This document shows, piece by piece, positions 1 to 64,000 of a DNA stretch of 64,000 bases. Below the pieces are notes generated by a model, which worked only from the letters and a program-made list of their open reading frames with translations, made no database searches and was not told the origin of the DNA. A program made the position numbers and the translations under genes. This stretch comes from Dehalococcoidia bacterium (GTDB lineage: Bacteria > Chloroflexota > Dehalococcoidia > Lucifugimonadales > Australimonadaceae). The stretch is from the NCBI GenBank assembly GCA_965220225.1, contig OZ244813.1, forward strand, positions 2,826,570 through 2,890,569. Reading direction: 5' to 3'. How positions within the stretch are numbered: the stretch's first letter is position 1; each line of letters starts with the position of its first letter.

Positions 1-413
1 GCGACCCGCCCCGCAAGGGCGTCATCATCGTGCTCGCGAACGTGGGCTACTCGCTCGGCCTCGCCATGCTGGGGCTCGCCGCGCTGGCGCTGGCGTCGTG
101 GTTCTACGTCGCGCTCGCCGTGCTGGCGTTCCTCGGCCTGATGGACGTCGTCAGCTTCACCGCGAGGCAGGCGCTCATCCAACTCGTGGCGCCCGACTAC
201 TACCGGGGCCGCGTGGGCAGCTTCTCCTCGATCCTCGCCGGGCTGGGGAACGGTACGGGCTCGGCGGTCATAGGGGGGGTGTCATCCATCGCCGGCGTAC
301 CCGGAGCGTTCATCATCAACGGGTGCATCTGCCTGAGCATCACCGCGGCATCCGGGTTGACGTGGCGCGGCATCTGGCGCCACGATCAGCGCACCGAGGC
401 CCCCGCCGATTGA
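1..413 (+). CDS. MFS transporter, C-terminal part (5' truncated)
   Basis: Hydrophobic helices and an 'LIQLVAPDYYRGRVGS' motif typical of MFS_3/EntS-like exporters. Confidence 0.75.
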   Translation, partial: DPPRKGVIIVLANVGYSLGLAMLGLAALALASWFYVALAVLAFLGLMDVVSFTARQALIQLVAPDYYRGRVGSFSSILAGLGNGTGSAVIGGVSSIAGVPGAFIINGCICLSITAASGLTWRGIWRHDQRTEAPAD

Positions 414-426
414 GCGGCGCCCTGCC

Positions 427-1176
427 CTACGCCGACGCCTTGCCCTGCGCCGCGACCGCTGCCATCGCCTGCTCGACCGCGGCCTGGTCGCCGAGGTAGC
501 GGCTGCCCTGCGGCGTGAGGTCGTCCGCGAGGTCGTAGACAAGCGGAACGCCGGTGGGGATGTTCAGGTCGATGATGTCAGCGTCGGAGATGTTATCGAG
601 GTGCTTCACGAGCGCGCGGAGGCTGTTGCCGTGCGCGACGATGAGGACGCGCTTGCCCGCGCGGATGTCCGGTGCGATCGTGCTCTCCCAGTACGGTACG
701 AACCGGGCGACCGTCTCCTTGAGCGCCTCGGTCAGGGGCATCTCGCCGTCAGGGATGGCGCCGTAGCGGCGGTCGCGTCCGGGGTGGCGCTCGTCGTCCG
801 GCGTGAGCGCGGGAGGCGGCACGTCGTAGCTCCTGCGCCAGAGGAGCACTTGCTCCTCGCCGTGCTCGGCGGCGGTCTCCGCCTTGTTGAGCCCTTGGAG
901 TGCGCCGTAGTGGCGCTCGTTCAGCCGCCAGTCGCGTATGACGGGGAGCCACATGAGATCCATCTCGTCGAGCACGATCCAGAGCGTCCGGATGGCCCGC
1001 TTGAGGACGGACGTGTAGGCGACGTCGAAGGTGAACCCCTCCTCCAGCAGCAGTTGACCGGAGCGCGCAGCCTCCTCCCGTCCGGTGTCGGTGAGGTCGA
1101 CGTCGGTCCAGCCGGAGAAGCGGTTGGACAGGTTCCAGTCGCTTTCGCCGTGTCGCAGGAGCACTACCTGGGGCAT
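427..1176 (-). CDS. gpmA: 2,3-bisphosphoglycerate-dependent phosphoglycerate mutase
   Basis: [27 protein letters not shown] and LNIPTG motifs. Confidence 0.95.
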
Positions 1177-1304
1177 CGTTCATCCTCCGCGTCGTGTGTC
1201 ACATGCATTGTGCCACAAGGCACGCGACAGTTGTTGTCATGTCGAGCGAAGCCGGAGGCCGAGTCCGCGCTTTAGCACGCAACATCCTCTCGGGGTGGCC
1301 TTAT

Positions 1305-1349
1305 CCCCTCTCCCCCTGGGAGAGGGTGCCGCGTAGCGGCGGGTGAGGG
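1305..1349 (+). repeat. REP-like palindrome, family A (CCCCTCTCCC-n-GGGAGAGGG...GGGTGAGGG)
   Basis: Hairpin recurring at about 4467, 40068, 40165, 41043, 44058, 46808, 48152, 49496, 49553, 50121, 50234 and 52258. Confidence 0.8.
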
Positions 1350-1422
1350 CGGACCCCACGGCAGCCATGGCGTGATTTCGCGTAGCATCACCGGGTAGGA
1401 GGCCGATGAGAGTGCCCCGCAG

Positions 1423-2736
1423 ATGACCAACCCCCTTCGCAGCCTTGGCGCGCAACAGGCCGCGGCCGGACGCAGCGCCCGTTCGCGCTCCCGCATCAAG
1501 TGGCTCTCTGCTGCCTGCGTCGCCGGTGCAGTCGTGCTGGTCTGGGGCCTTTGGGTTTCCGGAGTCATCTTCAACGGGCCGGTCCCGCTCCCGGCGAGCG
1601 GAGTCGACGCGCCGGTGGACGCGGACGACTGGGCGCTGGCAGGCCGCGACCCCGCGCACACCGCAGCCGTCCCGTCCCACGACGGGTTCGAGGGCGAGGA
1701 GCTGTGGAGGTTCGAGACCCCGCACCCGCTCAGCGCCGCGCCCGCCGTCGCCGACGGGCAGGTCTTCCTGGGAACAGGCAACGACCGGATCGTGGCCTTG
1801 GATAGCACGTCGGGCGATGTGCTCTGGGAGCACCGGTTGACCACTGTTACTGTCACCACTCCTGCGGTGACGCAGGACGCCGTATACGTGACGGTGCGGG
1901 ACGGCCTGCTGCTTGCGCTTGGGCGTCACGGCGGCGCCGAACTGTGGGACTTCCAGGCCGGCAGCGGGTTCTTCGCGTCGCCTGCCGTCTACCGGGGCGT
2001 GGTCTACGCAGGGTCATGGGACGGCGTGCTCTACGCGGTTGACGCTCAGAACGGTCGGTTGCTCTGGACGTTCCAGGCTGACGGGAGCATCGTTGCGCCT
2101 CCGGCTTTCCAGGACGACCTGATGGCCCTCGCCACGGACGACGGACTCGTCTATGTGCTCGACCTCATCACCGGCAGGAAACGGCTCATCTTCGACACCG
2201 TGAACGCCCTCGCGGAGAGCCCGGTATTCGCTGGCGACCTCATCCTCATAGGCACGGGGCGGGGAAGACTGGCAGCGGTCGACCGGATGAAACTCGAGTA
2301 CCCGTTCGAGCGCGCCTTCCGTTCCTGGCGGCAGCAGTTCGTCATCTGGGGGCTGCAGGCGGAACCGCCACTCCCCAAGGGACTGGTCTGGGGACGCATC
2401 CTCGCCCGTGACAGCGCCCTGAGCGGTCCGGCTGTCCTCGATGGTGTGGCGTACCTGGCCAGCCGGGACGGGAGGCTGCACGCGGTTTCGGTCGCCGACG
2501 GTAGCCTGCTCTGGGAGTACGACACCGGAGCGCTGCTCCACTCCGCTCCAGCCGCGGCAGGCGGTCACGTTTACATCGGCAACGACGCCGGGGAGGTTCA
2601 CGTCGTCGACCGGGCTACCGGCGAGCCGGTTCAAATCATCCAGGCGGGTGTCCCGGTCAGCGGGCAGATCGTCGTAACGGAGCACGGTCTCTACGTCACA
2701 TCCGGGGAAGCAGGAACGCTCATCGCCCTGCGCTAG
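1423..2736 (+). CDS. Membrane-anchored PQQ-like beta-propeller repeat protein (BamB-like)
   Basis: N-terminal TM segment and repeated 'LYAVDA..G.LLW.F' blades. Confidence 0.85.
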   Translation: MTNPLRSLGAQQAAAGRSARSRSRIKWLSAACVAGAVVLVWGLWVSGVIFNGPVPLPASGVDAPVDADDWALAGRDPAHTAAVPSHDGFEGEELWRFETPHPLSAAPAVADGQVFLGTGNDRIVALDSTSGDVLWEHRLTTVTVTTPAVTQDAVYVTVRDGLLLALGRHGGAELWDFQAGSGFFASPAVYRGVVYAGSWDGVLYAVDAQNGRLLWTFQADGSIVAPPAFQDDLMALATDDGLVYVLDLITGRKRLIFDTVNALAESPVFAGDLILIGTGRGRLAAVDRMKLEYPFERAFRSWRQQFVIWGLQAEPPLPKGLVWGRILARDSALSGPAVLDGVAYLASRDGRLHAVSVADGSLLWEYDTGALLHSAPAAAGGHVYIGNDAGEVHVVDRATGEPVQIIQAGVPVSGQIVVTEHGLYVTSGEAGTLIALR

Positions 2737-2861
2737 TTGAGTCGGACCCCACACAGCGCAAGACTATGCGCTAACCGGCGTCTAAAGTTCACTTAACCAC
2801 ACCCAGCCCTCTGCACGGTACGTTCTTGGATGAACCAGTCCTCACTTGGGGGGTGCGCTAT

Positions 2862-3710
2862 ATGGGTAACTCGGATACGTATTTCGTCCACCTGAGCGAT
2901 ACGCACATCCTGGCCCACGAAGACGAACGACTCTACGGAAACGACACCACCGCGAATTTCAGGGCGGTCATAGATCACTTGGAGACTGAGCAGATAGAAC
3001 CTTCTTTCGTCCTCATCACCGGAGACCTCACCGACCACGGCGAATGGCCCAGCTACCGCAGGCTTCGCGGCCTCGTCCGGGAAACCGAACTGCGGCTCGG
3101 CGTTCCGGTGCTTCTCGTGCTCGGCAACCACGACCGCCGCTCGGCATTCCGCCAGGCGATACTCGGCGACGCCGAGGCTACCGACGCGGACGAGTACTAC
3201 TACGCCACGACGATCAACGGCCTCCGCATCATCGTCCTCGATTCAACCATCTCAGGACGGGACGACGGCGAGATCGGGCCGCGCCAGCTCGAATGGCTGG
3301 AGGATCAGTTCGCCTTCGGCCCGGTAGGGCAGCCGACAGTGATCGCCCTGCACCATCCCCCTCACCTTGCCGCCAACACCCATCTCGATGGCTTCGCCCT
3401 GGAGGACCGCGAACGTCTGGAACGCGTGATCGCCCGCCACAACGTGCTGGCGGTCCTGAGCGGGCACACGCATCTCTCCTCGCACGCCCGCTTGGGGAAC
3501 GCGGCGTCGCTCTCGGCGCCGTCCACCGCGTATCTGGCGAACCCCGCTCCGGGCCGCGATTTCTGCAGGACATCGGGCATCGGTTTCAACATCGTGAGCC
3601 TGAGATCAGGGAAGATCACCTCGCACCCGGTCATACTGCCGGCCCCGTCAGCATTGTTGCAGTACGTCCCACCGTCCATCGATTCCGAGCTTCTGGCGGC
3701 GATCGCCTAG
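2862..3710 (+). CDS. Metallophosphoesterase (CpdA/Icc-like)
   Basis: DTH, GDLTD, GNHD, HHPP and GHTH calcineurin-like motifs. Confidence 0.88.
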   Translation: MGNSDTYFVHLSDTHILAHEDERLYGNDTTANFRAVIDHLETEQIEPSFVLITGDLTDHGEWPSYRRLRGLVRETELRLGVPVLLVLGNHDRRSAFRQAILGDAEATDADEYYYATTINGLRIIVLDSTISGRDDGEIGPRQLEWLEDQFAFGPVGQPTVIALHHPPHLAANTHLDGFALEDRERLERVIARHNVLAVLSGHTHLSSHARLGNAASLSAPSTAYLANPAPGRDFCRTSGIGFNIVSLRSGKITSHPVILPAPSALLQYVPPSIDSELLAAIA

Positions 3711-3716
3711 TACCAT

Positions 3717-4463
3717 ATGGAAACCCTGACGCAGACGAGACAGATCGACATCCCCGGCGTGCACAACATGCGCGACACCGGCGGCTACCCCGCAGCCGGC
3801 GGCTGTACGACGCGCTGGGGCACACTCTTCCGCTCCGCACGCCTGCACGCGTTGGGTCCGTCGAGCATGCAGATGCTGGTCGACATGGGCATCCGCACGG
3901 TCGTGGACCTTCGCGGCGAGGGCGAGATCGCCAGAGCGCCCGACACCTGCGCCGATTGGCCGGGCATCGCCTACAAGCACATCCCGCTCACTCCTGCCCA
4001 CATCAGGACGAACGGCGACCGCCCTGCCAACCTCGAAGCGCAGAACGAACGCTACCTTGAGGACTCGTCAGAGCAGATAGCGATGGTGCTGCGGGTGCTG
4101 GCCCGGTCCAACGCGTTTCCGGCGATCGTCCACTGCACCGCGGGCAAGGACCGTACCGGGATCATCACCGCCCTCCTGCTGGCGCTCGTTGGAGTCCCCG
4201 ACAACGTCATCGCTGACGACTATCTCCTCAGCCTGCACGGCGCTGCTCCTGTCCTGGAGGCGCTGCGGGTGGAGGGCGCCGCGAGCGGCTGGGACCTCGA
4301 CCACCTCGAGCGGATGCTCGAATGCCGCCCGGAGGTGATAACGCACACGCTGGACGTGCTGCGGCGGCGCCACGGAGGCGTGGAGCGCTACCTCTCGCAG
4401 GCGGGAGTATGGCTCGCTGACCTGCAGACCCTGCGCGCCGCGCTCCTCGAGCCTGCCCGGTAG
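3717..4463 (+). CDS. Tyrosine-protein phosphatase (Y_phosphatase3/PtpB-like)
   Basis: NMRDTGG, VVDLR, HCTAGKDRTG P-loop and DYLLS. Confidence 0.9.
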   Translation: METLTQTRQIDIPGVHNMRDTGGYPAAGGCTTRWGTLFRSARLHALGPSSMQMLVDMGIRTVVDLRGEGEIARAPDTCADWPGIAYKHIPLTPAHIRTNGDRPANLEAQNERYLEDSSEQIAMVLRVLARSNAFPAIVHCTAGKDRTGIITALLLALVGVPDNVIADDYLLSLHGAAPVLEALRVEGAASGWDLDHLERMLECRPEVITHTLDVLRRRHGGVERYLSQAGVWLADLQTLRAALLEPAR

Positions 4464-4466
4464 GAT

Positions 4467-4502
4467 CCCCTCTCCCTACAAGGGGAGAGGTTAGGGAGAG
4501 GG
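4467..4502 (+). repeat. REP-like palindrome family A
   Basis: CCCCTCTCCCTACAAGGGGAGAGGTTAGGGAGAGGG just after the stop codon. Confidence 0.75.
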
Positions 4503-4694
4503 TACTGCGGAGGGGTGGGGCGTCGGGTGCCATCGGTTCCGCCAACCACTGACACGCGCCCCTTTCGCGGTCGCGCCCTGCCCTCGTAGGCTGGTTGCAT
4601 GACCGTCGTACGGACAGCACCCATAGACAGCGCCTATACCTCGCGCCTCAGCTATAGACAGGGTCTATGGTTCCGCCGCCAACTTCTGAAAACG

Positions 4695-4845
4695 TTGGCA
4701 TCCTTGCATCCTTGGTCGCGGGAAGCAGGCCGTGGCCTTGTAAACACCCCAAACCAAGGATGCCAAGAGTGCCAGATCGAGCCTTCGGTTTACTCGTGGG
4801 CGCCGACCAAGAATGCCAGGAACGGGGTGCCATTGGCATCCTTGG
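4695..4845. repeat. Iteron-like TTGGCATCCTTGG direct/inverted repeats around GGGAAGCAGGCCGTGGCCT
   Basis: About 5 copies in both orientations; a homologous block lies at 49971-50095. Confidence 0.65.
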
Positions 4846-4916
4846 CCGGACCCGCGCTTTGACGCGCGAGGGGGCGGGTGCTATACCGCGTCCATACGTG
4901 GGAGGAGGTATGTGCC

Positions 4917-6020
4917 ATGGCAAGCAAGTTGCAGGTCGTTGACGGGGACGGACACCTGGTGACGGACATCGCGGCGGTGGCAAGCCGCATGCCGCAGGAG
5001 TTTCTGAACCGCGCGGGAGGCAGCAGCCTCGGCAACATCTTCCCGCCGATAGACCACCTCCACGCCGCTCAGCCCGTCGCGACGCCGCCGGGGTCGTTCC
5101 CCAAGATCGGCGTCGAGGAGTGGCTCATGTTCATGGACGAGGTCGGCATCGACTGCGCCGCGCTCTTCCCGACAGGCGGCCTGTCCTACGGACGCATCGT
5201 CAACAGGGACTGGGCCATCGCCGTGTGCCGGGCCTACAACGACTGGCTCTACGACACCTACGTGAAGAGCAGTCCGCGGTTCGTTGGCCTCGCCCTCATC
5301 CCCATGCAGGAGCCGGAGGAGGCCGCCTTGGAGCTGCGCCGTGCCGTCAACGACCTTGGGATGGCGGGCGCGATGCTCCCGACGCGCGGACTCCCGAACC
5401 ACCTCGGCGCGAAGGAGTACTGGCCCGTGTACGAGGAGGCCGACCGCCTCGGCTGCTGCCTCGCCGTCCACGGCGGCTCGCACAGCGGCATGGGGTTCGA
5501 CCACCTGAACGTCTACGCGCCCGTCCATGCGATGGGCCACCCGGTGGGGCTGATGACCGCCTTCGCCGGCGTCGTCTTCAACGGCGTCCTCGACCGCTAC
5601 CCGAACGCGCGCTGGGGCTTCCTCGAGGGCGGCGTCGCCTGGTTCATGCTCTGCATGGAACGGTTCGACCGCTCCTATGAAACGCACATCGACCTCGACC
5701 CGCGCGGAGAGCTGCTGCAGTTGCGCGACGGCGAACGCGTGAGCGACTACATCCTGCGCCATATCCACGACGGACGCCTGTTCGTCGGGTGCGAAGGCAC
5801 CGAGCCGCTCATCTCGGAGGCGCTGCGCCTGACGAGCGGAAAGTGCTTCGTCTTCTCGTCCGACTTCCCGCACGAGGTCAACGCGGAGATCTGCAAGCAC
5901 GAGCTCAGCGAGATCTTCGAGAACACGAAGATCACCGGCGAGGAGCGGACGGGCGTGCTGTCTGAGAACGCCCGCGCGCTCTACGGGCGGCCCGTTGCCG
6001 CAGGTCTCGAAGCCCACTAG
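4917..6020 (+). CDS. Amidohydrolase_2 family protein
   Basis: DGDGH, RAYNDW, AVHG, FLEGG and SSDFPH motifs; GGAGG RBS. Confidence 0.88.
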   Translation: MASKLQVVDGDGHLVTDIAAVASRMPQEFLNRAGGSSLGNIFPPIDHLHAAQPVATPPGSFPKIGVEEWLMFMDEVGIDCAALFPTGGLSYGRIVNRDWAIAVCRAYNDWLYDTYVKSSPRFVGLALIPMQEPEEAALELRRAVNDLGMAGAMLPTRGLPNHLGAKEYWPVYEEADRLGCCLAVHGGSHSGMGFDHLNVYAPVHAMGHPVGLMTAFAGVVFNGVLDRYPNARWGFLEGGVAWFMLCMERFDRSYETHIDLDPRGELLQLRDGERVSDYILRHIHDGRLFVGCEGTEPLISEALRLTSGKCFVFSSDFPHEVNAEICKHELSEIFENTKITGEERTGVLSENARALYGRPVAAGLEAH

Positions 6021-6050
6021 CGTGCCTGCGACTTCCGAAGGAGGCAGCCC

Positions 6051-7043
6051 ATGACAGTGATGGTGACGGGGGGATGCGGCCTCGGCGGATCGTTCGCGGT
6101 CCGCTACGCGCTCGACCAGGGCGAGGACGTGGTCGCGTTCGACATCGCGATCAAGACCGAGCTCCTCGACGACGTGAAGGACCGCGTGCGGTTCGTGAAG
6201 GGCGACATCTCCAACGCCTCCGAGGTATTCGGCGCGGTAGCCGACAACGGCGTGCGCCGTATCCTGCACACGGCCAGCTTCCTGACCGGCCCGGCGTACG
6301 ACCGCCCGCTCGCGGCGGCGCAGACGATGGTCATCGGCACGCTCAACGTGCTGGAAGCGGCGCGGGCGCTCAAGGTGGAGCGCGTGGTGCACGTCAGCAC
6401 CGGCAAGACCGTCCCGACGGCGCGCCAGTTCGCCGAGGCCGCGGGCTCCGGCAACGTGAAGATCATGCCGGACCCCTACACGAGCCATAAGGTCGCCACG
6501 GAACTGCTCTGCAACGACTACCGAGGTCTGTACGACATGGACGTCATCGTCATCTACCCCGGCCAGCTGTTCGGGCCGGGGTACGACTTCGCGGGAGGCT
6601 TCGGGCGCGCGCTCAAGCCCATCGTCGAGAAATCGCTGCGCGGCGAGCTGGTGGTGCTCGACTCGTGGGACGCTGCCGCGGTGTCGACGCCGCGCGAGCT
6701 CAACCCCACGCCGCCCATCCGCACCGTGCCCGTGATGTACGCCTCCGACGCGGGGCGCGGCGAGATGATGGCGACACTCGCGGACGAACTCCCTGCCAAC
6801 GTCTATCGCCTCCAATCGAAAGAGGAGCTGACCATGTATGAGATCACGCAGATCATCATGCGGCTCATACCCGGCTCCTCCATCGAGGCGCCGGAGCCGG
6901 AGGTGCGCGGCGGGCCTGTCGACCCCGATTCGCCCGCGAACCGGCACTTCGGCTTCGCCCCCGAGTACGACATGGAAGCTGGCCTCCGCGAGTACATCGA
7001 CTTCCTGCAGACAGGGAGGTACCGCCGCCTCCTGGGCGCCTAG
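6051..7043 (+). CDS. NAD-dependent epimerase/dehydratase
   Basis: VTGGCGLGG Rossmann motif and YTSHK (YxxxK). Confidence 0.85.
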   Translation: MTVMVTGGCGLGGSFAVRYALDQGEDVVAFDIAIKTELLDDVKDRVRFVKGDISNASEVFGAVADNGVRRILHTASFLTGPAYDRPLAAAQTMVIGTLNVLEAARALKVERVVHVSTGKTVPTARQFAEAAGSGNVKIMPDPYTSHKVATELLCNDYRGLYDMDVIVIYPGQLFGPGYDFAGGFGRALKPIVEKSLRGELVVLDSWDAAAVSTPRELNPTPPIRTVPVMYASDAGRGEMMATLADELPANVYRLQSKEELTMYEITQIIMRLIPGSSIEAPEPEVRGGPVDPDSPANRHFGFAPEYDMEAGLREYIDFLQTGRYRRLLGA

Positions 7044-7046
7044 CCG

Positions 7047-8324
7047 ATGGCGCAGCCCCCAGGAGTGCAGAGAGGCGGGGACCCGGAGACCGAGCGAACG
7101 CCGGGGCTGCTCAGCAAGGCGGCGCTGCCCGTCTTCTCTGCGTTCTTCCTGTGGGGCTTCGGGACGGGGGCGCTCTGGATGGCCCGGCCACTGCTCGCCT
7201 ACGAGCTCGGCGGCTCCCTCTTCCTCGTAGGACTCGTTTCGGCAGCCAGCGCAGCCCCCAGGATGCCCGGAGGCCCGCTGGCGGGGATGGTCGCCGACAG
7301 GCTCGGGCGGCGTCCGGTAGTGGCGGCGGGCGCGATCCTGCATGGCGGAGCCGCGGCCCTGCAGGCGTTCACCGACAGCTACGCGGTCTTCCTTGGCCTC
7401 GAACTCTTCTCCGGGCTCGGCGTAGCCGTATGGATGACGGGATCAGCCGCGCTGCTCGCGGACTTCACTCGGGTGACCAACCGGGGCCGGGGGGTCGCCC
7501 TGCGGAACACCTCCATGCGACTGGGCATACTCGCGGGACCGGCCGTCGGGGGAGCCATCGCGGCGGCGGTCGATATCCGCGCCGTCTTCATCTTCATCGC
7601 GGTGACCAAGATCTTCATCGTGGCTATCGCAGTGCTGCTGATCCGGGAAACGCGGCAGGCTGCGGTGCAGGTCGACGAGAGGCGAACAGAGCAGCCGCGA
7701 CGCCTCCCGCGACTGGACGTATCGATATTCAGGACGCGGAACTTCATCACGCTGAGCGTGGTGACGCTCGCGGTGGGCCTCGTGACCGCGGGGCCGGGCG
7801 CGTTCCGGACCTACTTCCCCGTGCAGGCCGAGGAGGTGGGGCTCAGCATCGAGGAGATCGGTGCGGCGATCAGCATGTCCGGCATACTCGCGATGCTGGC
7901 GGCGCTGCCTGCGGGCGGGCTGGCAGACTGGTGGGGACGCAGGCCGCTGCTGCTGGTCGGACTCGTGACGATGGCGGCGGGGATGTTCCTGACCCTCGGG
8001 ATGGACGCCCTGATGATGGCGCTGGTGGTAGCGAGCGCGTTCAGCATCGGCGAGGTCACCGGCACGAACACGCTCCAGACCTACGCTATGGACCTCGCGC
8101 CGGTGGACAAGCGGGGCTACTTCCTGGGGACGTGGCAGGCAACTATGGACTTCGGCCACCTGGCCGGTCCGCTCCTCGTGGGCGCCATCGCCGCGCCGCT
8201 GGGCATCCCCGCGGCATTCGGCATCGTGGGGGGTGTGCTGCTCCTGTCGGCGGCATTTCTGGCGGTCTCCGGGACGGACCGCACCGCGAGCCCCTCCGCC
8301 ACGGGCGGCGGAGGCCCGGGTTAG
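7047..8324 (+). CDS. MFS transporter
   Basis: About 12 TM helices; motif A twice (GMVADRLGRR, GGLADWWGRR). Confidence 0.9.
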   Translation: MAQPPGVQRGGDPETERTPGLLSKAALPVFSAFFLWGFGTGALWMARPLLAYELGGSLFLVGLVSAASAAPRMPGGPLAGMVADRLGRRPVVAAGAILHGGAAALQAFTDSYAVFLGLELFSGLGVAVWMTGSAALLADFTRVTNRGRGVALRNTSMRLGILAGPAVGGAIAAAVDIRAVFIFIAVTKIFIVAIAVLLIRETRQAAVQVDERRTEQPRRLPRLDVSIFRTRNFITLSVVTLAVGLVTAGPGAFRTYFPVQAEEVGLSIEEIGAAISMSGILAMLAALPAGGLADWWGRRPLLLVGLVTMAAGMFLTLGMDALMMALVVASAFSIGEVTGTNTLQTYAMDLAPVDKRGYFLGTWQATMDFGHLAGPLLVGAIAAPLGIPAAFGIVGGVLLLSAAFLAVSGTDRTASPSATGGGGPG

Positions 8325-8365
8325 ACGCGTGAGGCGACGCCCGATGGCGACTTCTGTGTAACGCT

Positions 8366-9610
8366 TCAGCCAGCGACGAACCGAGAGAAGGCTTCGTTCC
8401 CGAGGAGGCGTCCGTCTTCCGTGAGGCGGAGCGCGTCGCCGTCCCACTCCAGCAGGCCGAGGTCGACGCACTCCGCGGTCGGGCCCGGAAAGGCGTCGCC
8501 GATGCCCTCGCCGAAGCGCTCGCGGAACGTTTCGTCTGAGACCCCGGCGTTCAGACGGAGGCCCATCATCATCGTCTCGGCCATCGCGTCGCGGCGGCTC
8601 GTGGGCTCGCAGTAGCCAGTGGCAGCGGCAGCGGCGACGGCGTCTGCATCGATGGCGGCCTCGGCCTCCCAGGCATTGACGCGCTCGATGTAGGCGCGTG
8701 GCGGGTTGACGTTGGCAAAGCGAACGCCGAATGTGTCGAGCCCTCCGACGCCGTAGAGGTAGCTGTGCGCACCGGGACCCACGCCCAGGTACGGCAGGCT
8801 GCGCCAGTAAGCCAGGTTGTGGACGCTCTCCCTGCCCGGCTTCGCCCAGTTGGATATCTCGTACTGCTGCAGTCCGGCATCGCCGAGCATCGTTTGCGCG
8901 CGGAGGTACATCTCGGCCGCGAGGTCCGGGTCGGGCTCGGGCGTCCTGCCGAGGCGTACGTCGGCCTCCAGCGGCGTGCCGGGCTCGAGTGTGAGGGAGT
9001 AAGCGGAGAGGTGGTCCGTCTCGAGGCGGATGGCCTGCTCGACGGAGCGCTCCCAGACGGCGACCGGTTGGCCGGGCAGCCCAAACATGAGGTCGATGCT
9101 CACGTTTTCGAACCCCGCGTTGCGGGCATCGCGCACAGCCTGCGCGGCGCGTGCGGCGTCGTGGCGTCGTCCGAGCATCGCAAGCTCGGCATCGCTGAAC
9201 GACTGCACCCCGATGGAAACACGGTTGAAGCCCGCATCGCGCATCGCCGCGAGGCGCCCGGGCGAGCAGTCGCCGGGGTTCGCCTCCAGCGTCGCCTCGA
9301 CATGGGCAGGCAGAGCGAAGGCCTCGCGTATCGCGTCCATCAGGCGTTGGAGGTCGTTTGGCGGGAGGTAAGACGGAGTACCACCGCCGAAGAAGACGCT
9401 GGCGAGCGTCGGGCGTTCGAGCCACGCCCCCCACTGCTCGATCTCCCGCACCAGCGCCGCGACGTAGGACGGCATGAGCGGCTCGATGCCCGCGTAGGTG
9501 TTGAAGTCGCAGTAGGGACACTTGGACTCGCAGAAGGGGATGTGCACGTAGAGCGCGAGCCCGCTGCTGAGAGCCGGTTGCCCGTCCTGCATTGCGCCCG
9601 ACCCGCTCAC
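8366..9610 (-). CDS. hemW: Radical SAM heme chaperone HemW
   Basis: LYVHIPFCESKCPYCDF, FFGGGTPS, YEISNW and HNLAYW. Confidence 0.9.
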   Translation of the reverse strand: MSGSGAMQDGQPALSSGLALYVHIPFCESKCPYCDFNTYAGIEPLMPSYVAALVREIEQWGAWLERPTLASVFFGGGTPSYLPPNDLQRLMDAIREAFALPAHVEATLEANPGDCSPGRLAAMRDAGFNRVSIGVQSFSDAELAMLGRRHDAARAAQAVRDARNAGFENVSIDLMFGLPGQPVAVWERSVEQAIRLETDHLSAYSLTLEPGTPLEADVRLGRTPEPDPDLAAEMYLRAQTMLGDAGLQQYEISNWAKPGRESVHNLAYWRSLPYLGVGPGAHSYLYGVGGLDTFGVRFANVNPPRAYIERVNAWEAEAAIDADAVAAAAATGYCEPTSRRDAMAETMMMGLRLNAGVSDETFRERFGEGIGDAFPGPTAECVDLGLLEWDGDALRLTEDGRLLGNEAFSRFVAG

Positions 9611-9625
9611 TACCCTGCCCTCCTG

Positions 9626-10726
9626 CTAGACGTTGAACAGGAAGTTGACGACGTCGCCGTCGCGCATCACGTAGGTCTTGCCCTCGGTGCGCAGGAGCGC
9701 CTGCTTGCGCGCCTCGGCGATGCTGCGCGTCCGAGCCAGGTCCCCGTAAGCAACGACCTCGGCGCGGATGAAGCCACGCTGGATGTCCGAGTGTATCTTG
9801 CCGGCGGCTTCCACCGCGCTCATACCCTTCGTGATCGTCCATGCGCGGCTCTCGTCCTCGCCCGTCGTCAGGAACGAGATGAGCCCGAGCAGGTCGTAGG
9901 AGAGGTTGATCATGCGGTCGAGGCCCGGCTCTCCCGCGCCGAGTGATTCGCGGAACTCGGCCTCGTCCTCCGGCTCCATCTGTGCAAGGTCGGATTCCAG
10001 CTTCCCGCATAGTGCGGCGGCGCCGACGCCGGGGCGGGCGAGGCGTTCGCGGATCTCGGCCTCGGTGGCGTCCGTGGCGTCGATGGCGTCCTCACCGATG
10101 TTGAAGACGATGATGAGCGGTTTGGCAGTGAGCATTTGGAAGTTCTCCAGGAAAGGCCTCGCCTCCACAGGCAACTCCTGCTCGCGGACCGGGACCTCAT
10201 CCTCCAGTCCGGCGCGTATCAGGCCGAGGATGTGCTGCTCGCGGGTTAGCAGGTCGCGCTCCGCCTGCCGCGCCGAACGCAGCTGCGAGGAGATGCGCTC
10301 CTGCCGCCGTTCGAGGATGGCCAGGTCCGAGAAGGTGAGCTCCAACTGCATGGTCGCAGCGTCACGATAGGGATCGACCGTCTCCTGCACGTGCGGAACG
10401 GAAGGATCGTCGAAAGCGCGCGCCACGAGCAGCAGAGCATCGCAGCGCTGGAGGAGGTTGAGGTACTCGCCACCGATCCCTTTCGTCTTCCCGAAGCCTT
10501 CCGGCGCGGCGGGGATGTCGATGTACTCGACCTCGGCGTGGACGATACGCTTCGGCTTGGAGATCTCGGCGAGGACGTCGAGGCGCGGGTCCGGCACCTT
10601 GGCGACGCCGATGTTGGGCTGCGAGGAGCCGCTGCGGAACGACGCCGTCTCGGCGTGGCCGCGCGTCACGGCGTTGAAGATGGTGGTCTTGCCGGAGAGC
10701 GGCAGTCCGAATATGCCGATGGCCAA
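9626..10726 (-). CDS. ychF: Redox-regulated ATPase YchF
   Basis: GLPLSGKTT P-loop, AGKIHSDIQRGFIRAEV and EGKTYVMRDGD; probable TTG start at 10726. Confidence 0.92.
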   Translation of the reverse strand: MAIGIFGLPLSGKTTIFNAVTRGHAETASFRSGSSQPNIGVAKVPDPRLDVLAEISKPKRIVHAEVEYIDIPAAPEGFGKTKGIGGEYLNLLQRCDALLLVARAFDDPSVPHVQETVDPYRDAATMQLELTFSDLAILERRQERISSQLRSARQAERDLLTREQHILGLIRAGLEDEVPVREQELPVEARPFLENFQMLTAKPLIIVFNIGEDAIDATDATEAEIRERLARPGVGAAALCGKLESDLAQMEPEDEAEFRESLGAGEPGLDRMINLSYDLLGLISFLTTGEDESRAWTITKGMSAVEAAGKIHSDIQRGFIRAEVVAYGDLARTRSIAEARKQALLRTEGKTYVMRDGDVVNFLFNV

Positions 10727-10794
10727 GGAACAGACCTCGCGGGGCAAAGATAGCGCCCCGCACCGGCGGGGCTGCGCCTCCGATTCTATCCCAC

Positions 10795-12567
10795 CTACCC
10801 GCCGAGCACCTGCGCCGCGAGCACGACGACGGCGAACGTGAGCAGGACAGCGGCGATCGCGATGCCCATGGGTGGACGTCCGATGAAGGCGAGCGCCTCG
10901 TCCGGCCCGCGTTCGCGTGCATAGGCGCTGAGCCGCAACAGGCGCGCCCACCCGGTGGCCGGGGCAACGGCCATGGCGCTCACGCGCCGCGAAAGCGCTC
11001 CAACGAGCCGTTCGCAGAAGGTGAACACGGCTTCCAGCGGGGTCTGTATCAGAACGCGTGCGATCGGCCCGGCCTTCCGGTAGAGCCAGTCGGTATCGAT
11101 GGTGATGGTCGCCTCGCCGCCGAGCCTCCCGCGCAGCAGCCAGAACCCGACCGCCGTGAATCCGAGCATCTGGAGCGTCCGCACGACGTGGTCGGCGTAG
11201 TACGGCTCGTAGGTGACTGGGAAGGGCAACAGGTCGTACAGAGCGGTGTAATGAACACCAATCCCAATGCACAAGGCTGCAGCCAGCACCATCGCGACGA
11301 TCATCCCGCGCGGTACCGGGCCGACGTGGATGTCGTCCCGCTTCGGCCCGAACCAGGTGAAGTACGGGAGCTTGAGGCCGGTGTGCAGGAACGTCCCCAC
11401 CGACGCGAGATAGAGCAAGGCCACCGCCCAGTAGATGTGCTCCTTCTCCGCCGCGTAGGCGACCAGCGACTTGGAAACGAAGCCGCTGAACAGTGGGAAC
11501 GCCGAGATGGCGAACGCGCCCACCATGTAGAGCACGACGACTGTCTTCATCCGGTCGGATATGCCGCCCAGGGCCGTGAGTGTGCGGCGGCCGGTGGCGT
11601 AGACCGCGGCGCCCGCGCCCATGAACAGCAGACCCTTGTAGATGACGTGGGCGAACGCATGCGCGACCGCTCCGTTGATCGCGATCTCGGTGCCGATGCC
11701 GACGGCGGCCACCATGTACCCCACCTGGCTGATGATGTGGTAGGCGAGCAAGCGCCGGATGTCGTTCTCCAGTACGGCGAAGACGACGCCATAGAGGGCC
11801 ATGATGACGCCGAGGATGATGAGGATCTCCCAGCCGGCGAAACCGCGAGCGAGAACGTAGACCGCGGTCTTCGTGGTGAAGGCGCTCAGGAACACGCTGC
11901 CGGTGACCCCGGCCTCGGGATAGGCATCGGTGAGCCACGCGTGCAGCGGAACGATCGCGGCGTTGATTGCGAACCCTCCGAGGACGAGCCAACCGGCGAC
12001 CGTGCCTTCGAAGAGAGTGAAGTCGAGCGAGCCGCCGGTGCCCAGGTGCCACAGGATGCCCGCCAGCAGCGTGCTGCCGCCAACCATGTGCACGAACAGG
12101 TAGCGCGTGCCCGCGCTGCGCGATCCGGGGTAGCCCCCTGCCCAGACCAGGTAGGCGGACGCGAGCGCCATCAGCTCCCAGAAGACCACCAGCGTCAGCA
12201 GGTCCCCGGCGAACACGACTCCTAGCGAGGTGCCCGCGTAGCCGAGGGCGGCCGCCTGCTGGTAGCGGTCCTCGAGGTGCCAGGCGTAGATCCCGCCCAG
12301 CGCGGCGGCGATCGCGAACACGTACCCGAACACGATGCTCAACTTGTCGGCGCGCAGCGGCTCCAGTTCCAGCGTGAGGTCATTGAAGGGGACAGGAGGT
12401 AACCAGGTGAACTTCCAGGAATCGCCCGCATCGATGCCCCATATCAGATAGGCAAGAACGACCAGCGGAGCGCCGACCGCGATGGCCTTGCGAACGATGC
12501 TCACGGGCATCAGCGCGACGACCCCCGCCGCGACGAGCAGGATGATGACGGGAGGGAAGCTAGCCAT
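10795..12567 (-). CDS. Mrp antiporter subunit D/A-like (Proton_antipo_M)
   Basis: PLHAWLTDAYPEA and RRLLAYHIISQVGYM. Confidence 0.85.
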   Translation of the reverse strand: MASFPPVIILLVAAGVVALMPVSIVRKAIAVGAPLVVLAYLIWGIDAGDSWKFTWLPPVPFNDLTLELEPLRADKLSIVFGYVFAIAAALGGIYAWHLEDRYQQAAALGYAGTSLGVVFAGDLLTLVVFWELMALASAYLVWAGGYPGSRSAGTRYLFVHMVGGSTLLAGILWHLGTGGSLDFTLFEGTVAGWLVLGGFAINAAIVPLHAWLTDAYPEAGVTGSVFLSAFTTKTAVYVLARGFAGWEILIILGVIMALYGVVFAVLENDIRRLLAYHIISQVGYMVAAVGIGTEIAINGAVAHAFAHVIYKGLLFMGAGAAVYATGRRTLTALGGISDRMKTVVVLYMVGAFAISAFPLFSGFVSKSLVAYAAEKEHIYWAVALLYLASVGTFLHTGLKLPYFTWFGPKRDDIHVGPVPRGMIVAMVLAAALCIGIGVHYTALYDLLPFPVTYEPYYADHVVRTLQMLGFTAVGFWLLRGRLGGEATITIDTDWLYRKAGPIARVLIQTPLEAVFTFCERLVGALSRRVSAMAVAPATGWARLLRLSAYARERGPDEALAFIGRPPMGIAIAAVLLTFAVVVLAAQVLGG

Positions 12568-12823
12568 CGCGGTGCTCCCCGGGTTCGGCCTCAACGTGCT
12601 CGCCGGTATACGGGTCGTCGTGCTTCATCAGGAAGGTGTGGCCAACCCATTTCGAGATGACGACGATGCCGATGCAGCCCACCAGGCCGAAGCCCACCCA
12701 GAACAAGGGCTCGTCGCTTCCGGCGAAGAGGAACTTGCGGTCGGGAACAAAGAACCGCTCAAGCACAACTGAGAGCACAACGCCGATGGCGACCGCGATG
12801 ACGATGGGCCTATCGATGATCAT
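12560..12823 (-). CDS. Small membrane protein of the Mrp operon
   Basis: Two TM helices; overlaps both neighbours. Confidence 0.7.
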   Translation of the reverse strand: MIIDRPIVIAVAIGVVLSVVLERFFVPDRKFLFAGSDEPLFWVGFGLVGCIGIVVISKWVGHTFLMKHDDPYTGEHVEAEPGEHRDG

Positions 12824-14337
12824 GGCGTCCCTCCGGCAAGCGCAACGGACTGCGGAAAGGCGTCAGCGGCAACGGTCGATGCGAGCTCGAAGAAACCGAG
12901 CGGCAGGTCCGGCGCGATGCCCCAGACCAACGCCAGCACCGCTGTCACGGCGATGGGTGCGACCATGCGCATGTCGGCCTCGCCGTACCGCGTGTGGTCG
13001 GGCGAGGAGCGCAGGAACGCCCGGATGACGATGGGGAAGAGGTAGCCCGAGGCGATCAGTCCGCTGACGAGGTAGACGATGAGGAATACCTGCTGGCCGA
13101 CCTCCACGGCGCCCCAACCGAGGTACATCTTGCTCGTGAACAGGATGAACGGAGGGATGCCCACCATGCTGAGCGAGGCGAGAGCGAAGGAGCCCATCGT
13201 GATGGGCATCTGGCGCCCGATGCCGTCCAGTTCGCTCACGTTCTCCTTATGCGTCCGCACGTGGATGGCGCCGGCCACGAAGAACATCGTGATCTTGGTG
13301 ACGCCGTGCCCCACGATGTGGAGCAGTGCGCCCGTGAGCGCAAGCGGGCCGATGAGCGCAACGCCGAGCACGATATAGGAGAGGTGGCTGATTGTGGAGT
13401 AGGCCAGCCTGCGCTTGAGGTTGTCATGCCGCAGCGCGAGCGTCGAAGCGATGAGCAGCGTCCCTGCCGACATGACGGCAAGCACCAACCACGCGCCCAT
13501 GTCGTCCAGCAGCGACGCGCCGAACACGAACACCACTACCCGCACCATGCCGAACACGCCAGCCTTGACGACGGCGACTGCGTGCAGCAGCGCCGAGACC
13601 GGCGTGGGCGCGACCATCGCGCTCGGCAGCCAGCTGTGCAGCGGCATCACCGCCGCCTTCACTCCGACTCCTCCGGCGAGCAGGACGAACAGCCCCCATT
13701 GCTCCGCGCTTTCCAGTCCCGCTCCGTCGAGGAGCCCGCCTGCCTGGAACGTGGCATCGATGCCCAGCACGTGCAGCCAGGCAGCCGCACCGATGAGCAT
13801 GACGCCGCCGGAAAGCGTGTACGCGAGGTACTTGCGTCCGGCGACCAACGCCGTCTCTGTCTCCCGGTGCGTGACCAGCGGGTACGTGAAGAGCGAGAGC
13901 AGTTCGTAGAAGAGGACGAACGTGAGCAGGTTCTCGGCCAGCGCCACTCCAGCGGCAGCGGCGATGCTCAGGGCGAATGCAACGAAGAATCGGGTCTGCT
14001 TCTGTTCGTGCTCGCCCCGCATGTAGCCGACCGCGTAGACGCCCGCCAGCACCCAGAGCACAGAGACGAGCAGGCCGAAGATCATTCCCGCCGGGTCAGC
14101 GCGCAGCGCGATGTCGATCCCGGGAGAGAGTTCCAGCAGCACCGTGCGGTGGATGCGCCCGTCCAGGGTGTCGGTGAGCATCAGTACGACGATGACCACC
14201 ATTGCGATGCCTGCGAGCGTGGCCCACGCATCGCGCAGGTTCGGCCAGCGTCCCGTCGTGAGCGCAGCGAGCACGGCAGCGCCCACCGGAACGAGCACGG
14301 CGGCGAGCGGGAGCCCGGATGCGAAGTTCTCGCTCAC
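12820..14337 (-). CDS. Mrp antiporter subunit D family
   Basis: PLHSWLPSAMVAPTPVSALLHAVAVVKAG and LKRRLAYST. Confidence 0.88.
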   Translation of the reverse strand: MSENFASGLPLAAVLVPVGAAVLAALTTGRWPNLRDAWATLAGIAMVVIVVLMLTDTLDGRIHRTVLLELSPGIDIALRADPAGMIFGLLVSVLWVLAGVYAVGYMRGEHEQKQTRFFVAFALSIAAAAGVALAENLLTFVLFYELLSLFTYPLVTHRETETALVAGRKYLAYTLSGGVMLIGAAAWLHVLGIDATFQAGGLLDGAGLESAEQWGLFVLLAGGVGVKAAVMPLHSWLPSAMVAPTPVSALLHAVAVVKAGVFGMVRVVVFVFGASLLDDMGAWLVLAVMSAGTLLIASTLALRHDNLKRRLAYSTISHLSYIVLGVALIGPLALTGALLHIVGHGVTKITMFFVAGAIHVRTHKENVSELDGIGRQMPITMGSFALASLSMVGIPPFILFTSKMYLGWGAVEVGQQVFLIVYLVSGLIASGYLFPIVIRAFLRSSPDHTRYGEADMRMVAPIAVTAVLALVWGIAPDLPLGFFELASTVAADAFPQSVALAGGTP

Positions 14338-15878
14338 GACACCCCCGGCAACAGGACGTGTTCCATGATTACAACATTCGCGACGCCGAGCACGACCGTC
14401 GCGGCAGCCAGCAGGACGAGCGGGAGCCAGACGTCCAGGGGAGCCTCGCGCGCTCGCTCCACCACCGGACGCACCGCCTCCTGCTCGACCGGCTGCGGCA
14501 CGCCGCCTTCAGGGGAGTCGTGCTCGTCATCGTGATGGGCGGACGGCTCGGGCTTCGCGGGGCGCAGGTAGACCTGCTCCAGCACCTTGAAGAGGTAGAC
14601 GGCGGTCAGCAGGGTGCTCAGCAGCACGACCACCACCACCAGCCACTGCCCTTCATGGACGCCCGCCTGCACCATGTACCACTTGCTGAAGAAACCAGCA
14701 GTGGGCGGGATCCCGACCATCGCCACTGAACCGACAGCGAATGCACCCATCGTGAGCTTCATGCGCGGTCCCAGCCCGGCAAGGTTGTGGGTCCGCTGCA
14801 ACCCGACACGCAAACGTATGGAGCCTGCCGCCAGGAAGAGCGTGGCCTTCATCGCCGCGTGGTTCACGACGTGGAGCAGGGCAGCGGCAATGGCGAGGGG
14901 CGTGCCGAGCCCGATGCCGACGGCGATGAACGCGAGTTGGCTGATACTGCTGTACGCCAGCATCCGGCGGATGTCCGTCTGCCCTGCCGCGGCGACGGAG
15001 CCGAACACGATGCCGATAAGGCCGAGGATGAGCAGTGCATCGGCAACGGGGACCGTGCCGGTAAGGTATCCGGCGGGGAACACGCTCAGGAACATGCGGA
15101 GCATCGCGTAGGCGGCGACCTTGGTCATCACCGGGGCGATGAGGGAGTTCACCGAGGATGGCGCATGCTCGTAGGCGTCCGGCAACCAGAGGTGCATCGG
15201 CACGAGCGCCATCTTCAGGCCGAGGCCGGTGAAGATGAACACCGCGCCCGCCTGCACCGCCCTCGTACTCTCTGCCCCTTCCAGCAACTGGCGCGCCTCG
15301 ATCATGTTCAGCGTACCGGTCGCGAAGTAGACGAAGCCGACTCCCAACAGGTAGAACGCCCCGCCGATGGAGCCGATGATGAGATACCGGAAGCCCGCGA
15401 GCATCGCCCTGCGTCCCCCGATGAAGACGAGCGCGTAAGCGGCGAGTGACGCTATCTCCAGGAAGACGAAGAGGTTGAACAGGTCGCCCGTGACGACGAT
15501 CCCGGTGAGGCCCGCGATCAGCAGTAACACGAGGCCGTAGAAGATACCCGGGCGATCGCCTGCTTCGCGCTCGGCCCAGCGGCGCGTCGAGATCAGGACG
15601 AGCAACGAAACGCTCGTCACGACGAGGCTGACGAACGCTGCCACCTCGTCGATCACGTACTCGATGCCGACGGGCGGTTCCCATCCTCCCAGGGCATAGC
15701 GGATCGTTCCATCCTGCAGCACCTGCCCCAGCGACAGCGCGGACGCGACGACAGAGACGGCCAGCGTGGCAAGGGCAATCCCGAACGGGCTCTGCCGCCA
15801 CTTGCGCCCGAGGATGGGAACGACGACCGAGAACAGCAGGGGAGCGCCGACGATGAATGCGGGGAGTTGCTGCTCCAC
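14334..15878 (-). CDS. Mrp antiporter subunit D family
   Basis: GGWEPPVGIE, GDLFNLFVFLEI and PMHLWLPDAY. Confidence 0.88.
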   Translation of the reverse strand: MEQQLPAFIVGAPLLFSVVVPILGRKWRQSPFGIALATLAVSVVASALSLGQVLQDGTIRYALGGWEPPVGIEYVIDEVAAFVSLVVTSVSLLVLISTRRWAEREAGDRPGIFYGLVLLLIAGLTGIVVTGDLFNLFVFLEIASLAAYALVFIGGRRAMLAGFRYLIIGSIGGAFYLLGVGFVYFATGTLNMIEARQLLEGAESTRAVQAGAVFIFTGLGLKMALVPMHLWLPDAYEHAPSSVNSLIAPVMTKVAAYAMLRMFLSVFPAGYLTGTVPVADALLILGLIGIVFGSVAAAGQTDIRRMLAYSSISQLAFIAVGIGLGTPLAIAAALLHVVNHAAMKATLFLAAGSIRLRVGLQRTHNLAGLGPRMKLTMGAFAVGSVAMVGIPPTAGFFSKWYMVQAGVHEGQWLVVVVVLLSTLLTAVYLFKVLEQVYLRPAKPEPSAHHDDEHDSPEGGVPQPVEQEAVRPVVERAREAPLDVWLPLVLLAAATVVLGVANVVIMEHVLLPGVS

Positions 15879-15880
15879 GG

Positions 15881-16258
15881 CTATTTCCTCATCTCGTCCA
15901 GCAACTCGCGTTCGTCGAGCGTCCCGAACTCGCGGTAGATGGAGACGAGGAAGCTGAGTGCGACACCGGTGATTGCCACGCCCACGACGATGGCCGTGAG
16001 CATGAGCACGTGCGGCAACGGGTTCACGTAGTCGTCCGGGTCCACGTGTTCGGCGCCGTGCACGCTGTAGAGGATGGGGAGCGTCGCTCCTTCCAGCAGG
16101 GAGCCGCTGATGAAGAAGAGGATGATGGCCGACTGGAAGATGCTCAGGCCGATGACCTGCTTGACAAGGCTGCGTTTGCCGATCATGCCGTACAGGCCAA
16201 CGACGAGGAGTACGGCGGTCGCCCAGTACGGAAAGCGTGCTGCGATCTCGTCGATCAT
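15881..16258 (-). CDS. Mrp antiporter subunit C
   Basis: NPLPHVLMLTAIVVG motif. Confidence 0.88.
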   Translation of the reverse strand: MIDEIAARFPYWATAVLLVVGLYGMIGKRSLVKQVIGLSIFQSAIILFFISGSLLEGATLPILYSVHGAEHVDPDDYVNPLPHVLMLTAIVVGVAITGVALSFLVSIYREFGTLDERELLDEMRK

Positions 16259-16710
16259 TGGCGCGAGCTGCCCGCGATGAGGTCGTAGATGAGCACCAAC
16301 ACGCCTGCGACGCCGAAGAACACGCCGATCTCGACGATGAAGATGCCCATGGAGCGGGCGGTGCGGTGCTCGCCGGCGAACTGGTTGTACCACTCCACGG
16401 GGATAGGGGCGTAGTCCAGGAAGTTCGCGCCGAGGATGAGCGGCAGGATGCCCCCGAACATGTAGATGCCGAGGCCGATGCACGTCAGCCAGATCAGCAG
16501 CCCCTGCGGTATACGCAGCGCCGCCTGCCGGTTCCCCAGCGCGAGCCGCACCAGCAACAGCGCGGCGGCGACGATGGCCCCGGCCTGGAAGCCGCCGCCC
16601 GGGCTAAGCTCGCCGTGCAGCAGCACGTAGACGCCGAAGACGAGGATGAGAGGCACCATGAAGACCCGTGCGATGAAGTGCAGGAGCATACTGTCGTACC
16701 GGTCATTCAT
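16255..16710 (-). CDS. Mrp antiporter subunit B (MnhB domain)
   Basis: HGELSPGGGFQAG. Confidence 0.88.
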   Translation of the reverse strand: MNDRYDSMLLHFIARVFMVPLILVFGVYVLLHGELSPGGGFQAGAIVAAALLLVRLALGNRQAALRIPQGLLIWLTCIGLGIYMFGGILPLILGANFLDYAPIPVEWYNQFAGEHRTARSMGIFIVEIGVFFGVAGVLVLIYDLIAGSSRQ

Positions 16711-17002
16711 CTCCGCTCTCCTCCTCCCGTACCCGTCGGCTGCGTTGGAGCACGAGAACGACGGCCAGTCCGGCGGTGAAGATGACGAACGTCTCCCCGA
16801 GCGTGTCGTAGCTCCGGAAGTCGGCCAGGATGGCGGAGACGAGGTTCGGGATCACCACCTCGGACTCAGTCATCTCCGTCAACTCCGGGGAGAGGTGCTG
16901 GTTCGCAGGCGCGTTGTGGTCCGCGCGGTCCGGCAGGTCGACGGATGCCCAGATGAGCAGGGCGACCAGCCCTGCCAGGAATGCCAGCATGAGCAGCTTC
17001 AA
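16703..17002 (-). CDS. MbhE/MrpB N-terminal-like subunit
   Basis: PNLVSAILADFRSYDTLGE. Confidence 0.85.
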   Translation of the reverse strand: MKLLMLAFLAGLVALLIWASVDLPDRADHNAPANQHLSPELTEMTESEVVIPNLVSAILADFRSYDTLGETFVIFTAGLAVVLVLQRSRRVREEESGDE

Positions 17003-17244
17003 TCCGGGGTCCTCCTGTCCACGATGCTGATGGCGGCTATCAGAAGAACGCCAGTCACGCCCGCGCCCAGCGCGGCCTCCGTGAGCGCGACGTCCACCGC
17101 GCCCATCAGCGCAAGGAGTGTAGCGGCCAGGAAGCTGTACACCGAGAGTGTCGCGATCGCCGCAATCATGTCCCTGACCGAGAGGGCGATCAGTGCGGCC
17201 ACCACGAGCAGTCCGAACAGAGACAACTCAAGCCACCAGATCAT
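16999..17244 (-). CDS. MbhD/DUF4040 subunit
   Basis: AVDVALTEAALGAG. Confidence 0.85.
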   Translation of the reverse strand: MIWWLELSLFGLLVVAALIALSVRDMIAAIATLSVYSFLAATLLALMGAVDVALTEAALGAGVTGVLLIAAISIVDRRTPD

Positions 17245-17543
17245 CCGTCGCCTCCTCTCTTCCAGGGCGACTGTCCCGTACGCAACGCCGCGCGGGTGAG
17301 CAGGTGCGCGCCAACGGGGTTCGCGATTGCGACGAACACCAGGATGAGCGCGAGTTTCAGGCTCACCAGCGTGGCGCCTTCGTGCAGGATGAGGCCCAGG
17401 AGCACGAGGGCGATACCCAGCGTCTCCGACTTCGAGACCGCATGCACACGGGAGTAGAAGTCCGGCAGACGCATCATGCCCAAAGCCGTGATGACCATGA
17501 ACGCGAGCCCCAGACCGATGAGCACGCTGCCTGCAACGCTCAT
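17241..17543 (-). CDS. Mrp antiporter subunit G
   Basis: RLPDFYSRVHAVSK..TLG and NPVGAH. Confidence 0.88.
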   Translation of the reverse strand: MSVAGSVLIGLGLAFMVITALGMMRLPDFYSRVHAVSKSETLGIALVLLGLILHEGATLVSLKLALILVFVAIANPVGAHLLTRAALRTGQSPWKRGGDG

Positions 17544-17845
17544 GCGTCCTCCTCGTCCGCGCCTCGTATCAGCGACCACAACTGGTGCTGGCGCGTCTCC
17601 AGGTACTTGCCCACCGCGGCCGTACCGATGAAGTTGAGCAGCGCATAACTCAGCGCAAGGTCGACGAACATATCGGGCCGCTCGAACACGAACCCGGTGA
17701 GCACGAGCAGGATGACCGCGTTCGTGCCTATGGCAGCGGCGGCCAGCAGGCGGTCGAAGGGGGTGGGACCAACCATAAGGCGGTAGAACAGCGCCGCGTT
17801 GATGGCCACCGCGATAGCCAGCACGGTCACGAACAGCACGCTCAC
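17540..17845 (-). CDS. Mrp antiporter subunit F
   Basis: GPTPFDRLLA and DLALSYALLNFIGT. Confidence 0.88.
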   Translation of the reverse strand: MSVLFVTVLAIAVAINAALFYRLMVGPTPFDRLLAAAAIGTNAVILLVLTGFVFERPDMFVDLALSYALLNFIGTAAVGKYLETRQHQLWSLIRGADEEDA

Positions 17846-18453
17846 GGCAACTCCTGTTCGATTGCAACGACATCGGTCAGCTGCACGCTATCAGGAGCAC
17901 TTTCACTGAAGATCCCCGCCACCTTGCGCTGGATGCTCCCCTCTTCCACACCCTGCCTGCTCCTGGCAGAGAGGCAGTGCACTACGAACCTCCCATCCGA
18001 AACGTCCATCGTCACCGTGCCAGGTGTGAGTGTTATGGACTGTGCAAGCAGCACCTGTGCGGACTCCGAACGCAACGACGTCTCGAACTCCACGAGGCTC
18101 GGCTTCACCGGCAGCCGGGGGTGCAGCACGAGATAGGCCACGTGCAGGTTGGAGAGCGCTATCTCCCAGAACAGCCATAGCGTGTAGAGGACGGAGCGTA
18201 AGAAGCCGCGGACGAACCACCCGAACGGGTATGGAACGTGTCGGAAGCGCAACTCCTGGTCGCCCGCGAACAGCCAGTGCGTGAGCGCAGTCCCGGCCAC
18301 TGCGACGACAGCGCCCGTGACGAGGAATTCGATCTCGGTGTGGCCGGAGAATGCGAACCAGACGGCGAAGAGGGCCAGCGTCTGGATCGTCCATCTGAGC
18401 ACCTGCCGTATCTTGGATGGCCGGACATCCACCTGACGGGGTTCGTTGCTCAT
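17842..18453 (-). CDS. Mrp antiporter subunit E
   Basis: LAQSITLTPGTVT..VH motif. Confidence 0.88.
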   Translation of the reverse strand: MSNEPRQVDVRPSKIRQVLRWTIQTLALFAVWFAFSGHTEIEFLVTGAVVAVAGTALTHWLFAGDQELRFRHVPYPFGWFVRGFLRSVLYTLWLFWEIALSNLHVAYLVLHPRLPVKPSLVEFETSLRSESAQVLLAQSITLTPGTVTMDVSDGRFVVHCLSARSRQGVEEGSIQRKVAGIFSESAPDSVQLTDVVAIEQELP

Positions 18454-18666
18454 TCAACCAAGGTCCGTATCGTGCTCATGTTCGCTCGCTTGCGGCAAGG
18501 TAGCAGGCTACGAACGGCGTGTGAGGACTGTCAAGGAGACACGGTGGCAGAACACCTCGGCCGAGCCCTTGACGGGCTCCGGGTGGTCAACCCGCTCATG
18601 GCGTCCGCCGGTGGCTCACCGGGGTTCGCGAGAACCTATAATCTGCTCGCAAGCAAGGAGGCGTCC

Positions 18667-19473
18667 GTGGCGCTCACATTCGAGATCGGCGACGAGTCCC
18701 GTCCTAAGGGGCATGCCCTGCTCTATTTCGGCAGTCCGCAGGCCGGGCTGCTGGCAACGTACGTTGTCCTGCTCCCGGTGAAGATGGACATGAGCAAGTA
18801 CCTCCCGCCCATGCTCGCGGCGCAGTTGGGGGGACTCGCGAGCGAGATGATCGGCGACGGCGGCGGCAGTTTCGCCGCCCCACCCATCCCGGAGGAAGTG
18901 GAATCGATCGAGCCGCTGCGCCACTTGGCGGAACTGCGGGGCGACGACTTCGTCTGGGGCGGAGACATGGTGCTGGGCGACCTCCAGGCAGCGATGCGGC
19001 AGGCCACGGAAGCCGTACACGAATACGAGACGCTCTACCAGCGCTACCTCGACGCCAATCCCCAGCCCGCTCCGGCTGCCCCCGAACGTTCGCTGCCTGG
19101 CGACGCTGGGGACACGAGCGGCAGCGTGCAGCAGGTCGTCTACGGACTGATGAGCGACCGCGACCGGCTCGCGGAGTTGTCGAAACTGGTCGGCGCCATG
19201 CGGTTCGCGCTCGAATCGCAGGACCATACGCTCGCTGAGGAGACGGACGTTTCACTGCGGGCATTGGGGCAGGCCCTTCCCGAGCGGTTCTGGGCCGAGC
19301 GCGTACGTGGAGCAGCCCGCAACCCCTCCGACGCCGGGGCGCGGCTCGCGCAACTGTACGTGGAGCGCTGCTACAAGCTGCTGGATGAGGACTTCGCCGC
19401 GGTGCAGACCCTGGAGGAGCAGATCTCCCTGCTTGCCGATGAGGCCCCGCCCCAGGGGGACATACGCGGCTAG
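18667..19473 (+). CDS. Conserved hypothetical protein
   Basis: AAGGAGG RBS before GTG at 18667; host-like codon bias; PKGHALLYF N-terminus. Confidence 0.7.
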   Translation: MALTFEIGDESRPKGHALLYFGSPQAGLLATYVVLLPVKMDMSKYLPPMLAAQLGGLASEMIGDGGGSFAAPPIPEEVESIEPLRHLAELRGDDFVWGGDMVLGDLQAAMRQATEAVHEYETLYQRYLDANPQPAPAAPERSLPGDAGDTSGSVQQVVYGLMSDRDRLAELSKLVGAMRFALESQDHTLAEETDVSLRALGQALPERFWAERVRGAARNPSDAGARLAQLYVERCYKLLDEDFAAVQTLEEQISLLADEAPPQGDIRG

Positions 19474-19488
19474 TCCCGCGCTGCCCTG

Positions 19489-22311
19489 TCACTCCGCATA
19501 GGTCATCGACGCCCAGGTGGGCCCTGTTTTCACGTCTATCTGCAACGGCACGCTCATCTCCAGGGCGTTCGGCATCACTTCCTGCAGCATGCCGACCAGC
19601 TCCTGCTCCTCCTCGACGGGCAACTCGAATACGAGCTCGTCGTGCACCTGGAGCAGCATCCTGCTCCGGAATCCGTCCCTTTCGAGGCGACGCTGGATGG
19701 CGACCATCGCCTCGTTGATGACATCGGCGGACGTACCCTGGACGGGCATATTGAGCGCGATGCGCTCTCCGGCCTGCCGCACCGGATAGTGCGGCGAGCG
19801 CAACTCGTGGATGTAGCGCCGGCGACCCAGGAGCGTCTCCGCATAGCCGTCCAGCTTCGCGCGCTCAACGGTATCGTCGAGGAAACTCTTCACCGTGGGG
19901 TAGGTCCCGAAGTACGAATCGATGAATGCGGCGCCCTCCTCGCGGGTGAGCTCGGTCTGCTGCGATATCCCGAAAGCGCTGAGGCCGTAGGCCACACCGA
20001 AGTTCATCACCTTGGCGAGACGGCGCATGTCCCGCGTCACCTCCCCGAGCGCCACGCCGTAGATGAGCGACGCGGTGGAGGAATGGATGTCTTCACCGCG
20101 CTCGAACGCGGCCATCAACGCGGGGTCCTGGGACAGGTGCGCGAGCACGCGGAGGTCGATCTGGGAGTAGTCAGCGCTGAGCAGCGTCCATGCGGGGCGT
20201 TGCTCGGCGATGAACGCCTCCCGGACGCGCAGGCCGAGCGGTGTGCGGATGGGGATGTTCTGAAGGTTGGGGTCCGCGCTTGCCAACCTGCCGGTGGCGG
20301 AGCCTGCCTGGTTGTAGGTGGTGTGGATGCGCTTCGTCCTCGGGTTCACCTGCAACGGAAGCGTGTCCACGTAGGTGGACTTGAGCTTGGTCAGTTCGCG
20401 GTAGCGCAGAACGTGTCCGATGACGGGGTGATGGTCGCGCAGGTTCTCGAGGATCGAAGCGTCGGTCGAATAGCCGGTCTGCGTCCGACGCCCGGACGGC
20501 AGCTTGAGGTCCTTGAAGAGCAGGTCGCCGAGTTGGGACGGCGAGTTGATGTTGAACTCGTGGCCTACGGCCTCATAGGCGGCGCGCTCCTCGACCTCGA
20601 TCTCGCCCGCGATCTCCTCGTTCAGTTCCGCGAGCACGCTGCTGTCTATGGCGACGCCGTGCGTCTGCATGCGAGCGAGCACGGGCACGAGGGGCATCGC
20701 GTGCTTGTCGTGATAAGCCGTGAGGCCGTCGCGTTCCATGTCCTCGGCAAGCGCACGCTGCAGTTGCAGCGTCACCGCGGCGGCGGTGGCGGCATACTCC
20801 GCGGCGTCCGCCACCGGGACGGCGTCGAACGTGATCTGCTTGCGTCCGGTGCCGGTCAGGTCGGTCAACGCCTGCAACTCGACGTTGAGCCGGTTGAAGG
20901 CGAGCGGCTTGAGTGACAGCGCCTTCTCGCCCGTGAGGTGTGCCGCGACCATCGTGTCGGATGCGACGCTCACGTCGGTCGGCGACAGCCCGTAGTTGGA
21001 AAGCAGTGTAAGCGTGAAGTTGAGGTTGTGGCCGGAGACGGGTCTGCTCTGGAGCACCGGCAGGAGGACGGCCAGGGCCTCTTCCGCGGACAGCTGCTTC
21101 CCTTCCGTGTGTCCTACCGGAACGTAGTGCCCTTCACTTTCGTCAACCGCGAAGGCCAGCCCGGCGAGCGCTGACTCCATCGCGCGGGGAACGGCGGCGT
21201 GTGCCTCCACCACGAGTGCGGATGCGGCGCCCAGGCGTGCAACGAGAGCGTCGAGCGCGGCAGGGGTGTCCACGATCGTCACGCGGGCGTCCGCCTCGAA
21301 CATCGATTGCGTTTCGACAGCGGGAGCCTCCGCCGCTGGCTGTTGCTCGCCGGGCTGCGACGGGATACGCGCGACGAGACTGCTGAACTCCAATTCCCGG
21401 AAGACGTCCAGCACGTCGTCCCGGGAGAACCCGCCGAACGCCGCCTCGTCGAAGTCGAACCCCGTAGGCGCTGCGGTCGCGATCGTCACGAGGACCTTGC
21501 TCTTGAGCAGTTGCTCCGAATGCTCCCGCACGAGGCCCTGGATCCGGGGCGGCGTCACCTCGTCTACGCGCTCGACGAGCGATTCCGCGCTGCCGAACTC
21601 GTTGATGAGCTTCACGGCGGTCTTCGCGCCGATGCCGGGGACGCCGGGGACGTTGTCGGAAGTATCCCCGGTGAGCGCCTTCACGTCGCGCTGCTGCGCA
21701 GGCTCGAGCCCGCCGTAGCGTTCGCGCACGGCATCCTCGTCGTACACCCGTGTATCGCCGAAGCCGGTGGTCAGGAGGACACGGACGTGTGGCGAGACGA
21801 GTTGCAGCGTGTCCGTATCGCCGGTGGCGATGAGCGTATCGACGCCGTGCTCCGTGCTCCATGCTGCGATCGTGCCGAGCACGTCGTCGGCCTCGTAGCC
21901 GGGCGACTCCAGGACCGGAACGCGAAACGCGTTCATCACCTGCTTCACGCGCCCCACGTTGCGGGTCAGTTCGGGCGGGATCGGAGGACGGGTTGCCTTG
22001 TACTCCGGGTACAGGTCGTCGCGGAACGTGCGGCCCGGCGGATCGAACGCGATGGCAACGTGTGTCGGCTTGTGGTCCGCGAGGGTCTTGAAGAACGTGG
22101 TGGTGAAGGAGTAGGCGCCGCGAACGTCCTCGCCGGTCGCCCGGATTGTGAGTGGTTGCGCCTGTCGGAGTGCGAACCACGCACGGAAGACCATCGCGTG
22201 GCCGTCCATGAGCAGCAGCATTGGCTTCCCGGGGTCCGAAGGAGAGGCGGCTTCGGGTGCTGCCTCGCCGAAGAGAGAGGGGCCGTCTGCCGGGGAAGGC
22301 CTGCGGGCCAT
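19489..22311 (-). CDS. polA: DNA polymerase I
   Basis: 5'-3' exonuclease (GYEADD, GDTSDNVPG) and polymerase motifs (ADYSQID, KVMNFGVAYG, QVHDELV). Confidence 0.97.
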   Translation of the reverse strand: MARRPSPADGPSLFGEAAPEAASPSDPGKPMLLLMDGHAMVFRAWFALRQAQPLTIRATGEDVRGAYSFTTTFFKTLADHKPTHVAIAFDPPGRTFRDDLYPEYKATRPPIPPELTRNVGRVKQVMNAFRVPVLESPGYEADDVLGTIAAWSTEHGVDTLIATGDTDTLQLVSPHVRVLLTTGFGDTRVYDEDAVRERYGGLEPAQQRDVKALTGDTSDNVPGVPGIGAKTAVKLINEFGSAESLVERVDEVTPPRIQGLVREHSEQLLKSKVLVTIATAAPTGFDFDEAAFGGFSRDDVLDVFRELEFSSLVARIPSQPGEQQPAAEAPAVETQSMFEADARVTIVDTPAALDALVARLGAASALVVEAHAAVPRAMESALAGLAFAVDESEGHYVPVGHTEGKQLSAEEALAVLLPVLQSRPVSGHNLNFTLTLLSNYGLSPTDVSVASDTMVAAHLTGEKALSLKPLAFNRLNVELQALTDLTGTGRKQITFDAVPVADAAEYAATAAAVTLQLQRALAEDMERDGLTAYHDKHAMPLVPVLARMQTHGVAIDSSVLAELNEEIAGEIEVEERAAYEAVGHEFNINSPSQLGDLLFKDLKLPSGRRTQTGYSTDASILENLRDHHPVIGHVLRYRELTKLKSTYVDTLPLQVNPRTKRIHTTYNQAGSATGRLASADPNLQNIPIRTPLGLRVREAFIAEQRPAWTLLSADYSQIDLRVLAHLSQDPALMAAFERGEDIHSSTASLIYGVALGEVTRDMRRLAKVMNFGVAYGLSAFGISQQTELTREEGAAFIDSYFGTYPTVKSFLDDTVERAKLDGYAETLLGRRRYIHELRSPHYPVRQAGERIALNMPVQGTSADVINEAMVAIQRRLERDGFRSRMLLQVHDELVFELPVEEEQELVGMLQEVMPNALEMSVPLQIDVKTGPTWASMTYAE

Positions 22312-22313
22312 CG

Positions 22314-22667
22314 CTATGCGCCTCGCAGCGGTTTGAAGAAACTGTGCAGGAAGTTCCGGCTGTGTGCCCAGCGGTGCGTCCGACGCACGGCTTCGTCGGA
22401 GAGTATGCCGGTAGCCGTGGTCACCTTTATCGCCTTGTAGCCCTTCGCCGGCAGCAGTGGAGCGTCGTCCGACACGGTTACGGAGTAGCCCTGCTCTCGA
22501 AGCCAGTCCCGCAGGGCCTCGTACCCCTTCGCCTTGCGGTTCGGGGTGACGTAGACATAGAAGTCCTTGGAGCCCGCTACCTCGTGGAAGTGCTCGTCGG
22601 CGATTTCCGTTCCCTTGCCCGAGCCTTCGCGCAGCTTCGCCCGGTTCATGCCCTGCCTGTAGACCAT
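22314..22667 (-). CDS. Hypothetical protein upstream of polA
   Basis: 117 aa; extended -10 TGcTAGAAT 6 nt before the ATG; stop 2 bp before polA. Confidence 0.65.
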   Translation of the reverse strand: MVYRQGMNRAKLREGSGKGTEIADEHFHEVAGSKDFYVYVTPNRKAKGYEALRDWLREQGYSVTVSDDAPLLPAKGYKAIKVTTATGILSDEAVRRTHRWAHSRNFLHSFFKPLRGA

Positions 22668-22756
22668 GCGCCGATTCTAGCAGCGCCGCGAACATTCGCC
22701 ACGCTCGCCCGGGCTGACAGCGGAATCGCCCGCGCGAGGCAGTTGGAGGCCGGCGA

Positions 22757-22786
22757 TTGACAGCACCCTTGCCGGACAGGTAGCGT
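22757..22786 (+). promoter_or_regulatory. Sigma70-like promoter of tctC-1
   Basis: TTGACA-N18-TAGCGT; equivalents at 24225-24253 and 25684-25713. Confidence 0.6.
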
Positions 22787-22867
22787 TACGCAGGCTGTAA
22801 CGGTCTGGAGGAATTCATCAGCCGTCATACGTAGCGGCGTGCCGGTAGACGCATGGAGGTTTCTCGC

Positions 22868-24154
22868 ATGGCAAAGATGAGCAGAACGATCGGAGCACTC
22901 GGGGCGATCAGCCTCATGCTCGCCCTTATTCTCGCCGCCTGCGGCGGCGAAGAGGAGCCGACGGCCACCCCGCGTCCCGCCGCGGAGCCTACTCCCACGG
23001 CGATGATGGCGGCTGAACCCACGCCCACGGCGATGATGGAAGAGAAGCCCACTGCGGCGCCCGACACCGGCACGGACACCGGCCCTGCGCCCACACCGAC
23101 ACCGGTCCCCCGGCCGACGGCCACGCCCGTACCGGTCGACCCCGGCTTCGACGCCGAGGCGTACTTCAAGGGCAAGACCATCAGCATGATGGTCGGCTTC
23201 AACCCCGGCGGCGGCACCGACGCTCAGGCACGGTTCATGTCCCGCGCATGGTCGGAGTACATCCCCGGCAATCCGCGCATCGTCGTCCGGAACCTGACAC
23301 CGGTCGTCGTCGAGCGCAACTTCGTCTGGAATGCCAGGCCGGACGGTCTCACCATCGCGGTCGAGGCGACGGCGGGCATCTTCGACCAGATAAGCCCGCA
23401 GGCCCAGTACGACATGCGGGAGGTCTCCATGATCGGCGTCACCTCCGGCAAGGACCAGTTCTGGATGATCCGCGGCAACCTGCCGTACGGCTGTATCGAC
23501 ACTGCGTTCGGTGAAACCAGCCCCGTGCTGACCATCGGCACGAGTGCCCCCACGCCTGCCGACCTCGGGTCCACGGTCTCGATCCCGTGGCTGGCGGACA
23601 ACTTCAACCTCCCGCTGGAGATCCGGAACGTCTCTGCTGCAGGCTCTGCTCAGCAGTACATCATGCTGGAGCGCGGCGACGTGAACTCGTGGACGTCATC
23701 CACCGTCTGGAACCAGCTGCCCATCACCCGGCCCGGCTGGATCAGGGACGGTTTCCTCCGCCCGTTCGTGGACCTCTCCTTCCCCGGCTACGAGTTGGGG
23801 CCGAACGCGGAAGGCCCGTACGACTGCCCGAAGGCGGAGAGCTTCTTCACCTCGGACGAGATGCTCCAGGAGTGGATCGCCATCACCGGGCCGCGCACCT
23901 ACGCGTCCAAGAACATCATCGGCCCGCCCGGCATCCCCGCCGGCCCGCTGCAGGCCTTGCGCGACGCGCTCACCACGGCGATGAACGATGAGGCGTTCGC
24001 GACGAGCATGACGAAGTTCACGGGCATCCCCAACAACTTCACGGACGGAGCAACGGCACAGCAGGAGTTGCACGACACAACCGAGCAGTTCCTGGACAAC
24101 CTGGACATCATCTCGGCAGCCCAGCAGAGCGCCTTCGAGAAGTACGTCAGGTAG
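22868..24154 (+). CDS. Tripartite tricarboxylate transporter substrate-binding lipoprotein (TctC/Bug), copy 1
   Basis: Lipobox LAAC, PT-rich linker, GFNPGGGTD, PDGLT and ERGDV. Confidence 0.85.
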   Translation: MAKMSRTIGALGAISLMLALILAACGGEEEPTATPRPAAEPTPTAMMAAEPTPTAMMEEKPTAAPDTGTDTGPAPTPTPVPRPTATPVPVDPGFDAEAYFKGKTISMMVGFNPGGGTDAQARFMSRAWSEYIPGNPRIVVRNLTPVVVERNFVWNARPDGLTIAVEATAGIFDQISPQAQYDMREVSMIGVTSGKDQFWMIRGNLPYGCIDTAFGETSPVLTIGTSAPTPADLGSTVSIPWLADNFNLPLEIRNVSAAGSAQQYIMLERGDVNSWTSSTVWNQLPITRPGWIRDGFLRPFVDLSFPGYELGPNAEGPYDCPKAESFFTSDEMLQEWIAITGPRTYASKNIIGPPGIPAGPLQALRDALTTAMNDEAFATSMTKFTGIPNNFTDGATAQQELHDTTEQFLDNLDIISAAQQSAFEKYVR

Positions 24155-24176
24155 TCATACCGCCGATACGAGAGAC

Positions 24177-24209
24177 GAGAGCCACCCCGTTCTGGACGGG
24201 GTGGCTCTC
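24177..24209 (+). terminator. Hairpin terminator after tctC-1
   Basis: GAGAGCCACCCCGT/ACGGGGTGGCTCTC stem. Confidence 0.65.
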
Positions 24210-24332
24210 TCGCATTTTCGAGGTTTGACAGGGTCTACCGGGATAGATAGGGTTACGCCCAGCCTGCGAGCGAAAGCTCCACAGGCTGTGTTTACGTTGT
24301 TCGTCGCAGGGACTACACGGGGAGGTTTTCGG

Positions 24333-25619
24333 ATGCTGAAGATATTCAGGAAGATCGGAGCCATAGGGGCAGCAGCCCTGGTTCTCTCCGCATTCCTCGT
24401 CGCCTGCGGTGGCGAAGAAGAGCCGACGGCCACGCCGCGTCCGGCTGCGGAGCCCACCCCCACCGCCATGATGGCTGCAGAGCCCACGCCCACGGCGATG
24501 ATGGAAGAGCAGCCCACTGCGGCGCCTGACACCGGCACCGATTCCGGCCCCGCCCCCACGCCTACGCCGGTCCCGGCGCCCACCCCGACCCCGGTCCCGG
24601 CTGACCCGGGCTTCGACGCCGAGGGCTACTTCAGTGGCAAGACCATCAGCCTGATGGTCGGCTTCAACCCCGGCGGTGGTACGGACGCGCAGGCGCGCTA
24701 CATGTCCCGCGCATGGCCGCGGTTCATCCCCGGCAGCCCGCGCATCGTCGTCCGGAACCTGACTCCGGTCGTCGTCGAGCGTAACTTCGTCTGGAACTCG
24801 AAGCCGGACGGCCTGACCCTCGCCATCGAGGCGACCCCCGGTGTCTTCGACCAGTTCACCCCGCAAGCCCAGTTCGACATGCGGGAAGCAACCATGATCG
24901 GTGTCACCTCCGGTAAGGAAGGACTCTGGGTCATCCGCGGCACCGTGCCGTACAACTGCATCGACTCCGCCTTCGGTTCGACGGAACCCAAGCTGACTGT
25001 TGGCACCAGCGCGCCGACGCCTGCCGACCTGGGATCGATGGTGGCCGTGGGCTGGCTGGCTGACAAACTGAACGTGCCGTTCGAGATCCGGAACGTCTCC
25101 GCCGCCGGCTCCGCGGAGCAGTACGTCATGATCGAGCGCGGCGACGTGAACTCGTGGGTCTCCGGCACGATCTGGGACCAGTACCCCAGGACGCGCCCGG
25201 GCTGGACCGGCAGCGGGTTCATCCGCCCGTTCGCAGACCTGTCGTTCCCCGGCTTCGACCTCGGACACAACGGTGAGGCCGACTTCCACTGCCCGAACGT
25301 CGCGGATGAATACCTGGAAGGCGACGACCTCGCCCTCTGGGTCGCGATGCGCGGTCCTCAGATCTACGCCTCCAAGAACATCATCGGCCCGCCAGGCGTC
25401 CCGAGCGACGTGGTCGCCACGCTCCGCAAGGCGCTTGCCGACGCGATGGCGGACGAGGGGTTCGCCACCGAGATGCAGAGCTTCACGGGTATCAAGAACA
25501 CGTTCACGCATGGCGACGTCGCACAACAGGAGCTGACCGACACCGTCAACGCGTTCATCGATAACCAGGACCGGATCGGCGAAGTGACGCAACTGGTGTT
25601 CGACAAGTACGTGCGCTGA
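24333..25619 (+). CDS. TctC/Bug lipoprotein, copy 2
   Basis: Paralog of copy 1 with lipobox LVAC; GGAGG RBS. Confidence 0.85.
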   Translation: MLKIFRKIGAIGAAALVLSAFLVACGGEEEPTATPRPAAEPTPTAMMAAEPTPTAMMEEQPTAAPDTGTDSGPAPTPTPVPAPTPTPVPADPGFDAEGYFSGKTISLMVGFNPGGGTDAQARYMSRAWPRFIPGSPRIVVRNLTPVVVERNFVWNSKPDGLTLAIEATPGVFDQFTPQAQFDMREATMIGVTSGKEGLWVIRGTVPYNCIDSAFGSTEPKLTVGTSAPTPADLGSMVAVGWLADKLNVPFEIRNVSAAGSAEQYVMIERGDVNSWVSGTIWDQYPRTRPGWTGSGFIRPFADLSFPGFDLGHNGEADFHCPNVADEYLEGDDLALWVAMRGPQIYASKNIIGPPGVPSDVVATLRKALADAMADEGFATEMQSFTGIKNTFTHGDVAQQELTDTVNAFIDNQDRIGEVTQLVFDKYVR

Positions 25620-25642
25620 GTCAACCGGACCGGAGCGCTTGG

Positions 25643-25677
25643 AGAGAGGCCTGCCGCTATCGGCAGGCCTCTCTTTT
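25643..25677 (+). terminator. Intrinsic terminator after tctC-2
   Basis: AGAGAGGCCTGCCG/CGGCAGGCCTCTCT stem followed by a T run. Confidence 0.75.
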
Positions 25678-25785
25678 CATTGATTGACAACACTCCCGCT
25701 GGACGGATAGGGTTTTACATCGGCCTGCGGGGGTTCCCGGAGGCTTCATTACATACATCGTTTTCAGACGATAGGGAGGTTTCGG

Positions 25786-27063
25786 ATGGTGAAGATGTCC
25801 GGGAAGATCGGAGTCGTCGGAGCTCTGGGCCTGATGCTCTCCCTGGTACTTGCAGCCTGTGGCGGCGAAGAGCCGACGGCAACGCCCCGCCCCGCTGCGA
25901 CGCCAACGCCCGAGGCGATGGCGGCAGAGCCGACGCCTACTGCAATGATGGCAGAAGAAGCGACGCCCACTCCCTTGCCTGAGGGCGTTACCGCAGCGCC
26001 TGCGGTGCCGACCCCGACGGCGCGTCCCACCGCAACCCCCTTGCCGGTCGACCCCGGCTTCGACGCCGAGGCGCACTTCAAGGGCAGGACCATCAGCTTG
26101 CTGGTGGGCTTCAACCCGGGTGGCGGCACTGACGCGCAGGCCCGGTTCATGTCCCGCGCATGGTCGAAGTTCATCCCCGGCAACCCCCGCATCATCGTCA
26201 GGAATCTGACGCCGGTTGTCGTTGAGCGCAACTTCGTCTGGAACGCCAAGCCGGACGGCCTGACCCTCGCCATCGAGGCGACTCCCGGTGTCGCGGACAT
26301 GTTCACCCCGCAGGCGCAGTTCGACGTGCGTGAGTCGACCATGATCGGCATCACCTCCGGCGGCGAGGGCGCCTGGGTCATCCGGGGCACGCTCCCCTAC
26401 GACTGCGTGGAGGACGCCTTCGACTCCGCTGGACCGAAAGTTACGGTGGGCTGGAGCGCACCGACACCTGCCGACCTGAGTTCCAACGTTTCCATCGGCT
26501 GGTTCTCTGACAAGTTCAACATTCCGCTGGAGATCCGGAACGTCTCAGCCGCGGGATCCGCCGAGCAGTACGTCATGATCGAGCGCGGCGACGTGAACTC
26601 CTGGGTCACGGGCACGATCTGGGACCAGTACCCCGTTACCCGGCCGGGATGGACCAGGGACCAGTTCCTCCGCCCGTTCGCAGACCTGTCGGTCCCCGGG
26701 TTTGACCTGGGGCACAACGGCGAGGCCGACTTCCACTGCCCGAACGTCGCGGACACGTACCTTGAGGGCGAGGACCTCGAACTGTGGCTCGCCATGCGGC
26801 CGCGGGCGGTCATAGCGAAGAACATCGTCGGCCCGCCCAACATCCCGGCTGACATCACCCAGGTGCTTCGCGACGCACTGGCGGACGCCATGGCGGACGA
26901 AGAGTTCGCTGCGTCCATGCAGGGCTTCACCGGCATCAAGAACCTGTTCACTGACGGCGCAACCGGTCAGCAGATCGTTATCGACATGGTGAACGGTTTC
27001 GAGGCCAACAGAGGCAAGATCGACGAGTTGCTGCAGATCGTGCACGACAAGTACGTCCGGTAG
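25786..27063 (+). CDS. TctC/Bug lipoprotein, copy 3
   Basis: Paralog of copies 1 and 2. Confidence 0.85.
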   Translation: MVKMSGKIGVVGALGLMLSLVLAACGGEEPTATPRPAATPTPEAMAAEPTPTAMMAEEATPTPLPEGVTAAPAVPTPTARPTATPLPVDPGFDAEAHFKGRTISLLVGFNPGGGTDAQARFMSRAWSKFIPGNPRIIVRNLTPVVVERNFVWNAKPDGLTLAIEATPGVADMFTPQAQFDVRESTMIGITSGGEGAWVIRGTLPYDCVEDAFDSAGPKVTVGWSAPTPADLSSNVSIGWFSDKFNIPLEIRNVSAAGSAEQYVMIERGDVNSWVTGTIWDQYPVTRPGWTRDQFLRPFADLSVPGFDLGHNGEADFHCPNVADTYLEGEDLELWLAMRPRAVIAKNIVGPPNIPADITQVLRDALADAMADEEFAASMQGFTGIKNLFTDGATGQQIVIDMVNGFEANRGKIDELLQIVHDKYVR

Positions 27064-27074
27064 ATGACACGAAT

Positions 27075-27102
27075 GGGCGGCCTGATGGTTGTCAGGCCGC
27101 CC
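27075..27102 (+). terminator. Hairpin after tctC-3
   Basis: GGGCGGCCTGA/TCAGGCCGCCC. Confidence 0.55.
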
Positions 27103-27200
27103 TTCCTGTGCATAGAATCCGCCCGCCCCACTGAGGCCCAGGACGGCCTGCAAGGGGCGGGCGTTCGCTTTAAAGCGCGAACAGGCCAAGGAGGCGAGTC

Positions 27201-29723
27201 TTGGGTGAACTCTACGGAGAACTCGGACAGGCACTTGGATACCTGGCCGACCCGGCCTACTGGATCGTCCTGTTCATAGCGGTTTTCGTTGCAGGCTTCA
27301 CCGGGATGGTGCCTGGGGCGTCTGGCGTCATCATCATGGCGATCTCCATCCCCTTCATCGTGGAGTTCTTCGGCCGCGACCGCGGCGGCCCGAACGACAT
27401 GCGCGCGATCGGTCTGGTCGCTCTGGCCTCGATGACCGGAGTCAACAACACGCTCGACTCCATCCCGGCCATCCTCTTCGGCCAACCTTCCGCCGCAACC
27501 CAGGTGACCTTCCTCGAGGGGCACCAGTTGGCCCGTCAGGGCAGAGCCGCCCATACGCTGGGCGCCGTCTACGCCGTCTCAGCCATGGGAGGCATCATCG
27601 GCGCAACGGTACTGGCGCTGCTCATACCGGTGGCCAAGCCGATCATCCTGAAGTTCAGCTTCCCTGAGATCGCGGCGGTTGCCTTCTTCGGCATCGTCAT
27701 GGTTGCCGCGCTCAGCGCCGGCGCCATGGCGAGGGGGCTTGCGGCAGGCGCGCTGGGCGTGCTGCTCGGTACCGTCGGCATCAACCCCATCACCGGCGAC
27801 GTACGTTACGTGTTCGACCAGCCGAACCTGTGGGAGGGGTTGCCCATCGTCGTCGTGACCATCGGTTTCTTCGCCCTCCCGGAGATGATCGACCTCGCCA
27901 TCGCCAGGAGGCCCGTCGCTCCGCCTGACTCGGTCGTCAACACGCGCGAGGTCTGGCGAGGAGCGAAACACGGCTTCACCCGGTGGCCGATGGTGATACG
28001 CCAATCGGTGTTCGGTGTCATCCTCGGGGCGATACCGGGCGTCGGCGCCGCGGTCATCGACTGGCTCTCCTACGCGTTCGGCATCTTCTGGACCAAGGAT
28101 AAGAGCCAGTTCGGGAAAGGGTCGCTGGACGGCGTGCTCTTCGCCGAGTCGGCACAGAACTCCAAGGAAGCCGGGCAGGCGCTCCCCACGCTCACGTTGG
28201 GCGTTCCGGGCGGTCTCGCTTGGGTGCTGGTCTACGTGGCGATGCAGGCGCTCGATATGACGCCTGGCCCACGGCTCCTGGGCGACCAGGCCGACGTCAT
28301 GATCCTGTTCGTGCTGACGCTGGGCATCGGTAACCTCATCGTGACCTCGATCGGCATCGTCGCCACCGGCCAGTTGGCGAAACTCACCCGCATCCCCTAC
28401 CCGCTCATCGGCGGCATATTCATCCCCATCGTCATACTTTCCACGGTCATGAACTGGACGTCATGGCTCGCGCTGCCCGTGGCGGCGGTATTCATGGGCA
28501 TCGGCATCATCATGAAACTCTTCCAGTGGCCGCGCCCGCCGTTGCTCCTCGGCATCATCCTCGGGCCGATCATCGAAGAGAACTTCCTCTCCGCTCTGAA
28601 CGTCGTGGACCCCTTCACGATCGGCGGCTTTGAGAGCGAGGTCCTCGGCGTGTTGCTGCGCCCGCTGACCATCGCGCTGATCGTCATCGCCTTCGCCACT
28701 GCCTACTTCTTCTCGCGCGCGGCGCAGAGCCGGGGGCTCACTACAACCACGCAGGCTCCGGCAGGAGGTTCGGGCACCGGCCCCGACGATCGCGCCGGGA
28801 TATTGAGGCGGCTGGTGGAAGTGCGCAACGTCCCCATCTTCCTGGCCATCGCGGGAAGCATAGCGTTCTACTGGGGCAGCCTCGGCTTCATGTCGGTGGA
28901 GTCCTGGTTCCTGACGCGGCTCATGGTCGTGTTCGTCATCATCCTGTCCCTGGTGCAGCTGTTCTTCCACCTCCGCGAACGGGGCCACCGGCACGTCGAC
29001 ATCATGGACCTGGGGATGCACAGCCTCGCCCTCCCCGGAGCGAAGCAGGCTATCTGGATCCTAGCTACCGGCTTCCTGATGTTCGCCATGCTCACTGGCA
29101 CTATAGGCTTGCGATGGGCTGTCATCGCCTTCGCAGGCTACGTCCCCTTCACCCTGCTGGCTGGGAACAGCCTCCCACTGGCCAGGGGCATCCTCGTCGG
29201 TGTAGTCACCGGCGCGCTGTCCGGCATCGCCGCGAGCCTCATCGGCATCACGGGGGCTTCTGAGACCTTCGCGGCGGACACCGACGCTGTCGCCGACACG
29301 GGACGGATCATCGCCACGAGCGCAACCGTGGCCGTCGCCATGACCGTGGCCGTCTCGGTGAACGCGCGAGGTGTCGGCGGGATGCCGGGGCTTCCTGGTG
29401 TGATGGGAGTGGTCGCCCTTACCTTCATCGTGACCGTGTGTATCGCGGCAGGAATGACCCGGGGTGGGTTCGCTGAGGTCCCGCTGCTGGCAGCGCTGGG
29501 AGTGCTCACGCTTGGCTTGCTCTTCATCCGGTCGATCAGGGAGTACCAGCCTCCCCCCTCGCTGCAGGGGTTCTTCGCCTGGCGGATACTGGGGCCGATC
29601 ATCACGATGTGCTTCGTCTTCCTCTTCATCTACGGTATGGCGGACAACGTGTTGAGCATCATCTGGCCGCAGCCTGCGCTCCTCGAATGGATAGGGCGGG
29701 AGATCCTCGGCACCGGCGCCTAG
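27201..29723 (+). CDS. Tripartite tricarboxylate transporter permease TctA with a TctB-like C-terminal extension
   Basis: IPAILFGQP, ESAQNS, PTLTLGVPG and LGIILGPIIEENF; about 330 extra TM-rich residues. Confidence 0.85.
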   Translation: MGELYGELGQALGYLADPAYWIVLFIAVFVAGFTGMVPGASGVIIMAISIPFIVEFFGRDRGGPNDMRAIGLVALASMTGVNNTLDSIPAILFGQPSAATQVTFLEGHQLARQGRAAHTLGAVYAVSAMGGIIGATVLALLIPVAKPIILKFSFPEIAAVAFFGIVMVAALSAGAMARGLAAGALGVLLGTVGINPITGDVRYVFDQPNLWEGLPIVVVTIGFFALPEMIDLAIARRPVAPPDSVVNTREVWRGAKHGFTRWPMVIRQSVFGVILGAIPGVGAAVIDWLSYAFGIFWTKDKSQFGKGSLDGVLFAESAQNSKEAGQALPTLTLGVPGGLAWVLVYVAMQALDMTPGPRLLGDQADVMILFVLTLGIGNLIVTSIGIVATGQLAKLTRIPYPLIGGIFIPIVILSTVMNWTSWLALPVAAVFMGIGIIMKLFQWPRPPLLLGIILGPIIEENFLSALNVVDPFTIGGFESEVLGVLLRPLTIALIVIAFATAYFFSRAAQSRGLTTTTQAPAGGSGTGPDDRAGILRRLVEVRNVPIFLAIAGSIAFYWGSLGFMSVESWFLTRLMVVFVIILSLVQLFFHLRERGHRHVDIMDLGMHSLALPGAKQAIWILATGFLMFAMLTGTIGLRWAVIAFAGYVPFTLLAGNSLPLARGILVGVVTGALSGIAASLIGITGASETFAADTDAVADTGRIIATSATVAVAMTVAVSVNARGVGGMPGLPGVMGVVALTFIVTVCIAAGMTRGGFAEVPLLAALGVLTLGLLFIRSIREYQPPPSLQGFFAWRILGPIITMCFVFLFIYGMADNVLSIIWPQPALLEWIGREILGTGA

Positions 29724-29786
29724 GGACCTCGTGAGGCGTGGCAACCGTGGTTGCCACGCCTGCCCCTGCTCTGCTACCTTGCACTC

Positions 29787-30605
29787 GTGGCTCGACGACG
29801 CGGTTCGTCCGCATATTCCAGAAGGTCCTCCGGCAGGCCCAGGACGGGCGGAAGGCAGCGGGGACAGCAGTCCCCGAAGTTCCGGGCGGCCTTCTGCGCC
29901 ACCTGCCTCGTCGACCAGTTCTATCCGGAGGTCGGCGTCGCTGCCGTAAAGGTGCTGCGCCGCCTCGGCGTGGATGTCTCGTTCCCTGAAGACCAGACCT
30001 GCTGCGGGCAGATCGCCTTCAACGGCGGCTTCCGCTCGCATGCGGCCGACGTGGCGAAGCACTTCCTGGACGTGTTCGAGAACGAGGGACAGGTCGTCGT
30101 ACCTTCCGGCTCCTGCGCCAGCATGATCAAGGTCTACTATCGCGAGCTGTTCGAGGACGACCCTGAGACGCTGGAGCGCGCGCAGGCCGTCGGCGAGAGG
30201 ACGCGGGAACTCTCCGACTACATCGTCAACGTCGTCGGCACGTCGGACGTCGGAGCGGCGGCGGAGGGACTCGTGACGTACCACGATGCGTGCCACTTGC
30301 TGCGCGAGCTGCGCATCAAGGAAGCGCCGCGCAACCTCATCGGTGGCGTTCACGGCGTCGAATTGCAGGAGATGGAGGAGTCGGACGCCTGCTGTGGGTT
30401 CGGAGGCCTCTTCTCCGTGAAGTTCCCCGAGATATCGACCGCCATCCTGGACGAGAAGCTGAAGAACATCGCGGAGTCCGGCGCGGGCACTGTGGTCGCG
30501 AACGACTGCGGCTGCCTCATGCACATCCGTGGTGCGATGCAGCGCCGGGGAATGGACGTGCGCGCCGTGCACATCGCCGAACTCCTGGCCGGGGAGAGTG
30601 CGTGA
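29787..30605 (+). CDS. lutA: Lactate utilisation protein A (CCG Fe-S protein); start uncertain
   Basis: TCLVD, QTCCGQ, YHDACH and CCGFGG. Confidence 0.85.
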   Translation: MARRRGSSAYSRRSSGRPRTGGRQRGQQSPKFRAAFCATCLVDQFYPEVGVAAVKVLRRLGVDVSFPEDQTCCGQIAFNGGFRSHAADVAKHFLDVFENEGQVVVPSGSCASMIKVYYRELFEDDPETLERAQAVGERTRELSDYIVNVVGTSDVGAAAEGLVTYHDACHLLRELRIKEAPRNLIGGVHGVELQEMEESDACCGFGGLFSVKFPEISTAILDEKLKNIAESGAGTVVANDCGCLMHIRGAMQRRGMDVRAVHIAELLAGESA

Positions 30606-32077
30606 TGGCAGAGGTCAAGAGCGCCGAGTTCAAGAAGGCGTCCGGCAGAGCGCTGCGCGACGAGAAGCTCCAGCACGCGCTCGAGCACGTCATGGAGCAC
30701 TTCGTCGGCGCGCGGGCCAACATCATCGAGTCCGACTTCGGCGACGAGAGCTGGGAGGCGATGCGCACCCGCGCCGCCGCCATCAAGCAGTCCACGCTGG
30801 AGCACCTCGACTACTACCTGGACATGGTCGACAAGAGCGTCCGCCGCAACGGCGGGCACGTCTACTTCGCGGACGACGCCGCGCAGGCGAACGCCATCGT
30901 GCTCGACATCGCGAAGCGCAACGGCGTGAAGACCGTCATCAAGAGCAAGTCCATGGTCTCCGAGGAGATGGGCATCAACCACATCCTCGAGCGCGAAGGC
31001 ATCGAACCGGTCGAGACCGACCTCGGCGAGTACATCATCCAGCTGGCGGGCGAGACGCCCTTCCACATCATCGCTCCGGCGATGCACAAGACGCGCCAGG
31101 AGGTCTCTTCCCTCTTCCAGGAGTGGCTGAAGACCGCGCCGACGCAGGACATCAAGCGCCTCTGCGTCTACGCGCGCGACGCCTTGCGCGAAAAGTTCGC
31201 CGCGGCGGACATGGGCATCAGCGGCGCCAACTTCGTCGTGGCGGAGACGGGCACGGTCTGCCTCGTCACGAACGAGGGGAACGGCCGTATGACCACCTCC
31301 GCCCCGCGCATCCACGTCGTGCTCGCGGGCATGGAGAAGATCGTACCGGCCATCGAGGACCTGGCGCTCTTCCTGCGCCTGCTGCCGCGCTCCGCCACCG
31401 GTCAGCGCATCACGAGCTACAACACGTTCGTGGGCGGCCCGCGCGCCCCGAGCGACGAGGACGGCCCCGAGGAGTTCCACCTCGTGTTCGTGGACAACGG
31501 ACGGCTCAACCTGCTGCGCGACGAGGTGATGCGGGAGGCGCTGCGCTGCATCCGCTGCGGCGCGTGCCTGAACCACTGCCCCGTGTACCAGAAGATAGGC
31601 GGTCACGCCTACGGCTGGGTCTACTCCGGCCCCATCGGCGCGATCGTGACCCCGCCCATGACCAACATGAAGGTCGCCCGCGACCTGCCCTACGCCTCGA
31701 CTCTCTGCGGAACGTGCAAGGACGTCTGCCCCGTGAAGATAGACATTCCCCGCCTGCTGCTGCACCTGCGCCACAAGGTGGCGGAGGGTGCCCTCGGCGA
31801 GCGCAGCACGACCTGGATGGAGCGCCTGTTCGTGGGCCAGTGGCACAGCGCGATGCGGAGCCGCAAGGCGCTGGAGGGCAAGGCGAACCTCGGCAAGCTG
31901 CTCACGCGTCCGTTCACGCGGGGCGGGACGGTCCGCAAGCTGCCGTTCGCGCCGATGGTGAACGGATGGACGGCGAGCCGCGACTTCCCTGCGCCCGCCC
32001 CTCGGTCGTTCGCGCGGCTCTGGAAAGAGGAGCTCGCCCACGACAATACGCACTCGAACGGAGCGGAGCGGAGGTAG
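30605..32077 (+). CDS. lutB: Lactate utilisation protein B (Fe-S)
   Basis: KSKSMVSEE, ETDLGEYIIQL, CIRCGACLNHCP and STLCGTCKDVCPVKI. Confidence 0.92.
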   Translation: MAEVKSAEFKKASGRALRDEKLQHALEHVMEHFVGARANIIESDFGDESWEAMRTRAAAIKQSTLEHLDYYLDMVDKSVRRNGGHVYFADDAAQANAIVLDIAKRNGVKTVIKSKSMVSEEMGINHILEREGIEPVETDLGEYIIQLAGETPFHIIAPAMHKTRQEVSSLFQEWLKTAPTQDIKRLCVYARDALREKFAAADMGISGANFVVAETGTVCLVTNEGNGRMTTSAPRIHVVLAGMEKIVPAIEDLALFLRLLPRSATGQRITSYNTFVGGPRAPSDEDGPEEFHLVFVDNGRLNLLRDEVMREALRCIRCGACLNHCPVYQKIGGHAYGWVYSGPIGAIVTPPMTNMKVARDLPYASTLCGTCKDVCPVKIDIPRLLLHLRHKVAEGALGERSTTWMERLFVGQWHSAMRSRKALEGKANLGKLLTRPFTRGGTVRKLPFAPMVNGWTASRDFPAPAPRSFARLWKEELAHDNTHSNGAERR

Positions 32078-32080
32078 GCA

Positions 32081-32833
32081 GTGCCCCCCACGCCGGAAGA
32101 ACACCCGAACAAGACAGCCTTCCTGCTGCGTGTCCGCGAAGCGCTGGGACGCACCGAGCCCATCGTCCACATGCCGGACCACCCTTCGCTGAAAGCGAAC
32201 TCCACCCGCCAGCAGGAGAAGGTGCGCACCATCGTCGCGAAGAACGCGGCGCGCCGCAGCCAGTCGCTGGACAGGCTCGCGAGGACCGCATCGGCCGCGT
32301 CGTGGAACGTCCGCAGGGCGGGCGACGCGGAGGAAGCCGCGAGCATCGTCGCGGAGATCGCACAGCAGTCGGGCGTGAAGAACCTCGTCCGGTCCGCTGA
32401 GGACATCTTCAAGCGCGTGAACATAGACACCGCGCTCCGCTCGGTCGGCGTCTCCCCCGCGATCCTTGCGTCCGGCAGGTCGCGGAGCAGGGGCGCGCTG
32501 CGCGACATGGCGTTCCGCGCCGACATGGGCGTCACGGGCGTCTCCTACGCCATCGCGGAGACGGCGAGCTGCGCAGTGATACCGCGCAGGGGCGTGGCGC
32601 GCCTGGCCTCGCTGGCGCCGCCCCGGCTCGTGCTGCTCATCGAGTCGGAGCAGGTCGTTGAAACGCTGGACGACTTCTTCGCCATCACGCGGCTGAACCG
32701 CATGCAGGCGCGCGGGCGGGCGGTCAACTACTTCAACTTCATCTCCGGGCCGTCGCGCACCGCCGACATAGAGCAGACGCTCACCATCGGCGTCCACGGC
32801 CCCGGCGAAGTCCACATGGTCATCCTCGACTGA
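32081..32833 (+). CDS. lutC: Lactate utilisation protein C (LUD domain)
   Basis: FISGPSRTADIEQTLTIGVHGP. Confidence 0.9.
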   Translation: MPPTPEEHPNKTAFLLRVREALGRTEPIVHMPDHPSLKANSTRQQEKVRTIVAKNAARRSQSLDRLARTASAASWNVRRAGDAEEAASIVAEIAQQSGVKNLVRSAEDIFKRVNIDTALRSVGVSPAILASGRSRSRGALRDMAFRADMGVTGVSYAIAETASCAVIPRRGVARLASLAPPRLVLLIESEQVVETLDDFFAITRLNRMQARGRAVNYFNFISGPSRTADIEQTLTIGVHGPGEVHMVILD

Positions 32834-32858
32834 CCGGGACTGACACAGGAGGCGGCGT

Positions 32859-33608
32859 ATGCGCCTGGAAGGCAAGGTCATCATCGTTACGGGCGCGGCG
32901 CGCCACCTCGGGCAGGCCTACGCCGTACGACTCGCGAAAGAGGGCGCGAAGCTCACCGTCGCCGACGTGCTCGACTGCTCGGAGACGGCGCGCCTCTGCG
33001 AGGCCGAGGGCGCCGAGGTGCTCCCGCTCAACGTGGACGTGACGAGCGAAGAGGAGACGATGGCCCTGGCCCGCCGGACCGTCGAGCGCTTCGGACGCGT
33101 CGACGGCCTGCTCAACAACGCCGGCCTCATGCGCAACATCACCGGCCCTTCCCTCATGGACGTCGACCCTGACTGGTGGGACAAGGTCTTCTCCGTGAAC
33201 GCGCGCGGCACGTTCCTCTGCACCAGGGCCGTCTTCCCCTACATGCGCGATCAGGGCGGCGGTAAGATTCTCAACGTCGGCTCCACCACGATGCTCCGCA
33301 CCTCCAACAACGTGCGCGACAGCAACCCGCACTACGTTGCGTCGAAGGGCGCTGTGATGGCGTTCACCCGCGCCATCTGCCGCGAGCTCGGCGAGCACAA
33401 CATCAACGTCAACACGCTCGCGCCCGGCGGCACCGACCAGGACCCCTCGCTCACCGGGGACGAGGCCACGGAAGAGGCATCGCGGGCGTTCGGACGCCGC
33501 GGCGTGCCGAGCGATCTTGCGGGCACCGTGGCGTTCCTCTTCTCCGACGACGCCGACTTCATCACCGGCCAGCTCATCGCGGTCAACGGAGGCAAGGAAG
33601 TCTCGTAG
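32859..33608 (+). CDS. SDR family oxidoreductase
   Basis: TGAARHLG, NNAG and YVASK. Confidence 0.92.
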   Translation: MRLEGKVIIVTGAARHLGQAYAVRLAKEGAKLTVADVLDCSETARLCEAEGAEVLPLNVDVTSEEETMALARRTVERFGRVDGLLNNAGLMRNITGPSLMDVDPDWWDKVFSVNARGTFLCTRAVFPYMRDQGGGKILNVGSTTMLRTSNNVRDSNPHYVASKGAVMAFTRAICRELGEHNINVNTLAPGGTDQDPSLTGDEATEEASRAFGRRGVPSDLAGTVAFLFSDDADFITGQLIAVNGGKEVS

Positions 33609-33618
33609 GTCTGCCCTC

Positions 33619-34758
33619 CTACCCTCCGAACTCCGGCATGACGTGCTCCGCGAAGAGCGAGAGCTGCTCCTTGAACTGCTCCGCGGGCATGCCCTCCGGC
33701 CAGCGGAACATCACCTGGTCCAGGCCGGGGAACTCCTCCTCGTACGCCTTCAACTCGCGGATCACCAGATCCGGCGGACCGCACAGCCACGCGCGCTGCC
33801 TGACGCCTTCCTCTATCGTCGGCACCCTTGCCGGCGCGCCGGGCGTGCCCCACGGACGGCCGTCGTCGTCGACGTAGCGCACGAATCCGAACGGCGCGAA
33901 CCACTTGTACGCCTCGTCGTGGTAGGAGCGCACCTGCTCGACCGCCTCCTCCGGCGTCGACGCGATGGACATCGCGACGCCGAGGCAGAGGTCCTCGCCG
34001 AGCTCGAGGTCCCGGCCTGCCTTCGCGGCCTCCTCCTGGTACGTGTGGAAGATCTGCCGCGCCAGCCGGTCGCCGTTCTGCGTGATCATCCCCTTGATCC
34101 CGTTCTGCGCCATGAAGGGGATCGACCTGCCGCTCGCTATCGCCTGCCATATCTCCACCGGCTGATGGATCGGACGCGGCACCAGCGTCACCTCTGTCGG
34201 CTCGTAGCCGCGGAACTTCTGCGGCGCCGGGATCGTGTAGTGCTTGCCGTGGTGGCTGAACGACTCCTCGTGGAACGCCTTCATGATGACTTCCATCTGC
34301 TCCTCGAACAGCTCCCGGTTGGCGTCCTGGTCCAGCAGCGGAGCGCCGAGCGTCTCCACCTCCCGGGTCTGGTAGCCGCGCCCCACGCCGAAGACCACGC
34401 GCCCGTCCGTGAGGATGTCGGCCATCGCGAAGTCCTCCGCCATCCGGATCGGATGCCAGATCGGGCTCACGTTGAACGCGCAGCCGAACTTCAGGCGCTC
34501 GGTGCGCGCCGCCAAGTACGTCCCCCACAGGATGAGGTTCGGGATGACCTCGTAGCCCTCGTGCTGGAAGTGGTGCTCCGCGCCCCAGAGCGTGTCGAAC
34601 CCGAGCTTGTCCATGTGCTGCGCCACGTCCAGAGACATGTCGTACGCCTTGACGATCTGCTCGTTGGAGAGACGCCGCTCGTCCGGCGGCGTGCCGTCCA
34701 GCCCGACGTTGTCCAGTTCCGTGAAGCCGACGTAGAGGACGGAGAACTTCGTGATCAT
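33619..34758 (-). CDS. LLM-class flavin-dependent oxidoreductase
   Basis: AEHHF, WHPIRMAED, DILTDGR.FGVGRGY and FAEHVMP. Confidence 0.9.
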   Translation of the reverse strand: MITKFSVLYVGFTELDNVGLDGTPPDERRLSNEQIVKAYDMSLDVAQHMDKLGFDTLWGAEHHFQHEGYEVIPNLILWGTYLAARTERLKFGCAFNVSPIWHPIRMAEDFAMADILTDGRVVFGVGRGYQTREVETLGAPLLDQDANRELFEEQMEVIMKAFHEESFSHHGKHYTIPAPQKFRGYEPTEVTLVPRPIHQPVEIWQAIASGRSIPFMAQNGIKGMITQNGDRLARQIFHTYQEEAAKAGRDLELGEDLCLGVAMSIASTPEEAVEQVRSYHDEAYKWFAPFGFVRYVDDDGRPWGTPGAPARVPTIEEGVRQRAWLCGPPDLVIRELKAYEEEFPGLDQVMFRWPEGMPAEQFKEQLSLFAEHVMPEFGG

Positions 34759-34816
34759 CGCCACCTGCCTCGTAGGGGATGCGCGCAGGATAGCAGAGCG
34801 CCGCGCAGGGCTTGGG

Positions 34817-35422
34817 CTACAGTTGCACCGTGCGCGGCGGCACGCGCTGCCGCTCCCGCTCGATGACGGCCATGACCTCCTGCGCGGCGCTGTCGAGGGC
34901 GTCCGTCTCGTTGACGACGACCGCGTCGAACCACGCAGCGTCGCGCATCTCCTGCCGGGACATCTCGACGCGCAGCGCTGTCTCCTCCGCTGACTCGGTG
35001 TCGCGGCTGCGCAGGCGGCGTTCGAGCTCCTCCAGCGACGGCGGCGCAACGAAGATGAGCAGCGCGTCCGGCGCGAGCGCGCGGATCGAGGCCGCGCCCT
35101 GCACGTCCGTACGCACGATGGCGTCGCGCCCCTCGGCGAGCGCCTCGCGCACCGGCGCCTTCGGCACGCCGTAGAGGTTGCCGTACACCTCCGCGTGCTC
35201 CAGCAGTTCGCCGCGCTCCAGCAGTTCCAGGAACTCCTCGCGCGTATGGAACAGATGGTGGACGCCGTGCTCCTCGCCGGGACGCACCGCGCGCGTCGTC
35301 GCGGTGATGGCCCAGAACACCTCCGGGCGCTGTTCCCGCACGAGCGCGAGCATCGCGTCCTTGCCGACGCCGGACGGGCCGGAGACGACGATGAGCAGCG
35401 GATGCGGCTCGGCAGTACTCAC
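34817..35422 (-). CDS. gmk: Guanylate kinase
   Basis: SGPSGVGK, TTRAVRPGE, YGNLYG and DVQGA. Confidence 0.95.
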   Translation of the reverse strand: MSTAEPHPLLIVVSGPSGVGKDAMLALVREQRPEVFWAITATTRAVRPGEEHGVHHLFHTREEFLELLERGELLEHAEVYGNLYGVPKAPVREALAEGRDAIVRTDVQGAASIRALAPDALLIFVAPPSLEELERRLRSRDTESAEETALRVEMSRQEMRDAAWFDAVVVNETDALDSAAQEVMAVIERERQRVPPRTVQL

Positions 35423-35441
35423 CGTGAACGGCGCCCCACGG

Positions 35442-36722
35442 CTACGCGCCCTTCCCCAGCGATTCGAGGTCGTCCCAGAACGTGGGGTACGAGACGGACG
35501 CCGTCTGCGCCGACTGGACCGTCGTCTCGCCTGAGGCGACCAGCCCCGCGACCCCCATCGTCATCGCGATGCGGTGGTCGGCGTACGTCCGGTGCGCCGC
35601 GCCGCGCAGGGCGCGTCCTCCCGTTATGCGCAGGCCGTCGTCCAACTCCTCGACCTCCGCGCCCATCCGGGACAGCTCGACGCGCGACGCCATGAGCCGG
35701 TCGCTCTCCTTCACCCGCAACTCGGAAGCGTCGCGTATAACCGTCGTACCCTCCGCGAAGCAGGCAGCGAGCGCAAGCACCGGCACCTCGTCCACGAGGC
35801 GCGGGATGAGGTCGCCCCCGATCTCCGTTGCGCGCAGGCTGCTCGACCGCGCCACGAGGTCGGCGACGGGCTCGCCGCCTTCGGAGCGCTCGTTCTCGAC
35901 GCTCACGTCCGCCCCCATCATCGCCAGCGCGTCGAGGATACCCGTGCGTGTCGGGTTCACGCCCACGTTGCGCACGCGCACCTCCGCGTCGGGATGGCAG
36001 ACGCCCGCGACGAGCCAGTACGCCGCCGAGCTGATGTCGGCGGGGACCGTCACGTCCATCGCGGTGAGCCGTCCGGGGCGCACGCGCACCGTCAGCCCGT
36101 CCTCGATCACCTGCACGCCCATCGAGCGGAACATCAGCTCCGTGTGGTCGCGGGAGACGGCGGGCTGTTCCAGCGTCGTCTCGCCCTCCGCAAACAGCCC
36201 CGCGAGCAGCAGCGCGCTCTTCACCTGCGCCGATGCGACGGGCATGCGGTACTCGATGCCGTGCAGGCCGCCGCCGCGGAACGTCAGCGGCGCGAGCCTG
36301 CCGCTGTCCCGCCCGTCCACCTCCGCCCCCATCAGGCGGAGCGGGTCCACGATACGCGCCATCGGGCGCGAGCGTATCGAGCGGTCGCCCGTCATCACGG
36401 ACATGAACGGCTGCCCGGCGAGTACACCGGCCATCAGGCGCGTCGTCGTGCCGCTGTTGCCGGTGTTGAGCACGTCCGAAGGCTCCGCGAGGGTGCCGCC
36501 GCGCACCGTGAACGCGCCGTCGTCGTGACGCTCGATCTGCGTTCCGAGCCCTCGGAGCACGCGGAGCGTCGATGCCAGGTCCGCGCCGGTGCCGTAGTTC
36601 TCGACGCGCGCCTCCCCGTCGGCGATGGCGTTGAAGATAGCGGCGCGGTGCGAGATGGACTTGTCGCCCGGCGGAGTAACGTCGCCGCGTAAGCGCCGGG
36701 GATGCCGCACCGTCATCTGCAT
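35442..36722 (-). CDS. aroA: 3-phosphoshikimate 1-carboxyvinyltransferase
   Basis: PGDKSISHR, SAQVKS, ELRVKESDR and DHRIAM. Confidence 0.97.
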   Translation of the reverse strand: MQMTVRHPRRLRGDVTPPGDKSISHRAAIFNAIADGEARVENYGTGADLASTLRVLRGLGTQIERHDDGAFTVRGGTLAEPSDVLNTGNSGTTTRLMAGVLAGQPFMSVMTGDRSIRSRPMARIVDPLRLMGAEVDGRDSGRLAPLTFRGGGLHGIEYRMPVASAQVKSALLLAGLFAEGETTLEQPAVSRDHTELMFRSMGVQVIEDGLTVRVRPGRLTAMDVTVPADISSAAYWLVAGVCHPDAEVRVRNVGVNPTRTGILDALAMMGADVSVENERSEGGEPVADLVARSSSLRATEIGGDLIPRLVDEVPVLALAACFAEGTTVIRDASELRVKESDRLMASRVELSRMGAEVEELDDGLRITGGRALRGAAHRTYADHRIAMTMGVAGLVASGETTVQSAQTASVSYPTFWDDLESLGKGA

Positions 36723-36791
36723 CGAGAACTCGCTCCTGCGGAAGGTGGAGTCATTCTAGCATCGCTGCCGGTGGCGCTCGGGAGCGGGCGC

Positions 36792-37139
36792 CTACTCGAT
36801 GCCCTCCGGCAGCGTGAACCTCCCCGTGCTGTCGGTCTCGATGGGAAGCACGCTCACGACCGCCGCGCGGTCTATCGGGCCGTAGACGTGCGGGAACGTC
36901 TCGCCGTGGGACTCCTCCTCCCGCACCTCCGACGTCAACCGCGCAGGGTCGACGACCAGCAGCACGAGCGCGCGATGTCCCGCGAAGTGCCTCCCGAGCA
37001 CGCCCCGCAGCTGCGCCGGGCGGCAGTTGTGGATGAACCCCTCCGATGCCAGCGAGTCCGGCTCGTAGTGCGGCGTCTCCGCGCCGCGACGCCACGCCTC
37101 CGGCGTCGTCACGTGCAGGATATGGTCTTGCGCTATCAT
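36792..37139 (-). CDS. DUF952 family protein
   Basis: SLASEGFIH and FPHVYGPI. Confidence 0.85.
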   Translation of the reverse strand: MIAQDHILHVTTPEAWRRGAETPHYEPDSLASEGFIHNCRPAQLRGVLGRHFAGHRALVLLVVDPARLTSEVREEESHGETFPHVYGPIDRAAVVSVLPIETDSTGRFTLPEGIE

Positions 37140-37169
37140 CTCCCGCAGTCTCCGTTCCGAGGTTCCGTC

Positions 37170-37334
37170 ATGGCGCTTACCACACCGAACGACCGCACCC
37201 TGATCAACGTCATCGCCGCCTACGAGCGTGAACTCATGGGCCCGAAACTTACCACGAACGAGCTCGCCCGTATCGCCGAGTCCATGAAGCGCATGATGCT
37301 GGACGAACTGCAGTCGGCGAAGTCCTCGCGCTGA
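37170..37334 (+). CDS. Small hypothetical protein (54 aa)
   Basis: GAGG RBS, host-like codon usage, helical character. Confidence 0.5.
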   Translation: MALTTPNDRTLINVIAAYERELMGPKLTTNELARIAESMKRMMLDELQSAKSSR

Positions 37335-37403
37335 ACCCACACAGATCACCGCATAGCAGCGTAACTGTTCAGGCTTCGTGAGGATCAGGTACGTGGAGAG
37401 TCT

Positions 37404-37435
37404 CGTCATTCCCGTACCGGCGGGAATCCAGAGTG
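37404..37435 (+). repeat. dRS3-like palindrome ATTCCC-N8-GGGAAT (family D)
   Basis: CGTCATTCCCGTACCGGCGGGAATCCAGAGTG; near-identical copy at about 41166-41197. Confidence 0.75.
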
Positions 37436-37612
37436 CGCGGGCAGCGCACACGGGAAGTGAGGCAGGGTGTGGACGCTCCGCAAAGCGCTCTGTCTCATCA
37501 TCTCTGAACAGCTACATACCAGTCCTGACATCCCTTCATTGCCGCCCCTCACCGACGTACCCTATCCTGTCGCGGCTCCGGGGGCCCGGGGCGATCCCAG
37601 GAGGTGTACCAG

Positions 37613-37945
37613 GTGCAGAAGTATCTCGTTCTCTATCACGCGTCGGCGGACGCCATGCAAGCGATGATGGACTCCACGCCGGAGGATATGCAGGCCGTCA
37701 TGGGCGCGTGGAAGGCGTGGGCCGACCGGTGCGGCGACGCCCTCGTTGAGATGTCCCCCCTGAGCCCCGGAGGAAGGATGACCGCGTCCGGAAGCTCCGC
37801 GAACGAGATGGGAGTGGTGACCTACTCTGTCCTCCAGGCGGAGAGCACGGATGCCGCGCAGGCGCTGCTCGCGGACCATCCGCACCTGGGGATCGCCGGC
37901 TGCGGGATCGAGGTCTACGGGACGATGTCCCTGCCCTGGCAGTGA
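37613..37945 (+). CDS. YciI-like protein
   Basis: KYLVLY, W.AW, YSVLQAES..A..LL.DHPHL and IEVY; AGGAGG RBS. Confidence 0.65.
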   Translation: MQKYLVLYHASADAMQAMMDSTPEDMQAVMGAWKAWADRCGDALVEMSPLSPGGRMTASGSSANEMGVVTYSVLQAESTDAAQALLADHPHLGIAGCGIEVYGTMSLPWQ

Positions 37946-37955
37946 GCCTCGGGCC

Positions 37956-38642
37956 TCAGACCCCTCTGAGCGCGTCCGCAACCGAGTAGACCGGGCGAAA
38001 GACGTACCCCAGCGGGTTGATGTCCGTCGCGACCGTCAGCACGACGAGGCCTACGAGCACGATGGGCCCGAAGCGCTGCAGTTGTACGACCGCAGGCCAC
38101 CAGCTCCGCGGCGCGATGCCCTGGAGGATGCCGCCGCCGTCCAGCGGGGGCAGCGGCAGCAGGTTGAACACCGCCAGCAGCAGGTTCAGCGCGACGCCGT
38201 ACCACGCGATCAGGCTCGCCCACGCCATCGGTGACAGCGACTGCAGTTCGTCGCGCGTGATGCTGCCGTCGAGCACCCCGATGCGGAAGAGGAGCGCGAA
38301 CCCGACCGCCAGCGCAACGTTCGCCATCGGTCCGGCGGCGGAGACCATCGCCATGCCCGTCCTGCCTGTCCGCAGGCGGGACGGGTTCACCGGCACCGGC
38401 TTGCCCCAGCCGAACCCAGCGATGAGCAGCATGAGCGTGCCCGCCGGATCGAGGTGGCGCTTCGGGTTGAGCGTCACGCGCCCCAGCCGCGCCGCCGTGT
38501 CGTCACCGAGGCGCTGGGCCGTCAAGGCGTGCGACGCCTCGTGGAACGTGATGGCGATGAGCAGCGAGACTGCGATAGCGACGAACCACACGAACGCTCG
38601 GAACGGGTCGTCGAAGAGGCCGGTGATTCCCGCCAGCAGCAT
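37956..38642 (-). CDS. Site-2 protease (M50)
   Basis: HEASH and FNLLPLPPLDG. Confidence 0.92.
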   Translation of the reverse strand: MLLAGITGLFDDPFRAFVWFVAIAVSLLIAITFHEASHALTAQRLGDDTAARLGRVTLNPKRHLDPAGTLMLLIAGFGWGKPVPVNPSRLRTGRTGMAMVSAAGPMANVALAVGFALLFRIGVLDGSITRDELQSLSPMAWASLIAWYGVALNLLLAVFNLLPLPPLDGGGILQGIAPRSWWPAVVQLQRFGPIVLVGLVVLTVATDINPLGYVFRPVYSVADALRGV

Positions 38643-38662
38643 GGCTCCCCCGCGGCGCGGCC

Positions 38663-39442
38663 CTAGTCGTCGTCCCAGTCGTCATCGTCGTCGGGCGGGG
38701 GCGGAGGCGCCGAGCGCGCCGCGCCGAACGACGGCTGGGGGACGGTTGCGCCGGAGCGCTCGCGGTCCCGCTGGCGGGGCGACTTGTGCGGCAGCTCGCG
38801 CAGCATCGAGAGCGTCTCGCGGAAGGCGTCGGCGGTCTGTCCCGCCGCATCCACGATGAGCGCGGATGCCCCCGCGTCGCGCAGCTGCTCGGCGTCCGCT
38901 TTCGCGGGCAGAGCGCCCAGATGCACGAGGAGCCGCTTCGACGTCGCGCCGCGCACGCGGGCCAGCCGCATGAGCTGCGCCACCGTGAGCGGCGCGTCCA
39001 GCGAAACGAGGAACGCGTCCACCGGCAGCTGGTCGATCGTGCGCAGCAGGCTGTCCGGCAGCTCCGGCTGCACCTCCATGACGAGTGTGCGGCCCTCGCC
39101 GGTCAGCGCGCCCGCGGGCGTCGCGTCGGACGAGAACACCTGGAAGTCCGCGCCTCCGGCCTCCTCGGCCTGCCCCTCGTCCGTCCACACGCCGAACAGG
39201 GTGTCGCCGAGCGCCTTGACCGAAGCGTTCAGCGCCGTCTTCTTCACGCTCCCAGCGCCGGTGAGCAGCGCGCCGTCTATCTCCGACGTCGTCACGACCC
39301 CGGCCTGCGCCGCGTCGCCCGCGGCGACCGCCCCCAGCAGCAGCACCGGCGCGATGGACTCGCGCTTCGCGGCGCCGCCGAAACCGAGCGGCTGCCCTGC
39401 GCCCTTCTCGGCGCGTTCGAGTTTCTCTACGAGTTTGCCCAT
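38663..39442 (-). CDS. Hypothetical protein
   Basis: 259 aa with host-like codon bias and an acidic C-terminal tail. Confidence 0.7.
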   Translation of the reverse strand: MGKLVEKLERAEKGAGQPLGFGGAAKRESIAPVLLLGAVAAGDAAQAGVVTTSEIDGALLTGAGSVKKTALNASVKALGDTLFGVWTDEGQAEEAGGADFQVFSSDATPAGALTGEGRTLVMEVQPELPDSLLRTIDQLPVDAFLVSLDAPLTVAQLMRLARVRGATSKRLLVHLGALPAKADAEQLRDAGASALIVDAAGQTADAFRETLSMLRELPHKSPRQRDRERSGATVPQPSFGAARSAPPPPPDDDDDWDDD

Positions 39443-39520
39443 GGAATGTCTCCCCGTCCCAGCCTCCTCCCGCGATGGGCGATTCTACCAGCCGTCTCCT
39501 GCCTGTGCTACCCTCACACT

Positions 39521-40405
39521 ATGGTCAGCAGCCCGCCATCCCGCGCTCCCTCCATGCCGCTGGTGAAGCGACTCGTTGCCGGAGGAGCGGGCTCCCGCCG
39601 CCGCGCCGCCGCACTCATCTTCTCCGGCGCCGTCTCCGTGAACGGCCGGCCCGCCACGGACCTGAACCACCCCGTGAGCGCGTCCGACGCCGTCTCCGTC
39701 AACGGCCAGCCGCTCGCGCAGGCGGAGAAGCGCACCGTCTACCTCCTGCTCAACAAGCCGAAGGGCTACCTCTGCGCCGTGAGCGACTCCCGCGGACGCC
39801 CCACCGTGCTCGACCTCGTGCCGGATGCGCTCCGCGTCGCCGGGCTCGTGCCCGTCGGACGGCTCGACGCCGACAGCACCGGCCTCCTGCTGCTCTCGAA
39901 CGACGGCGCGTTCGTGGAGCGCGTCACGCACCCGCGCTACGGTGTCGTGAAGGAGTACGACGTCCTGCTGGACAGGCCCCTCTCCCCGCGCGACCAAGCG
40001 CGTCTGCTGAGCGGCGTCGAGATCGAGGGCGGTCTGGCTCGGGCGGTGTCGGTTGAGGTCGCGCGCTCCCTCTCCCAGCGGGAGAGGGCTGGGGTGAGGG
40101 TTGGCGGGGCGCGGAGCACGCGGCGCCCGCCCGGTGAGGCGCCCGGTGATGCGAAGGCGGCGCGCCCCCTCTCCCGGTGGGAGAGGGTTGGGGTGAGGGT
40201 TGGGGTGAGGGTTGGCGAGGCGCGCTACGCGGTCGAACTGGCGGAGGGGAAGAAGCGGGAGGTGCGGCTGATGATGCGCGCGGTCGGACGGCGCGTGCTC
40301 CGGCTGACGCGCGTCCGTGTCGGCGGGCTGCGGCTCGGCAGGCTGCCGTCCGGCAGCGTTCGTGAACTCTCGGCGCAGGAAGCGCGAAAGGCGTCTCATG
40401 GCTGA
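39521..40405 (+). CDS. rRNA pseudouridine synthase (RluB/RsuA family) with an in-frame palindrome insertion
   Basis: S4 domain, [32 protein letters not shown] and L.RVRVG. Confidence 0.9.
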
Positions 40406-40937
40406 CTCCGGCAGGCTGGTGTGGATAGATATGGAGATGACCGGGCTCGACCCGGACCGGCACGTGACGCTGGAGATAGCGACGCTCATCACCGACGCGG
40501 ACCTCGAGGTGCTGGCCGAGGGGCCGGTGATCGCGGTCGCCCGCACCGACGACGAGATGGCCCGCATCGACGACTGGAGCCTCCGCACGCACACGGACTC
40601 CGGCCTCCTGGAGCGGGTGCAGGCGTCGACCGTGAGTGTCGAGGAAGCGGAGCGGCTCACGCTCGAGTTCGTGCGCCAGTGGGTGCGCGAGAAGAAGGCC
40701 CCGCTCTGTGGCAACTCCGTGCACCAGGACCGGCTCTTCCTGCGCGCCGAGATGCCCGCGCTGGAGGCGTACCTGAACTACCGCATCGTGGACGTGAGCA
40801 CCATCAAGGAGCTCGTGAAGCGCTGGTACCCGGACCTGCCGCCCCACCGCAAGCGCCGCGCCCACCTCGCCCTCGACGACATCCGCGAGAGCATCGAAGA
40901 GCTCCGCTACTACCGCGAGCGCATCTTCGTGGAGTAG
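40398..40937 (+). CDS. orn: Oligoribonuclease
   Basis: [19 protein letters not shown] and [14 protein letters not shown]. Confidence 0.95.
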
Positions 40938-40948
40938 GCCACGTACCT

Positions 40949-41244
40949 GTCATTTCGAGCGAAGCCGAGAAATCTCTCGGGGCACCCCGCTCGTGGTGAG
41001 CCTGTCGAACCATCCTGCGCAGGCAGGGACCTCGCATCTCACCTCTCCTGAGGGAGGGTTAGGGTGAGGGCCCTCCGGGGTGGTGTGGTGAAGGGCTTGT
41101 CATTTCGAGCGAAGCCGAGAAATCTCTCGGGGCTCTGCCCGCTCATGGTGAGCCTGTCGAACCACCGTCATTCCCGCACCGGCGGGAATCCAGAGTGACC
41201 GGGCAGGTCACGCGGTGGGGTGGTGCCTGGTCCCCTCTCCCTTG
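40949..41244. repeat. Mosaic cluster of REP-like palindromes (families A, B, C, D)
   Basis: GTCATTTCGAGCGAAGCCGAGAAATCT x2, CGCTC(A/G)TGGTGAGCCTGTCGAACCA x2, one dRS3-like copy and family A. Confidence 0.8.
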
Positions 41245-41261
41245 GGGAATTACTAACAATG

Positions 41262-41438
41262 CTAGCCAACCTCTGCTTCCCGCGCTATCAGCATTGCATC
41301 GGCCATCATGTACGCTACCGCAGCATAGCCTACGCGAGTCGCCTCTTCTGTCACAACCTTAGTGTGCGGGTTACTTGCCATCAATCCCGCTAACGCTTGT
41401 CCCGCGAACCAGTCCCGTAGGCTTATGTTGTCCGGCAT
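41262..41438 (-). CDS. Small phage-type hypothetical protein (58 aa, MPDNISLRDWFAGQALAGL...AYMMADAMLIARE)
   Basis: Translated by hand; GGAG RBS; TAATG coupling; resembles the phage 'LRDYFAA..AM..AY..ADAML.AR' family; stop codon lies inside the left TIR. Confidence 0.7.
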   Translation of the reverse strand: MPDNISLRDWFAGQALAGLMASNPHTKVVTEEATRVGYAAVAYMMADAMLIAREAEVG

Positions 41439-41581
41439 TAGTTGCTCCCTTTGTCTTTCTTTTCCTTCTTCTGATACTTGTATCCGCCAGGAGGTGGTGC
41501 GCGGAACTGCATCACGACTTCCGCGATTTCTTCCGCTGTGTAGCCCTTCATATCCTTTGATGGCTTATTGTCCTTCGCCAC
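41438..41581 (-). CDS. Small basic hypothetical protein (47 aa, MAKDNKPSKDMKGYTAEEIAEVVMQF...)
   Basis: GGAGG RBS and GTG start just downstream of the transposase. Confidence 0.55.
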   Translation of the reverse strand: MAKDNKPSKDMKGYTAEEIAEVVMQFRAPPPGGYKYQKKEKKDKGSN

Positions 41582-41604
41582 TGTCCACCTCCCGCTTATC
41601 GAGT

Positions 41605-42558
41605 CTATTCTACTACATTTTGACTTACCAAGTCTTGCCAGCGCAGACGCTTCCCGACAATACCATCGGCCATAACGTCCAACTGTTGAGCCGTGTCCAA
41701 CGGGCGTTGATTGTGACGCCCTGCGAACTCGTTCACATATCTTTGCAAGTGCTTACCGCTCATCTGGTGGTAGGTTCCGTGATACCCACGCTTCAGCATC
41801 GCCCAATGGCTTTCAATGCCGTTGGTGTGCGCCGCTTCATTCACGAACTGCGAAACACCATGCTTCACAATCTTGTGCTCTTGTGGAATGTTCCGGTAGC
41901 CGGAATGTTCATCCGTGTAGACGATTGCATTGTCCGCTACCTGCTCCTCCACAAAGCCTTGCAAGGTTTCCGTCTTGGTGTCAGGTACGACGCGCAAGAC
42001 AACTTTGTTCATTTCACGCCCTTTCGCGCCCATAACCACAACCTTGCCGACTATGCCCGTACCCTTTCGGAGTTTCTTGTTAGCATGCTTGTTCCTTTCC
42101 AAGCCACCGATAAAGGTTTCGTCTACCTCGACCTCACCAGAGAGCTTGTCCATCCCCGCGTTCCACGCTTCCCTGATGCGGTGAGCCATGTGCCAAGCCG
42201 CCTTTTGGGATATCCCCAAGTCACGGTGCAACTTCATGCTGGACACACCCTTAAGGTTCGTAGCGTACAGGTAGAACGCCACCGCCCACTTACTAAGCGG
42301 GATGTTGGAATCGGCAAGAACCGAACCAGTCCGCACAGAGAAATGCTTGCGGCAGTCCCTGCACCTAAATGGCATAGGCTTGCGATTCGCAACCTCACGA
42401 GCATTACCAACCACGCCACAATGCGGGCAAGCAATCCCGTTAGGCCAACGACGCGCAATGAACCACTCTTCCGCTTTGCGCTCGTCAGCAAAGTAGGCAA
42501 TCGCTTCGGTAAGCGAGATACCCTTCCGTTCAGACCTGCCTGGTGCCTTCTTAGTCAT
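41605..42558 (-). CDS. IS1595-family DDE transposase
   Basis: Zn ribbon CPHCG...CRDC, HTH, VEVDETFIGG, YTDEHSGY and HTNGIESHWAMLKR...KHLQRYVNEF..RHN. Confidence 0.95.
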   Translation of the reverse strand: MTKKAPGRSERKGISLTEAIAYFADERKAEEWFIARRWPNGIACPHCGVVGNAREVANRKPMPFRCRDCRKHFSVRTGSVLADSNIPLSKWAVAFYLYATNLKGVSSMKLHRDLGISQKAAWHMAHRIREAWNAGMDKLSGEVEVDETFIGGLERNKHANKKLRKGTGIVGKVVVMGAKGREMNKVVLRVVPDTKTETLQGFVEEQVADNAIVYTDEHSGYRNIPQEHKIVKHGVSQFVNEAAHTNGIESHWAMLKRGYHGTYHQMSGKHLQRYVNEFAGRHNQRPLDTAQQLDVMADGIVGKRLRWQDLVSQNVVE

Positions 42559-42598
42559 ACTTCACATCCTCTTCAAACTAGAATATTGAACTGTGCGA

Positions 42599-42627
42599 AT
42601 CATAACATAAACACTTCCATTTGTCAA
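42599..42627 (-). promoter_or_regulatory. Near-consensus sigma70 promoter for the transposase
   Basis: Minus strand TTGACA-N17-TATGAT with TG extension. Confidence 0.7.
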
Positions 42628-42726
42628 GCGACAACGCGCTCGGATTTACGCCAATTACGTGCATTGCTGGAGGCGGGATTAGTTCAATATCCCTTGTTGA
42701 AAGGCGTGTTCCCGCCTCCAGCAAAC

Positions 42727-42755
42727 TTGACTCCGATATTCGATTGTACTACCAT
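42727..42755 (+). promoter_or_regulatory. Promoter of cargo cassette 1
   Basis: TTGACT-N17-TACCAT; spacer contains TATTCGATTGT. Confidence 0.6.
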
Positions 42756-42760
42756 CATTC

Positions 42761-42853
42761 TGCTACAAGTCCGCTTACCCCTGTGAGTCACCAGGCGGGA
42801 GCGTTGGGCTACCCATGCCCTCCTTGTCAGGCTCGCAGTGCGGACTTGTAGCA
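42761..42853 (+). ncRNA. Structured leader RNA (putative)
   Basis: Perfect 14-bp stem TGCTACAAGTCCGC/GCGGACTTGTAGCA with inner CTGTGAGTC/GGCTCGCAG. Confidence 0.5.
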
Positions 42854-42887
42854 AAGCACCAAGCTCTTGCCGCAAGGAGGGTTCCAC

Positions 42888-43499
42888 ATGCGTTATCTGT
42901 TACTGGTCGTCGTTGTTGCGGGCCTAGTAGCGTGCGCTTCACCGACGCCTACCCCTACGCCAACGGCAACTCCTAGACCTACACCTACTCCAACACCTAC
43001 TGCGACGCCTATTCCAACCGCAACACCTACGCCTACCCCTGAACCAACACCCACACCAACGGCGACGCCTACACCTACCCTGATTCCGACACCTACGTCC
43101 ACTCCATTACCTACGGCAACACCTACACCTATCCACTGGTACAGTCCGCAAGAAATCACGGAGGTCTACCAGACTAATCGTGCTCGTGCTCATATCCTGT
43201 TTGAAACCGGAACCGTCCATATTCAAGGCGAAGTATCCGAATTCCACACAAATCAACTTGGCCTAATCTACCTCGTCAAGCGGCGTGCGCCAGCAAGTGA
43301 TTTCTCATTCCTTACCGAAACAGACGCACAACGCGCCGCTAAGGATTGGAAGGTCATTAGAGCGAAGTTGTCCATCGAACAAGTAGCCGCAATGAACATT
43401 GGCGACCCTATCCGCTTGCGCTGTGATAGGCTTGAGCCTGATGAATACGTAGGGACAGGTGCGGAACTGATTTGCGCTAACCCTGTCCTGACACCATGA
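42888..43499 (+). CDS. Lipoprotein with PT-repeat linker and probable OB-fold (tRNA_anti-like) domain
   Basis: AAGGAGG RBS, lipobox LVAC, (PT)n linker, 'EITEVYQTN...VHIQGEV' and 'IGDPIRLRC' pattern. Confidence 0.7.
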
Positions 43500-43510
43500 G
43501 GCTTGCGCGT

Positions 43511-43633
43511 GGAGAGGTGCCGGAGTGGTTGAACGGGGCCGACTCCAAATCGGTTAGGGGCTTGGAAGTCTGACATTCTGTGTTTGTATTTCCTTTCAGT
43601 CCCTCGCGGGTTCGAATCCCGTCCTCTCCTCCA
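43511..43633 (+). tRNA. Atypical tRNA: anticodon CCA (Trp) on a Ser-like class II body, 51-nt variable arm, encoded CCA end
   Basis: Acceptor GGAGAGG/CCTCTCC; D arm CCGGAGTGGTTGAACGG; anticodon stem GCCGA/TCGGT with loop CTCCAAA; T arm GCGGG-TTCGAAT-CCCGT; U73-CCA. Confidence 0.8.
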
Positions 43634-43665
43634 GCCCCTCCTCACGCGAGCGCGTAGTCTTTGAT

Positions 43666-43695
43666 TTGACTCTATTCGATTGTTAATGCTAACGT
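43666..43695 (+). promoter_or_regulatory. Promoter of cargo cassette 2
   Basis: TTGACT-N18-TAACGT with TG extension; spacer again contains TATTCGATTGT. Confidence 0.5.
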
Positions 43696-43755
43696 CCTTA
43701 GTGACAAGTCCGAACCGTGTTGCGGGGCGGGCTTGTACTCATTTAAGGAGGTTCT

Positions 43756-43881
43756 ATGTTCGTAATGTTCTTTCGGTTCCCTGTGCCCGTTGTCCGTCGA
43801 TTCCGCGTACCGGAACCACCTCGCTCATTGGGGCTAGTTGCCGCCTACGAACGAGCAGGGTATGATTCGGACGCGGGCTAG
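43756..43881 (+). CDS. Putative 41-aa peptide (MFVMFFRFPVPVVRRFRVPEPPRSLGLVAAYERAGYDSDAG)
   Basis: Strong AAGGAGG RBS, partly paired within the upstream hairpin. Confidence 0.5.
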   Translation: MFVMFFRFPVPVVRRFRVPEPPRSLGLVAAYERAGYDSDAG

Positions 43882-43916
43882 TCATGGCTAGCCCGTAGAC
43901 GGCGGGGTAGTTCTCC

Positions 43917-44008
43917 GTGGCAGTGTTGCCAGTGTGGTTAACTGGACGAGGATTCAAACCCTTTGAACGACTCAGTGCGTGGCGGTTCGATTCCGCCTCT
44001 GCCCGCCA
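43917..44008 (+). tRNA. Degenerate tRNA-Sec-like RNA, anticodon UCA
   Basis: Long D stem CCAGT/ACTGG; TTCAAA loop; T arm GGCGG-TTCGATT-CCGCC; G73-CCA; acceptor and anticodon stems imperfect. Confidence 0.55.
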
Positions 44009-44057
44009 GCGTGGACTACCCCGCCGTCACCTTTGGCTAGCATTGTTAGTAATCCCC

Positions 44058-44170
44058 CTCCCTTGAGGGGAGAGGGCTAGGGAGAGGGTGAACCGGCGGT
44101 GTAGGGTGCCTGGTCTAGGGGCATCCCTCGTGGGTGCCCTTGCCCCGCTCATGGTGAGCCTGTCGAACCA
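44058..44170. repeat. REP-like cluster, right part (families A, E, C)
   Basis: CTCCCTTGAGGGGAGAGGGCTAGGGAGAGGG, TAGGGGCATCCCTCGTGGGTGCCCT and CGCTCATGGTGAGCCTGTCGAACCA. Confidence 0.75.
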
Positions 44171-44254
44171 CCCTCGTCGTTCCAGCGCAGGTAGGGACCT
44201 CGCAGCCCTGCCGCGTGGTGTTAGGCCTCAACCAGGCGCGCCCGGCGCCCGTTG

Positions 44255-45124
44255 TCACCTGCGGAGACGCGCAAGCAAGCCGCCGCGCTTAGGCTGGGCC
44301 GGTTCCCCTTGCAGCATCTGCGGGGGAAGCGGTTCCGCAGAAACTAGGTGCTCTGCCACGACGGTGACTGCGCTCAAGCAGCCGGACAGTACCGATATCA
44401 CCGGTGGCCTTCGTTGAAATTCCCTTTCGCTGCCAGTTCCGTAGCCGGGGCTCGCCGCTACTATCTCTTCGTCCCGAAAGCAGACATCGACCATGACGCG
44501 TAGCTCCACACTGTCCTCATGCTCAGTTCCCTGCACGTCGTAGTACAGAGCTGTGCCTCCGATGAGGCGCGACGGCAACCGAGGGGGCTCGACACCATCC
44601 TTGAAACGAGCATCCAGCGACGTATGCGTATTCACCACGTTCAGGTACCGGTGCTTGTCTATGTTGCATATCAGGTGGAGCATCCATAGGTGACGCCCGA
44701 TGTCGCCCCTGAACGGCTGGAACGCCTCGATCAGATCGCAGCGGTCGTGCGTGATTCCTTCGAGTTTCCTCGGAGCAACTTTCAGATACTCCCCTTCTTC
44801 GTCAAAGATTGGGAATTCATTCTGCTTAGTGGGTTCCTTGCCGTTATCTTTGACAAGCGCATAGACGAGGTGGTCCAGGGCAGAACGAAGGTTGTAGGCG
44901 ACCTCCCCCACCCTGATGGGGAAGTCCATTGGAACATACCCCGGATCGCTCTCCCGTACGTGGAAGCGCCGAATCACGGGATTCCTGGCGCGTGACTCCA
45001 TCTCCAGGACCCTGCGCTGTATCTGATACTCGCAGTGTGCGGTGATGTCAGACCGCAGACTTTCCAAACACTCGCGCGCCCGGCGAATCTTCGCGTCTAC
45101 TCCTCGGCTGTCGACCATTGCCAC
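44255..45124 (-). CDS. Hypothetical protein (NLRSALDH ... NIDKHR pattern)
   Basis: 289 aa directly downstream of the methyltransferase. Confidence 0.75.
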   Translation of the reverse strand: MAMVDSRGVDAKIRRARECLESLRSDITAHCEYQIQRRVLEMESRARNPVIRRFHVRESDPGYVPMDFPIRVGEVAYNLRSALDHLVYALVKDNGKEPTKQNEFPIFDEEGEYLKVAPRKLEGITHDRCDLIEAFQPFRGDIGRHLWMLHLICNIDKHRYLNVVNTHTSLDARFKDGVEPPRLPSRLIGGTALYYDVQGTEHEDSVELRVMVDVCFRDEEIVAASPGYGTGSEREFQRRPPVISVLSGCLSAVTVVAEHLVSAEPLPPQMLQGEPAQPKRGGLLARLRR

Positions 45125-45129
45125 GCCCC

Positions 45130-46887
<1,758 letters not shown>

Positions 46888-46942
46888 CTAGGGGCCGGTG
46901 TCGCGGGTTGGGGCGTATGTTCGGTATGCTACACTCTTTGTC

Positions 46943-47962
46943 ATGAGTACTTGGTCGGTTCCGAACTCTGAGAAAGACAAGTTCAACAAAAAGATACGTC
47001 GATACGAACGCGAAGTAGACAACTATGACAACACTTGCCTGTTTGTCACAGCGGGGGCTGGCAGTCGCTGTAGACAACCTACCGTGAAGTGCCATTCAAT
47101 TCCTGAGGCATCTGTGCTGAGTCAATTGCAAGATCTGAATGGTAATGTTCTGGACATTGGTTGGGGCATGATTGAGTGGAGAAATGTCCTCACAGGGAAC
47201 ACTTCTGTAAACTTGGCATCATCAGAATTATTCAGGCCTCGTAGAATTAGCATTTCTGTAGCCTCGACTGCGCCTTTTGCTTGCAATGCTCATGACCAAA
47301 CATTCAGTGTGATTGATCAAGCGAATCCCAATCTCTCGGACTGGCGAGTGCCACTACTGATGGCATACCGTATTGCACTCTTCGCAAATGATCGCTGGAG
47401 AAAGTACGGGCATTTCCTATATAAGCAAGCAGAAATGCTTACAAAGGCACATAGGAATCCCTATGCCCAAGCTGAATTGAAGAGATTAATGGCTCAGCGA
47501 AATCTTCTGAGCCCACAGATGGTTCAGCAAGTAGAAGGGCTAGGTGAACTCTGGTGTAAGGCATCTGCATCTTTATCTGACATGGATGTTGTCTCGCTGC
47601 CTTTCAAGTCCAATTTGAAATTTGCTGCTGCTTTGATGATTGACTCGGGCACATCTTACATAACAATTAGCCCAAGAGGAAATACTACGCACGTTGCGAC
47701 TATAGTATACCGTCGGAAAGACAAGAGGCACGTGGCTGACTACGTCAAACAATTGAAAACACTATCAGGGTTATCTCGTATGACAGCTGATAGTGGAGTA
47801 GGGTTTGTAACTAAATTAATATCTGATGGATTCGGGAGTATGGTAGCGTCACCTTATTCATATGAATCACTTACGAATGAGGAACGTGATGCGATCAAAA
47901 TCAGCATTCATAAACTTAGCAGACCGGAGATATTGGAACAGATGTGGTCGCGCAGAGTGTGA
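46943..47962 (+). CDS. Hypothetical AT-rich protein with a Cys/His cluster
   Basis: C..C..CHSIP...ACNAHD..F; markedly lower GC than the host. Confidence 0.7.
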   Translation: MSTWSVPNSEKDKFNKKIRRYEREVDNYDNTCLFVTAGAGSRCRQPTVKCHSIPEASVLSQLQDLNGNVLDIGWGMIEWRNVLTGNTSVNLASSELFRPRRISISVASTAPFACNAHDQTFSVIDQANPNLSDWRVPLLMAYRIALFANDRWRKYGHFLYKQAEMLTKAHRNPYAQAELKRLMAQRNLLSPQMVQQVEGLGELWCKASASLSDMDVVSLPFKSNLKFAAALMIDSGTSYITISPRGNTTHVATIVYRRKDKRHVADYVKQLKTLSGLSRMTADSGVGFVTKLISDGFGSMVASPYSYESLTNEERDAIKISIHKLSRPEILEQMWSRRV

Positions 47963-48245
47963 GGTGTTCAGAGGGTTCCAAGTACCAAAAAGAGATTGGA
48001 CATGTCACTGAACAAGGAAGACGTATGGCGAATCTACGATATGCCCCTCGACGAGCTAGATAGACCGCCACGCGGTATACACAGCCGCTTGATTGATGCG
48101 CGGACTAGTACCCCACTCCCCTAGAACTCCCGCCTCTGACGAAATGACGACCCCCTCTCCCTCTGGGAGAGGGGCTGGGGGTGAAGGTTGTTTTCATGAC
48201 ACGCGCTCGTTGCGCAGACGCCACACCCCTCCCTACCCTGTCTGC

Positions 48246-49949
48246 ATGACTACCCAACCCGTCCCCGCGCCTGAACAATCCCATATCCCGGACACCCTCC
48301 CGCCGCAGGACAGGGCATACGCCGACCGCCTCACCCGCGCCCTCCGCTGCGGCGTACCCGGCTGCGAGTGCGCCGACGGCCCTATGGTCCACTGTCCCTC
48401 CCACAGCCACGCCGAGGTCCCGACCCTCACCGTCTCCTACGACCCGAAACGCGGCTTCGACTTCCAATGCCTCGTCTGTCCCCCGTTCCGAATCCGGGAC
48501 GCCCTTGTGAAGCGCGGACTCGCGCCGGAAGGGGAGTTCTACACCGCCTTCGGCGCGCAGGAAGCCGGACTCCAACCCTTCTACTTCTTCATTCAGCAGC
48601 CCCAGGACTGGCTCTGGCCCAACCGCATACCGCTCGGCAAGCTCACCCTCATCGCCGGATACCCCTCATCCGGCAAGACCGCCATCGCACTCGACATCGC
48701 CGCCCGCGTCTCCCGTGGCGCAGCCGCCCCCGATCAGCCGGACTCCCTCTTTCCCTCCGCGCCCGTCGTCCTTGCACTGCTCGACGGCAACCCCAAGGCC
48801 GACGTCCTCCCAATCCTCCGCCTGTTCGGCGCCGACTTGGAACGCATCTACCTCGCCGACCTCCTCTCGCCCACGCACCCCGTCGACTACTACCCCGACG
48901 ACCCGCCTGAGGACGATGACGGCCCGTACTCCTTCGAGGACGACGACGGTCTCGATGATGAGGACGACGATGACGTCGAGTACCTGTTTGACAACGACGG
49001 CAACGAGACACGCGTTCCCCGACGCAAGCCGGTCGGCTTGAAAGCCCCCGTTCGCGACCCGTTCTGGACGCCCGCCACTTCCGGCTCGAAACTCACCGCC
49101 CCCTGGCCGCGCCTCGACAAGGTCATGGGACGGCTCGCCAACTACCTTGCCGAGGGGAAGGCCGCCCTCCTCGTCGTCGACCAGGTCGAAGACCTCGCCG
49201 CCATGCACCGCACTCACGTCGCCACCGTCCTGGGCATGCTCAAGGCGCTCGCCGCGCGCTCGGGCGCTGCCGTCGTCGCCCTCGCCCACAACCCCGCGCA
49301 GAACTACCCCCGCGCCGTCACCGCCATACAGAACCGCCTGCCCCTCGCCTCCGTCGTATTCACCACCGCCGTCGTCGAACCGGGCGGACGCCGCTTCCTC
49401 GTCCCCCTCCGCCCCGCCATGAGCGACGATACCCCCGCCATACCCTTCGTCCTTCCCCGTTCTCCGTCGCTCCCGCGGAAGCAGGAGCCTCGCACCCCAC
49501 CTCTCCCTCGGGGAGAGGTCGTCGCGCACAGTGCGGCGGGTGAGCCTCGCATCCCACCTCTCCCTCGGGGAGAGGTCGCCGCGCCCAGCGCGGCGGGTGA
49601 GGGTTTCACCGTCGCCTGGCGCAAGCCCGTCTTCCCCGCCCACATGAAAGCCCTCACCGAGCCCCGCCCCAACGACGGCGCGAAGACCCGCGCCGCGCAA
49701 ACCTTCCTCATGCGCGCCCTCAGCGATGGTCCTCGTCCCGCCGCCGATGTCGAGCGCGAGGCCGCTCTGATCGGCGTCTCGAAGTCCACGCTCGTCCGGG
49801 CCCGCGCGCTCTGCAACGTCAAAGCCTTTCGCGTCGGTACGCCCGGTACCCACACCGGTGCCGGCGCGTGGTACTGGTCCCTTCCGTCAGGAGACACTTT
49901 GCAACAGGATGAGACACCCGCCGCCCCAGCCGAAGTTGTAAACGGATGA
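48246..49949 (+). CDS. AAA_25/RepA-like ATPase with primase-type Zn-binding N-terminus
   Basis: CPSH..PTLTVS..FQC, WLWPNRIPLGKLTLIAGYPSSGKT (Walker A), LLVVD (Walker B), C-terminal wHTH-like segment ending WYWSLP. Confidence 0.8.
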   Translation: MTTQPVPAPEQSHIPDTLPPQDRAYADRLTRALRCGVPGCECADGPMVHCPSHSHAEVPTLTVSYDPKRGFDFQCLVCPPFRIRDALVKRGLAPEGEFYTAFGAQEAGLQPFYFFIQQPQDWLWPNRIPLGKLTLIAGYPSSGKTAIALDIAARVSRGAAAPDQPDSLFPSAPVVLALLDGNPKADVLPILRLFGADLERIYLADLLSPTHPVDYYPDDPPEDDDGPYSFEDDDGLDDEDDDDVEYLFDNDGNETRVPRRKPVGLKAPVRDPFWTPATSGSKLTAPWPRLDKVMGRLANYLAEGKAALLVVDQVEDLAAMHRTHVATVLGMLKALAARSGAAVVALAHNPAQNYPRAVTAIQNRLPLASVVFTTAVVEPGGRRFLVPLRPAMSDDTPAIPFVLPRSPSLPRKQEPRTPPLPRGEVVAHSAAGEPRIPPLPRGEVAAPSAAGEGFTVAWRKPVFPAHMKALTEPRPNDGAKTRAAQTFLMRALSDGPRPAADVEREAALIGVSKSTLVRARALCNVKAFRVGTPGTHTGAGAWYWSLPSGDTLQQDETPAAPAEVVNG

Positions 49950-49970
49950 GATTGTTATTGCCTTAATGGC

Positions 49971-50095
49971 GGGAAGCAGGCCGTGGCCTGTGAAATACCC
50001 CTCGAAGGGCGGTTAAGAATGTCAAAACAGACCCGCGCTCCACTCTTGGAAAACCGATTAAGAATGTCAGCGGTGTCCCCCGTTGACATCCTTAA
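49971..50095. repeat. Iteron-like TTAAGAATGTCA / TTGACATCCTTAA repeats after GGGAAGCAGGCCGTGGCCT
   Basis: Two direct copies and one inverted copy; homologous to 4695-4845. Confidence 0.65.
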
Positions 50096-50120
50096 TCAGA
50101 GCGAGACCCCTACTGCCTGC

Positions 50121-50280
50121 CCACCTCTCCCCCTGGGAGAGGTCGACGCGCTTGCGCGGCGGGTGAGGGTGACCCGGTGGCGTGGGGGCGGTGCCTTGTG
50201 TAGGGGCGTCCCTCGTGGGCGCCCTTCGGGCTCCCCTCGCCCTCTGGGAGAGGGGAACGCGCTTCAGCGCGCGGTGAGGG
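50121..50280. repeat. REP-like cluster (A-E-A)
   Basis: Two family A hairpins flanking TAGGGGCGTCCCTCGTGGGCGCCCT. Confidence 0.75.
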
Positions 50281-50291
50281 TTGGGGTCTTC

Positions 50292-50738
50292 TCAGCCGCC
50301 GACCTTCTTGGTCAGGTTGCGGCCGAACTCCTGCATGATGCCGTCCGTCTTGCGCTTGATGATGCCCTGGCCGAACTCGCCAAGCTTGCCCATGATGTTG
50401 GCGTCCGAGTGCACGACGAGGTTGCTGCCGCCGTCACCGGCGTCCTCGACCGCCATGTCGATCTTCACGCGGACGTTGCCCGGCACCTTGCGGTCCGCGC
50501 CCTCGCCGGTCATGGAGACGCGCATCGCGGCGTCGTCCCGGGAGTCCACCTGCAACTTGCCCACGAGTCCCAGCGCAACGGGGCCGACGCGCACCTTCAC
50601 CGTGCCGGTGTACGTTCCGTCCGTCTCGGCAACGTCCGCCGCGCCGGGGATGCACATGCCGACCGCCGGGATGTCCGTCACGAACGCCCAGAGCGCGTCC
50701 GGCGAAGCGTTGACCTTATAGGTGTAGCTGAAGTCCAT
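50292..50738 (-). CDS. CoxG/SRPBCC family protein
   Basis: CIPGA, VKVRVGPV and GKLGEFGQGII. Confidence 0.85.
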   Translation of the reverse strand: MDFSYTYKVNASPDALWAFVTDIPAVGMCIPGAADVAETDGTYTGTVKVRVGPVALGLVGKLQVDSRDDAAMRVSMTGEGADRKVPGNVRVKIDMAVEDAGDGGSNLVVHSDANIMGKLGEFGQGIIKRKTDGIMQEFGRNLTKKVGG

Positions 50739-51021
50739 TCGATGCCCTTTCAGGGAGAGGATCGCCCCGCGCGCGGCGGGGCCTCTCCCATGATAGGAGC
50801 GCACCCCCGCTCCGGCAACCGGAGTCCTTGCGGACCGCGCTCTGGCGTAATCTTTCCCACCCACCCGCCCGAACGCTTGTGGGGGACACCCCCACTCCCC
50901 CGGCATAGGGGCTCTGCCCCTCTGCACTCCCTATCGACATCTTTGCAGAGAGGCAGTTATTGCTCATCACGCGCCTCACGAGAGGGAGCAGACCCGAGGG
51001 CTCGTGGTAGGCTGGCCTCCC

Positions 51022-52491
51022 ATGCGTGCCCGCAGGCTCCCAACCAGACTGCTCCCCATCGCTGCCCTTCCGCTCCTCGTGCTCACCGCACTCGCGGGGG
51101 TTGCGCACGCTCCGAGCGCCGCCCTGCCCGCGCTGGAGCTGGAGCGCGTCTTCCCGGCGCTGACGTTCGAGCGGCCCGTGCTGCTCACCCACGCGGGCGA
51201 CGGCTCAGGGCGGGTGTACGTCGTGGAGCAGCACGGCGTGGTCCACCGCATCGACCCCGCTACGCCGGACCGGACGGACGTCTTCCTGGACATCAGCCCG
51301 CGCGTGAGCCGTCGAGGGAACGAGGAGGGGCTGCTGGGGCTGGCGTTCGACCCTGCGTTCCCGGAGAACGGGCGCTTCTACGTCTACTACAGCGCGGCGT
51401 CGCCTCGCCGGTCGGTGCTGTCGCGGTTCGAGACCGGCGCGAACGGGCTGGGCGACCCCGCATCGGAGGCCGTGCTGCTGGAAGTGGCCCAGCCGTACTC
51501 CAACCACAACGGCGGGATGATCGAGTTCGGGCCGGACGGCATGCTCTACGTGGCGCTCGGCGACGGAGGCTCCGCGGGCGACCCGCGGCGCCACGGGCAG
51601 GACCTCGGCACGCTGCTGGGCGCCATCCTCCGCATCGACGTGACGCAGCCGGCGGGCGGCGCTCCGTACGCGATACCCGCCGACAACCCGTTCGCCGGAC
51701 GCGACGACGCCCGCGGCGAGATATGGGCCTACGGCCTCCGCAACGCGTGGCGCTTCTCGTTCGACCGGGAGACCGGCGACCTGTGGACGGGCGACGTCGG
51801 CCAGAACGCGCTGGAGGAGGTGGACGTCGTCCGGCGAGGCCGCAACTACGGCTGGAACGAGATGGAGGGCTCGCGCTGCTTCCGGCCTGCGTGCGACCCC
51901 GGCGCCTTCGAGCCGCCCGTCGCGGAGTACGGGCGCGACATGGGCTGCTCGATCACCGGCGGCTACGTCTACCGCGGGCAGCGCGTCCCCGACCTGCGCG
52001 GCGTTTACCTGTACGCGGACTTCTGCTCCGGGCGCATCTGGGGACTCCGCTACGACGGCGAGCGCGTCACGGAGCAGGCACAACTCGCCCGTGCCGAGTT
52101 CCAGGTGCCGTCGTTCGGAGAGGACGAGGCGGGCGAGGTCTACGTGCTCGGGTTCGACGGGGGCATCTACACGTTCGCCGGGCCGCCCGGACAGGCGACG
52201 CAGCCCTCACCCACGCCCACAGGAACGGTTGCGGAACCCGGCCCTACCCCGCAGGTCCACCCTCTCCCCAGCCCTCTCCCCTCGAGGGAGAGGGGGTCGG
52301 ACGCTCCTTCGCCCACCCCAACGAGCCCGCCCGGGCAGCCAACTCCGACACCCCAGGCTGCGATCGGCACGCACATGCCCTCGATGTCAGGCGGTGGCGC
52401 CGCGTGGGGCATCGTCGTGGCGGCGATCGTGGTGGCCGCGCTCGCGGGCGGAGTCGTCTACGCCGGGCGGCGGTTCCGGAGGAGGCGTTAG
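51022..52491 (+). CDS. PQQ-dependent glucose/sorbosone dehydrogenase family protein with C-terminal TM anchor
   Basis: NHNGG..FGPDGMLY..GDGG, IWAYGLRN.WRFSFD and DVGQ. Confidence 0.9.
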   Translation: MRARRLPTRLLPIAALPLLVLTALAGVAHAPSAALPALELERVFPALTFERPVLLTHAGDGSGRVYVVEQHGVVHRIDPATPDRTDVFLDISPRVSRRGNEEGLLGLAFDPAFPENGRFYVYYSAASPRRSVLSRFETGANGLGDPASEAVLLEVAQPYSNHNGGMIEFGPDGMLYVALGDGGSAGDPRRHGQDLGTLLGAILRIDVTQPAGGAPYAIPADNPFAGRDDARGEIWAYGLRNAWRFSFDRETGDLWTGDVGQNALEEVDVVRRGRNYGWNEMEGSRCFRPACDPGAFEPPVAEYGRDMGCSITGGYVYRGQRVPDLRGVYLYADFCSGRIWGLRYDGERVTEQAQLARAEFQVPSFGEDEAGEVYVLGFDGGIYTFAGPPGQATQPSPTPTGTVAEPGPTPQVHPLPSPLPSRERGSDAPSPTPTSPPGQPTPTPQAAIGTHMPSMSGGGAAWGIVVAAIVVAALAGGVVYAGRRFRRRR

Positions 52492-53135
52492 CCCGCGGCG
52501 CCCCGCTTGAACATCTCCACTACCTCGTCCGCCGTGCGGATGCGCGCGAAGATGGGGAAGATGCGCTCCATGAACATGTTCAGGTTGTCGTCCGGGCCGG
52601 AGCAGGCGTCGCTGACGACCACGATGTTGAAATCGAGGTCGCGCGCCGAGTAGGCCGTGCTCGCGATGCCGATGTGGATCGCGCCGCCGAACAGGACGAT
52701 GGTGTCGATGCCCCTGGTGCGCAGGCTCAGCTGCAGGTGCGTCTGGTGGAACGAGCTCCACCGGTGCTTCGCGATCAGGTAGTCGTCCGGTGTCGGCGCC
52801 AGCTCGTCGATGACCTCGGAACTCCAGCTGCCGTGGGAGACGTTGCGGTACGCCGTCGTGAAGCCCTGGTCCGGGTCCTCCCACGGTTCGAGCGCGTAGT
52901 TCGTGTCGGAGTAGATGTGCGCCGAGTCCGACCCGTCAGGGCGGTGGTCGGCCTTCGGGTAGAACGACGGGACGCCGAGCGCCGACGCCACCTCCCGCAC
53001 CTTCACGCAGTTGGCCACGATCGGCTCCATCTTCCTCTGGTTCTCCTCGCTGGAGCCCCGGAAATAGACGTTGAGCATGTCGAAGAACACGAGTCCGGTC
53101 TTCTTCGGATCGAGCGCATCGTACGGCATCGCCAC
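52488..53135 (-). CDS. Isochorismatase-family hydrolase
   Basis: FDMLN, KHRWSSF and VVSDACS. Confidence 0.85.
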   Translation of the reverse strand: MAMPYDALDPKKTGLVFFDMLNVYFRGSSEENQRKMEPIVANCVKVREVASALGVPSFYPKADHRPDGSDSAHIYSDTNYALEPWEDPDQGFTTAYRNVSHGSWSSEVIDELAPTPDDYLIAKHRWSSFHQTHLQLSLRTRGIDTIVLFGGAIHIGIASTAYSARDLDFNIVVVSDACSGPDDNLNMFMERIFPIFARIRTADEVVEMFKRGAAG

Positions 53136-53241
53136 CCTCCTTTTGGTCCGGCATCGGGGACGGCTGTAGGCTATGGTTGCCCCGTTGCCGCGTCAAATCA
53201 ACATCGATGAACAGGATGGACAGAATGGGGGAACAAGCAGC

Positions 53242-54117
53242 ATGAGAGCCACGACACGCTTACGCGAACTGCTGGCCGCGCCGGGCATCGTCCCGGCGCC
53301 CGGAGCGTACGACTGCCTCAGCGCCGCCGTCATCGAGCGCGCCGGGTTCCCGGTCGTCTACATGACCGGCGCGGGAACGTCGATATCCCGGACCGGCTAC
53401 CCGGACATCGGCCTCACGACGATGAGCGAGATGGTGGCGAACGCGGCGGCCATCGCCCGCACGGTGAGCGTGCCCGTCATCGCCGACGCGGACACCGGCT
53501 ACGGCGACGTGCTGCAGGTGCGGCGCACGGTGCGCGAGTACGAGCGCGCGGGCGTCGCGGGCATCCACATCGAGGACCAGGAGTCGCCCAAGCGCTGCGG
53601 TCACCTGGACGACAAGCGCGTCGTGCCGGCAGAGGAGATGGTGCGCAAGCTGCACGCTGCGCTCGACGCCCGCGAGGACGACGACTTCACGATCATCGCC
53701 CGCTGCGACGCGCTCGCCGTCACCGGCTGGGACGACGCCCTCCGCCGCTGCGAGGCGTACGTCGAGGCGGGCGCGGACGTGCTCTTCCTGGAGGCGCTCC
53801 AGACGCGGGAGCAGGCGATGGACGTGACCGGCCGGTTCGACGTGCCCGTGCTCTACAACTTCGTCGAGACGGGGAAGTCCCCGCTGCTGCCCGTCGCCGA
53901 GCTGGAGGCGCTGGGGTTCAAGCTCGTGATATTCCCCATCAGCGCGATGCTCGCCGCGCTCAGGACGATGACCGACCTGATGCGCGAGCTGCGCGAGACG
54001 GGCACGACCGCGCACCTCGTCGCCGACCGCATGGTCAGCATCCAGGAGTGCTTCGACACCGTGGGGCTGTCCGACATGCTCGCGCTGGATGCGGCGTACG
54101 CCGGCTCCGTGAGGTGA
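53242..54117 (+). CDS. Isocitrate lyase/PEP mutase family (PrpB-like)
   Basis: ADADTGYG and HIEDQESPKRCGH. Confidence 0.9.
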   Translation: MRATTRLRELLAAPGIVPAPGAYDCLSAAVIERAGFPVVYMTGAGTSISRTGYPDIGLTTMSEMVANAAAIARTVSVPVIADADTGYGDVLQVRRTVREYERAGVAGIHIEDQESPKRCGHLDDKRVVPAEEMVRKLHAALDAREDDDFTIIARCDALAVTGWDDALRRCEAYVEAGADVLFLEALQTREQAMDVTGRFDVPVLYNFVETGKSPLLPVAELEALGFKLVIFPISAMLAALRTMTDLMRELRETGTTAHLVADRMVSIQECFDTVGLSDMLALDAAYAGSVR

Positions 54118-54135
54118 GACAGGCAAGCCCAACTC

Positions 54136-54357
54136 TTAGAGCAGCTCTACGAACTCCTCAACACCTATCCCAGCCTGCCTGATGATTGCGCGCAGGGTGC
54201 CACGGTCCAGTTCCCGGTGGTCGGGAACGACGAGTTGGGCAAAGGGGTCGTCTCGCCGCAGCACGATATGACTCCCGCGCTGACGTCTGACAGAGAATCC
54301 GACACTGACGAGGGCCTTGATGCACTCCTGCCCGGATATCCTGGGCAGCCCTGTCAT
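54136..54357 (-). CDS. hicA: HicA family toxin
   Basis: GF..RQRGSH and VVPDH..L.RGTL..I. Confidence 0.9.
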   Translation of the reverse strand: MTGLPRISGQECIKALVSVGFSVRRQRGSHIVLRRDDPFAQLVVPDHRELDRGTLRAIIRQAGIGVEEFVELL

Positions 54358-54560
54358 ACCGCTACGACTAGTGCCTCGAAGCGCTCTTCGGGAACCGGCA
54401 GGCCATCTTCCTCAAGGGCTGCCACGTACTCCCTGATGGCCTCCTTGATATTGGCGATAGCCGTGTCTTTAGTCTCTCCCTGGCTGATACAGCCGGGGAG
54501 GCTGGGACATTCAGCAACCCAGTAGCCGTCCTCACCCGGATGGAGCACCACTTGTCGCAT
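54354..54560 (-). CDS. hicB: HicB family antitoxin (short form)
   Basis: YWVAECPSLPGCISQGET...NIKEAI. Confidence 0.9.
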   Translation of the reverse strand: MRQVVLHPGEDGYWVAECPSLPGCISQGETKDTAIANIKEAIREYVAALEEDGLPVPEERFEALVVAV

Positions 54561-54659
54561 CGTTTCACCCTTCACCCGACTCTTGGCAACCTTTCTGAGG
54601 ATAGCACTCCACTCCTCCTGCTGACATGCTCGCACTCGATGCGGCTTGCGCGGGCAGTG

Positions 54660-56321
54660 CTATCCCCTCTGCCTGATGTCTCGCCGCTGGAACAGCACGA
54701 ATGACAGGCCGATGAGGACCACAGAGAGCGCGATCAGAACGGCAGCGTTTCCCCAGTCCATGCCGTTGTTGAGCGGGTCGCTGCCCAGGTAGTAGTGGAA
54801 CGGCGACAGCCACGCGATGCTGGCAAGGGCATCGTTGATGGCCACCAACGAGGTCAGCAGGTGGAAGGCAAGGGCCGCGCCCGCCGCCCCGAACACGGCA
54901 ACCGACGTGCGTCCCGTACCGGCACCGAGCGCCAGGGCGAGGGAGCCGAACACCAGACCCACCACCACCTGGAGCGCGGACGTCGCGGCGATGTTGCCTA
55001 TGGACATGCCGAGGTCGCCCAGCACGGAACCGAGCGCGACGCCAGCAAACGTCGCGACGCCGACGGCGATGCCGAACAACACCATCGTGACGGCCTTCTC
55101 CAGAACGATCCGGGACCGGGATATCGGATTGGACAGCAACAGCGCCATCGTCCTGCGCGACTCCTCCCCCGCCAGCGCTCCCGCGCCCATGATCGCCGTT
55201 ACCAGGATGACCGACAGGGGGGCCATCAGGCCGAAGGTCTCCAGCGTGTACCAACCCTCGGGCGTACCCAGGTCTCCGCCTCCGAAGAGCGCGATCAGCT
55301 CCTCCGGGAAGTTGTGGAACGCGATCCGCGTCTCCTCCGGCAACGACGCATACATCGGGCCCAACATGACGCCCATGACCAGGAACATCGCGGCCGACGT
55401 GACGAGGAGCAGGGTCTGGTAGTCCGAGACCGTCTTGACCCATATCGACGAGACCCTGGCCGAGCCGGCGAGCCGGCCGATCATCCTGTTGAGGAGCGGG
55501 TTGCCCCGCACCCTGTCCAGCAGCGAGGTGCCGACTGACTGGCTTCTCAGGTCACGGCGGTTGAACCCAACCAAGGCGACGACCAGGAGAGTGACAGACG
55601 CTGAAGCCAGCAGCGCCAGGTGTCCCCACGCAATGCCGTTGTAGACCGGCTCGCTGCCGTCGAAGTAGTACCAGGGGAACGCTTTCCGCAGGCCCTCCAG
55701 CCCCTGGACGAGGGGCAGGAGGCCCACGGCAAAGAAGGACAGCACCAGGATGCCCGACGCCGCGCCCGTCGCCGTGTCCCGATTGCCGGTCGCGGCGCCG
55801 ATGGCCAGGGCAAGCATCCCGTAGAAGACGGCGTTGACGTACAGGTGGAGCGCCAGGGCTTCCACGTTCAAGCCGCCGATCTCGACACCCAGCAGGGCGG
55901 CCATCGGGTGGACCGTGATCCAGATGGCGACGACGGCAAGTGCCGTGAGCAGGACGAGGGCCAGGACCTTGGACAGCAGGACGTGCGTGCGGCTCTTCGG
56001 GTTCGCGAGCAGGATGTTCATGGTGCCGTTCCGCTCCTCGCCCGCGATCGCCGCGCTGCCCATGACGAGCGCCATCACGGCCACCACCACGGCCCCGAAC
56101 GATCCGAAGACATAGCCGATCGCCAGACCCCCCACGTCGACATCCTCCCCGATGCCGAGCAACGAGCGGAACGCCTCAGGCAGCTCGGTGTAGACGGTGA
56201 GGTCGATGTCCCTGTAGGACGCCATCCCGAACAGCAGCAGCAGCGTGAGGCTGGCTGCCGAGATCGCCCACCCGAGCCAGCGGTCCCGCGCCACCTTGAG
56301 CGATATGCTGGAGAGCGCCAT
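54660..56321 (-). CDS. ABC-2 type permease (two tandem domains)
   Basis: Duplicated AGEE..TM.LL.NP.SR..I..K and PW/F.YY motifs. Confidence 0.88.
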   Translation of the reverse strand: MALSSISLKVARDRWLGWAISAASLTLLLLFGMASYRDIDLTVYTELPEAFRSLLGIGEDVDVGGLAIGYVFGSFGAVVVAVMALVMGSAAIAGEERNGTMNILLANPKSRTHVLLSKVLALVLLTALAVVAIWITVHPMAALLGVEIGGLNVEALALHLYVNAVFYGMLALAIGAATGNRDTATGAASGILVLSFFAVGLLPLVQGLEGLRKAFPWYYFDGSEPVYNGIAWGHLALLASASVTLLVVALVGFNRRDLRSQSVGTSLLDRVRGNPLLNRMIGRLAGSARVSSIWVKTVSDYQTLLLVTSAAMFLVMGVMLGPMYASLPEETRIAFHNFPEELIALFGGGDLGTPEGWYTLETFGLMAPLSVILVTAIMGAGALAGEESRRTMALLLSNPISRSRIVLEKAVTMVLFGIAVGVATFAGVALGSVLGDLGMSIGNIAATSALQVVVGLVFGSLALALGAGTGRTSVAVFGAAGAALAFHLLTSLVAINDALASIAWLSPFHYYLGSDPLNNGMDWGNAAVLIALSVVLIGLSFVLFQRRDIRQRG

Positions 56322-57226
56322 CACCCGGCCTCCTCGTCGGTGTGGTAGTACGTGAGGAATATCTCCTCGAGGTCCGTCTCGCTCGTCCTGATGTCCTCCA
56401 CGGCGTACCGGTCCGTTGCGGCCTTCAGGAGCTCGCCCATGTCGCCGTCGAAGGACATCTCGACGTGGACGCCGCTTGCGACGACGTTGCGCACGCCGGA
56501 AACGGCCTCGAAGACCGATGCGTCCGCCTCCGAGTCGAGCACGAACTCCACCCGGCGCATCGCCTTCGACCTGAGCTCCGCAACCGACTCCACCGTGATG
56601 AGATAACCGTCCCGGATGATCCCGACACGGTCCGCGACACGCTGGACCTCCGAGAGCGTATGGCTGGACAGGAAGACGGTGCACCCCTGCGCAGTCACCT
56701 CGCGCACCATGTTCTGGAACTCCCGCTGGACCAGCGGATCGAGCCCGGCCGTCGGCTCGTCCATAATCAGCAGGTCAGGCCGGTTCATGAAGGCCTGGAT
56801 GATCCCGACCTTCTGGCGATTCCCCGTCGACAGGTCCCCCACCTTCCTCGAAAGGTCGGAGGCCAGGCGTTCGGCCAGCTCGTCGACGTGGGCCCAGTCG
56901 ACGCCTCCGCGCATGTTCGCGAAGTACGTCAGGGTGTCCCGCCCTGTCAGGTTCGGGTACAGGGCGAGGTCTCCCGGGATGTAACCAATACGCCTTCTGA
57001 TCTCCACGGCATCCCGGTGCGCGTCCAGGCCGAGGATGGTGGCCGTACCGGCGGTGGGCCTGATCTCATCCAGCAACACCCTGATGGTCGTCGTCTTCCC
57101 CGCACCGTTCGGCCCGAGGAACCCGAAGATCTCGCCCTCCCCGACGTCCAGTTCCACGTCCTCGATGCCACGGTTCCTGCCGTAGTACTTCGTCAGTCCA
57201 CTCGTGTGAATGGCCGTCGTTGCCAT
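56321..57226 (-). CDS. ABC transporter ATP-binding protein
   Basis: GPNGAGKTT, LSTGNRQK, MDEPT and SSH. Confidence 0.93.
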   Translation of the reverse strand: MATTAIHTSGLTKYYGRNRGIEDVELDVGEGEIFGFLGPNGAGKTTTIRVLLDEIRPTAGTATILGLDAHRDAVEIRRRIGYIPGDLALYPNLTGRDTLTYFANMRGGVDWAHVDELAERLASDLSRKVGDLSTGNRQKVGIIQAFMNRPDLLIMDEPTAGLDPLVQREFQNMVREVTAQGCTVFLSSHTLSEVQRVADRVGIIRDGYLITVESVAELRSKAMRRVEFVLDSEADASVFEAVSGVRNVVASGVHVEMSFDGDMGELLKAATDRYAVEDIRTSETDLEEIFLTYYHTDEEAG

Positions 57227-57390
57227 GCGGCTGCCTCCCTGCAGGTCACTGGTCCTGCCCGAGCGTATCACGCGCGATTCCTTGCAGTATCCCGATCCCC
57301 CATCGTTCGGGAACCGCTGACCGGCGACATATTCCTGCCACATTTCACCCCTACCGTGAGCGGTGTCACGGATCTCACGAAGGAGGTGGA

Positions 57391-58863
57391 ATGATGATCC
57401 GCAAGAAACTGATAGCAAAGTTCCTGGTGGCGATGGCCCTGACAGCCATGTTCCTCACGGCGGTATTCGTCGGATGCACCGGCGAACGGGGCCCCGAAGG
57501 CGGGGACTCCGAGCGCGGGGCGGCGAGCGAGGTCTCCGAGCGCGGCGGCGAGTCCGGCGGGGAGCACGGGGCCGGCGACGAAGGCTCCGGCGGTGAAGGC
57601 GCCGAGGGTAGCAGCGGCGGCGAAGAGGCCAGCGCAGCGGCCCTTGCGCCGGACCAGACGTTCGACGCGGTCCGCGGCGGCGCGCGGTTGGTCATGAACT
57701 ACGACGCCGCGGGCAACGCCTTCGTCGGCACCGTCGAGAACACGACCAACAGCACCCTGACGAGGGTCAGGATCGAAGTGCACATCACCAACGGACCGGA
57801 ACTCGGCCCGACGACCCCGATAGACCTGACCCCGGGCCAGGTGGCGGCGGTCAGCCTGCCGTTCTCGCAGGCGTTCACCGGATGGGTGGCGCACGCGGAG
57901 GTCGGCAGTGGCGAGGGCGGCAGTGAAGGCGGCTCCGAGGGCGCCGGCGGCGAGGGGCACGGCCCCGGCGGCGAAGGCGGCAGCGAAGGCGAAGCTGCCC
58001 GGGAAGCGGCCATGTCCAGCCCGATCACTCCGCTCGACCAACCGTGGAACGGCGTTCTCGGCGGGCTGGCGATCTCCGCGCGGTACGACGCGGCAACCCA
58101 GTCCGTCCAGGCGACGGTGCAGAACACGCTCTCGCAGAAGCTCTGCTACGTGCAGGCGGAACCGCACTTGAAGTCCGGGACGCAGACCGTGGGCGAGCTG
58201 GGGCCCGACGTGCTGGGAGACCTGAACCCCGGCCAGCAGGCGGTGTCCAACGTGTCCGTTTCCAGCGAACCAGGTCTCGCGGGCGTGTCGTTCGACGGAT
58301 ACGTCGTGCACATGGAAGTGTTCGACTGCGCCGGGCCCGGCCCCGTGCCACACACCGGCGGAGAAGGGGCTGAGGGCAGCGGCGGAGAAGGCGCAGGCGG
58401 CGAAGGGCACGGCCCGGGCGGAGAAGGCGGCAGCGAAGGTTCCAGGAGCGAAGGCAACGAGTCCGGCGCATCCGGCGGCAGCGAGGAAGGCAGCGCGGCC
58501 ATGCTGGCGCCGGACCAGACCTTCGACGCAATCCGCAGTGGCGCACGGCTGATCCTGAACTACAACGCCTCCACCAACGCCTTCCTCGGCACGGTGGAGA
58601 ACACGACCAACGGCGTGCTGACAGACGTCAGAATCGAAGTGCACCTCTCCAACGGGACGGAGCTCGGGCCGACGCCCCGGATGGACCTGGCGCCGGGCGA
58701 CGTGGAGCTGGTCTTCCTGCCCTCGACGCAGGCGTCGTTCACCGGATGGGTGGCGCACGCTGAGGTCGGCGGCGGCGAGTCCGGCGGTGAGCATGGCTCC
58801 GGCAGCGGCGGCGGCGAGTCCGGCGGCGAACACGGCTCCGGCGGTGAGCGTGGCAGTGGCTAG
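57391..58863 (+). CDS. Lipoprotein with three related beta-rich domains and G/E/S/H-rich linkers
   Basis: AGGAGG RBS, lipobox FVGC, repeated 'GTVENTT..L..VRIEVH..G.ELGP..DL.PG...W.AHAEV'. Confidence 0.8.
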   Translation: MMIRKKLIAKFLVAMALTAMFLTAVFVGCTGERGPEGGDSERGAASEVSERGGESGGEHGAGDEGSGGEGAEGSSGGEEASAAALAPDQTFDAVRGGARLVMNYDAAGNAFVGTVENTTNSTLTRVRIEVHITNGPELGPTTPIDLTPGQVAAVSLPFSQAFTGWVAHAEVGSGEGGSEGGSEGAGGEGHGPGGEGGSEGEAAREAAMSSPITPLDQPWNGVLGGLAISARYDAATQSVQATVQNTLSQKLCYVQAEPHLKSGTQTVGELGPDVLGDLNPGQQAVSNVSVSSEPGLAGVSFDGYVVHMEVFDCAGPGPVPHTGGEGAEGSGGEGAGGEGHGPGGEGGSEGSRSEGNESGASGGSEEGSAAMLAPDQTFDAIRSGARLILNYNASTNAFLGTVENTTNGVLTDVRIEVHLSNGTELGPTPRMDLAPGDVELVFLPSTQASFTGWVAHAEVGGGESGGEHGSGSGGGESGGEHGSGGERGSG

Positions 58864-58971
58864 AGCCGGGGCCAGTCCGTGGCCGGATATAATCCGGCCA
58901 CGGAGGCACCCGCAGACGGACGCGGCGCCTGAGGAGGCGCCGCGTCCCACGTGGATTCGAGAGGACCAGCG

Positions 58972-59649
58972 ATGAGCGGCACCGTACTGATCGTCGAAGA
59001 CGATACGAGGATCGCGAACTGGGTCAGGGTGTACTTCGAGCGCGCCGGGTTCTCCGCCGAGGTCGCTCACGACGGCATATCCGGCCTGGACCTGGCCCGC
59101 GACCTAGCGCCTGATCTGATCATCCTCGACCTGATGCTTCCCCGTCTCGACGGCGTGGAGCTGTGCCGGATACTGCGCCGGGAGTCGGACGTCCCTATCA
59201 TCATGCTGACGGCCAGGGAGGCCCCCGTCGAGCGCATCACCGGACTGGACAGCGGCGCCGACGACTACATCGTCAAGCCGTTCGATCCGGACGAAGTCAT
59301 CGCCCGGGCCGAGGCAGTGCTCCGCCGCGTGAAGGGCAAGGTGCAGCAGGTGCTGAAGCACGGCAACATCACCCTGAACGAGACCACCGGGGTCGTGACG
59401 GTCGATGAGGAGCCCGTAACGCTGAGCCAGGGGCAGACCGCCCTGCTGTCGACGTTCATGCGCCATCCCAACCAGCTGCTCACCCGCGATCAGTTGATCT
59501 CGCTGGCCTTCAACGATGAGTTCGAGGGGTTCGACCGCGCCATCGACAGCCAGATCGCCCGCCTGCGGAAGCAGATCAATCGGGACGGCAGGCAGCCGAT
59601 CCAGACCGTCTACGGCGGGGGCTACCGGTTCGTGACGGAGGACGCGTGA
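58972..59649 (+). CDS. OmpR-family response regulator
   Basis: VEDD, LDLMLP, GADDYIVKPF and IQTVYGGGY. Confidence 0.95.
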   Translation: MSGTVLIVEDDTRIANWVRVYFERAGFSAEVAHDGISGLDLARDLAPDLIILDLMLPRLDGVELCRILRRESDVPIIMLTAREAPVERITGLDSGADDYIVKPFDPDEVIARAEAVLRRVKGKVQQVLKHGNITLNETTGVVTVDEEPVTLSQGQTALLSTFMRHPNQLLTRDQLISLAFNDEFEGFDRAIDSQIARLRKQINRDGRQPIQTVYGGGYRFVTEDA

Positions 59650-61052
59650 TGTCGCTGCGCTGGCGCATCATGGGCGCGACCATCTTCATCGTCGTTCTCA
59701 CCGTGCTGATCAGCGTCGGCGTGGGCTACTACGCGACGCAGTCCCGTCTGGACGTGTTCGTGGACCGGATAGGCAACGACGAGGCGGTCCAACTGGCCCG
59801 CGATCTGAGCCGGGAGTACACCGCCGCGGGCGGCTGGGGGACCGTGGACACCGCGCTGTCCGAGGCGGGATACGCCTACGAGGGAGGCGGGGAGAGCGAG
59901 GAGCACGGAGAGAGTGAGGAGGAGTCATCGGAACTCTTCCACAACGACCAGATACGAGTTGTCGTCGCAGATGCAGACGGACGCGTGGTGAGAGACAACA
60001 TGTCCGTCCTGTCGCCCGGCGCCGCCGCGTCCGACCTGTCAGGCCGCCGCGAGGCGGTGTTCGACCTCGCCGCGGACCGGCCCGTGGGCCACGTGTACGT
60101 GGACGTGAACCGCTCGTTCCTGTCGACGGAGTCGCACGGGTTCCTCAGTACGCTCCTGTACATCATCCTGATCGGCGGGGCGTTGACGGTGGGCGTCGCC
60201 GTACTGCTGGCTGCCTGGCTGTCCAAGCGGGTCACGGCGCCCGTAACGGCTTTGACGGAGGCAACCGAGGCGATCGCCCAGGGGGATACCGCCCAGCTGC
60301 CGGTCACGTCATCGGACGAACTGGGAAAGATGAGCGTGGCGTTCAACCGGATGACCTCCTCCCTGGAAACCCAGCGCGAACTCCGCAGGCGGCTGATCAA
60401 CGACGTCTCCCACGAGCTGAATACACCGCTGAGCGTGATCCAACTGGAGGCTGCGGGGCTGCGCGACGGACTGCAGAGCGGCGAGAGCGCGTCCGGCCAC
60501 ATCATCCAGGAGGTGGAGCGGCTGCGCGGCCTCGTGACCGATCTGAACTGGCTGGCGGAGACGGACCACGGGGAGTTGCGGCTCACGCTGGAGACAGGTC
60601 CGGTCCACGAACTGCTCGCCGCGGAGGTGGAGCGCTGGCAGCCGCAGGCCGACGCCCGGCAGGTCGCACTGTCACTGGAGGCGTCCGCCGCCCTCCCGGA
60701 CATGAACCTGGATCGTATGCGGATGGGCCAGGCGCTGGGGAACGTGCTGAGCAACGCCATCCGCTGCACCGAGACCGGTGGCAGCATCGTGCTCAGGGCG
60801 GAGCCGCAGAACGGCGATGCGCTGGCCATCTCGATCGCCGACGACGGCATCGGCATCGACGCGGCGGACCTTCCGCACGTCTTCGACCGCTTCTATCGCA
60901 CCGACGAGTCGCGCAGCCGCGGGATAGGCGGCACCGGCCTGGGGTTGGCCATCACGCGCGCCATCGTCGAAGCGCACGGGGGCTCGATCGCCGTTGCAAG
61001 CGACGGGCCAGAGCAGGGAGCGACCGTGACCATCCGCCTTCCGCTGCAGTGA
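59646..61052 (+). CDS. HAMP sensor histidine kinase (BaeS-like)
   Basis: Two TM helices, HAMP, SHELNTPL, N box, DDGIG and GTGLGL. Confidence 0.95.
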   Translation: MMSLRWRIMGATIFIVVLTVLISVGVGYYATQSRLDVFVDRIGNDEAVQLARDLSREYTAAGGWGTVDTALSEAGYAYEGGGESEEHGESEEESSELFHNDQIRVVVADADGRVVRDNMSVLSPGAAASDLSGRREAVFDLAADRPVGHVYVDVNRSFLSTESHGFLSTLLYIILIGGALTVGVAVLLAAWLSKRVTAPVTALTEATEAIAQGDTAQLPVTSSDELGKMSVAFNRMTSSLETQRELRRRLINDVSHELNTPLSVIQLEAAGLRDGLQSGESASGHIIQEVERLRGLVTDLNWLAETDHGELRLTLETGPVHELLAAEVERWQPQADARQVALSLEASAALPDMNLDRMRMGQALGNVLSNAIRCTETGGSIVLRAEPQNGDALAISIADDGIGIDAADLPHVFDRFYRTDESRSRGIGGTGLGLAITRAIVEAHGGSIAVASDGPEQGATVTIRLPLQ

Positions 61053-61150
61053 GCGGACACCCCCTGGAGCATTCCAAGCTCGCTCGGAATGCCAACTACG
61101 AACGGCTATACTGCGCCCGACCCCAACGCGAGGCAGAGGAGGCTCGGCGC

Positions 61151-62314
61151 ATGGCTCCCTACAAACGCATCTCCGGAGACTCCCATCTCGAGGTAGCGAA
61201 CGAGCGCTGGACACACCGCGTAGACCCCGCGTTCCGCGACCGCGCACCCCGCACGGTGAAGCTCGATACCGGCGCGGACGCGACGCAACTGGAAGACCTG
61301 CCCCCCACCCAGAACCCGATGGACCTCTACGGCGGCAAGGGGCGCGACATCTGGTATCCCGGCGGTCAGACATACGAGTCCACGCCGGGCACCGGCCCGC
61401 CGCAGCAGCGCGTGCAGGAGCAGCAGAAGGACGGTCTCGACGCTGAGATACTCTACCCTGCCGTGGTCTGCGGCCCGCGTCTCTGGATGCAGGTGAAGGA
61501 CGACGCCCTCCACCGAGCGCTCTTCCGGGGCTGGAACACCTGGCTCGGCGAGGAGTACTGCTCCGAAGCACCTGACCGGCTGCTCGGCATCGGCGCGGTC
61601 CCCGCCACCGGCGTCGACGACGCCGTCGCCGAGCTGGAACACTGCAAGTCCGTGGGACTGACCGGCGTGCAGTTGATGACGTTCCCCAACGGTGGCGGCA
61701 AGCCCCTGCCGGAGGACGACCGCTTCTGGGCCGCGTCGCTCGACCTGCAGATGCCGGTCTCCATCCACGTCGAACTCGACCGGACCGGCAAGCGCGGCGG
61801 GAAGATGCTCGACTACCCCGCTGAAGACGACCGCGTAACCACGGAACTCGCGTTCCAGGTGCAGCGGTTCGCCGCACGGGGCGGGGGCACGAACGCGGTG
61901 CAACTGCTGCTCTCCGGCCTGTTCGACCGCTTCCCCGACCTGCGCGTCTGCCTCGCCGAGACCTCCATCGGCTGGGTGCCCTTCTTCCTGGAGATCGCGG
62001 ACGTACGTTACAACCGCCACATCCACTGGGCGCAGAGCATGAACGGCTTCACGCCCCTCAAGGCAATGCCCAGCGAACTGCTCAACGAGTACTTCTACTG
62101 GGGCTTCCAGCAGGACCGCTCCGGCGTTGACCTGCGGCACCACATGAACGTGGAGCGGCTCATCTGGGCCGCCGACTTCCCTCACCAGGAGTCGGACTGG
62201 CCGCACTCGGACATGGTCATGGAGCACAACTTCTCCGGCGTCCCGGAGGACGAGGTCTACAAGATGATCGTCCAGAACGCCGTGGACTTCTTCCACCTGC
62301 CGGAGCGGAACTAA
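61151..62314 (+). CDS. Amidohydrolase_2 family protein
   Basis: ISGDSH, SIHV, AET.IGWVP and ADFPH. Confidence 0.88.
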   Translation: MAPYKRISGDSHLEVANERWTHRVDPAFRDRAPRTVKLDTGADATQLEDLPPTQNPMDLYGGKGRDIWYPGGQTYESTPGTGPPQQRVQEQQKDGLDAEILYPAVVCGPRLWMQVKDDALHRALFRGWNTWLGEEYCSEAPDRLLGIGAVPATGVDDAVAELEHCKSVGLTGVQLMTFPNGGGKPLPEDDRFWAASLDLQMPVSIHVELDRTGKRGGKMLDYPAEDDRVTTELAFQVQRFAARGGGTNAVQLLLSGLFDRFPDLRVCLAETSIGWVPFFLEIADVRYNRHIHWAQSMNGFTPLKAMPSELLNEYFYWGFQQDRSGVDLRHHMNVERLIWAADFPHQESDWPHSDMVMEHNFSGVPEDEVYKMIVQNAVDFFHLPERN

Positions 62315-62335
62315 GTAGACCGACGGAGGGCCAAC

Positions 62336-63073
62336 GTGAGCGAGACAGACGAACTGCAAAACGATCTGGTGACCGCATCCACCATCATCGAGTGGGAGTT
62401 CGGGGACATCATCGGCCACGTCGGCGTGCGGCTACCTGACGAGCAGGGCATCGCGGTCAAGATGCTCCGCGCCCCTCAGTTACCCGGAGCCGAGAACTGG
62501 ATGATGCAGTTCGACATGGACGGGAACAAGATCTCCGGCGAGGGCACGGTGCCGGGGGAGGCGGCCATCTACACCCGCATCTTCCGCGCGAAGCCGGAGG
62601 TCAACGCCATCGTCCACGCCCACGCCAACATGTGCATCGCGCTCGGGCTGGCCGGAGTGCCCATCAACGGCGTCCACCTCGCCTCCGCGAAGTTCGCTGA
62701 CGGCCTGCCGGTCCACCCCGTGCCCACCTATGTCTCCGACGACGAAGACGGCGACGCGATCACCCGAACGCTCGGCGACGCGCCCGGCATGACCATCAAC
62801 GGCCACGGCATCGTCACGGTTGGCAAGAGCATCGACGAGGCGTGCTTCACGGCGGTGTACATGGAGCGCACGGCCAAGATCATCCAAGCCGCCCGGTTGC
62901 TGGGGTTCGACCAGGTCGACGGCGCGTTCAGGGAGGAGATGGCCGGCAACGCGCGCAAGATGAGCGAGCGCCAAGCATCCATCAACCGCCCGAAGGTCGA
63001 TCACTCCGACGACTGGCGCTACTACACGAGGAAACTCGAACGCGGCGAGCCGTGGAACCGTGGCTGGACCTAG
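62336..63073 (+). CDS. Class II aldolase/adducin family protein
   Basis: GHVGVR, AIVHAH and GHGIVTVG. Confidence 0.85.
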   Translation: MSETDELQNDLVTASTIIEWEFGDIIGHVGVRLPDEQGIAVKMLRAPQLPGAENWMMQFDMDGNKISGEGTVPGEAAIYTRIFRAKPEVNAIVHAHANMCIALGLAGVPINGVHLASAKFADGLPVHPVPTYVSDDEDGDAITRTLGDAPGMTINGHGIVTVGKSIDEACFTAVYMERTAKIIQAARLLGFDQVDGAFREEMAGNARKMSERQASINRPKVDHSDDWRYYTRKLERGEPWNRGWT

Positions 63074-64000
63074 CCTGATCGCCTCCCGGCGCCGCAGGCG
63101 CACGAGTCTCTTCTGGCCGTTCGACGCCTATTACGGCTGGGCGATCGCGTGGACGGCGCTCATCGTCTCCTTCGCGTCGTCCGTCTTCTACGGCCCAGTG
63201 CTCAGCGTCTGGTTCGAGCCGATCCGCGAGGAGACGGGCTGGTCGTCGTCGGAGATCACGGCGTCGTTCACCATCGGCAGTTTCTCCGGTTCCATCCTCA
63301 CCGCCGTCATCGGCAGGGTGATGGACCGTTACGGGACACGCACCATCACTGCGGTTTCCGGCATGGTGCTCGCGGGGTGCATGATAGGGCTCGCGTTCAT
63401 GCAGGCCCCGTGGCAGATGTGGCTCTTCTTCGGAGCGGGGCGCGCGTTCGCCATCGCGGGCGTGCAGGTCGGCACTACGGTCGCGATCGCCAACTGGTTC
63501 ATCCGCAAGCGTGGCAAGGCGACCTCCTTCGCCGGGTTCGGCCTCCGGGCCGGGCAGGCGCTCGTGCCCCTTGCGGCGGCGGTGATCATCGTGCTGCTCA
63601 CCTGGCGCTGGGCCTTCGGCCTGCTCGCCATCTCCGCCATCCTGCTCATCACCGCGCCGGCGCTGGTCTACCTCCGGCGCAGGCCCGAGGACTACGGCCT
63701 GCTGCCCGACGGCGAACCGCCCCCCAATGCAACATGGAACCCGAGTGGGAACGACGCGCGGGAGACAGAGACGCCGTGGACAGCGTCCCAGGCCCAGAAG
63801 ACGGCTGCCTTCTGGCTCATCCTGCTCACTATGTCGATCATGTTCTTCGCGCAGACGGCAACGAACCTCCACGCGGCGCCGCACTTCCAGGTGCGCGGCG
63901 TCCCGTTCGAGAACTCCGTGGTCGTCGTGTTCATCTTCGCCTCCATCTCGGCGGTGATGACCGTGCCATGGGGCTGGGTCATGGACCGTATCCACGTGCG
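63060..64000 (+). CDS. MFS transporter, N-terminal part (runs off the window; start uncertain)
   Basis: Translated by hand: YYGWAI, GRVMDRYGTR, NWFIRKRGKA and RRPEDYGLLPDG. Confidence 0.85.
   Translation, partial: MAGPSLIASRRRRRTSLFWPFDAYYGWAIAWTALIVSFASSVFYGPVLSVWFEPIREETGWSSSEITASFTIGSFSGSILTAVIGRVMDRYGTRTITAVSGMVLAGCMIGLAFMQAPWQMWLFFGAGRAFAIAGVQVGTTVAIANWFIRKRGKATSFAGFGLRAGQALVPLAAAVIIVLLTWRWAFGLLAISAILLITAPALVYLRRRPEDYGLLPDGEPPPNATWNPSGNDARETETPWTASQAQKTAAFWLILLTMSIMFFAQTATNLHAAPHFQVRGVPFENSVVVVFIFASISAVMTVPWGWVMDRIHV

Follow-up and report, generated by a model that had tools for sequence, protein, structure and literature searches.

An IS1595-family transposon whose passengers include an intact serine-type tRNA gene with a CCA anticodon

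Introduction

What do tRNA-like genes do inside a transposon? The question is raised by a 64,000-nt stretch of a Dehalococcoidia genome (hereafter the window), in which an initial annotation had recognized an IS1595-family element with two tRNA-like genes among its cargo, and had suggested that these could serve mistranslation, opal suppression or as decoys. In nature, tRNAs whose anticodon is uncoupled from the amino acid are seldom met with, and there is no settled view of their biology. tRNA genes travel on phages, plasmids and integrative elements, but these carriers are large and their tRNAs mostly fit the codon use of the host. IS1595-family insertion sequences with passenger genes are known as well, and form the ISfinder subgroups that bear a plus sign, such as ISPna2+ and ISNwi1+. 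In literature listings and abstracts we found no report of tRNA genes as insertion sequence passengers.

Boundaries, insertion and transposase of the element

Sequence reading and a repeat finder both support the previously proposed boundaries (Table 1). The left repeat begins at 41245 (GGGAATTACTAACAATGCTAGCCAA), the terminal repeats match at 24 of 25 positions when the right one is reverse-complemented, and the 8-bp TSD is exact. The transposase is intact, as had been annotated: it matches PF12762, the IS1595/ISXO2-type DDE domain, at 2.5e-40 over profile positions 1-153 of 153, carries an N-terminal zinc ribbon (PF12760, 9.3e-09, residues 25-72) and scores 182.6 bits against NCBIfam NF033547 (cut-off 75). 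DDE domain, zinc ribbon, terminal repeats and 8-bp TSD together place the element in the IS1595 family. The host genome also harbours a related element, element B, in two identical copies, the transposase of which is 58% identical to that of the window element; D146, D216, N246, E249 and K256 are invariant in the alignment of these two transposases (n=2) and may include the acidic residues of the DDE-type catalytic triad. The near-consensus promoter reported for the transposase gene was found again, agreeing with the consensus at 11 of 12 positions.

The 2.94-Mb host genome contains one full copy of the window element, and it is missing from two genomes of the same genus in which the left flank shows synteny at 90-94%. 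In run X1, a 2897-nt contig spans 41190-44086 with zero differences. This argues against a misassembly of the locus, but the run is probably the source sample itself. The element is a recently inserted, single-copy member of the IS1595 family. No close relative of the element or its cargo was present in the collections searched, where the closest transposases reached 64% in genomes and 57% in metagenomes. The element adjoins a variable region with a methylase-Mrr fusion.

Two passenger transcription units

The passengers form two small transcription units that are oriented away from the transposase gene. The first comprises promoter P1, a structured leader, the lipoprotein gene and then tRNA-like 1, which begins 11 nt past the lipoprotein stop codon with no promoter in between. 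In the second, a small ORF is accompanied by a degenerate tRNA-like RNA that a long stem encloses. No intrinsic terminator was found anywhere within the element.

P1 aligns with the corresponding block in element B. The leader combines a long outer stem with an internal block, CCCUCCUUG, that is complementary to CAAGGAGGG, the ribosome-binding site; homologues occur in element B and five related loci, and in these the CCCUCCUUG-type block and the ribosome-binding site covary. As judged from this predicted pairing, the conserved leader is able to sequester the lipoprotein gene's ribosome-binding site. A T-box identity of the leader was rejected, as no Rfam family matched it at E up to 10. The lipoprotein itself, annotated as such before, indeed has the expected signal peptide with Cys and a Pro/Thr linker; a Pfam search gave no match, and a single homologue, 85% identical, was found. 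Comparison with PF12869 clusters returned a feature score of 0.91, which is a lead only. In the second unit, a shortened P1 copy is accompanied by a hairpin that is predicted to pair with the 41-aa ORF's ribosome-binding site. The promoter reading of this copy was made by eye, and the promoter scan did not list the site.

The three small ORFs previously described are present, with lengths of 58, 47 and 41 aa, and family support was obtained only for the 58-aa ORF, which matches phrog_2201 (1.1e-12), a family without assigned function. Pfam and PHROG searches returned no match for the 47-aa ORF and no relatives of the 41-aa ORF. The perfect inverted repeat between the divergent promoters has no second copy in the genome.

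Table 1. Features of the element and its insertion site in window coordinates.
Feature	Position	Strand	Remarks
Left TSD copy CTCCCTTG	41237..41244		Read by eye; same as 44058-44065
IS1595-family element	41245-44057		2813 bp
Left terminal inverted repeat	41245..41269	+	25 bp; sequence reading and repeat finder (pair I1)
58-aa ORF	41262..41438	-	Start codon overlaps stop codon of 47-aa ORF
47-aa ORF	41438..41581	-	Lysine-rich; just downstream of transposase gene
IS1595-family transposase	41605..42558	-	Intact, 317 aa; PF12762, PF12760, NF033547
Transposase promoter	42599..42627	-	Near-consensus; TTGACA-17-TATGAT, 11/12, TG before second hexamer
Perfect 15-bp inverted repeat	42664..42724		31-nt loop; between divergent promoters; repeat finder pair I6
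Promoter-like site P1	42727..42755	+	Cargo operon; TTGACT-17-TACCAT, 9/12
Structured leader RNA	42759..42890	+	Fold z-score -5.87
Lipoprotein	42888..43499	+	Signal peptide ending in Cys, Pro/Thr linker, ~118-aa C-terminal domain
tRNA-like 1	43511..43633	+	Intact class II (serine-type) tRNA; anticodon CCA, U73, encoded CCA
Shortened P1 block copy (TTGACTC..ATTCGATTGT) and hairpin	43664..43755	+	z-score -6.13
41-aa ORF	43756..43881	+	Preceded by strong AAGGAGG site
Promoter-like site	43838..43866	+	TTGCCG-17-TATGAT, 9/12; 39 nt upstream of tRNA-like 2
tRNA-like 2	~43898..44028	+	Irregular/degenerate; core 43905/43919 to 44003/44008
Right terminal inverted repeat	44033..44057	-	Sequence reading and repeat finder
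Right TSD copy CTCCCTTG	44058..44065		Sequence reading

An intact serine-type tRNA gene with a CCA anticodon

The initial annotation had credited both tRNA-like genes with encoded CCA ends and had read their anticodons as CCA and UCA. For tRNA-like 1 this holds. With a full cloverleaf and 50.4 bits against RF00005 (gathering score 29; 53.5 bits with our custom tRNA model R1), it belongs to the tRNA family. Its anticodon loop is CUCCAAA, the CCA end lies at 43631-43633, an end likewise encoded in 40/40 aligned host tRNAs, and the discriminator is a U at 43630. Twenty of its 21 pairs are standard, the exception being a G-A pair that is usual in class II D stems. ARAGORN called no tRNA in the window, and hence neither tRNA-like 1 nor tRNA-like 2; the omission of tRNA-like 1 is probably due to its 49-nt variable region (43556-43604, z-score -3.07), the extension of which folds better than 198 of 200 shuffled sequences.

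Aligned with the four host tRNA-Ser genes, tRNA-like 1 shows a tRNA-Ser acceptor stem and a long variable arm. It is 82-92% identical to tRNA-Ser(GGA) of the host over two aligned parts: the acceptor stems are identical, there are two differences in the D loop and one in the T stem, and two anticodon-stem pairs are altered on both sides with pairing kept. It differs further in its anticodon (CCA for GGA), its discriminator (U73 for G73) and its variable arm, in which 36 nt take the place of the 4-nt CGAA loop while the base of the arm is the same and the helix is extended rather than disrupted. The short CGAA form was found in contigs of two other runs. The discriminator G73 of bacterial tRNA-Ser, named in part of a review as a SerRS identity element (PMC7609411), is thus absent from tRNA-like 1. 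A sequence pattern combining a serine-type D loop with a CUCCAAA loop matched in 0/401 genomes of the class, and no homologues of tRNA-like 1 or 2 were present in the genome and metagenome collections searched.

We consider the best explanation, to which we assign a probability of about 0.45, to be a passenger-carrying IS1595-family element with a SerRS-chargeable, expressed tRNA(CCA) that acts as a mobile missense suppressor. According to this model, tRNA-like 1 would be co-transcribed with the lipoprotein mRNA and released through cleavage by RNase P and trimming on the 3' side; the CCA is already encoded. Because seryl-tRNA synthetase ignores the anticodon and recognises the long variable arm and acceptor stem, tRNA-like 1 would probably be charged with serine, less efficiently so because of U73, and would then decode UGG as serine at a low level, as a mobile missense-suppressor tRNA of the allo-tRNA kind. 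The CCA anticodon could draw TrpRS in place of SerRS. Precedents are described in sections of the work of Mukai et al. (PMC5389517), according to which tRNAs of serine identity whose anticodons are not those of serine insert this amino acid in E. coli, and lie close to mobile or toxin-antitoxin genes. A point against the model in that work is that many transposon-linked allo-tRNA(UAU) variants were inactive in that host.

The irregular tRNA-like 2 and the RNA of element B

For the second gene the earlier reading did not stand in full. The core of tRNA-like 2 is flanked on either side by an arm of a 24-nt inverted repeat (pair I2), and its best match in the tRNA clan is tRNA-Sec (RF01852) with 34.9 bits, which is below the gathering score of 47; model R1 gave 25.9 bits with the D arm deleted. 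Since these two alignments conflict in the acceptor stem, the anticodon arm and the 3' end, the UCA anticodon and the CCA end belong to one reading only and are uncertain. It was accepted neither as a tRNA by RF00005 nor as a tRNA-Sec, and the host genome encodes its own tRNA-Sec elsewhere. Among the host tRNAs, tRNA-Cys comes nearest, though only slightly ahead of the others. The fold z-score is -4.38 with flanks. Most likely, tRNA-like 2 is a relative that has decayed or does not decode.

The RNA of element B forms a clean 10/4 cloverleaf (9/4 in the Rfam alignment). It reaches 42.1 bits against RF01852, again below 47, and has no UCA anticodon, so it was not classified as tRNA-Sec, which is marked by a 13-bp acceptor/T domain as well as by UCA.

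tRNA-like cargo in related elements

The comparison set consisted of 80 related transposase loci, 65 of which have terminal repeat pairs and 53 of which have both terminal repeats and an exact 8-bp TSD. The median element size is 3054 bp, and the clade routinely carries passengers of 1-3 kb. That the tRNA-like genes lie inside the terminal repeats of a passenger-gene element, and are not an attachment site, agrees with the initial annotation and is not peculiar to the window element: tRNA-like cargo was found in 10 distinct elements among the 65 loci with repeat pairs, in two further loci with one repeat end and in element B. The outcome that the initial annotation had named as refuting, related elements devoid of such cargo, was not observed. 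tRNA passengers recur in at least 14 elements. There were 15 R1 matches inside elements (202,349 bp) versus 3 in flanks (351,864 bp), a density ~8.7-fold higher inside (binomial 6e-05; 1.5e-04 with a duplicate copy dropped). Irregular tRNA genes are recurrent passengers of this clade across several phyla, so that elements of this kind may pass altered decoding from one bacterium to another.

The main rival, which we hold to be somewhat unlikely, is that both tRNA-like genes are non-functional hitchhikers: the clade would take up flanking DNA on moving and, as it often lands beside tRNA genes, would catch tRNA copies by chance, which have been decaying ever since. In tRNA-like 1, the change to a CCA anticodon, the U73 and the insertion in the variable arm would then be early steps of decay. 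In line with such captures, locus L066 adjoins a canonical tRNA-Pro (79.2 bits) located 19 bp away, just outside its repeat. Passenger scores form a continuum between 79 and 22 bits, and in 11 of the 19 RNAs inside elements 3-6 pairs are broken or missing, which is what the decay of captured copies would produce. The core of tRNA-like 2 alone folds no better than shuffled sequences (z-score -0.38). The tRNA label is also scattered on the transposase tree (13 changes versus a shuffled mean of 13.8), which fits frequent gain and loss rather than a long-kept function, and close sister elements differ in the presence of the RNA (L070 versus L083, L080 versus L082). However, tRNA-like 1 combines three unusual changes with zero broken stems, its insertion extends the variable-arm helix, and its D-loop and anticodon-loop pattern is the one absent from all genomes of the class that were scanned. 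Eight passenger tRNAs have 0-1 non-standard pairs, and the intact ones are body/anticodon combinations missing from standard sets, such as a serine-type body with a UAU anticodon in L094 (59.8 bits) or short-arm bodies with GCU in L069, L071 and L024 (84/84 cells paired). Such combinations are not what capture by chance from the host would lead one to expect. The three flank matches reach 78-79 bits and are called by ARAGORN as Pro(GGG), Arg(CCT) and Phe(GAA).

The positions of the RNAs bear on another explanation, which we regard as quite improbable, namely that they are cis-acting processing or stability signals, with cleavage by RNase P and RNase Z setting the ends of passenger mRNAs, or that they insulate the element ends from read-through, in either case without decoding. 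Consistent with this, tRNA-like 1 directly follows the lipoprotein gene in an element devoid of terminators, and in seven elements (the window element, L024, L052, L068, L082, L083 and L094) a tRNA-like sequence is found on the strand opposite to the transposase gene, 30-190 bp inward from the element end that lies upstream of this gene. In addition, L076, L082 and L065 contain mini forms whose match to the tmRNA model is confined to its acceptor and T-arm ends, and the acceptor and T-arm part is what RNase P needs. Yet this part would suffice for a signal, whereas tRNA-like 1 and seven other passengers keep full D and anticodon arms, and the element B RNA is placed upstream of the lipoprotein promoter and not behind an ORF.

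The remaining cargo of the clade consists mostly of restriction-modification and conflict genes: a scan of 86 ORFs of at least 100 aa yielded 13 N6_N4_Mtase and 9 HNH matches, besides several restriction endonuclease families, SocA_Panacea and RhuM. Together with the methylase-Mrr fusion next to the element and the CUCCAAA loop common to tRNA-like 1 and the host tRNA-Trp, this would suit RNAs that serve as decoys or spare parts against nucleases that cut anticodon loops, as has been thought for phage-borne tRNAs. We consider this highly improbable: passenger anticodons are diverse among the relatives, and no gene for a tRNA-cutting toxin turned up within the element or directly beside it.

The missense-suppressor reading is our preferred one. 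Counting against it are the absence of close relatives of the element and its cargo from the collections searched, the rejection by ARAGORN, the U73, a CCA anticodon that could draw TrpRS, the inactive allo-tRNA(UAU) variants, the degeneracy of about half of the relatives' tRNA-like genes and the scattered label on the tree.

Comparison with known systems

The window element shares with the known IS1595 passenger elements the transposase family, the terminal repeats, the 8-bp TSD and extra genes between the repeats, which in its relatives include methylases, restriction enzymes and HNH nucleases; the difference lies in the tRNA genes among the passengers. Like phages, plasmids and integrative elements it brings tRNA genes onto mobile DNA, but as a transposon of only 2.8 kb, and with intact tRNAs whose body and anticodon do not match. 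A further parallel is provided by the allo-tRNAs and irregular tRNA polycistrons of Acidobacteria, which, in the sections concerned, are serine-identity or irregular tRNAs with non-matching anticodons, including UAU, that adjoin transposon-related or toxin-antitoxin genes (PMC5389517). Allo-tRNAs are defined there by a 12-bp acceptor branch with an acceptor/T split of 8/4 or 9/3; tRNA-like 1 (7/5) and the element B RNA (10/4 or 9/4) fall outside this definition. Moreover, the mobile link described in those sections is loose, with the tRNAs near mobile or toxin-antitoxin genes, whereas here the genes are inside a transposon with known ends, repeats and TSD.

A wider possibility, which we rate as unlikely, is that the IS1595 clade is a vehicle for identity-swapped tRNAs, with serine-type bodies bearing Trp (CCA) or Ile (UAU) anticodons and short-arm bodies bearing the Ser anticodon GCU, so that controlled mistranslation or codon reassignment would become a transposable trait. 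If so, this trait would spread between Chloroflexota, Acidobacteriota, Thermodesulfobacteriota and Binatota, and the window element would couple it to production of a surface lipoprotein by means of a single promoter and the masking of the ribosome-binding site by the leader. The element is a concrete, clonable unit of a clade sampled across phyla, with which one can ask whether such tRNAs are expressed, with which amino acid they are charged and whether they benefit the element or the host. Should the RNAs turn out to be inert, the clade would still stand out for how readily it carries passenger DNA. For tRNA engineering, it is of practical value to know an intact tRNA that accommodates a variable arm of ~50 nt. 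Finally, some of the allo-tRNAs described in the sections mentioned have an extra loop between acceptor and D stems, and one reading of tRNA-like 2 is similar.

An intact IS1595-family transposon

The element under study (window element) had been described in the initial annotation as an IS1595-family transposon with terminal inverted repeats and an 8-bp target-site duplication, and its ends, the duplication and the protein families all agree with this. Its left terminal repeat, GGGAATTACTAACAATGCTAGCCAA, begins at 41245 and, as read from the sequence between 41100 and 44200, the right end at 44057 is the reverse complement with 1 mismatch; a repeat finder recovered the same terminal pair (I1), and CTCCCTTG abuts both ends. 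The transposase ORF within the repeats matches PF12762 (2.5e-40), PF12760 (the IS1595 zinc ribbon, 9.3e-09) and NCBIfam NF033547 (182.6 bits; cut-off 75), and its promoter, TTGACA-17-TATGAT, scores 11/12 and has a TG upstream. The 2,938,702-bp contig that holds the window contains 1 full copy. A misassembly had been considered in the initial annotation, and a Logan contig of sequencing run X1 (2897 nt), which spans 41190-44086 with zero differences, speaks against it, although this match is not independent because X1 is probably the source sample. In addition, the left junction (41202-41430) is covered by a 229-nt contig of run X6, which carries another organism label and comes from another study. 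We conclude that the window element is a real transposon.

Coordinates of the features described in the text (window positions unless a contig or locus is named; G000:C1 is the host genome contig)
Feature	Coordinates	Strand	Remarks
Window element	41245-44057		
Target-site duplication	41237-41244 and 44058-44065		
Transposase ORF	41605-42558	-	317 aa
Inverted repeat between transposase and cargo promoters	42664-42724		perfect, 15 bp, 31-nt loop
Cargo promoter P1	42727-42755		score 9/12
Leader, window element	42759-42890		132 nt
Lipoprotein ORF	42888-43499	+	
tRNA-like 1	43511-43633		
Encoded CCA of tRNA-like 1	43631-43633		
tRNA-like 2	~43898-44028		
Inverted repeat of tRNA-like 2	43898-43921 / 44005-44028		24 nt
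Hairpin at insertion site	41233-41244 with 44058-44076		9 bp, by eye
Direct repeats beside the element	41138-41169, 44144-44175		
Leader copy, element B	L013:499-642		
Leader copy	L025:5969-6087	-	
Leader copy	L032:4542-4659	-	
Leader copy	L022:5188-5316		
Leader copy	L021:5698-5841	-	
Leader copy	L018:8176-8299		
Serine-type tRNA, L094	L094:3518-3605	-	Rfam 59.8 bits, intact
Mini tRNA-like RNA, L094	L094:3656-3723		encoded CCA
Mini RNA	L076:3765-3835		
Mini RNA	L082:3700-3769	-	
Mini RNA	L065:4981-5055	-	
Element B, copy L013	G000:C1:1725181-1727957		2777 bp
Element B, copy L014	G000:C1:2219568-2222344		2777 bp
Element C (L095)	G000:C1:337549-340014		2466 bp
Second tRNA-Leu(CAA)	G000:C1:2267902-2267996		95 nt

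A serine-type tRNA with a tryptophan anticodon

ARAGORN called no tRNA in the window, and both tRNA-like RNAs of the cargo were retained despite this because covariance models score them. For tRNA-like 1, the Rfam tRNA model gives 50.4 bits over 43511-43630 (gathering score 29, E 4e-09) with a variable region of 49 nt, and our own model, which was built from 40 host tRNAs, gives 53.5 bits over the full gene. When aligned with the 4 host tRNA-Ser genes, tRNA-like 1 is nearest to tRNA-Ser(GGA): the acceptor stem shows no change, only 2 D-loop bases differ in the D arm, and the T stem has one C to T change that makes a G-U pair. In the anticodon stem, pairs 27:43 and 28:42 are altered on both sides with the pairing kept, and the anticodon CCA replaces GGA in a loop (CUCCAAA) that equals the host tRNA-Trp loop. 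The discriminator is U, as opposed to G in tRNA-Ser(GGA), and the variable arm carries a 36-nt segment in place of the 4-nt CGAA loop; the short CGAA form, equal to an ordinary tRNA-Ser, was found in contigs of two other runs. The extended arm forms a single long helix (z-score -3.07; equalled by 2 of 200 shuffles). Standard pairs make up 20 of the 21 in the cloverleaf, the odd one being a G-A pair that is usual for class II D stems, and the terminal CCA is encoded, as it is in 40/40 aligned host tRNAs. The proposal of a tRNA-like gene with anticodon CCA and an encoded CCA end is thus borne out for tRNA-like 1, which is an intact serine-type tRNA with a tryptophan anticodon.

Because the closest natural tRNA-Ser among 31 genomes of the order shares 85% identity with it in one half and 91% in the other, the source of tRNA-like 1 does not appear to be traceable among these genomes. 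None of the 401 genomes of the class contained a pattern of serine-type D loop, CUCCAAA and T loop, but this pattern is restrictive, and the gap lengths it allows exclude tRNA-like 1 itself; counts over the 401 genomes include 1 unpublished genome (G244).

According to PMC7609411, SerRS ignores the anticodon and depends on the long variable arm, with a contribution from G73, and serine-identity tRNAs with foreign anticodons deliver serine in E. coli, as described in PMC5389517. Given these two properties, the simplest mechanism would be that tRNA-like 1 is co-transcribed as part of the cargo transcript, is processed from it by RNase P and then gives low-level serine insertion at UGG codons. 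This reading is weakened by the U73 of tRNA-like 1, and also by TrpRS, which may recognise the CCA anticodon. Possible alternatives to serine insertion are that the tRNA-like RNAs act in cis, in RNA processing, or that they are decoys.

Irregular tRNA genes are enriched passengers in the transposon clade

A scan with one genome per species gave at least 587 relatives of the transposase, of which the best 80 (54-64% identity) were taken for the clade analysis. Their assembly labels are mostly Dehalococcoidia or Chloroflexota, the others being Acidobacteriota, Binatia, Thermodesulfobacteriota, Alpha- and Gammaproteobacteria and Poribacteria. Paired GGGAATTATATAC-type repeats were present in 65 of the 80 loci, and 53 had an exact 8-bp duplication. 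The elements measure 1448-5156 bp (median 3054), and passengers are therefore the rule in this clade. Among 86 scanned passenger ORFs of at least 100 aa (longest-ORF calls rather than gene predictions, without the duplicate locus L066), Pfam found 13 N6_N4 methylases and 9 HNH nucleases, as well as several restriction enzyme families, SocA_Panacea, RhuM and an M78 peptidase.

Our tRNA model gave 21 matches at E < 0.05 in the 80 loci. Across the 65 loci with a repeat pair, 15 matches lie inside the elements (202,349 bp) and 3 outside (351,864 bp), which corresponds to an 8.7-fold higher density inside (binomial 6e-05; 1.5e-04 without the duplicate copy L066). The 15 loci without a repeat pair, which stand apart from this count, hold 3 more matches, in L024 and L040, where one repeat end was found. 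The 3 outside matches score 78-79 bits and are assigned by ARAGORN to Pro(GGG), Arg(CCT) and Phe(GAA). At least one match is present in 10 distinct elements; these, together with L024 and L040, answer in the affirmative whether relatives of the window element carry tRNA-like cargo, as the initial annotation had asked. Irregular tRNA genes are enriched passengers in this clade. In metagenome contigs, an exact scan for the repeat of the window element gave zero matches, and a transposase scan gave 10 loci of at most 57% identity (61% over a 104-residue fragment), none of which had a tRNA-like match.

Eight passenger RNAs, including tRNA-like 1, are intact (0-1 non-standard pairs). The one in L094 has a serine-type body, G73, a CCA end and the anticodon UAU, which is also that of the commonest allo-tRNA group of Mukai et al. 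(PMC5389517). L069, L071 and L024 carry short-variable-arm bodies with anticodon GCU, which in bacteria is normally on long-arm tRNA-Ser, L052 carries a short-arm body with anticodon UGA, and two further RNAs have anticodon loops of 6 or 9 nt. When the L069 tRNA, the first L024 tRNA and both L071 tRNAs (three with GCU, one with the 6-nt loop) are taken together, 84 of 84 pair cells are standard, with two-sided differences at 14 of 21 pairs. The remaining 11 in-element RNAs are degenerate or miniature. Three mini RNAs of 65-75 nt in Acidobacteriota (L076, L082 and L065) match the tmRNA model at the 5' and 3' ends only (27-34.5 bits), and a G3-U70 pair, the alanine identity mark, was seen in them by eye. 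L094 also holds a mini tRNA-like RNA beside its serine-type tRNA; an 88-nt ARAGORN tRNA-Met in this locus lacks the T-loop consensus and is likely a false positive.

The main rival explanation is that the passenger tRNAs are accidental captures which then decay. Such captures would account for the degenerate half of the passengers, and also for their fast turnover, as indicated by a quick IQ-TREE transposase tree on which the tRNA label requires 13 changes, compared with an average of 13.8 after shuffling. Nevertheless, accidental capture leaves the mismatch between body and anticodon in the intact passengers unexplained, and these differ from the ordinary tRNAs of the hosts. That some IS1595 members carry passenger genes is already known (ISfinder); in literature listings and abstracts, no description of tRNA genes as passengers of a defined insertion sequence was found, and their presence within such an element appears to be new. 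Irregular tRNAs in loose linkage to transposons or toxin-antitoxin genes are reported by Mukai et al. (PMC5389517).

A second, doubtful tRNA-like RNA

The UCA anticodon and the encoded CCA end that had been assigned to tRNA-like 2 are each found in one reading only, never in both, because the two models align this RNA differently. The Rfam tRNA-Sec model gives 34.9 bits over 43919-44003, below the gathering score of 47 (E 1.8e-04), with the acceptor GGCAGUG/CUCUGCC (one U-U mismatch), the D arm CCAGU-GUGGUUA-ACUGG and a 4-bp anticodon stem whose loop, AUUCAAA, yields UCA. Our own model gives 25.9 bits over 43905-44008, with the acceptor GGGUAGU/UCUGCCC followed by G and CCA; here the D arm is absent, the CCAGU hairpin serves as anticodon arm and the variable region measures 30 nt. 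A hybrid reading, in which an extra loop separates the acceptor stem from the D stem, would bear a resemblance, and no more than that, to the E-loop tRNAs of PMC5389517 and PMC7609411. Shuffled sequences fold as well as the core (z-score -0.38), and the z-score of -4.38 for the RNA plus flanks comes from the 24-nt inverted repeat. In the T arm, all 17 nt agree with the host tRNA-Cys, and this tRNA also gives the highest score among the host tRNAs, though narrowly (78.5 vs 71.5). A promoter-like site ends 39 nt 5' of the RNA. We read tRNA-like 2, with doubt, as an irregular or decayed tRNA-like RNA. A Y-RNA-like RNA was rejected, as it had no Rfam match and the acceptor stem, rather than the anticodon side, is where the long stem stacks.

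The cargo operon and its leader

P1 is followed by the leader, the lipoprotein gene and tRNA-like 1, and no terminator-like sites were found anywhere in the window element. The leader has a 14-bp outer stem (pair I8) and a z-score of -5.87. It is homologous to the leader before the lipoprotein gene of element B, a second IS1595 element of the host genome, and homologues also lie upstream of signal-peptide genes in or beside L025, L032, L022, L021 and L018; these were detected by nhmmer only and missed by blastn. On the transposase tree, element B clusters with L025 and L032, all of which have the leader-lipoprotein module. As judged by eye, pairing in the outer stem is preserved through two-sided changes. 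Every leader contains an internal block (CCCUCCUUG in the window leader) with perfect complementarity over 8-10 nt to the ribosome-binding site of the gene it precedes, and block and site occur in four covarying versions (CCUCCUUG/CAAGGAGG, CCUCCCUUGG/CCAAGGGAGG, CCCCCUUG/CAAGGGGG and CCCCCUUU/AAAGGGGG), pairings across versions falling mostly to 4-7 nt. The RNAalifold consensus is this same helix, with two-sided changes at 3 of 9 pairs. With its covarying complementary block and zero Rfam family matches, the window leader looks like an undescribed translational control element. A T-box leader was rejected for want of an Rfam match.

Searches with blastn for both RNAs, the element B RNA and the leaders in 84 loci gave no homologues. 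In a DNA search with the cargo (42560-44057) against the 401 genomes of the class, a Pro/Thr linker repeat (query 378-572) dominated the output, and no other part of the cargo was represented among the matches listed. For the C-terminal lipoprotein domain one homologue was found, at 85% identity, and language-model features liken the domain to PF12869 (tRNA_anti-like OB fold, 0.91), which is a lead only; the name PF12869 is structural, and the lipoprotein is predicted to be exported. A 58-aa ORF 3' of the transposase gene matches phage families without known function. By eye, a retron was rejected (no reverse transcriptase), as was UGA read-through in the element genes (no sensible ORF extension).

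Other IS1595 elements in the host genome

The host genome has 7 IS1595 transposase genes. Two identical copies of element B occur, each with its own target duplication, and its transposase shares 58% identity with the one in the window element. Besides the homologous leader, its cargo comprises a lipoprotein with an unrelated domain and a 92-94-nt RNA, which scores 42.1 bits with the tRNA-Sec model, below 47. This RNA folds into a clean cloverleaf (acceptor 10 bp, T stem 4 bp, variable arm 8 bp; z-score -2.86) with an irregular anticodon arm, and ARAGORN calls it tRNA-Ile(GAU). In element B, the ATG closest to the ribosome-binding site is not in frame; at the usual spacing the reading frame has ATC instead, a codon that the GAU anticodon would read. 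A frameshift or assembly error is as likely, and the match may be a coincidence.

Element C (target duplication ATACGTAT) contains a gene for a DNA methylase and an ORF of 230 aa, which may encode the matching nuclease, and gave no RNA match. A second tRNA-Leu(CAA) elsewhere in the genome has a good cloverleaf but, unlike the 40 aligned host tRNAs, no encoded CCA, and may be foreign. Other long ARAGORN tRNAs of the genome (Asp 96, Arg 96, Arg 84 and Trp 79 nt) lack the T-loop consensus and are likely false positives. The inverted repeat at 42664, tRNA-like 2 and the variable-arm insertion have no further copy in the host genome.

Insertion site and neighbourhood

In 2 genomes of the same genus, the left flank is 90-94% identical up to ~40940, and the element itself is matched only at the Pro/Thr linker repeat and in two ~90-bp stretches at its right end. 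No empty site was found in these 2 genomes, where synteny stops at ~40940 and the sequence of the right flank is at another location. Read joints that bypass the element (e.g. 41242 to 44066, with AGA between) were not counted as empty sites because they fit other copies of the repeated hairpin at the insertion site. Runs with small shares of the sampled words, some with sponge or marine metagenome labels, cover, where aligned, only flank repeats and the ordinary tRNA-Ser and are uninformative on habitat. The insertion lies in the apex of the hairpin CCCTCTCCC-TTGAG-GGGAGAGGG. This hairpin family is abundant across the genome and also occurs on both sides of the element. To the left of the element lie housekeeping genes for EPSP synthase, an M50 peptidase and an RNase T-type exonuclease. 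The genes to the right are variable and include a methylase-Mrr fusion and an AAA_25 protein.

Follow-up and report, generated by a model that had tools for sequence, protein, structure and literature searches.

Several described systems bear on the locus analyzed here. Leaders that sequester the Shine-Dalgarno (SD) sequence at the 5′ end of an mRNA include the expression platforms of translational riboswitches and RNA thermometers such as ROSE and fourU, and the 5′ UTR of E. coli ompA forms a 5′-terminal stabiliser stem-loop. In integron cassettes, imperfect attC hairpins of 60-140 nt stand beside exchangeable genes, and among insertion sequences the IS1595 family, for which a target duplication of 8 bp is the family figure, includes subgroups with passenger genes (ISfinder). 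For the uncultured Dehalococcoidia lineage to which our sequence belongs, we know of almost no gene regulation that has been described. Finally, allo-tRNAs and other tRNAs of irregular form have been found close to transposons and toxin-antitoxin genes (Mukai et al. 2017, PMC5389517).

Within the window, that is, the whole 64,000-nt stretch of Dehalococcoidia DNA that was analyzed, we identified a 2,813-bp IS1595-family insertion sequence (41245-44057). Its terminal inverted repeats (repeat I1) lay at about 41245-41269 and 44033-44057, and the 8-bp direct repeat CTCCCTTG was present on either side (41237-44 and 44058-65), as both inverted ends and an 8-bp duplication are in this family. The transposase (317 aa; 41605-42558, minus strand) had the ISXO2/IS1595 DDE domain (Pfam DDE_Tnp_IS1595, PF12762, 2.5e-40) and an N-terminal zinc ribbon (Zn_ribbon_IS1595, PF12760, 9.3e-09). 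A conserved 47-aa ORF lay at 41438-41581. We consider it moderately probable that the 1.3-kb passenger region of this element comprises two sigma-70-type units derived from one promoter and 5′-leader module, in which the leader works as a switch and each unit ends in a tRNA gene. The descent of both units from one module rests on approximately 27 shared nucleotides. All motifs that the original prediction had named in these units, its cassettes 1 and 2, were found in place.

The transposase gene was preceded by a promoter-like site on the minus strand (42599-42627: TTGACA, 17 nt, and TATGAT with a TG before it; 11/12 consensus positions), and this region was kept in a sister element. Between the two divergent promoters lay a perfect 15-bp inverted repeat (42664-42724, repeat I7), possibly an insulator or terminator hairpin, at the site of which the sister had a different pair that was again complementary. 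The element was a single copy in the 2.94-Mb genome, and in the contigs of three sequencing runs it assembled as a single 2.9-kb contig. Joints seen in contigs of the three runs at 80% likeness fell within the flanking repeats. None of the eight sequencing runs listed was recorded as RNA. A second element in the same genome had AAATGCAA on both sides.

The sister element, found in one of the 60 relatives searched, was 77% identical to that of the window over 2 kb, with ends 97% identical, and retained both promoters, the 11-nt box, and both hairpins considered below; the same two slots were occupied by different tRNAs, with conserved flanks. This comparison with a sister IS1595 element had been suggested alongside the original prediction, and it bore out the view of the cargo as modular. 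Wider IS1595 relatives, at 47-60% identity, were found in 38 places, where ARAGORN (26 loci) and Rfam at the gathering score (20 loci) returned only ordinary host-type tRNAs, in two loci, and 5S rRNA. Additionally, a transposase scan of metagenomes gave eight loci (37-51% identity), with an ARAGORN tRNA in 0/8 and an Rfam match in 0/5 scanned. An exact 19-mer of the terminal repeat occurred in one record among the genome contigs. Six single 17-mer matches in viral contigs were attributed to chance because all lay in A+T-rich, unrelated context.

Both units of the passenger region began with TTGACTC, a spacer box, a TAnnnT -10, and a hairpin starting 5-8 nt past the -10. Promoter P1 (42727-42755, plus strand; 9/12 in the promoter scan) comprised TTGACT (42727-32), a 17-nt spacer holding the box TATTCGATTGT (42737-47), and TACCAT (42750-55). 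Promoter P2 (43666-43695, plus strand) had TTGACT (43666-71), an 18-nt spacer with the box TATTCGATTGT at 43673-83, and TAACGT (43690-95); its -10 agrees with the consensus at just 3/6 positions, and P2 went undetected in the promoter scan. The box position inside the spacer was variable. On both strands of the 2.94-Mb genome, TATTCGATTGT had two copies, as opposed to approximately 0.14 expected, and both directly followed TTGACTC. In the sister, P1 had two changes in 34 nt (against 77% overall identity), and P2 kept its -35, -10, and 18-nt spacing, with the box retained and moved by 4 nt. The hairpin arms of the two units both contained ACAAGTCCG, a 9-mer that by itself is common in this genome (29 copies versus about 19 expected).

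These observations support a promoter module common to both units that did not arise by chance, in agreement with the original prediction. That prediction had also turned in part on the motif's presence in other elements: the box was present in both promoters of the sister and the leader described below occurred in 25/101 genomes, while a pattern search of the 101 genomes placed the box in no further element. Two extra box-pattern matches in these genomes both lay in A+T-rich stretches of genomes of ~1.3-1.4 Mb, with no transposase (tblastn, 1.7-3 kb) and no comparable hairpin within 200 nt downstream, on which grounds we took them as chance. Our guess is that the box, which is specific to the element lineage, is a putative shared binding site that co-regulates both units.

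The RNA leader of unit 1 (42761-42890, plus strand) comprised a 93-nt hairpin (42761-42853) with an internal anti-SD, CCCTCCTTG (42818-26), followed by the SD CAAGGAGGG (42873-81), whose AAGGAGG precedes the start codon ATG at 42888. Its arms ACAAGTCCG (42765-73) and CGGACTTGT (42841-49) sat in a perfect 14-bp pairing of 42761-74 with 42840-53 (inverted repeat I14). The hairpin folded at -52.5 kcal/mol (z -5.9), with 0/200 shuffles folding as well. Rfam 15, searched at E up to 5, held no family overlapping either 42761-42890 or the corresponding unit-2 region at 43696-43760.

A covariance model seeded with this leader, R1, gave 43 matches in 25/101 related Dehalococcoidia genomes. The unit-1 leader has the features of the model (a basal helix, an apical anti-SD complementary to the SD, and a -10 box 5-6 nt upstream), and its score of 132 bits is high by construction, the leader being a model seed. 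Across 21 aligned leaders, 97.4% of basal-helix cells were paired, and both sides changed in 13/17 pairs, compared with 32-46% paired in slid controls; the alignment was fitted to R1, and copies that are related do not count as independent. Folded singly, each of the 21, as well as a weak leader from genome G012, formed one long hairpin. The anti-SD and SD were perfectly complementary over 8-13 nt in 20/21 leaders, in at least four matched variants (CCCTCCTTG/CAAGGAGGG, CCTCCCTTGG/CCAAGGGAGG, GCCTCCTTG/CAAGGAGGC, and CCCTCCTG/CAGGAGGG). R1 includes the two conserved elements, so finding them together in a hit is in part built into the model, and the matched variants alone count as evidence. 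A strict text pattern for the leader missed true members that the covariance model later found.

The unit-1 leader has full membership in a family of leader RNAs that this Dehalococcoidia family carries and Rfam does not list. The basal helix of the family RNA is variable yet always complementary, and near the tip lies an anti-SD exactly complementary to the SD of the same gene, an SD that is often non-canonical. The claim of an undescribed leader-RNA motif held for unit 1, where the motif has no Rfam match, recurs beyond the element, and covaries; as one motif for both hairpins it failed, since R1 with filters off scored the unit-2 leader at best at 0.3 to -2 bits, placing it outside the family. 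Among the titles and abstracts of the matches listed for literature on Dehalococcoidia, anti-Shine-Dalgarno sequences, and lipoproteins, no description of an R1-type leader was found. A third sister, known from its protein alone, had an over-extended N-terminus that is a read-through of the leader and parallels the in-frame translation in the window, including the anti-SD and 3′-arm codons.

On the reading favored here, the position of the -10 box 5-6 nt upstream would make the hairpin the start of the RNA, and pairing of the 5′ end would shield the mRNA. The ground state would have the ribosome-binding site open and the anti-SD locked in the hairpin; were the 5′ arm cut, degraded, or pulled off by a factor, the freed anti-SD would close the ribosome-binding site. 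The switch would need a trigger because the SD:anti-SD state is less stable than the hairpin, by 4.7-23.3 kcal/mol. Alternatively, the leaders might be plain 5′ stabiliser hairpins without a switch, the box and arms being leftovers of a recent duplication without regulatory role and the anti-SD simply one strand of a G+C-rich stem. We regard this as rather unlikely, although several features agree with it: the hairpins adjoin the -10 box (TAnnnT ends 5-6 nt ahead of the hairpin in 17/21 leaders versus 2.4% at random places), the closed state is strongly favored, being the minimum-energy state in 21/21 leaders, we know of no trigger, and the box is absent from the other family members. Against it, the SD and anti-SD change together in the matched variants, and one strand of a stem would by itself place no constraint on the SD; moreover, their complementarity reaches 12-13 nt in two leaders, the SD in most members is the unusual CAAGGGGG, and P2 of the sister still has the box, shifted by 4 nt, in a spacer that has otherwise diverged.

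Unit 2 would be a stripped-down copy that kept only the promoter and basal helix. Its short 5′ hairpin (43704-43736, plus strand) paired the arms ACAAGTCCG (43704-12) and CGGGCTTGT (43728-36), folded as 35 nt at -21.8 kcal/mol (z -5.3; 0/200 shuffles folded as well), and was retained in the sister as AAGCCCG/CGGGCTT. An outer pairing of CCTTAGTG with CATTTAAGG, proposed originally to cover the ribosome-binding site, was present in the fold; its 5′ strand lies 0-8 nt past the -10 of P2, and so mostly upstream of the likely RNA start, and the pairing was not kept in the sister. An intrinsic terminator or attenuator, which would need a T run behind its G+C-rich stem, was rejected for this hairpin, with 0 terminator-like sites in 41200-44100. 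Behind AAGGAGG (43745-51) lay a 41-aa ORF (43756-43881, plus strand) for which no homologue was found; against a 42-aa ORF of the sister, 8/15 residues were identical (E 0.019), and its coding status is doubtful. A small hairpin, CGGGCTAG/CTAGCCCG (43874-43895, plus strand), overlapped its stop codon, and in the sister the arms were conserved and the loop different.

Each unit would end in an irregular tRNA gene, presumably cut from the transcript by tRNA-processing enzymes. The first (43511-43633, plus strand), aligned to the host tRNA-Ser genes, had the body of host tRNA-Ser(GGA) combined with a CCA anticodon, U73, and an encoded CCA end, and its anticodon stem was kept by compensated changes relative to host tRNA-Ser. 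It carried a 36-nt A+T-rich insert in the variable-arm loop. Residues 43511-43630 scored 50.4 bits against the Rfam tRNA model (RF00005; gathering threshold 29), with a 47-nt insertion in the variable region. ARAGORN at default settings called no tRNA in the window, missing this gene, and with relaxed settings reported a CCA anticodon and a 46-nt insert; the relaxed output was mostly noise.

The second (43918-44008) was enclosed by a long helix of 43898-43921 with 44005-44028 (43898-44028, plus strand; inverted repeat I3), which was conserved in the sister around a different tRNA. The enclosed RNA is a degenerate tRNA-like RNA in which the acceptor has 8 bp, with U-C and U-U mismatches, the T stem has 4 bp, and the anticodon is UCA. 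A consensus fold with two homologues gave 8 + 4 pairs, a 6-pair variable arm, and a 7-pair D stem, that is, the allo-tRNA-like 8/4 fold with a long variable arm. Of the two tRNA-like genes originally predicted, the first stood by its Rfam score, while the second, at 43919-44003, fell below the gathering threshold for tRNA-Sec (RF01852; 34.9 bits, threshold 47). The host has a separate tRNA-Sec, which the 8/4 model (R2) did not match. The window copy scored 73.8 bits against R2, of which it is one of three seeds. Across elements, the tRNAs of slot 1 were of the ordinary 7/5 type, their bodies resembling tRNA-Ser or tRNA-Leu and their anticodons being CCA or GUC, and the 8/4 RNAs had UCA and GAU anticodons.

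Of the 16 matches to the 8/4 model, six had a leader match no more than 3 kb away; these six came from four contexts, namely the element in the window, the other element in its own genome, and genomes G021 and G747. This proximity, together with conserved internal loops in the R1 leader, would suit a leader responsive to some ligand or co-resident RNA, perhaps one opened T-box-fashion by the element's irregular tRNA-like RNAs. Such sensing nevertheless seems improbable, given that the leader matched neither the T-box nor any other Rfam family at E up to 5, that 10/16 of the tRNA-like genes were away from any leader and most leaders had no such gene nearby, and that the sister in genome G018 had no match to the 8/4 model. 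At similarly long odds, IS1595 elements might carry a portable translation-control kit, an anti-SD leader open to fusion with any exported protein plus tRNA-like RNAs, either hybrids that join the body of one identity to another's anticodon or 8/4 folds, serving as trans-acting trigger or as deliberate mistranslators; if true, transposition would be spreading a switch that senses tRNA and has no relation to T-boxes.

Genes attached to R1 leaders differed widely (trypsin-like peptidase, RCC1 repeats, collagen repeats, and methylase). These fusions, and the different tRNAs between conserved flanks in the sisters, would be expected if the hairpins were attC-like DNA recombination sites that captured cassettes one by one, which we judge highly improbable. 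The 3′ hairpin base was GTNGCAA-like in the 21 aligned rows, and a GTTRRRY R′ core was found in 0/21; furthermore, the hairpin is placed relative to the -10 box and SD and co-varies with the SD, which points to a function in RNA, and the hairpins are not where the tRNAs were swapped. With no sign of capture machinery and no attC-type core in these rows, the cassette-by-cassette accretion put forward originally was not upheld.

The gene behind the unit-1 leader encoded a lipoprotein (203 aa; 42888-43499, plus strand) with a lipobox-containing signal peptide, a Pro/Thr linker, and a 120-aa C-terminal domain. The Pfam copy used gave no hit, and the row for this protein in the protein collection carries a precomputed Pfam entry, PF27998. 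Its relatives numbered three proteins among 5.8 billion, its own included, and across 400 further genomes in the class the domain had one weak match. An order-wide profile search returned mostly low-complexity linker matches and no strong match beyond its own genome, and PADLOC and NCBIfam searches of the cargo proteins gave nothing useful. Lipoprotein genes lay downstream of the leader in 16/22 cases. A lipobox and Pro/Thr filter passed 37 host ORFs, among them the window's own and a few that were short and spurious; apart from the window's own, none showed the leader SD signature upstream when inspected by eye.

Taken as a whole, the R1 family behaves as a portable expression module of promoter, leader, signal peptide, and Pro/Thr linker, and it is a candidate new cis-regulatory RNA family with usable covariation. 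The family was not confined to IS1595 elements. Found with very different proteins and in three or more kinds of IS1595 element, it suggests that what transposons spread includes ready-made expression signals besides genes. Additionally, element tRNAs in which body and anticodon disagree offer a defined locus at which to test why irregular tRNAs are kept on mobile elements.

Compared with known systems, the R1 leader resembles SD-sequestering leaders in having a cis element complementary to the SD that can mask the ribosome-binding site, with alternative pairings among an SD-like partner, the anti-SD, and the SD. It differs in that its anti-SD lies within a far more stable 5′-terminal hairpin and in that the motif rides mobile elements and precedes very different genes, without an Rfam match; we know of no ligand pocket for it. 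As in the ompA-type stabiliser, the helix apparently begins at the first transcribed base, given the -10 box 5-6 nt upstream in 17/21 leaders, whereas the R1 hairpin is far longer (90-130 nt) and holds an anti-SD that co-varies with the SD. With integron attC cassettes it shares imperfect hairpins adjoining exchangeable genes, but it has no GTTRRRY core and lies between the promoter and SD of one gene. The host element, like other IS1595 elements with passengers, has the DDE_Tnp_IS1595 domain and zinc ribbon, inverted ends, and 8-bp duplication, while its cargo is a pair of promoter-leader-ORF-tRNA units; titles and abstracts on IS1595, passenger genes, and tRNA mentioned no such pair. Finally, the tRNA-like RNAs studied here resemble allo-tRNAs (PMC5389517) in combining an 8-bp acceptor with a T stem of 4 bp, in their long variable arm and D stem, in their unexpected anticodons and the mismatches that weaken their stems, and in the link to mobile elements. 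They differ in lying inside IS1595 elements with target duplications, downstream of promoters and ORFs, in their UCA and GAU anticodons, and in the ordinary 7/5 tRNAs of slot 1.

Both promoter-hairpin-ORF-tRNA cassettes (42727-44028) were located within a 2,813 bp IS1595-family element (41245-44057) that had terminal inverted repeats at its ends and, as read from the sequence, CTCCCTTG on either side. The element encoded a 317-aa transposase with IS1595 DDE and zinc-ribbon domains and was present once in its source genome, a single 2.94 Mb contig of 66% G+C; its terminal repeat matched one public record only. All strings quoted for the two cassettes in the original prediction were found at their positions in the window, confirming the observation itself, while its interpretation, that of a modular, co-regulated unit with a common leader-RNA motif and operator, was supported in part. 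A promoter scan called the cassette 1 promoter (P1; 9/12) and a strong divergent transposase promoter (11/12), and left the cassette 2 promoter (P2), which has a weak -10, uncalled. The 11-nt box in the spacers of P1 (42737-42747) and P2 (43673-43683) had exactly two copies in the genome (about 0.14 expected), both directly 3′ of TTGACTC, and promoter features were common to both units. Moreover, both hairpins folded far better than shuffled controls; their shared 9-mer arm was on its own common (29 copies versus about 19 expected in this genome).

A search of 60 relatives with the cargo DNA turned up a sister element in a single genome, G018, which belongs to the same genus; this element was 77% identical to the window element across the transposase, the 5′ leader RNA of cassette 1 (leader 1; 42761-42890), and the lipoprotein. 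Promoters, box, and hairpins were kept in its cargo, while the genes in both tRNA slots were different. Specifically, P1 had two changes in 34 nt, P2 retained its -35, -10, and 18-nt spacing, and the box was present in both promoters, the P2 copy reading TATTCAGTTGT and being shifted by 4 nt. The leader 1 arms were kept around inner helix sequences that differed and were again complementary, and the cassette 2 helix was kept with a U-G pair replaced by C-G. The small hairpin ahead of the last tRNA and the long helix around that tRNA were likewise retained, and the flanks of the tRNA slots are conserved between the two elements. The 93-nt tRNA in one sister slot combined a GUC anticodon and A73 with a long variable arm and a D arm that resembled tRNA-Leu in a by-eye comparison with the tRNA-Leu of the window's genome; the other held a tRNA with an abnormal anticodon loop. 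Directly before each slot, the sister element had a small hydrophobic ORF of 49 aa (minus strand; L024 2005-2154 and 1527-1676), both of which were absent from the window element. Across 101 genomes, the promoter-plus-box pattern was found in four, and the window and sister elements were the only ones in which the box was found. In the remaining two genomes, both small (about 1.3-1.4 Mb), the matches were taken as chance, lying in A+T-rich stretches with no transposase match in the 1.7-3 kb covered and no comparable hairpin downstream.

The source genome also contained a second IS1595 element of 2,777 bp in two identical copies (C1:1725181-1727957 and C1:2219568-2222344; L051 182-2958), with AAATGCAA duplicated at its ends and a transposase 58% identical to that of the window. 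It encoded a lipoprotein with a Pro/Thr linker; ahead of this gene, placed as in the window element, was a hairpin in which the base was the same (TGCTAC/GTAGCA) and the rest of the arms were different and complementary. ATC was the only in-frame start in this leader-plus-lipoprotein cassette, and each copy also had a 101-aa ORF.

A covariance model built from these three leaders, with rough E-values, extended the search for the predicted motif to 101 related genomes, 25 of which together gave 43 matches. These included 12 of 21 genomes of the same genus, every genome searched from two sister genera (7/7 and 2/2), and, among 45 genomes belonging to other families in the order, three, two of which reached no better than E about 0.009. 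Twenty of the 43 places and the second own element were aligned (21 leaders); the cut-off of E 1e-5 left out four rows, namely a G012 leader and three weak matches that overlapped or lay on the reverse strand. Pairing in the basal and apical helices reached 97.4% of cells, in a model-fitted alignment that favours pairing, against 32-46% in slid controls; 13 of 17 helix pairs had changed on both sides, and the covariation score was reached by none of 500 shuffles. Folded individually, all 21 leaders and the weak G012 leader formed one long hairpin. Since 17 of 21 leaders had a TAnnnT hexamer ending 5-6 nt ahead of the hairpin's first base (2.4% at random places in the same loci), the hairpin start is very likely the transcript 5′ end.

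A CCCCCTTG-type element lay close to the hairpin tip in every aligned leader, and in 20 of 21 the region just 5′ of the start codon, most often the unusual SD CAAGGGGG, had its longest perfect complement (8-13 nt) in this anti-Shine-Dalgarno (anti-SD) element. Their joint presence in matches is partly by construction, because the model includes both, from which matched variants are exempt: CCCTCCTTG and CAAGGAGGG in the window leader, CCTCCCTTGG and CCAAGGGAGG in the second own element, and two more such pairs, with complementarity reaching 12-13 nt in two leaders. The leaders form a conserved family in which both the basal helix and the SD/anti-SD pair covary. The anti-SD was paired with an imperfect SD-like partner within the hairpin when energy was minimal, and forcing it onto the real SD cost 4.7-23.3 kcal/mol in 21/21 leaders; the predicted ground state therefore leaves the ribosome-binding site open, and this site would be masked only once the hairpin has opened or lost its 5′ arm. 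A third sister, known from protein alone (66% identical lipoprotein), had an over-extended N-terminus corresponding to the leader read through, which paralleled the in-frame translation of the window leader, anti-SD and 3′-arm codons included.

Lipoproteins were encoded downstream of 16 of 22 leaders (the aligned 21 and that of G012). Seventeen downstream proteins comprised, by Pfam, four trypsin-like peptidases, two RCC1-repeat proteins, one collagen-repeat protein, one DNA methylase, and nine without a family. The leader signature was absent, by eye, upstream of other host ORFs with a lipobox and Pro/Thr composition (37 ORFs passed the filter in all). An IS1595-type transposase gene was within 2 kb of 9 of 43 leader matches (three in the window's genome, two in G018, and one each in G034, G800, G806, and G807), and none was present within 1.5 kb at 14 of 18 newly fetched loci or within 4-5 kb at four enlarged ones. 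The motif is frequent on IS1595 elements, yet not confined to them. Several near-identical leader-lipoprotein cassettes per genome were seen in G727 (L113, L114) and G021 (L099, L112), with no IS1595 transposase within 4-5 kb, and may be carried by another kind of mobile element.

The prediction of an undescribed leader-RNA motif held for leader 1, which belongs to this wider family; the cassette 2 leader received no significant score from the family model (0.3 to -2 bits, filters off). Cassette 2 shared with cassette 1 the box-bearing promoter, a similar SD-to-ATG stretch, and the 9-nt arm; ACAAGTCC is frequent among the variants that the family shows in its basal arm. We read its leader as a probable reduced copy of the cassette 1 module, a reading with few nucleotides behind it. 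Searches for homologues of its 41-aa ORF found none, and the ORF barely matched that of the sister element.

Transcription would start at the hairpin, and the paired 5′ end could stabilise the mRNA. The anti-SD would be a latent off-switch, released upon removal or displacement of the 5′ arm, and the tRNAs would be released by processing at the 3′ ends of both transcripts. As a guess, the box might act as a shared operator of this element lineage.

Several other features were noted in and around the window element. A perfect 15-bp inverted repeat (42664-42724) separated the divergent transposase promoter from P1 and may be an insulator or terminator; the sister element had other sequence there, also complementary. 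Downstream of the transposase, a 47-aa lysine-rich ORF without a family match (41438-41581, minus strand) may encode a small protein that binds DNA or RNA; by eye, it resembled the 59-aa ORF that the sister element has in the corresponding position. Repeat units on either side of the element (40948-41165 and 44054-44204), including an exact 36-nt repeat spaced 150 nt, appear REP-like; the insertion site was inside a palindromic CCCTCTCCC...GGGGAGAGGG unit, and sequencing-run contigs broke or were cross-joined at these repeats. The adjoining minus-strand region (44255-46788) encoded a 289-aa protein without a family and a 552-aa fusion of a DNA methylase with an Mrr-type nuclease domain; a DNA methylase was also downstream of one leader-family member elsewhere (L111).

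Regarding the tRNA slots, ARAGORN reported no tRNA in the window, while Rfam identified 43511-43630 as a tRNA (50.4 bits) and scored 43919-44003 as tRNA-Sec at 34.9 bits, under the threshold of 47. The former, tRNA 1, was close to the host tRNA-Ser(GGA), sharing its acceptor, D arm, and T arm, and had a CCA anticodon, compensated anticodon-stem changes, U73 in place of G73, and a variable loop extended by a 36-nt A+T-rich stretch. This insert (43554-43598), in a genome of 66% G+C, had its own extended stem. In G019, an IS1595 relative (L068, C1:1930467-1934399; transposase 49% identical) ended about 0.9 kb from tandem host tRNA-Ser(CGA)/tRNA-Ser(GGA), a possible route of tRNA capture, tRNA-Ser(GGA) being the type that tRNA 1 resembles. 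Two further odd tRNAs of the window's genome (L053/L052 loci) were a 95-nt second tRNA-Leu(CAA) without encoded CCA (C1:2267902-2267996; Rfam 46.6 bits) and one assigned AAC, whose anticodon stem was poorly paired (C1:2596211-2596287; 51.1 bits) and whose loop resembled that of the sister element's odd tRNA.

The tRNA-like RNA 2 had homologues in the second own element (tRNA-Sec-like, 42.1 bits) and G021, with anticodons UCA (window), GAU, and GAU. In this 8/4 type, the acceptor spans 8 bp (with two mismatches in the window copy) and the T stem 4 bp, and both the D stem and the variable arm are long. A model of it gave 16 matches spread over 12 of 101 genomes, six within 3 kb of a leader match, and left the host's true tRNA-Sec unmatched. 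The main value of these results is a new candidate leader-RNA family that is portable, often transposon-borne, and found beside irregular tRNAs. Mukai et al. (PMC5389517) described irregular and allo-tRNAs in the vicinity of transposons and toxin-antitoxin genes, and tRNA-like RNA 2 fits that description.

What the first reader, a model, noticed from the sequence alone, without database searches (positions are those of the whole stretch)
43511..43633. Chimeric tRNA: Trp anticodon on a Ser-like class II body with a 51-nt variable arm
Seen: all four stems pair, the anticodon is CCA (43545-43547), and the variable region 43555-43605 can pair AGGGGCT/AGTCCCT and TGGAAG/CTTTCA around a U-rich core. 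The discriminator is U. Known: bacterial tRNA-Trp is class I (short variable loop, G73), GGAGAG acceptors with this D arm resemble tRNA-Ser, and SerRS recognises the variable arm rather than the anticodon. Inference: it may insert Ser at UGG, or be a non-translational tRNA mimic. The arm is far longer than in normal class II tRNAs, and U73 fits neither Ser nor Trp.
Basis: partly seen in the sequence, partly recalled or inferred. Interest (0 to 1): 0.85.

Follow-up and report, generated by a model that had tools for sequence, protein, structure and literature searches.

The report
Transposon-carried serine-type tRNA with tryptophan anticodon
A structurally intact tRNA gene with a serine-type body, a tryptophan anticodon and a very long extra arm rides inside a small jumping gene, and related jumping genes in other bacteria carry similarly mismatched tRNAs, which suggests that these elements spread tRNAs able to misread the genetic code or to act as tRNA mimics.

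Summary
Window 43511-43633 (+) is a full-length tRNA: Rfam tRNA 50.4 bits against a cut-off of 29. It has a 7/5 cloverleaf, anticodon CCA (43545-43547), a 51-nt variable region (43555-43605), U73 and an encoded CCA end. Its body is closest to tRNA-Ser(GGA), and all stem differences keep pairing. ARAGORN misses it.

New here: the gene is a passenger of a 2813-bp IS1595-family transposable element (41245-44057). The element has 25-bp inverted repeats (24/25), an 8-bp target duplication (CTCCCTTG) and about 52-54% GC in a 67% GC genome.

Related IS1595 elements (transposases 52-58% identical) carry other intact but mismatched tRNAs:
- two identical copies of an 8/4 allo-tRNA-like gene (GAU) in the same genome;
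- a Leu-like tRNA(AGG) with a 42-nt variable region, plus an allo-like tRNA(AAG);
- a Leu-like tRNA(GGC);
- a Cys-like tRNA(GCU).

No homologue of the CCA gene was found in 60 relatives or in the pattern scans of three collections. No RNA data exist.

Most likely it is a mobile Ser-type tRNA that can be serylated, because SerRS ignores the anticodon, and would decode UGG weakly. A non-translational tRNA mimic and a neutral passenger remain serious rivals. I rate it a new variant of a known kind (allo-tRNA and tRNAProX-like natural missense tRNAs).

The parts
43511..43633 (+). tRNA gene: Ser-type 7/5 cloverleaf, anticodon CCA, U73, encoded CCA
   Evidence: Rfam RF00005 50.4 bits, full length; direct reading; own scanner
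43545..43547 (+). anticodon CCA in loop CUCCAAA (U33, A37)
43555..43605 (+). 51-nt variable region: 7-bp basal stem as in tRNA-Ser, then an internal loop and a further U-rich helix of about 32 nt
   Evidence: fold -17.5 kcal/mol, z -3.07; comparison with the genome's tRNA-Ser(GGA)
43630..43630 (+). discriminator U73
41245..44057 (.). IS1595-family transposable element (2813 bp) that contains the tRNA gene
   Evidence: terminal inverted repeats and target duplication; transposase domains; low GC
41245..41269 (+). left terminal inverted repeat GGGAATTACTAAC...
   Evidence: (I1)
44033..44057 (-). right terminal inverted repeat, 24 of 25 identical to the left one
   Evidence: (I1)
41237..41244 (+). 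target-site duplication CTCCCTTG, left copy
   Evidence: the uninterrupted target model occurs elsewhere in the genome
44058..44065 (+). target-site duplication CTCCCTTG, right copy
41605..42558 (-). transposase (317 aa): Zn_ribbon_IS1595 plus DDE_Tnp_IS1595
   Evidence: Pfam 2.5e-40 and 9.3e-09; promoter-like site 42627-42599 with 11 of 12 matches
42867..43499 (+). passenger ORF: predicted lipoprotein with a Pro/Thr-rich linker; its stop lies 11 nt before the tRNA
   Evidence: translation; weak phrog_15511 hit; promoter-like site 42727-42755

Best explanation
The gene is a structurally intact class II tRNA of serine type that travels as cargo of an IS1595-family transposon.

Shown:
- It has a full cloverleaf with all conserved tertiary nucleotides.
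- It has Ser-type acceptor, D-arm and basal variable stem, anticodon CCA, U73 and an encoded CCA end.
- It lies between the inverted repeats of a transposon flanked by an 8-bp target duplication.
- Related transposons carry other intact tRNAs whose anticodon does not fit their body.

Inferred:
- It is transcribed with the upstream lipoprotein gene from a promoter divergent from the transposase promoter.
- RNase P and 3' processing cut it out.
- SerRS charges it with serine, because SerRS reads the variable arm and acceptor, not the anticodon.
- It would then insert Ser at UGG Trp codons.
- It probably does so weakly, because U73 and the 32-nt extension of the variable arm should lower charging or ribosome use.

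On this reading it is a mobile, attenuated missense tRNA. It works like allo-tRNAs and tRNAProX but has a canonical 7/5 frame and an aptamer-like arm.
For: - tRNA quality: 50.4 bits, full length, ranking 46th of the 50 RF00005 matches in the genome.
- Body: 82% identity over positions 1-61 and 92% over 88-123 to the genome's tRNA-Ser(GGA).
- Stem differences from that gene all keep pairing: 27-43 C-G to G-U, 28-42 A-U to C-G, 49-65 G-C to G-U.
- The basal variable stem and its single unpaired flanking nucleotides are as in tRNA-Ser.
- All 43 tRNAs my scanner finds in the genome, this one included, encode CCA.
- Transposon: inverted repeats 24 of 25, duplication CTCCCTTG. The uninterrupted target model occurs 3 times exactly (24 nt) and 3 times with up to 2 mismatches (36 nt) elsewhere in the genome. 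The transposase carries the family's domains.
- Recurrence in related elements: G000 has two identical 2777-bp copies with 8-bp duplications and an 8/4 allo-like tRNA(GAU). G239 has a Leu-like tRNA(AGG), 110 nt with a 42-nt variable region, plus an allo-like tRNA(AAG), inside inverted repeats with duplication CTTCTAAG. G140 has a Cys-like tRNA(GCU) inside inverted repeats with duplication AATCTAAG. G354 has a Leu-like tRNA(GGC) in two 100%-identical units of at least 5.7 kb.
- Six of the seven passenger genes are of Ser or Leu type, whose synthetases do not read the anticodon (abstract of PMC11028032 in the listing).
- Mukai 2017 (PMC5389517, passages): Ser-identity allo-tRNAs with Leu anticodons insert Ser in E. 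coli, and G73 or U73 is typical of them.
- Mukai 2020 (PMC7590224, abstract and passages): hairpins grafted on the tip of the variable arm can leave a tRNA active.
Against: - No expression, processing or charging data. No RNA run is listed.
- The gene is a singleton, so no covariation test is possible.
- The structure-preserving differences are measured against a host tRNA-Ser that need not be its ancestor.
- Six of the 7 Trp codons of the element's own transposase align with Trp in homologues, so Ser at UGG would harm the element itself.
- Mukai 2020 (passages): V-Spinach tRNAs with large variable-loop inserts had only marginal activity, and one bulge in the variable stem abolished serylation.
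- Mukai 2017 (passage): six transposon/TA-linked allo-tRNA(UAU) variants were inactive in E. coli translation and were proposed to be non-translational.
- G73, not U73, is present in all four tRNA-Ser and in tRNA-Sec of this genome.
Confidence: 0.4

Rival explanations
1. It is a non-translational tRNA mimic that serves the transposon. The cloverleaf is kept because RNase P, tRNA-binding proteins or the transposition and regulation machinery use it. The extended variable arm is a protein- or RNA-binding module. The anticodon is free to vary because it is never used on the ribosome.
For: Anticodons differ in every related passenger tRNA while the cloverleaves stay intact. Two unrelated bodies, Ser-like here and Leu-like in G239, both gained a long extra helix with a U-rich tip. 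In four elements the tRNA is transcribed divergently from the transposase gene. Mukai 2017 found transposon/TA-linked allo-tRNA(UAU) inactive in translation and proposed a non-translational role. Ser at UGG would damage the conserved Trp residues of the element's own transposase.
Against: No partner protein is shared. The lipoprotein ORF has no homologue in the other 72 loci searched, and passenger ORFs differ between elements. The arm extension has no complementary target in the element or genome. The bias towards Ser/Leu bodies and the fully canonical acceptor, T arm and CCA end are what a charged tRNA needs, not what a mimic needs.
Confidence: 0.3
2. It is a neutral or decaying passenger. 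A tRNA-Ser gene was captured by the transposon, then lost its Ser anticodon and G73 and gained an insertion in the arm. It is tolerated because it is poorly expressed or inactive.
For: Single copy, no homologue found. Three derived changes (anticodon, discriminator, arm) all sit at sites that matter for function. No own promoter or terminator was predicted next to the gene. Decayed relatives would escape my detection, which biases the sample towards intact genes.
Against: No stem is broken and every tertiary nucleotide is kept. At least four independent body types (Ser 7/5, allo 8/4, Leu, Cys) in related elements are all intact yet all mismatched. If capture were neutral, young captures should still carry their original anticodon, and 0 of 7 do. 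Two of these elements exist as identical duplicate copies, so they are active and recent.
Confidence: 0.22
3. It is an extra tRNA-Trp. TrpRS charges it through the CCA anticodon, and the element supplies additional UGG decoding capacity.
For: The anticodon loop CUCCAAA is identical to that of the genome's own tRNA-Trp. Large phages carry class II tRNAs with CCA anticodon and G73 in their tRNA clusters.
Against: The acceptor is G1-C72 with U73, whereas the genome's tRNA-Trp has A1-U72 with G73. That G73 and the acceptor end matter to bacterial TrpRS is recalled, not tested. The body is of Ser type throughout. The genome already has a normal tRNA-Trp.
Confidence: 0.06

Closest known systems
allo-tRNAs (Mukai et al. 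2017, NAR, PMC5389517; passages read)
   Same: Ser-type identity features (long variable arm, G73 or U73) combined with non-Ser anticodons. They are patchily distributed and were reported near toxin-antitoxin genes and a transposon-related ORF. Some insert Ser at sense codons in E. coli.
   Different: Allo-tRNAs are defined by an 8/4 or 9/3 acceptor/T branch and a long D stem with a tetraloop. This gene is a canonical 7/5 tRNA with an ordinary tRNA-Ser D arm and a variable region more than twice as long. True allo-like genes do sit in the sister IS1595 elements.
tRNAProX family (tRNAProA/N/T) of Streptomycetaceae (PMC10404621; passages read)
   Same: Natural bacterial tRNAs whose anticodon does not match their amino-acid identity, and which mistranslate sense codons.
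   Different: They are class I Pro-type tRNAs encoded next to a dedicated ProRSx. Here no synthetase gene is linked, the body is Ser-type class II, and the carrier is an insertion sequence. The passages I saw of that paper mention no transposon.
Engineered aptamer-tagged tRNAs and V-Spinach tRNAs (Mukai 2020, PMC7590224; abstract and passages read)
   Same: A hairpin is added to the tip of the variable arm of a class II tRNA. Such tRNAs can stay translationally active and can be sequestered or recruited by proteins that bind the added hairpin.
   Different: Those are synthetic. This is a natural gene, and no partner of its arm is known.
IS1595-family insertion sequences with passenger genes
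   Same: DDE_Tnp_IS1595 transposase with an N-terminal zinc ribbon, terminal inverted repeats beginning GGG.ATTA, 8-bp target duplication, extra non-transposase genes.
   Different: My three literature searches found no report of tRNA genes as passengers of this family.
nev-tRNAs of nematodes (Hamashima et al. 2016; seen only as reference 8 of PMC5389517, content recalled)
   Same: Class II variable arm combined with anticodons of class I amino acids.
   Different: They are eukaryotic and chromosomal, with arms of ordinary length.

Membership tests
tRNA (Rfam RF00005) | Full cloverleaf scoring above the curated threshold | tested here: met
   50.4 bits against 29, model positions 1-71
tRNA (Rfam RF00005) | Conserved tertiary nucleotides: U8, A14, G18G19, U33, purine 37, T-loop UUCGAAU, C48 opposite G15 | tested here: met
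   direct reading and the Rfam alignment
bacterial tRNA-Ser | Class II variable arm with a Ser-type base: one unpaired nucleotide on each side and a stem of at least 6 bp | tested here: met
   7-bp basal stem; same first 7 letters and flanking U and C as the genome's tRNA-Ser(GGA)
bacterial tRNA-Ser | Ser-type acceptor (G1-C72, G2-C71, A3-U70) and 3-bp D stem with C11-G24 (identity set recalled from E. coli work) | tested here: met
   the acceptor GGAGAGG and the D stem are identical to the host tRNA-Ser(GGA); the D loop differs at two adjacent positions, CC to UU
bacterial tRNA-Ser | Discriminator G73 | tested here: not met
   U at 43630; all four tRNA-Ser and tRNA-Sec of the genome have G73
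bacterial tRNA-Ser | Serine anticodon (NGA or GCU) | tested here: not met
   CCA
bacterial tRNA-Ser | Charged by SerRS | not testable with these tools
   needs an aminoacylation assay
bacterial tRNA-Trp | Anticodon CCA | tested here: met
   43545-43547
bacterial tRNA-Trp | Class I body with a 4-5 nt variable loop; G73; A1-U72 as in the host's own tRNA-Trp | tested here: not met
   51-nt variable region, U73, G1-C72; the host tRNA-Trp has a 5-nt loop, G73 and A1-U72
allo-tRNA (Mukai 2017) | 8/4 or 9/3 acceptor/T branch | tested here: not met
   7-bp acceptor and 5-bp T stem
allo-tRNA (Mukai 2017) | Long D stem with a tetraloop, tRNA-Sec-like | tested here: not met
   3-bp D stem with an 11-nt loop. 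By contrast, the allo-like genes of the sister elements hit the tRNA-Sec model at 42.1 and 41.4 bits, below its threshold of 47
allo-tRNA (Mukai 2017) | Long variable arm, G73 or U73, non-Ser anticodon | tested here: met
   criteria from passages of PMC5389517
IS1595-family transposable element | Transposase with DDE_Tnp_IS1595 and Zn_ribbon_IS1595 domains | tested here: met
   2.5e-40 and 9.3e-09
IS1595-family transposable element | Terminal inverted repeats and 8-bp target duplication enclosing the cargo | tested here: met
   24 of 25 inverted repeat; CTCCCTTG on both sides; the tRNA lies 399 nt inside the right repeat
IS1595-family transposable element | Mobility of this very element | tested here: inconclusive
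   single copy in the genome. The target duplication and the empty-site model argue for one past insertion. The sister element has two identical copies

The most novel reading that the evidence does not exclude
IS1595-family transposons are vehicles for a hidden class of anticodon-swapped tRNAs. These include Ser-, Leu- and Cys-type bodies and the enigmatic allo-tRNAs, and some carry aptamer-like extensions of the variable arm. The tRNAs would be selected cargo: mobile devices that recode or mistranslate chosen sense codons, or tRNA mimics that tie transposon activity to the state of the translation apparatus. That would also explain where allo-tRNAs come from and why they are so patchily distributed.
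Probability: 0.25. Interest if true: 0.85.

Novelty: new variant of a known kind. Interest (0 to 1): 0.68.

Why it matters
Natural tRNAs that break the anticodon/identity rule are rare, and each known family (allo-tRNAs, tRNAProX) has changed views on how rigid the code is. This case adds three things:
- a canonical 7/5 Ser-type tRNA aimed at the single Trp codon;
- a natural variable arm 51 nt long, more than twice the length in the host's own class II tRNAs, resembling the synthetic aptamer-tagged tRNAs;
- a concrete vehicle, an insertion-sequence family that repeatedly carries such tRNAs, including allo-tRNA-like genes.

If the cargo is functional, transposition would spread mistranslation or tRNA-mimic regulation between genomes. 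Standard tRNA finders would miss much of it: ARAGORN missed both long-armed genes.

Tried and rejected
- Homologues of the gene. A full-length match was found in 1 of 61 genomes (the genome itself) among 60 relatives; the others matched only through ordinary tRNA-Ser genes. Phage and plasmid BLAST gave only partial hits to ordinary tRNA-Ser.
- Pattern scans for a Ser-type D arm plus CUCCAAA plus T arm: 0 loci in genome contigs with gaps of 29-59 and of 10-40, and 0 in metagenome contigs with gap 35-65.
- The same pattern with any anticodon and a long arm: 0 viral loci and 5 metagenome loci. By my reading, only L039 is one long-armed tRNA. Three are two neighbouring tRNA genes, and L043 is unresolved.
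- A phylum-wide pattern for the anticodon arm found only two ordinary tRNA-Ser(GCU) in 400 genomes, so the source isoacceptor stays unknown.
- Expression: no RNA holder is listed. All runs laid were contigs. X5 and X6 hold only other organisms' tRNA-Ser and repeat pieces, not the element.
- Intron reading, rejected: the extension is about 32 nt, shows no bulge-helix-bulge shape in the fold, and the genome is bacterial in style.
- Insertion of a repeat or MITE into the arm, rejected: the extension has no other copy or complement in the genome.
- Integration-site remnant (att) reading, rejected: the gene is complete and lies inside, not at the edge of, the mobile unit.
- Dedicated synthetase or conserved partner protein: none. 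The neighbouring ORFs have no aaRS domain, and the lipoprotein's C-terminal domain has no hit in the other 72 loci searched.
- The long + strand ORF 41362-42786 is an artefact opposite the transposase gene.
- tRNA-Ala(CGC) near the G402 elements lies 121 nt outside their inverted repeats, so I did not count it as cargo.
- The ends of the G343 element could not be resolved.
- Listing all tRNAs of four genomes was cut at 150 rows and gave no usable background.
- Supplementary files were not consulted. Supplementary figures of PMC5389517 (allo-tRNA sequences and loci) may already contain 7/5 irregular tRNAs or IS contexts.

Full report
**1. The observation**

Rfam's tRNA model matches window 43511-43630 (+) end to end at 50.4 bits (gathering 29; E 7.8e-08 for the window). 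It is the only Rfam family above threshold in the 64 kb.

Read:
- acceptor 43511-17 paired with 43623-29;
- U8 G9;
- a 3-bp D stem with loop GAGUGGUUGAA;
- anticodon stem GCCGA/UCGGU;
- loop CUCCAAA with CCA at 43545-47;
- a 51-nt variable region, 43555-43605;
- T arm GCGGG-UUCGAAU-CCCGU;
- U73 at 43630 and an encoded CCA.

ARAGORN finds nothing in the window, presumably because of the arm length.

In the whole genome (2.94 Mb, one contig) RF00005 gives 50 matches, and this gene ranks 46th. That is above two tRNA-Leu genes, one tRNA-Ala gene and a second irregular class II tRNA described in section 7.

A strict cloverleaf scanner of my own recovers 43 tRNAs there. Variable regions are 4-5 nt in class I and 14-21 nt in class II. 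This gene has 51 nt.

The arm alone folds at -17.5 kcal/mol, z -3.07.

Logan contigs of two runs of one sample reproduce 42860-44086 without a difference.

**2. What the body is**

The closest sequence in the genome is tRNA-Ser(GGA), 82% over positions 1-61 and 92% over 88-123.

Set side by side, the acceptor, the D stem, the first seven letters of the variable region and the T arm are those of tRNA-Ser(GGA).

The differences are:
- two D-loop letters;
- the anticodon (GGA to CCA);
- pairs 27-43 (C-G to G-U), 28-42 (A-U to C-G) and 49-65 (G-C to G-U), all still paired;
- G73 to U73;
- about 32 extra nucleotides at the tip of the variable arm.

The genome also has a normal class I tRNA-Trp (A1-U72, G73), four tRNA-Ser genes and tRNA-Sec.

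**3. Where it sits**

The gene lies in a 52-57% GC patch of a 67% GC genome.

The + strand ORF 41362-42786 is spurious. The real gene is on the other strand, 41605-42558, and encodes an IS1595-family transposase (DDE_Tnp_IS1595 2.5e-40, Zn_ribbon_IS1595 9.3e-09).

Inverted repeats of 25 bp (24 identical) lie at 41245-41269 and 44033-44057. Each is flanked on the outside by CTCCCTTG.

A model of the uninterrupted target (left flank, one CTCCCTTG, right flank) occurs elsewhere in the genome, which is rich in such palindromic repeats. There are 3 exact copies of the 24-nt model and 3 copies of the 36-nt model with up to 2 mismatches.

So a 2813-bp element inserted there as one unit. It holds:
- the transposase gene, with promoter-like site 42627-42599 (11 of 12 matches);
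- a divergent lipoprotein ORF 42867-43499, with promoter-like site 42727-42755;
- the tRNA, 11 nt after that ORF's stop;
- a short ORF.

The promoter scan and translation are.

**4. It is not alone in kind**

The same genome has two 100%-identical copies of a 2777-bp IS1595 element. Its inverted repeats begin GGGAATTATATAC, its 8-bp duplications are AAATGCAA and TATCTTTA, and its transposase is 58% identical. It carries, 94 nt from one end, an 8/4 allo-tRNA-like gene with anticodon GAU and G73. That gene hits the tRNA-Sec model at 42.1 bits, below its threshold of 47.

Transposase homologues (E <= 1e-30) occur in 71 of 401 sampled genomes of the phylum, the genome itself included.

I scanned 66 further transposase places with Rfam, with flanks of 1.5 or 3 kb, and with ARAGORN and my scanner.

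Four places, in three elements, hold Rfam-positive tRNAs whose anticodon does not fit the body:
- G239: Leu-like, A73, anticodon AGG, 110 nt with a 42-nt variable region. ARAGORN missed it. It lies inside inverted repeats with duplication CTTCTAAG.
- G354: Leu-like, A73, anticodon GGC, in two units of at least 5716 bp at 100% identity.
- G140: a D arm like tRNA-Cys, U73, anticodon GCU, inside a 4386-bp element with duplication AATCTAAG.

ARAGORN also allo-like genes in the G239 element (AAG) and next to the G343 transposase (GAG). The G343 gene scores 41.4 bits on tRNA-Sec.

In the window, G239, G354 and G140 the tRNA is transcribed divergently from the transposase gene.

Seven other Rfam tRNA hits near transposases are of class I length (72-75 nt) with 43-71 bits. 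Two of them (G402) lie outside the inverted repeats. I did not examine the rest further.

Passenger proteins differ between elements. The G140 element carries a methylase-Mrr fusion 41% identical to the one that lies 1 kb beyond the window element.

**5. How it may work**

SerRS and LeuRS do not read the anticodon (abstract of PMC11028032; PMC7609411 and PMC5389517, passages). An intact Ser-type tRNA with CCA should therefore be serylated and read UGG.

In the allo-tRNA study, Ser-identity allo-tRNAs with Leu anticodons inserted Ser at CUC/UUA sense codons in E. coli, and strong expression was toxic. G73 or U73 was the rule.

Hairpins grafted on the arm tip can leave a tRNA active, yet large inserts gave marginal activity and a bulge in the stem blocked SerRS. 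Here the first 7 bp of the arm are unbroken.

Against a strong missense activity: 6 of the 7 UGG codons of the element's own transposase align with Trp in homologues. Transposon- and TA-linked allo-tRNA(UAU) variants were inactive in translation.

I therefore rank the readings as follows:
- an attenuated Ser-at-UGG missense tRNA: 0.40;
- a non-translational mimic serving the element: 0.30;
- a neutral passenger: 0.22;
- a Trp-charged extra tRNA: 0.06.

The recurrent pattern speaks against pure decay. There are at least four body types, all intact, and 0 of 7 carries a matching anticodon. Decayed copies would have escaped detection, however.

**6. Comparison and novelty**

The gene works like an allo-tRNA or a tRNAProX but is a member of neither. 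The 8/4 or 9/3 branch and the Sec-like D arm were tested and not met, and no synthetase gene is linked.

Searches of the held literature found no report of tRNA passengers in IS1595 elements or of a natural class II tRNA with such an arm. Those searches cover only the held library. Supplements were closed, and IS1595 family features are recalled.

Verdict: a real and unusual gene, a new variant of a known kind, with a context that makes the origin and spread of irregular tRNAs testable.

**7. Also seen**

- A further irregular class II tRNA in the genome (anticodon CAA, G73, 95 nt, 46.6 bits), not found in 40 relatives.
- Phage class II tRNAs with CCA.
- A metagenomic Ser-like tRNA(GAU) with a 34-nt arm.

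Noticed in passing
G000:C1:1725181-1727957 and 2219568-2222344 (outside the window; loci L045, L046, L048): Two 100%-identical copies of a 2777-bp IS1595-family element with 8-bp target duplications. Each carries an 8/4 allo-tRNA-like gene (anticodon GAU, G73) 94 nt from one end. The gene scores 42.1 bits on the tRNA-Sec model, below its threshold of 47, and ARAGORN calls it tRNA-Ile.
   Followed up: yes
G000:C1:2267902-2267996 (locus L044 5001-5095): A second irregular class II tRNA: acceptor GGAACGU, G73, anticodon CAA (a Leu codon), variable region of about 25 nt, Rfam 46.6 bits, no encoded CCA, in a 54-56% GC patch. It was not found in 40 relatives, and no IS1595 transposase lies within 5 kb.
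   Followed up: partly
L115 3736-3845(-) and 6437-6534(-); L116 6007-6091(+); L117 5175-5247(+); L106 4477-4570(+): IS1595-linked tRNAs in other genomes of the phylum: Leu-like with anticodon AGG and a 42-nt variable region; allo-like AAG; Leu-like GGC; Cys-like GCU; allo-like GAG.
   Followed up: yes
viral loci L024-L034 (for example L024 11175-11263): Phage contigs of 112-225 kb carry, within their tRNA clusters, class II tRNAs of 82-89 nt with anticodon CCA and G73. The first two acceptor pairs vary between copies. My scanner confirmed 11 of 15 pattern-matched loci. Their amino-acid identity is unknown.
   Followed up: partly
metagenome locus L039 6078-6181(-): A Ser-like tRNA (acceptor GGAGGCG, G73, CCA end) with anticodon GAU and a variable region of about 34 nt, Rfam 50.7 bits. 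No IS1595 transposase lies in the 6.7 kb held, and the tRNA sits about 550 nt from the end of the DNA held.
   Followed up: partly
window 40942-41244, 44050-44220, 48151-48190: Dense clusters of short palindromic repeats (REP- or MITE-like) with tens of copies across the genome. The IS inserted into one of them. The same repeats attract contigs of other organisms when metagenome runs are laid.
   Followed up: partly
window 45130-46788 (-): A DNA methylase (N6_N4_Mtase) fused to an Mrr-type endonuclease domain. It is 41% identical to a fusion protein carried inside the tRNA-bearing IS1595 element of G140. It is flanked by ORFs of unknown family (44255-45124, and 46898-47962 at 43-48% GC).
   Followed up: partly
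window 48093-53210 (+): An AAA_25/DnaB-like ATPase (618 aa) followed by a 1075-aa ORF without any Pfam match, possibly the remains of an integrated element next to the low-GC patch.
   Followed up: no
G000:C1:619901-619996, 1681346-1681424, 2073863-2073946, 2535683-2535778: Four ARAGORN tRNA calls of 79-96 nt with no Rfam support, taken as false positives.
   Followed up: partly
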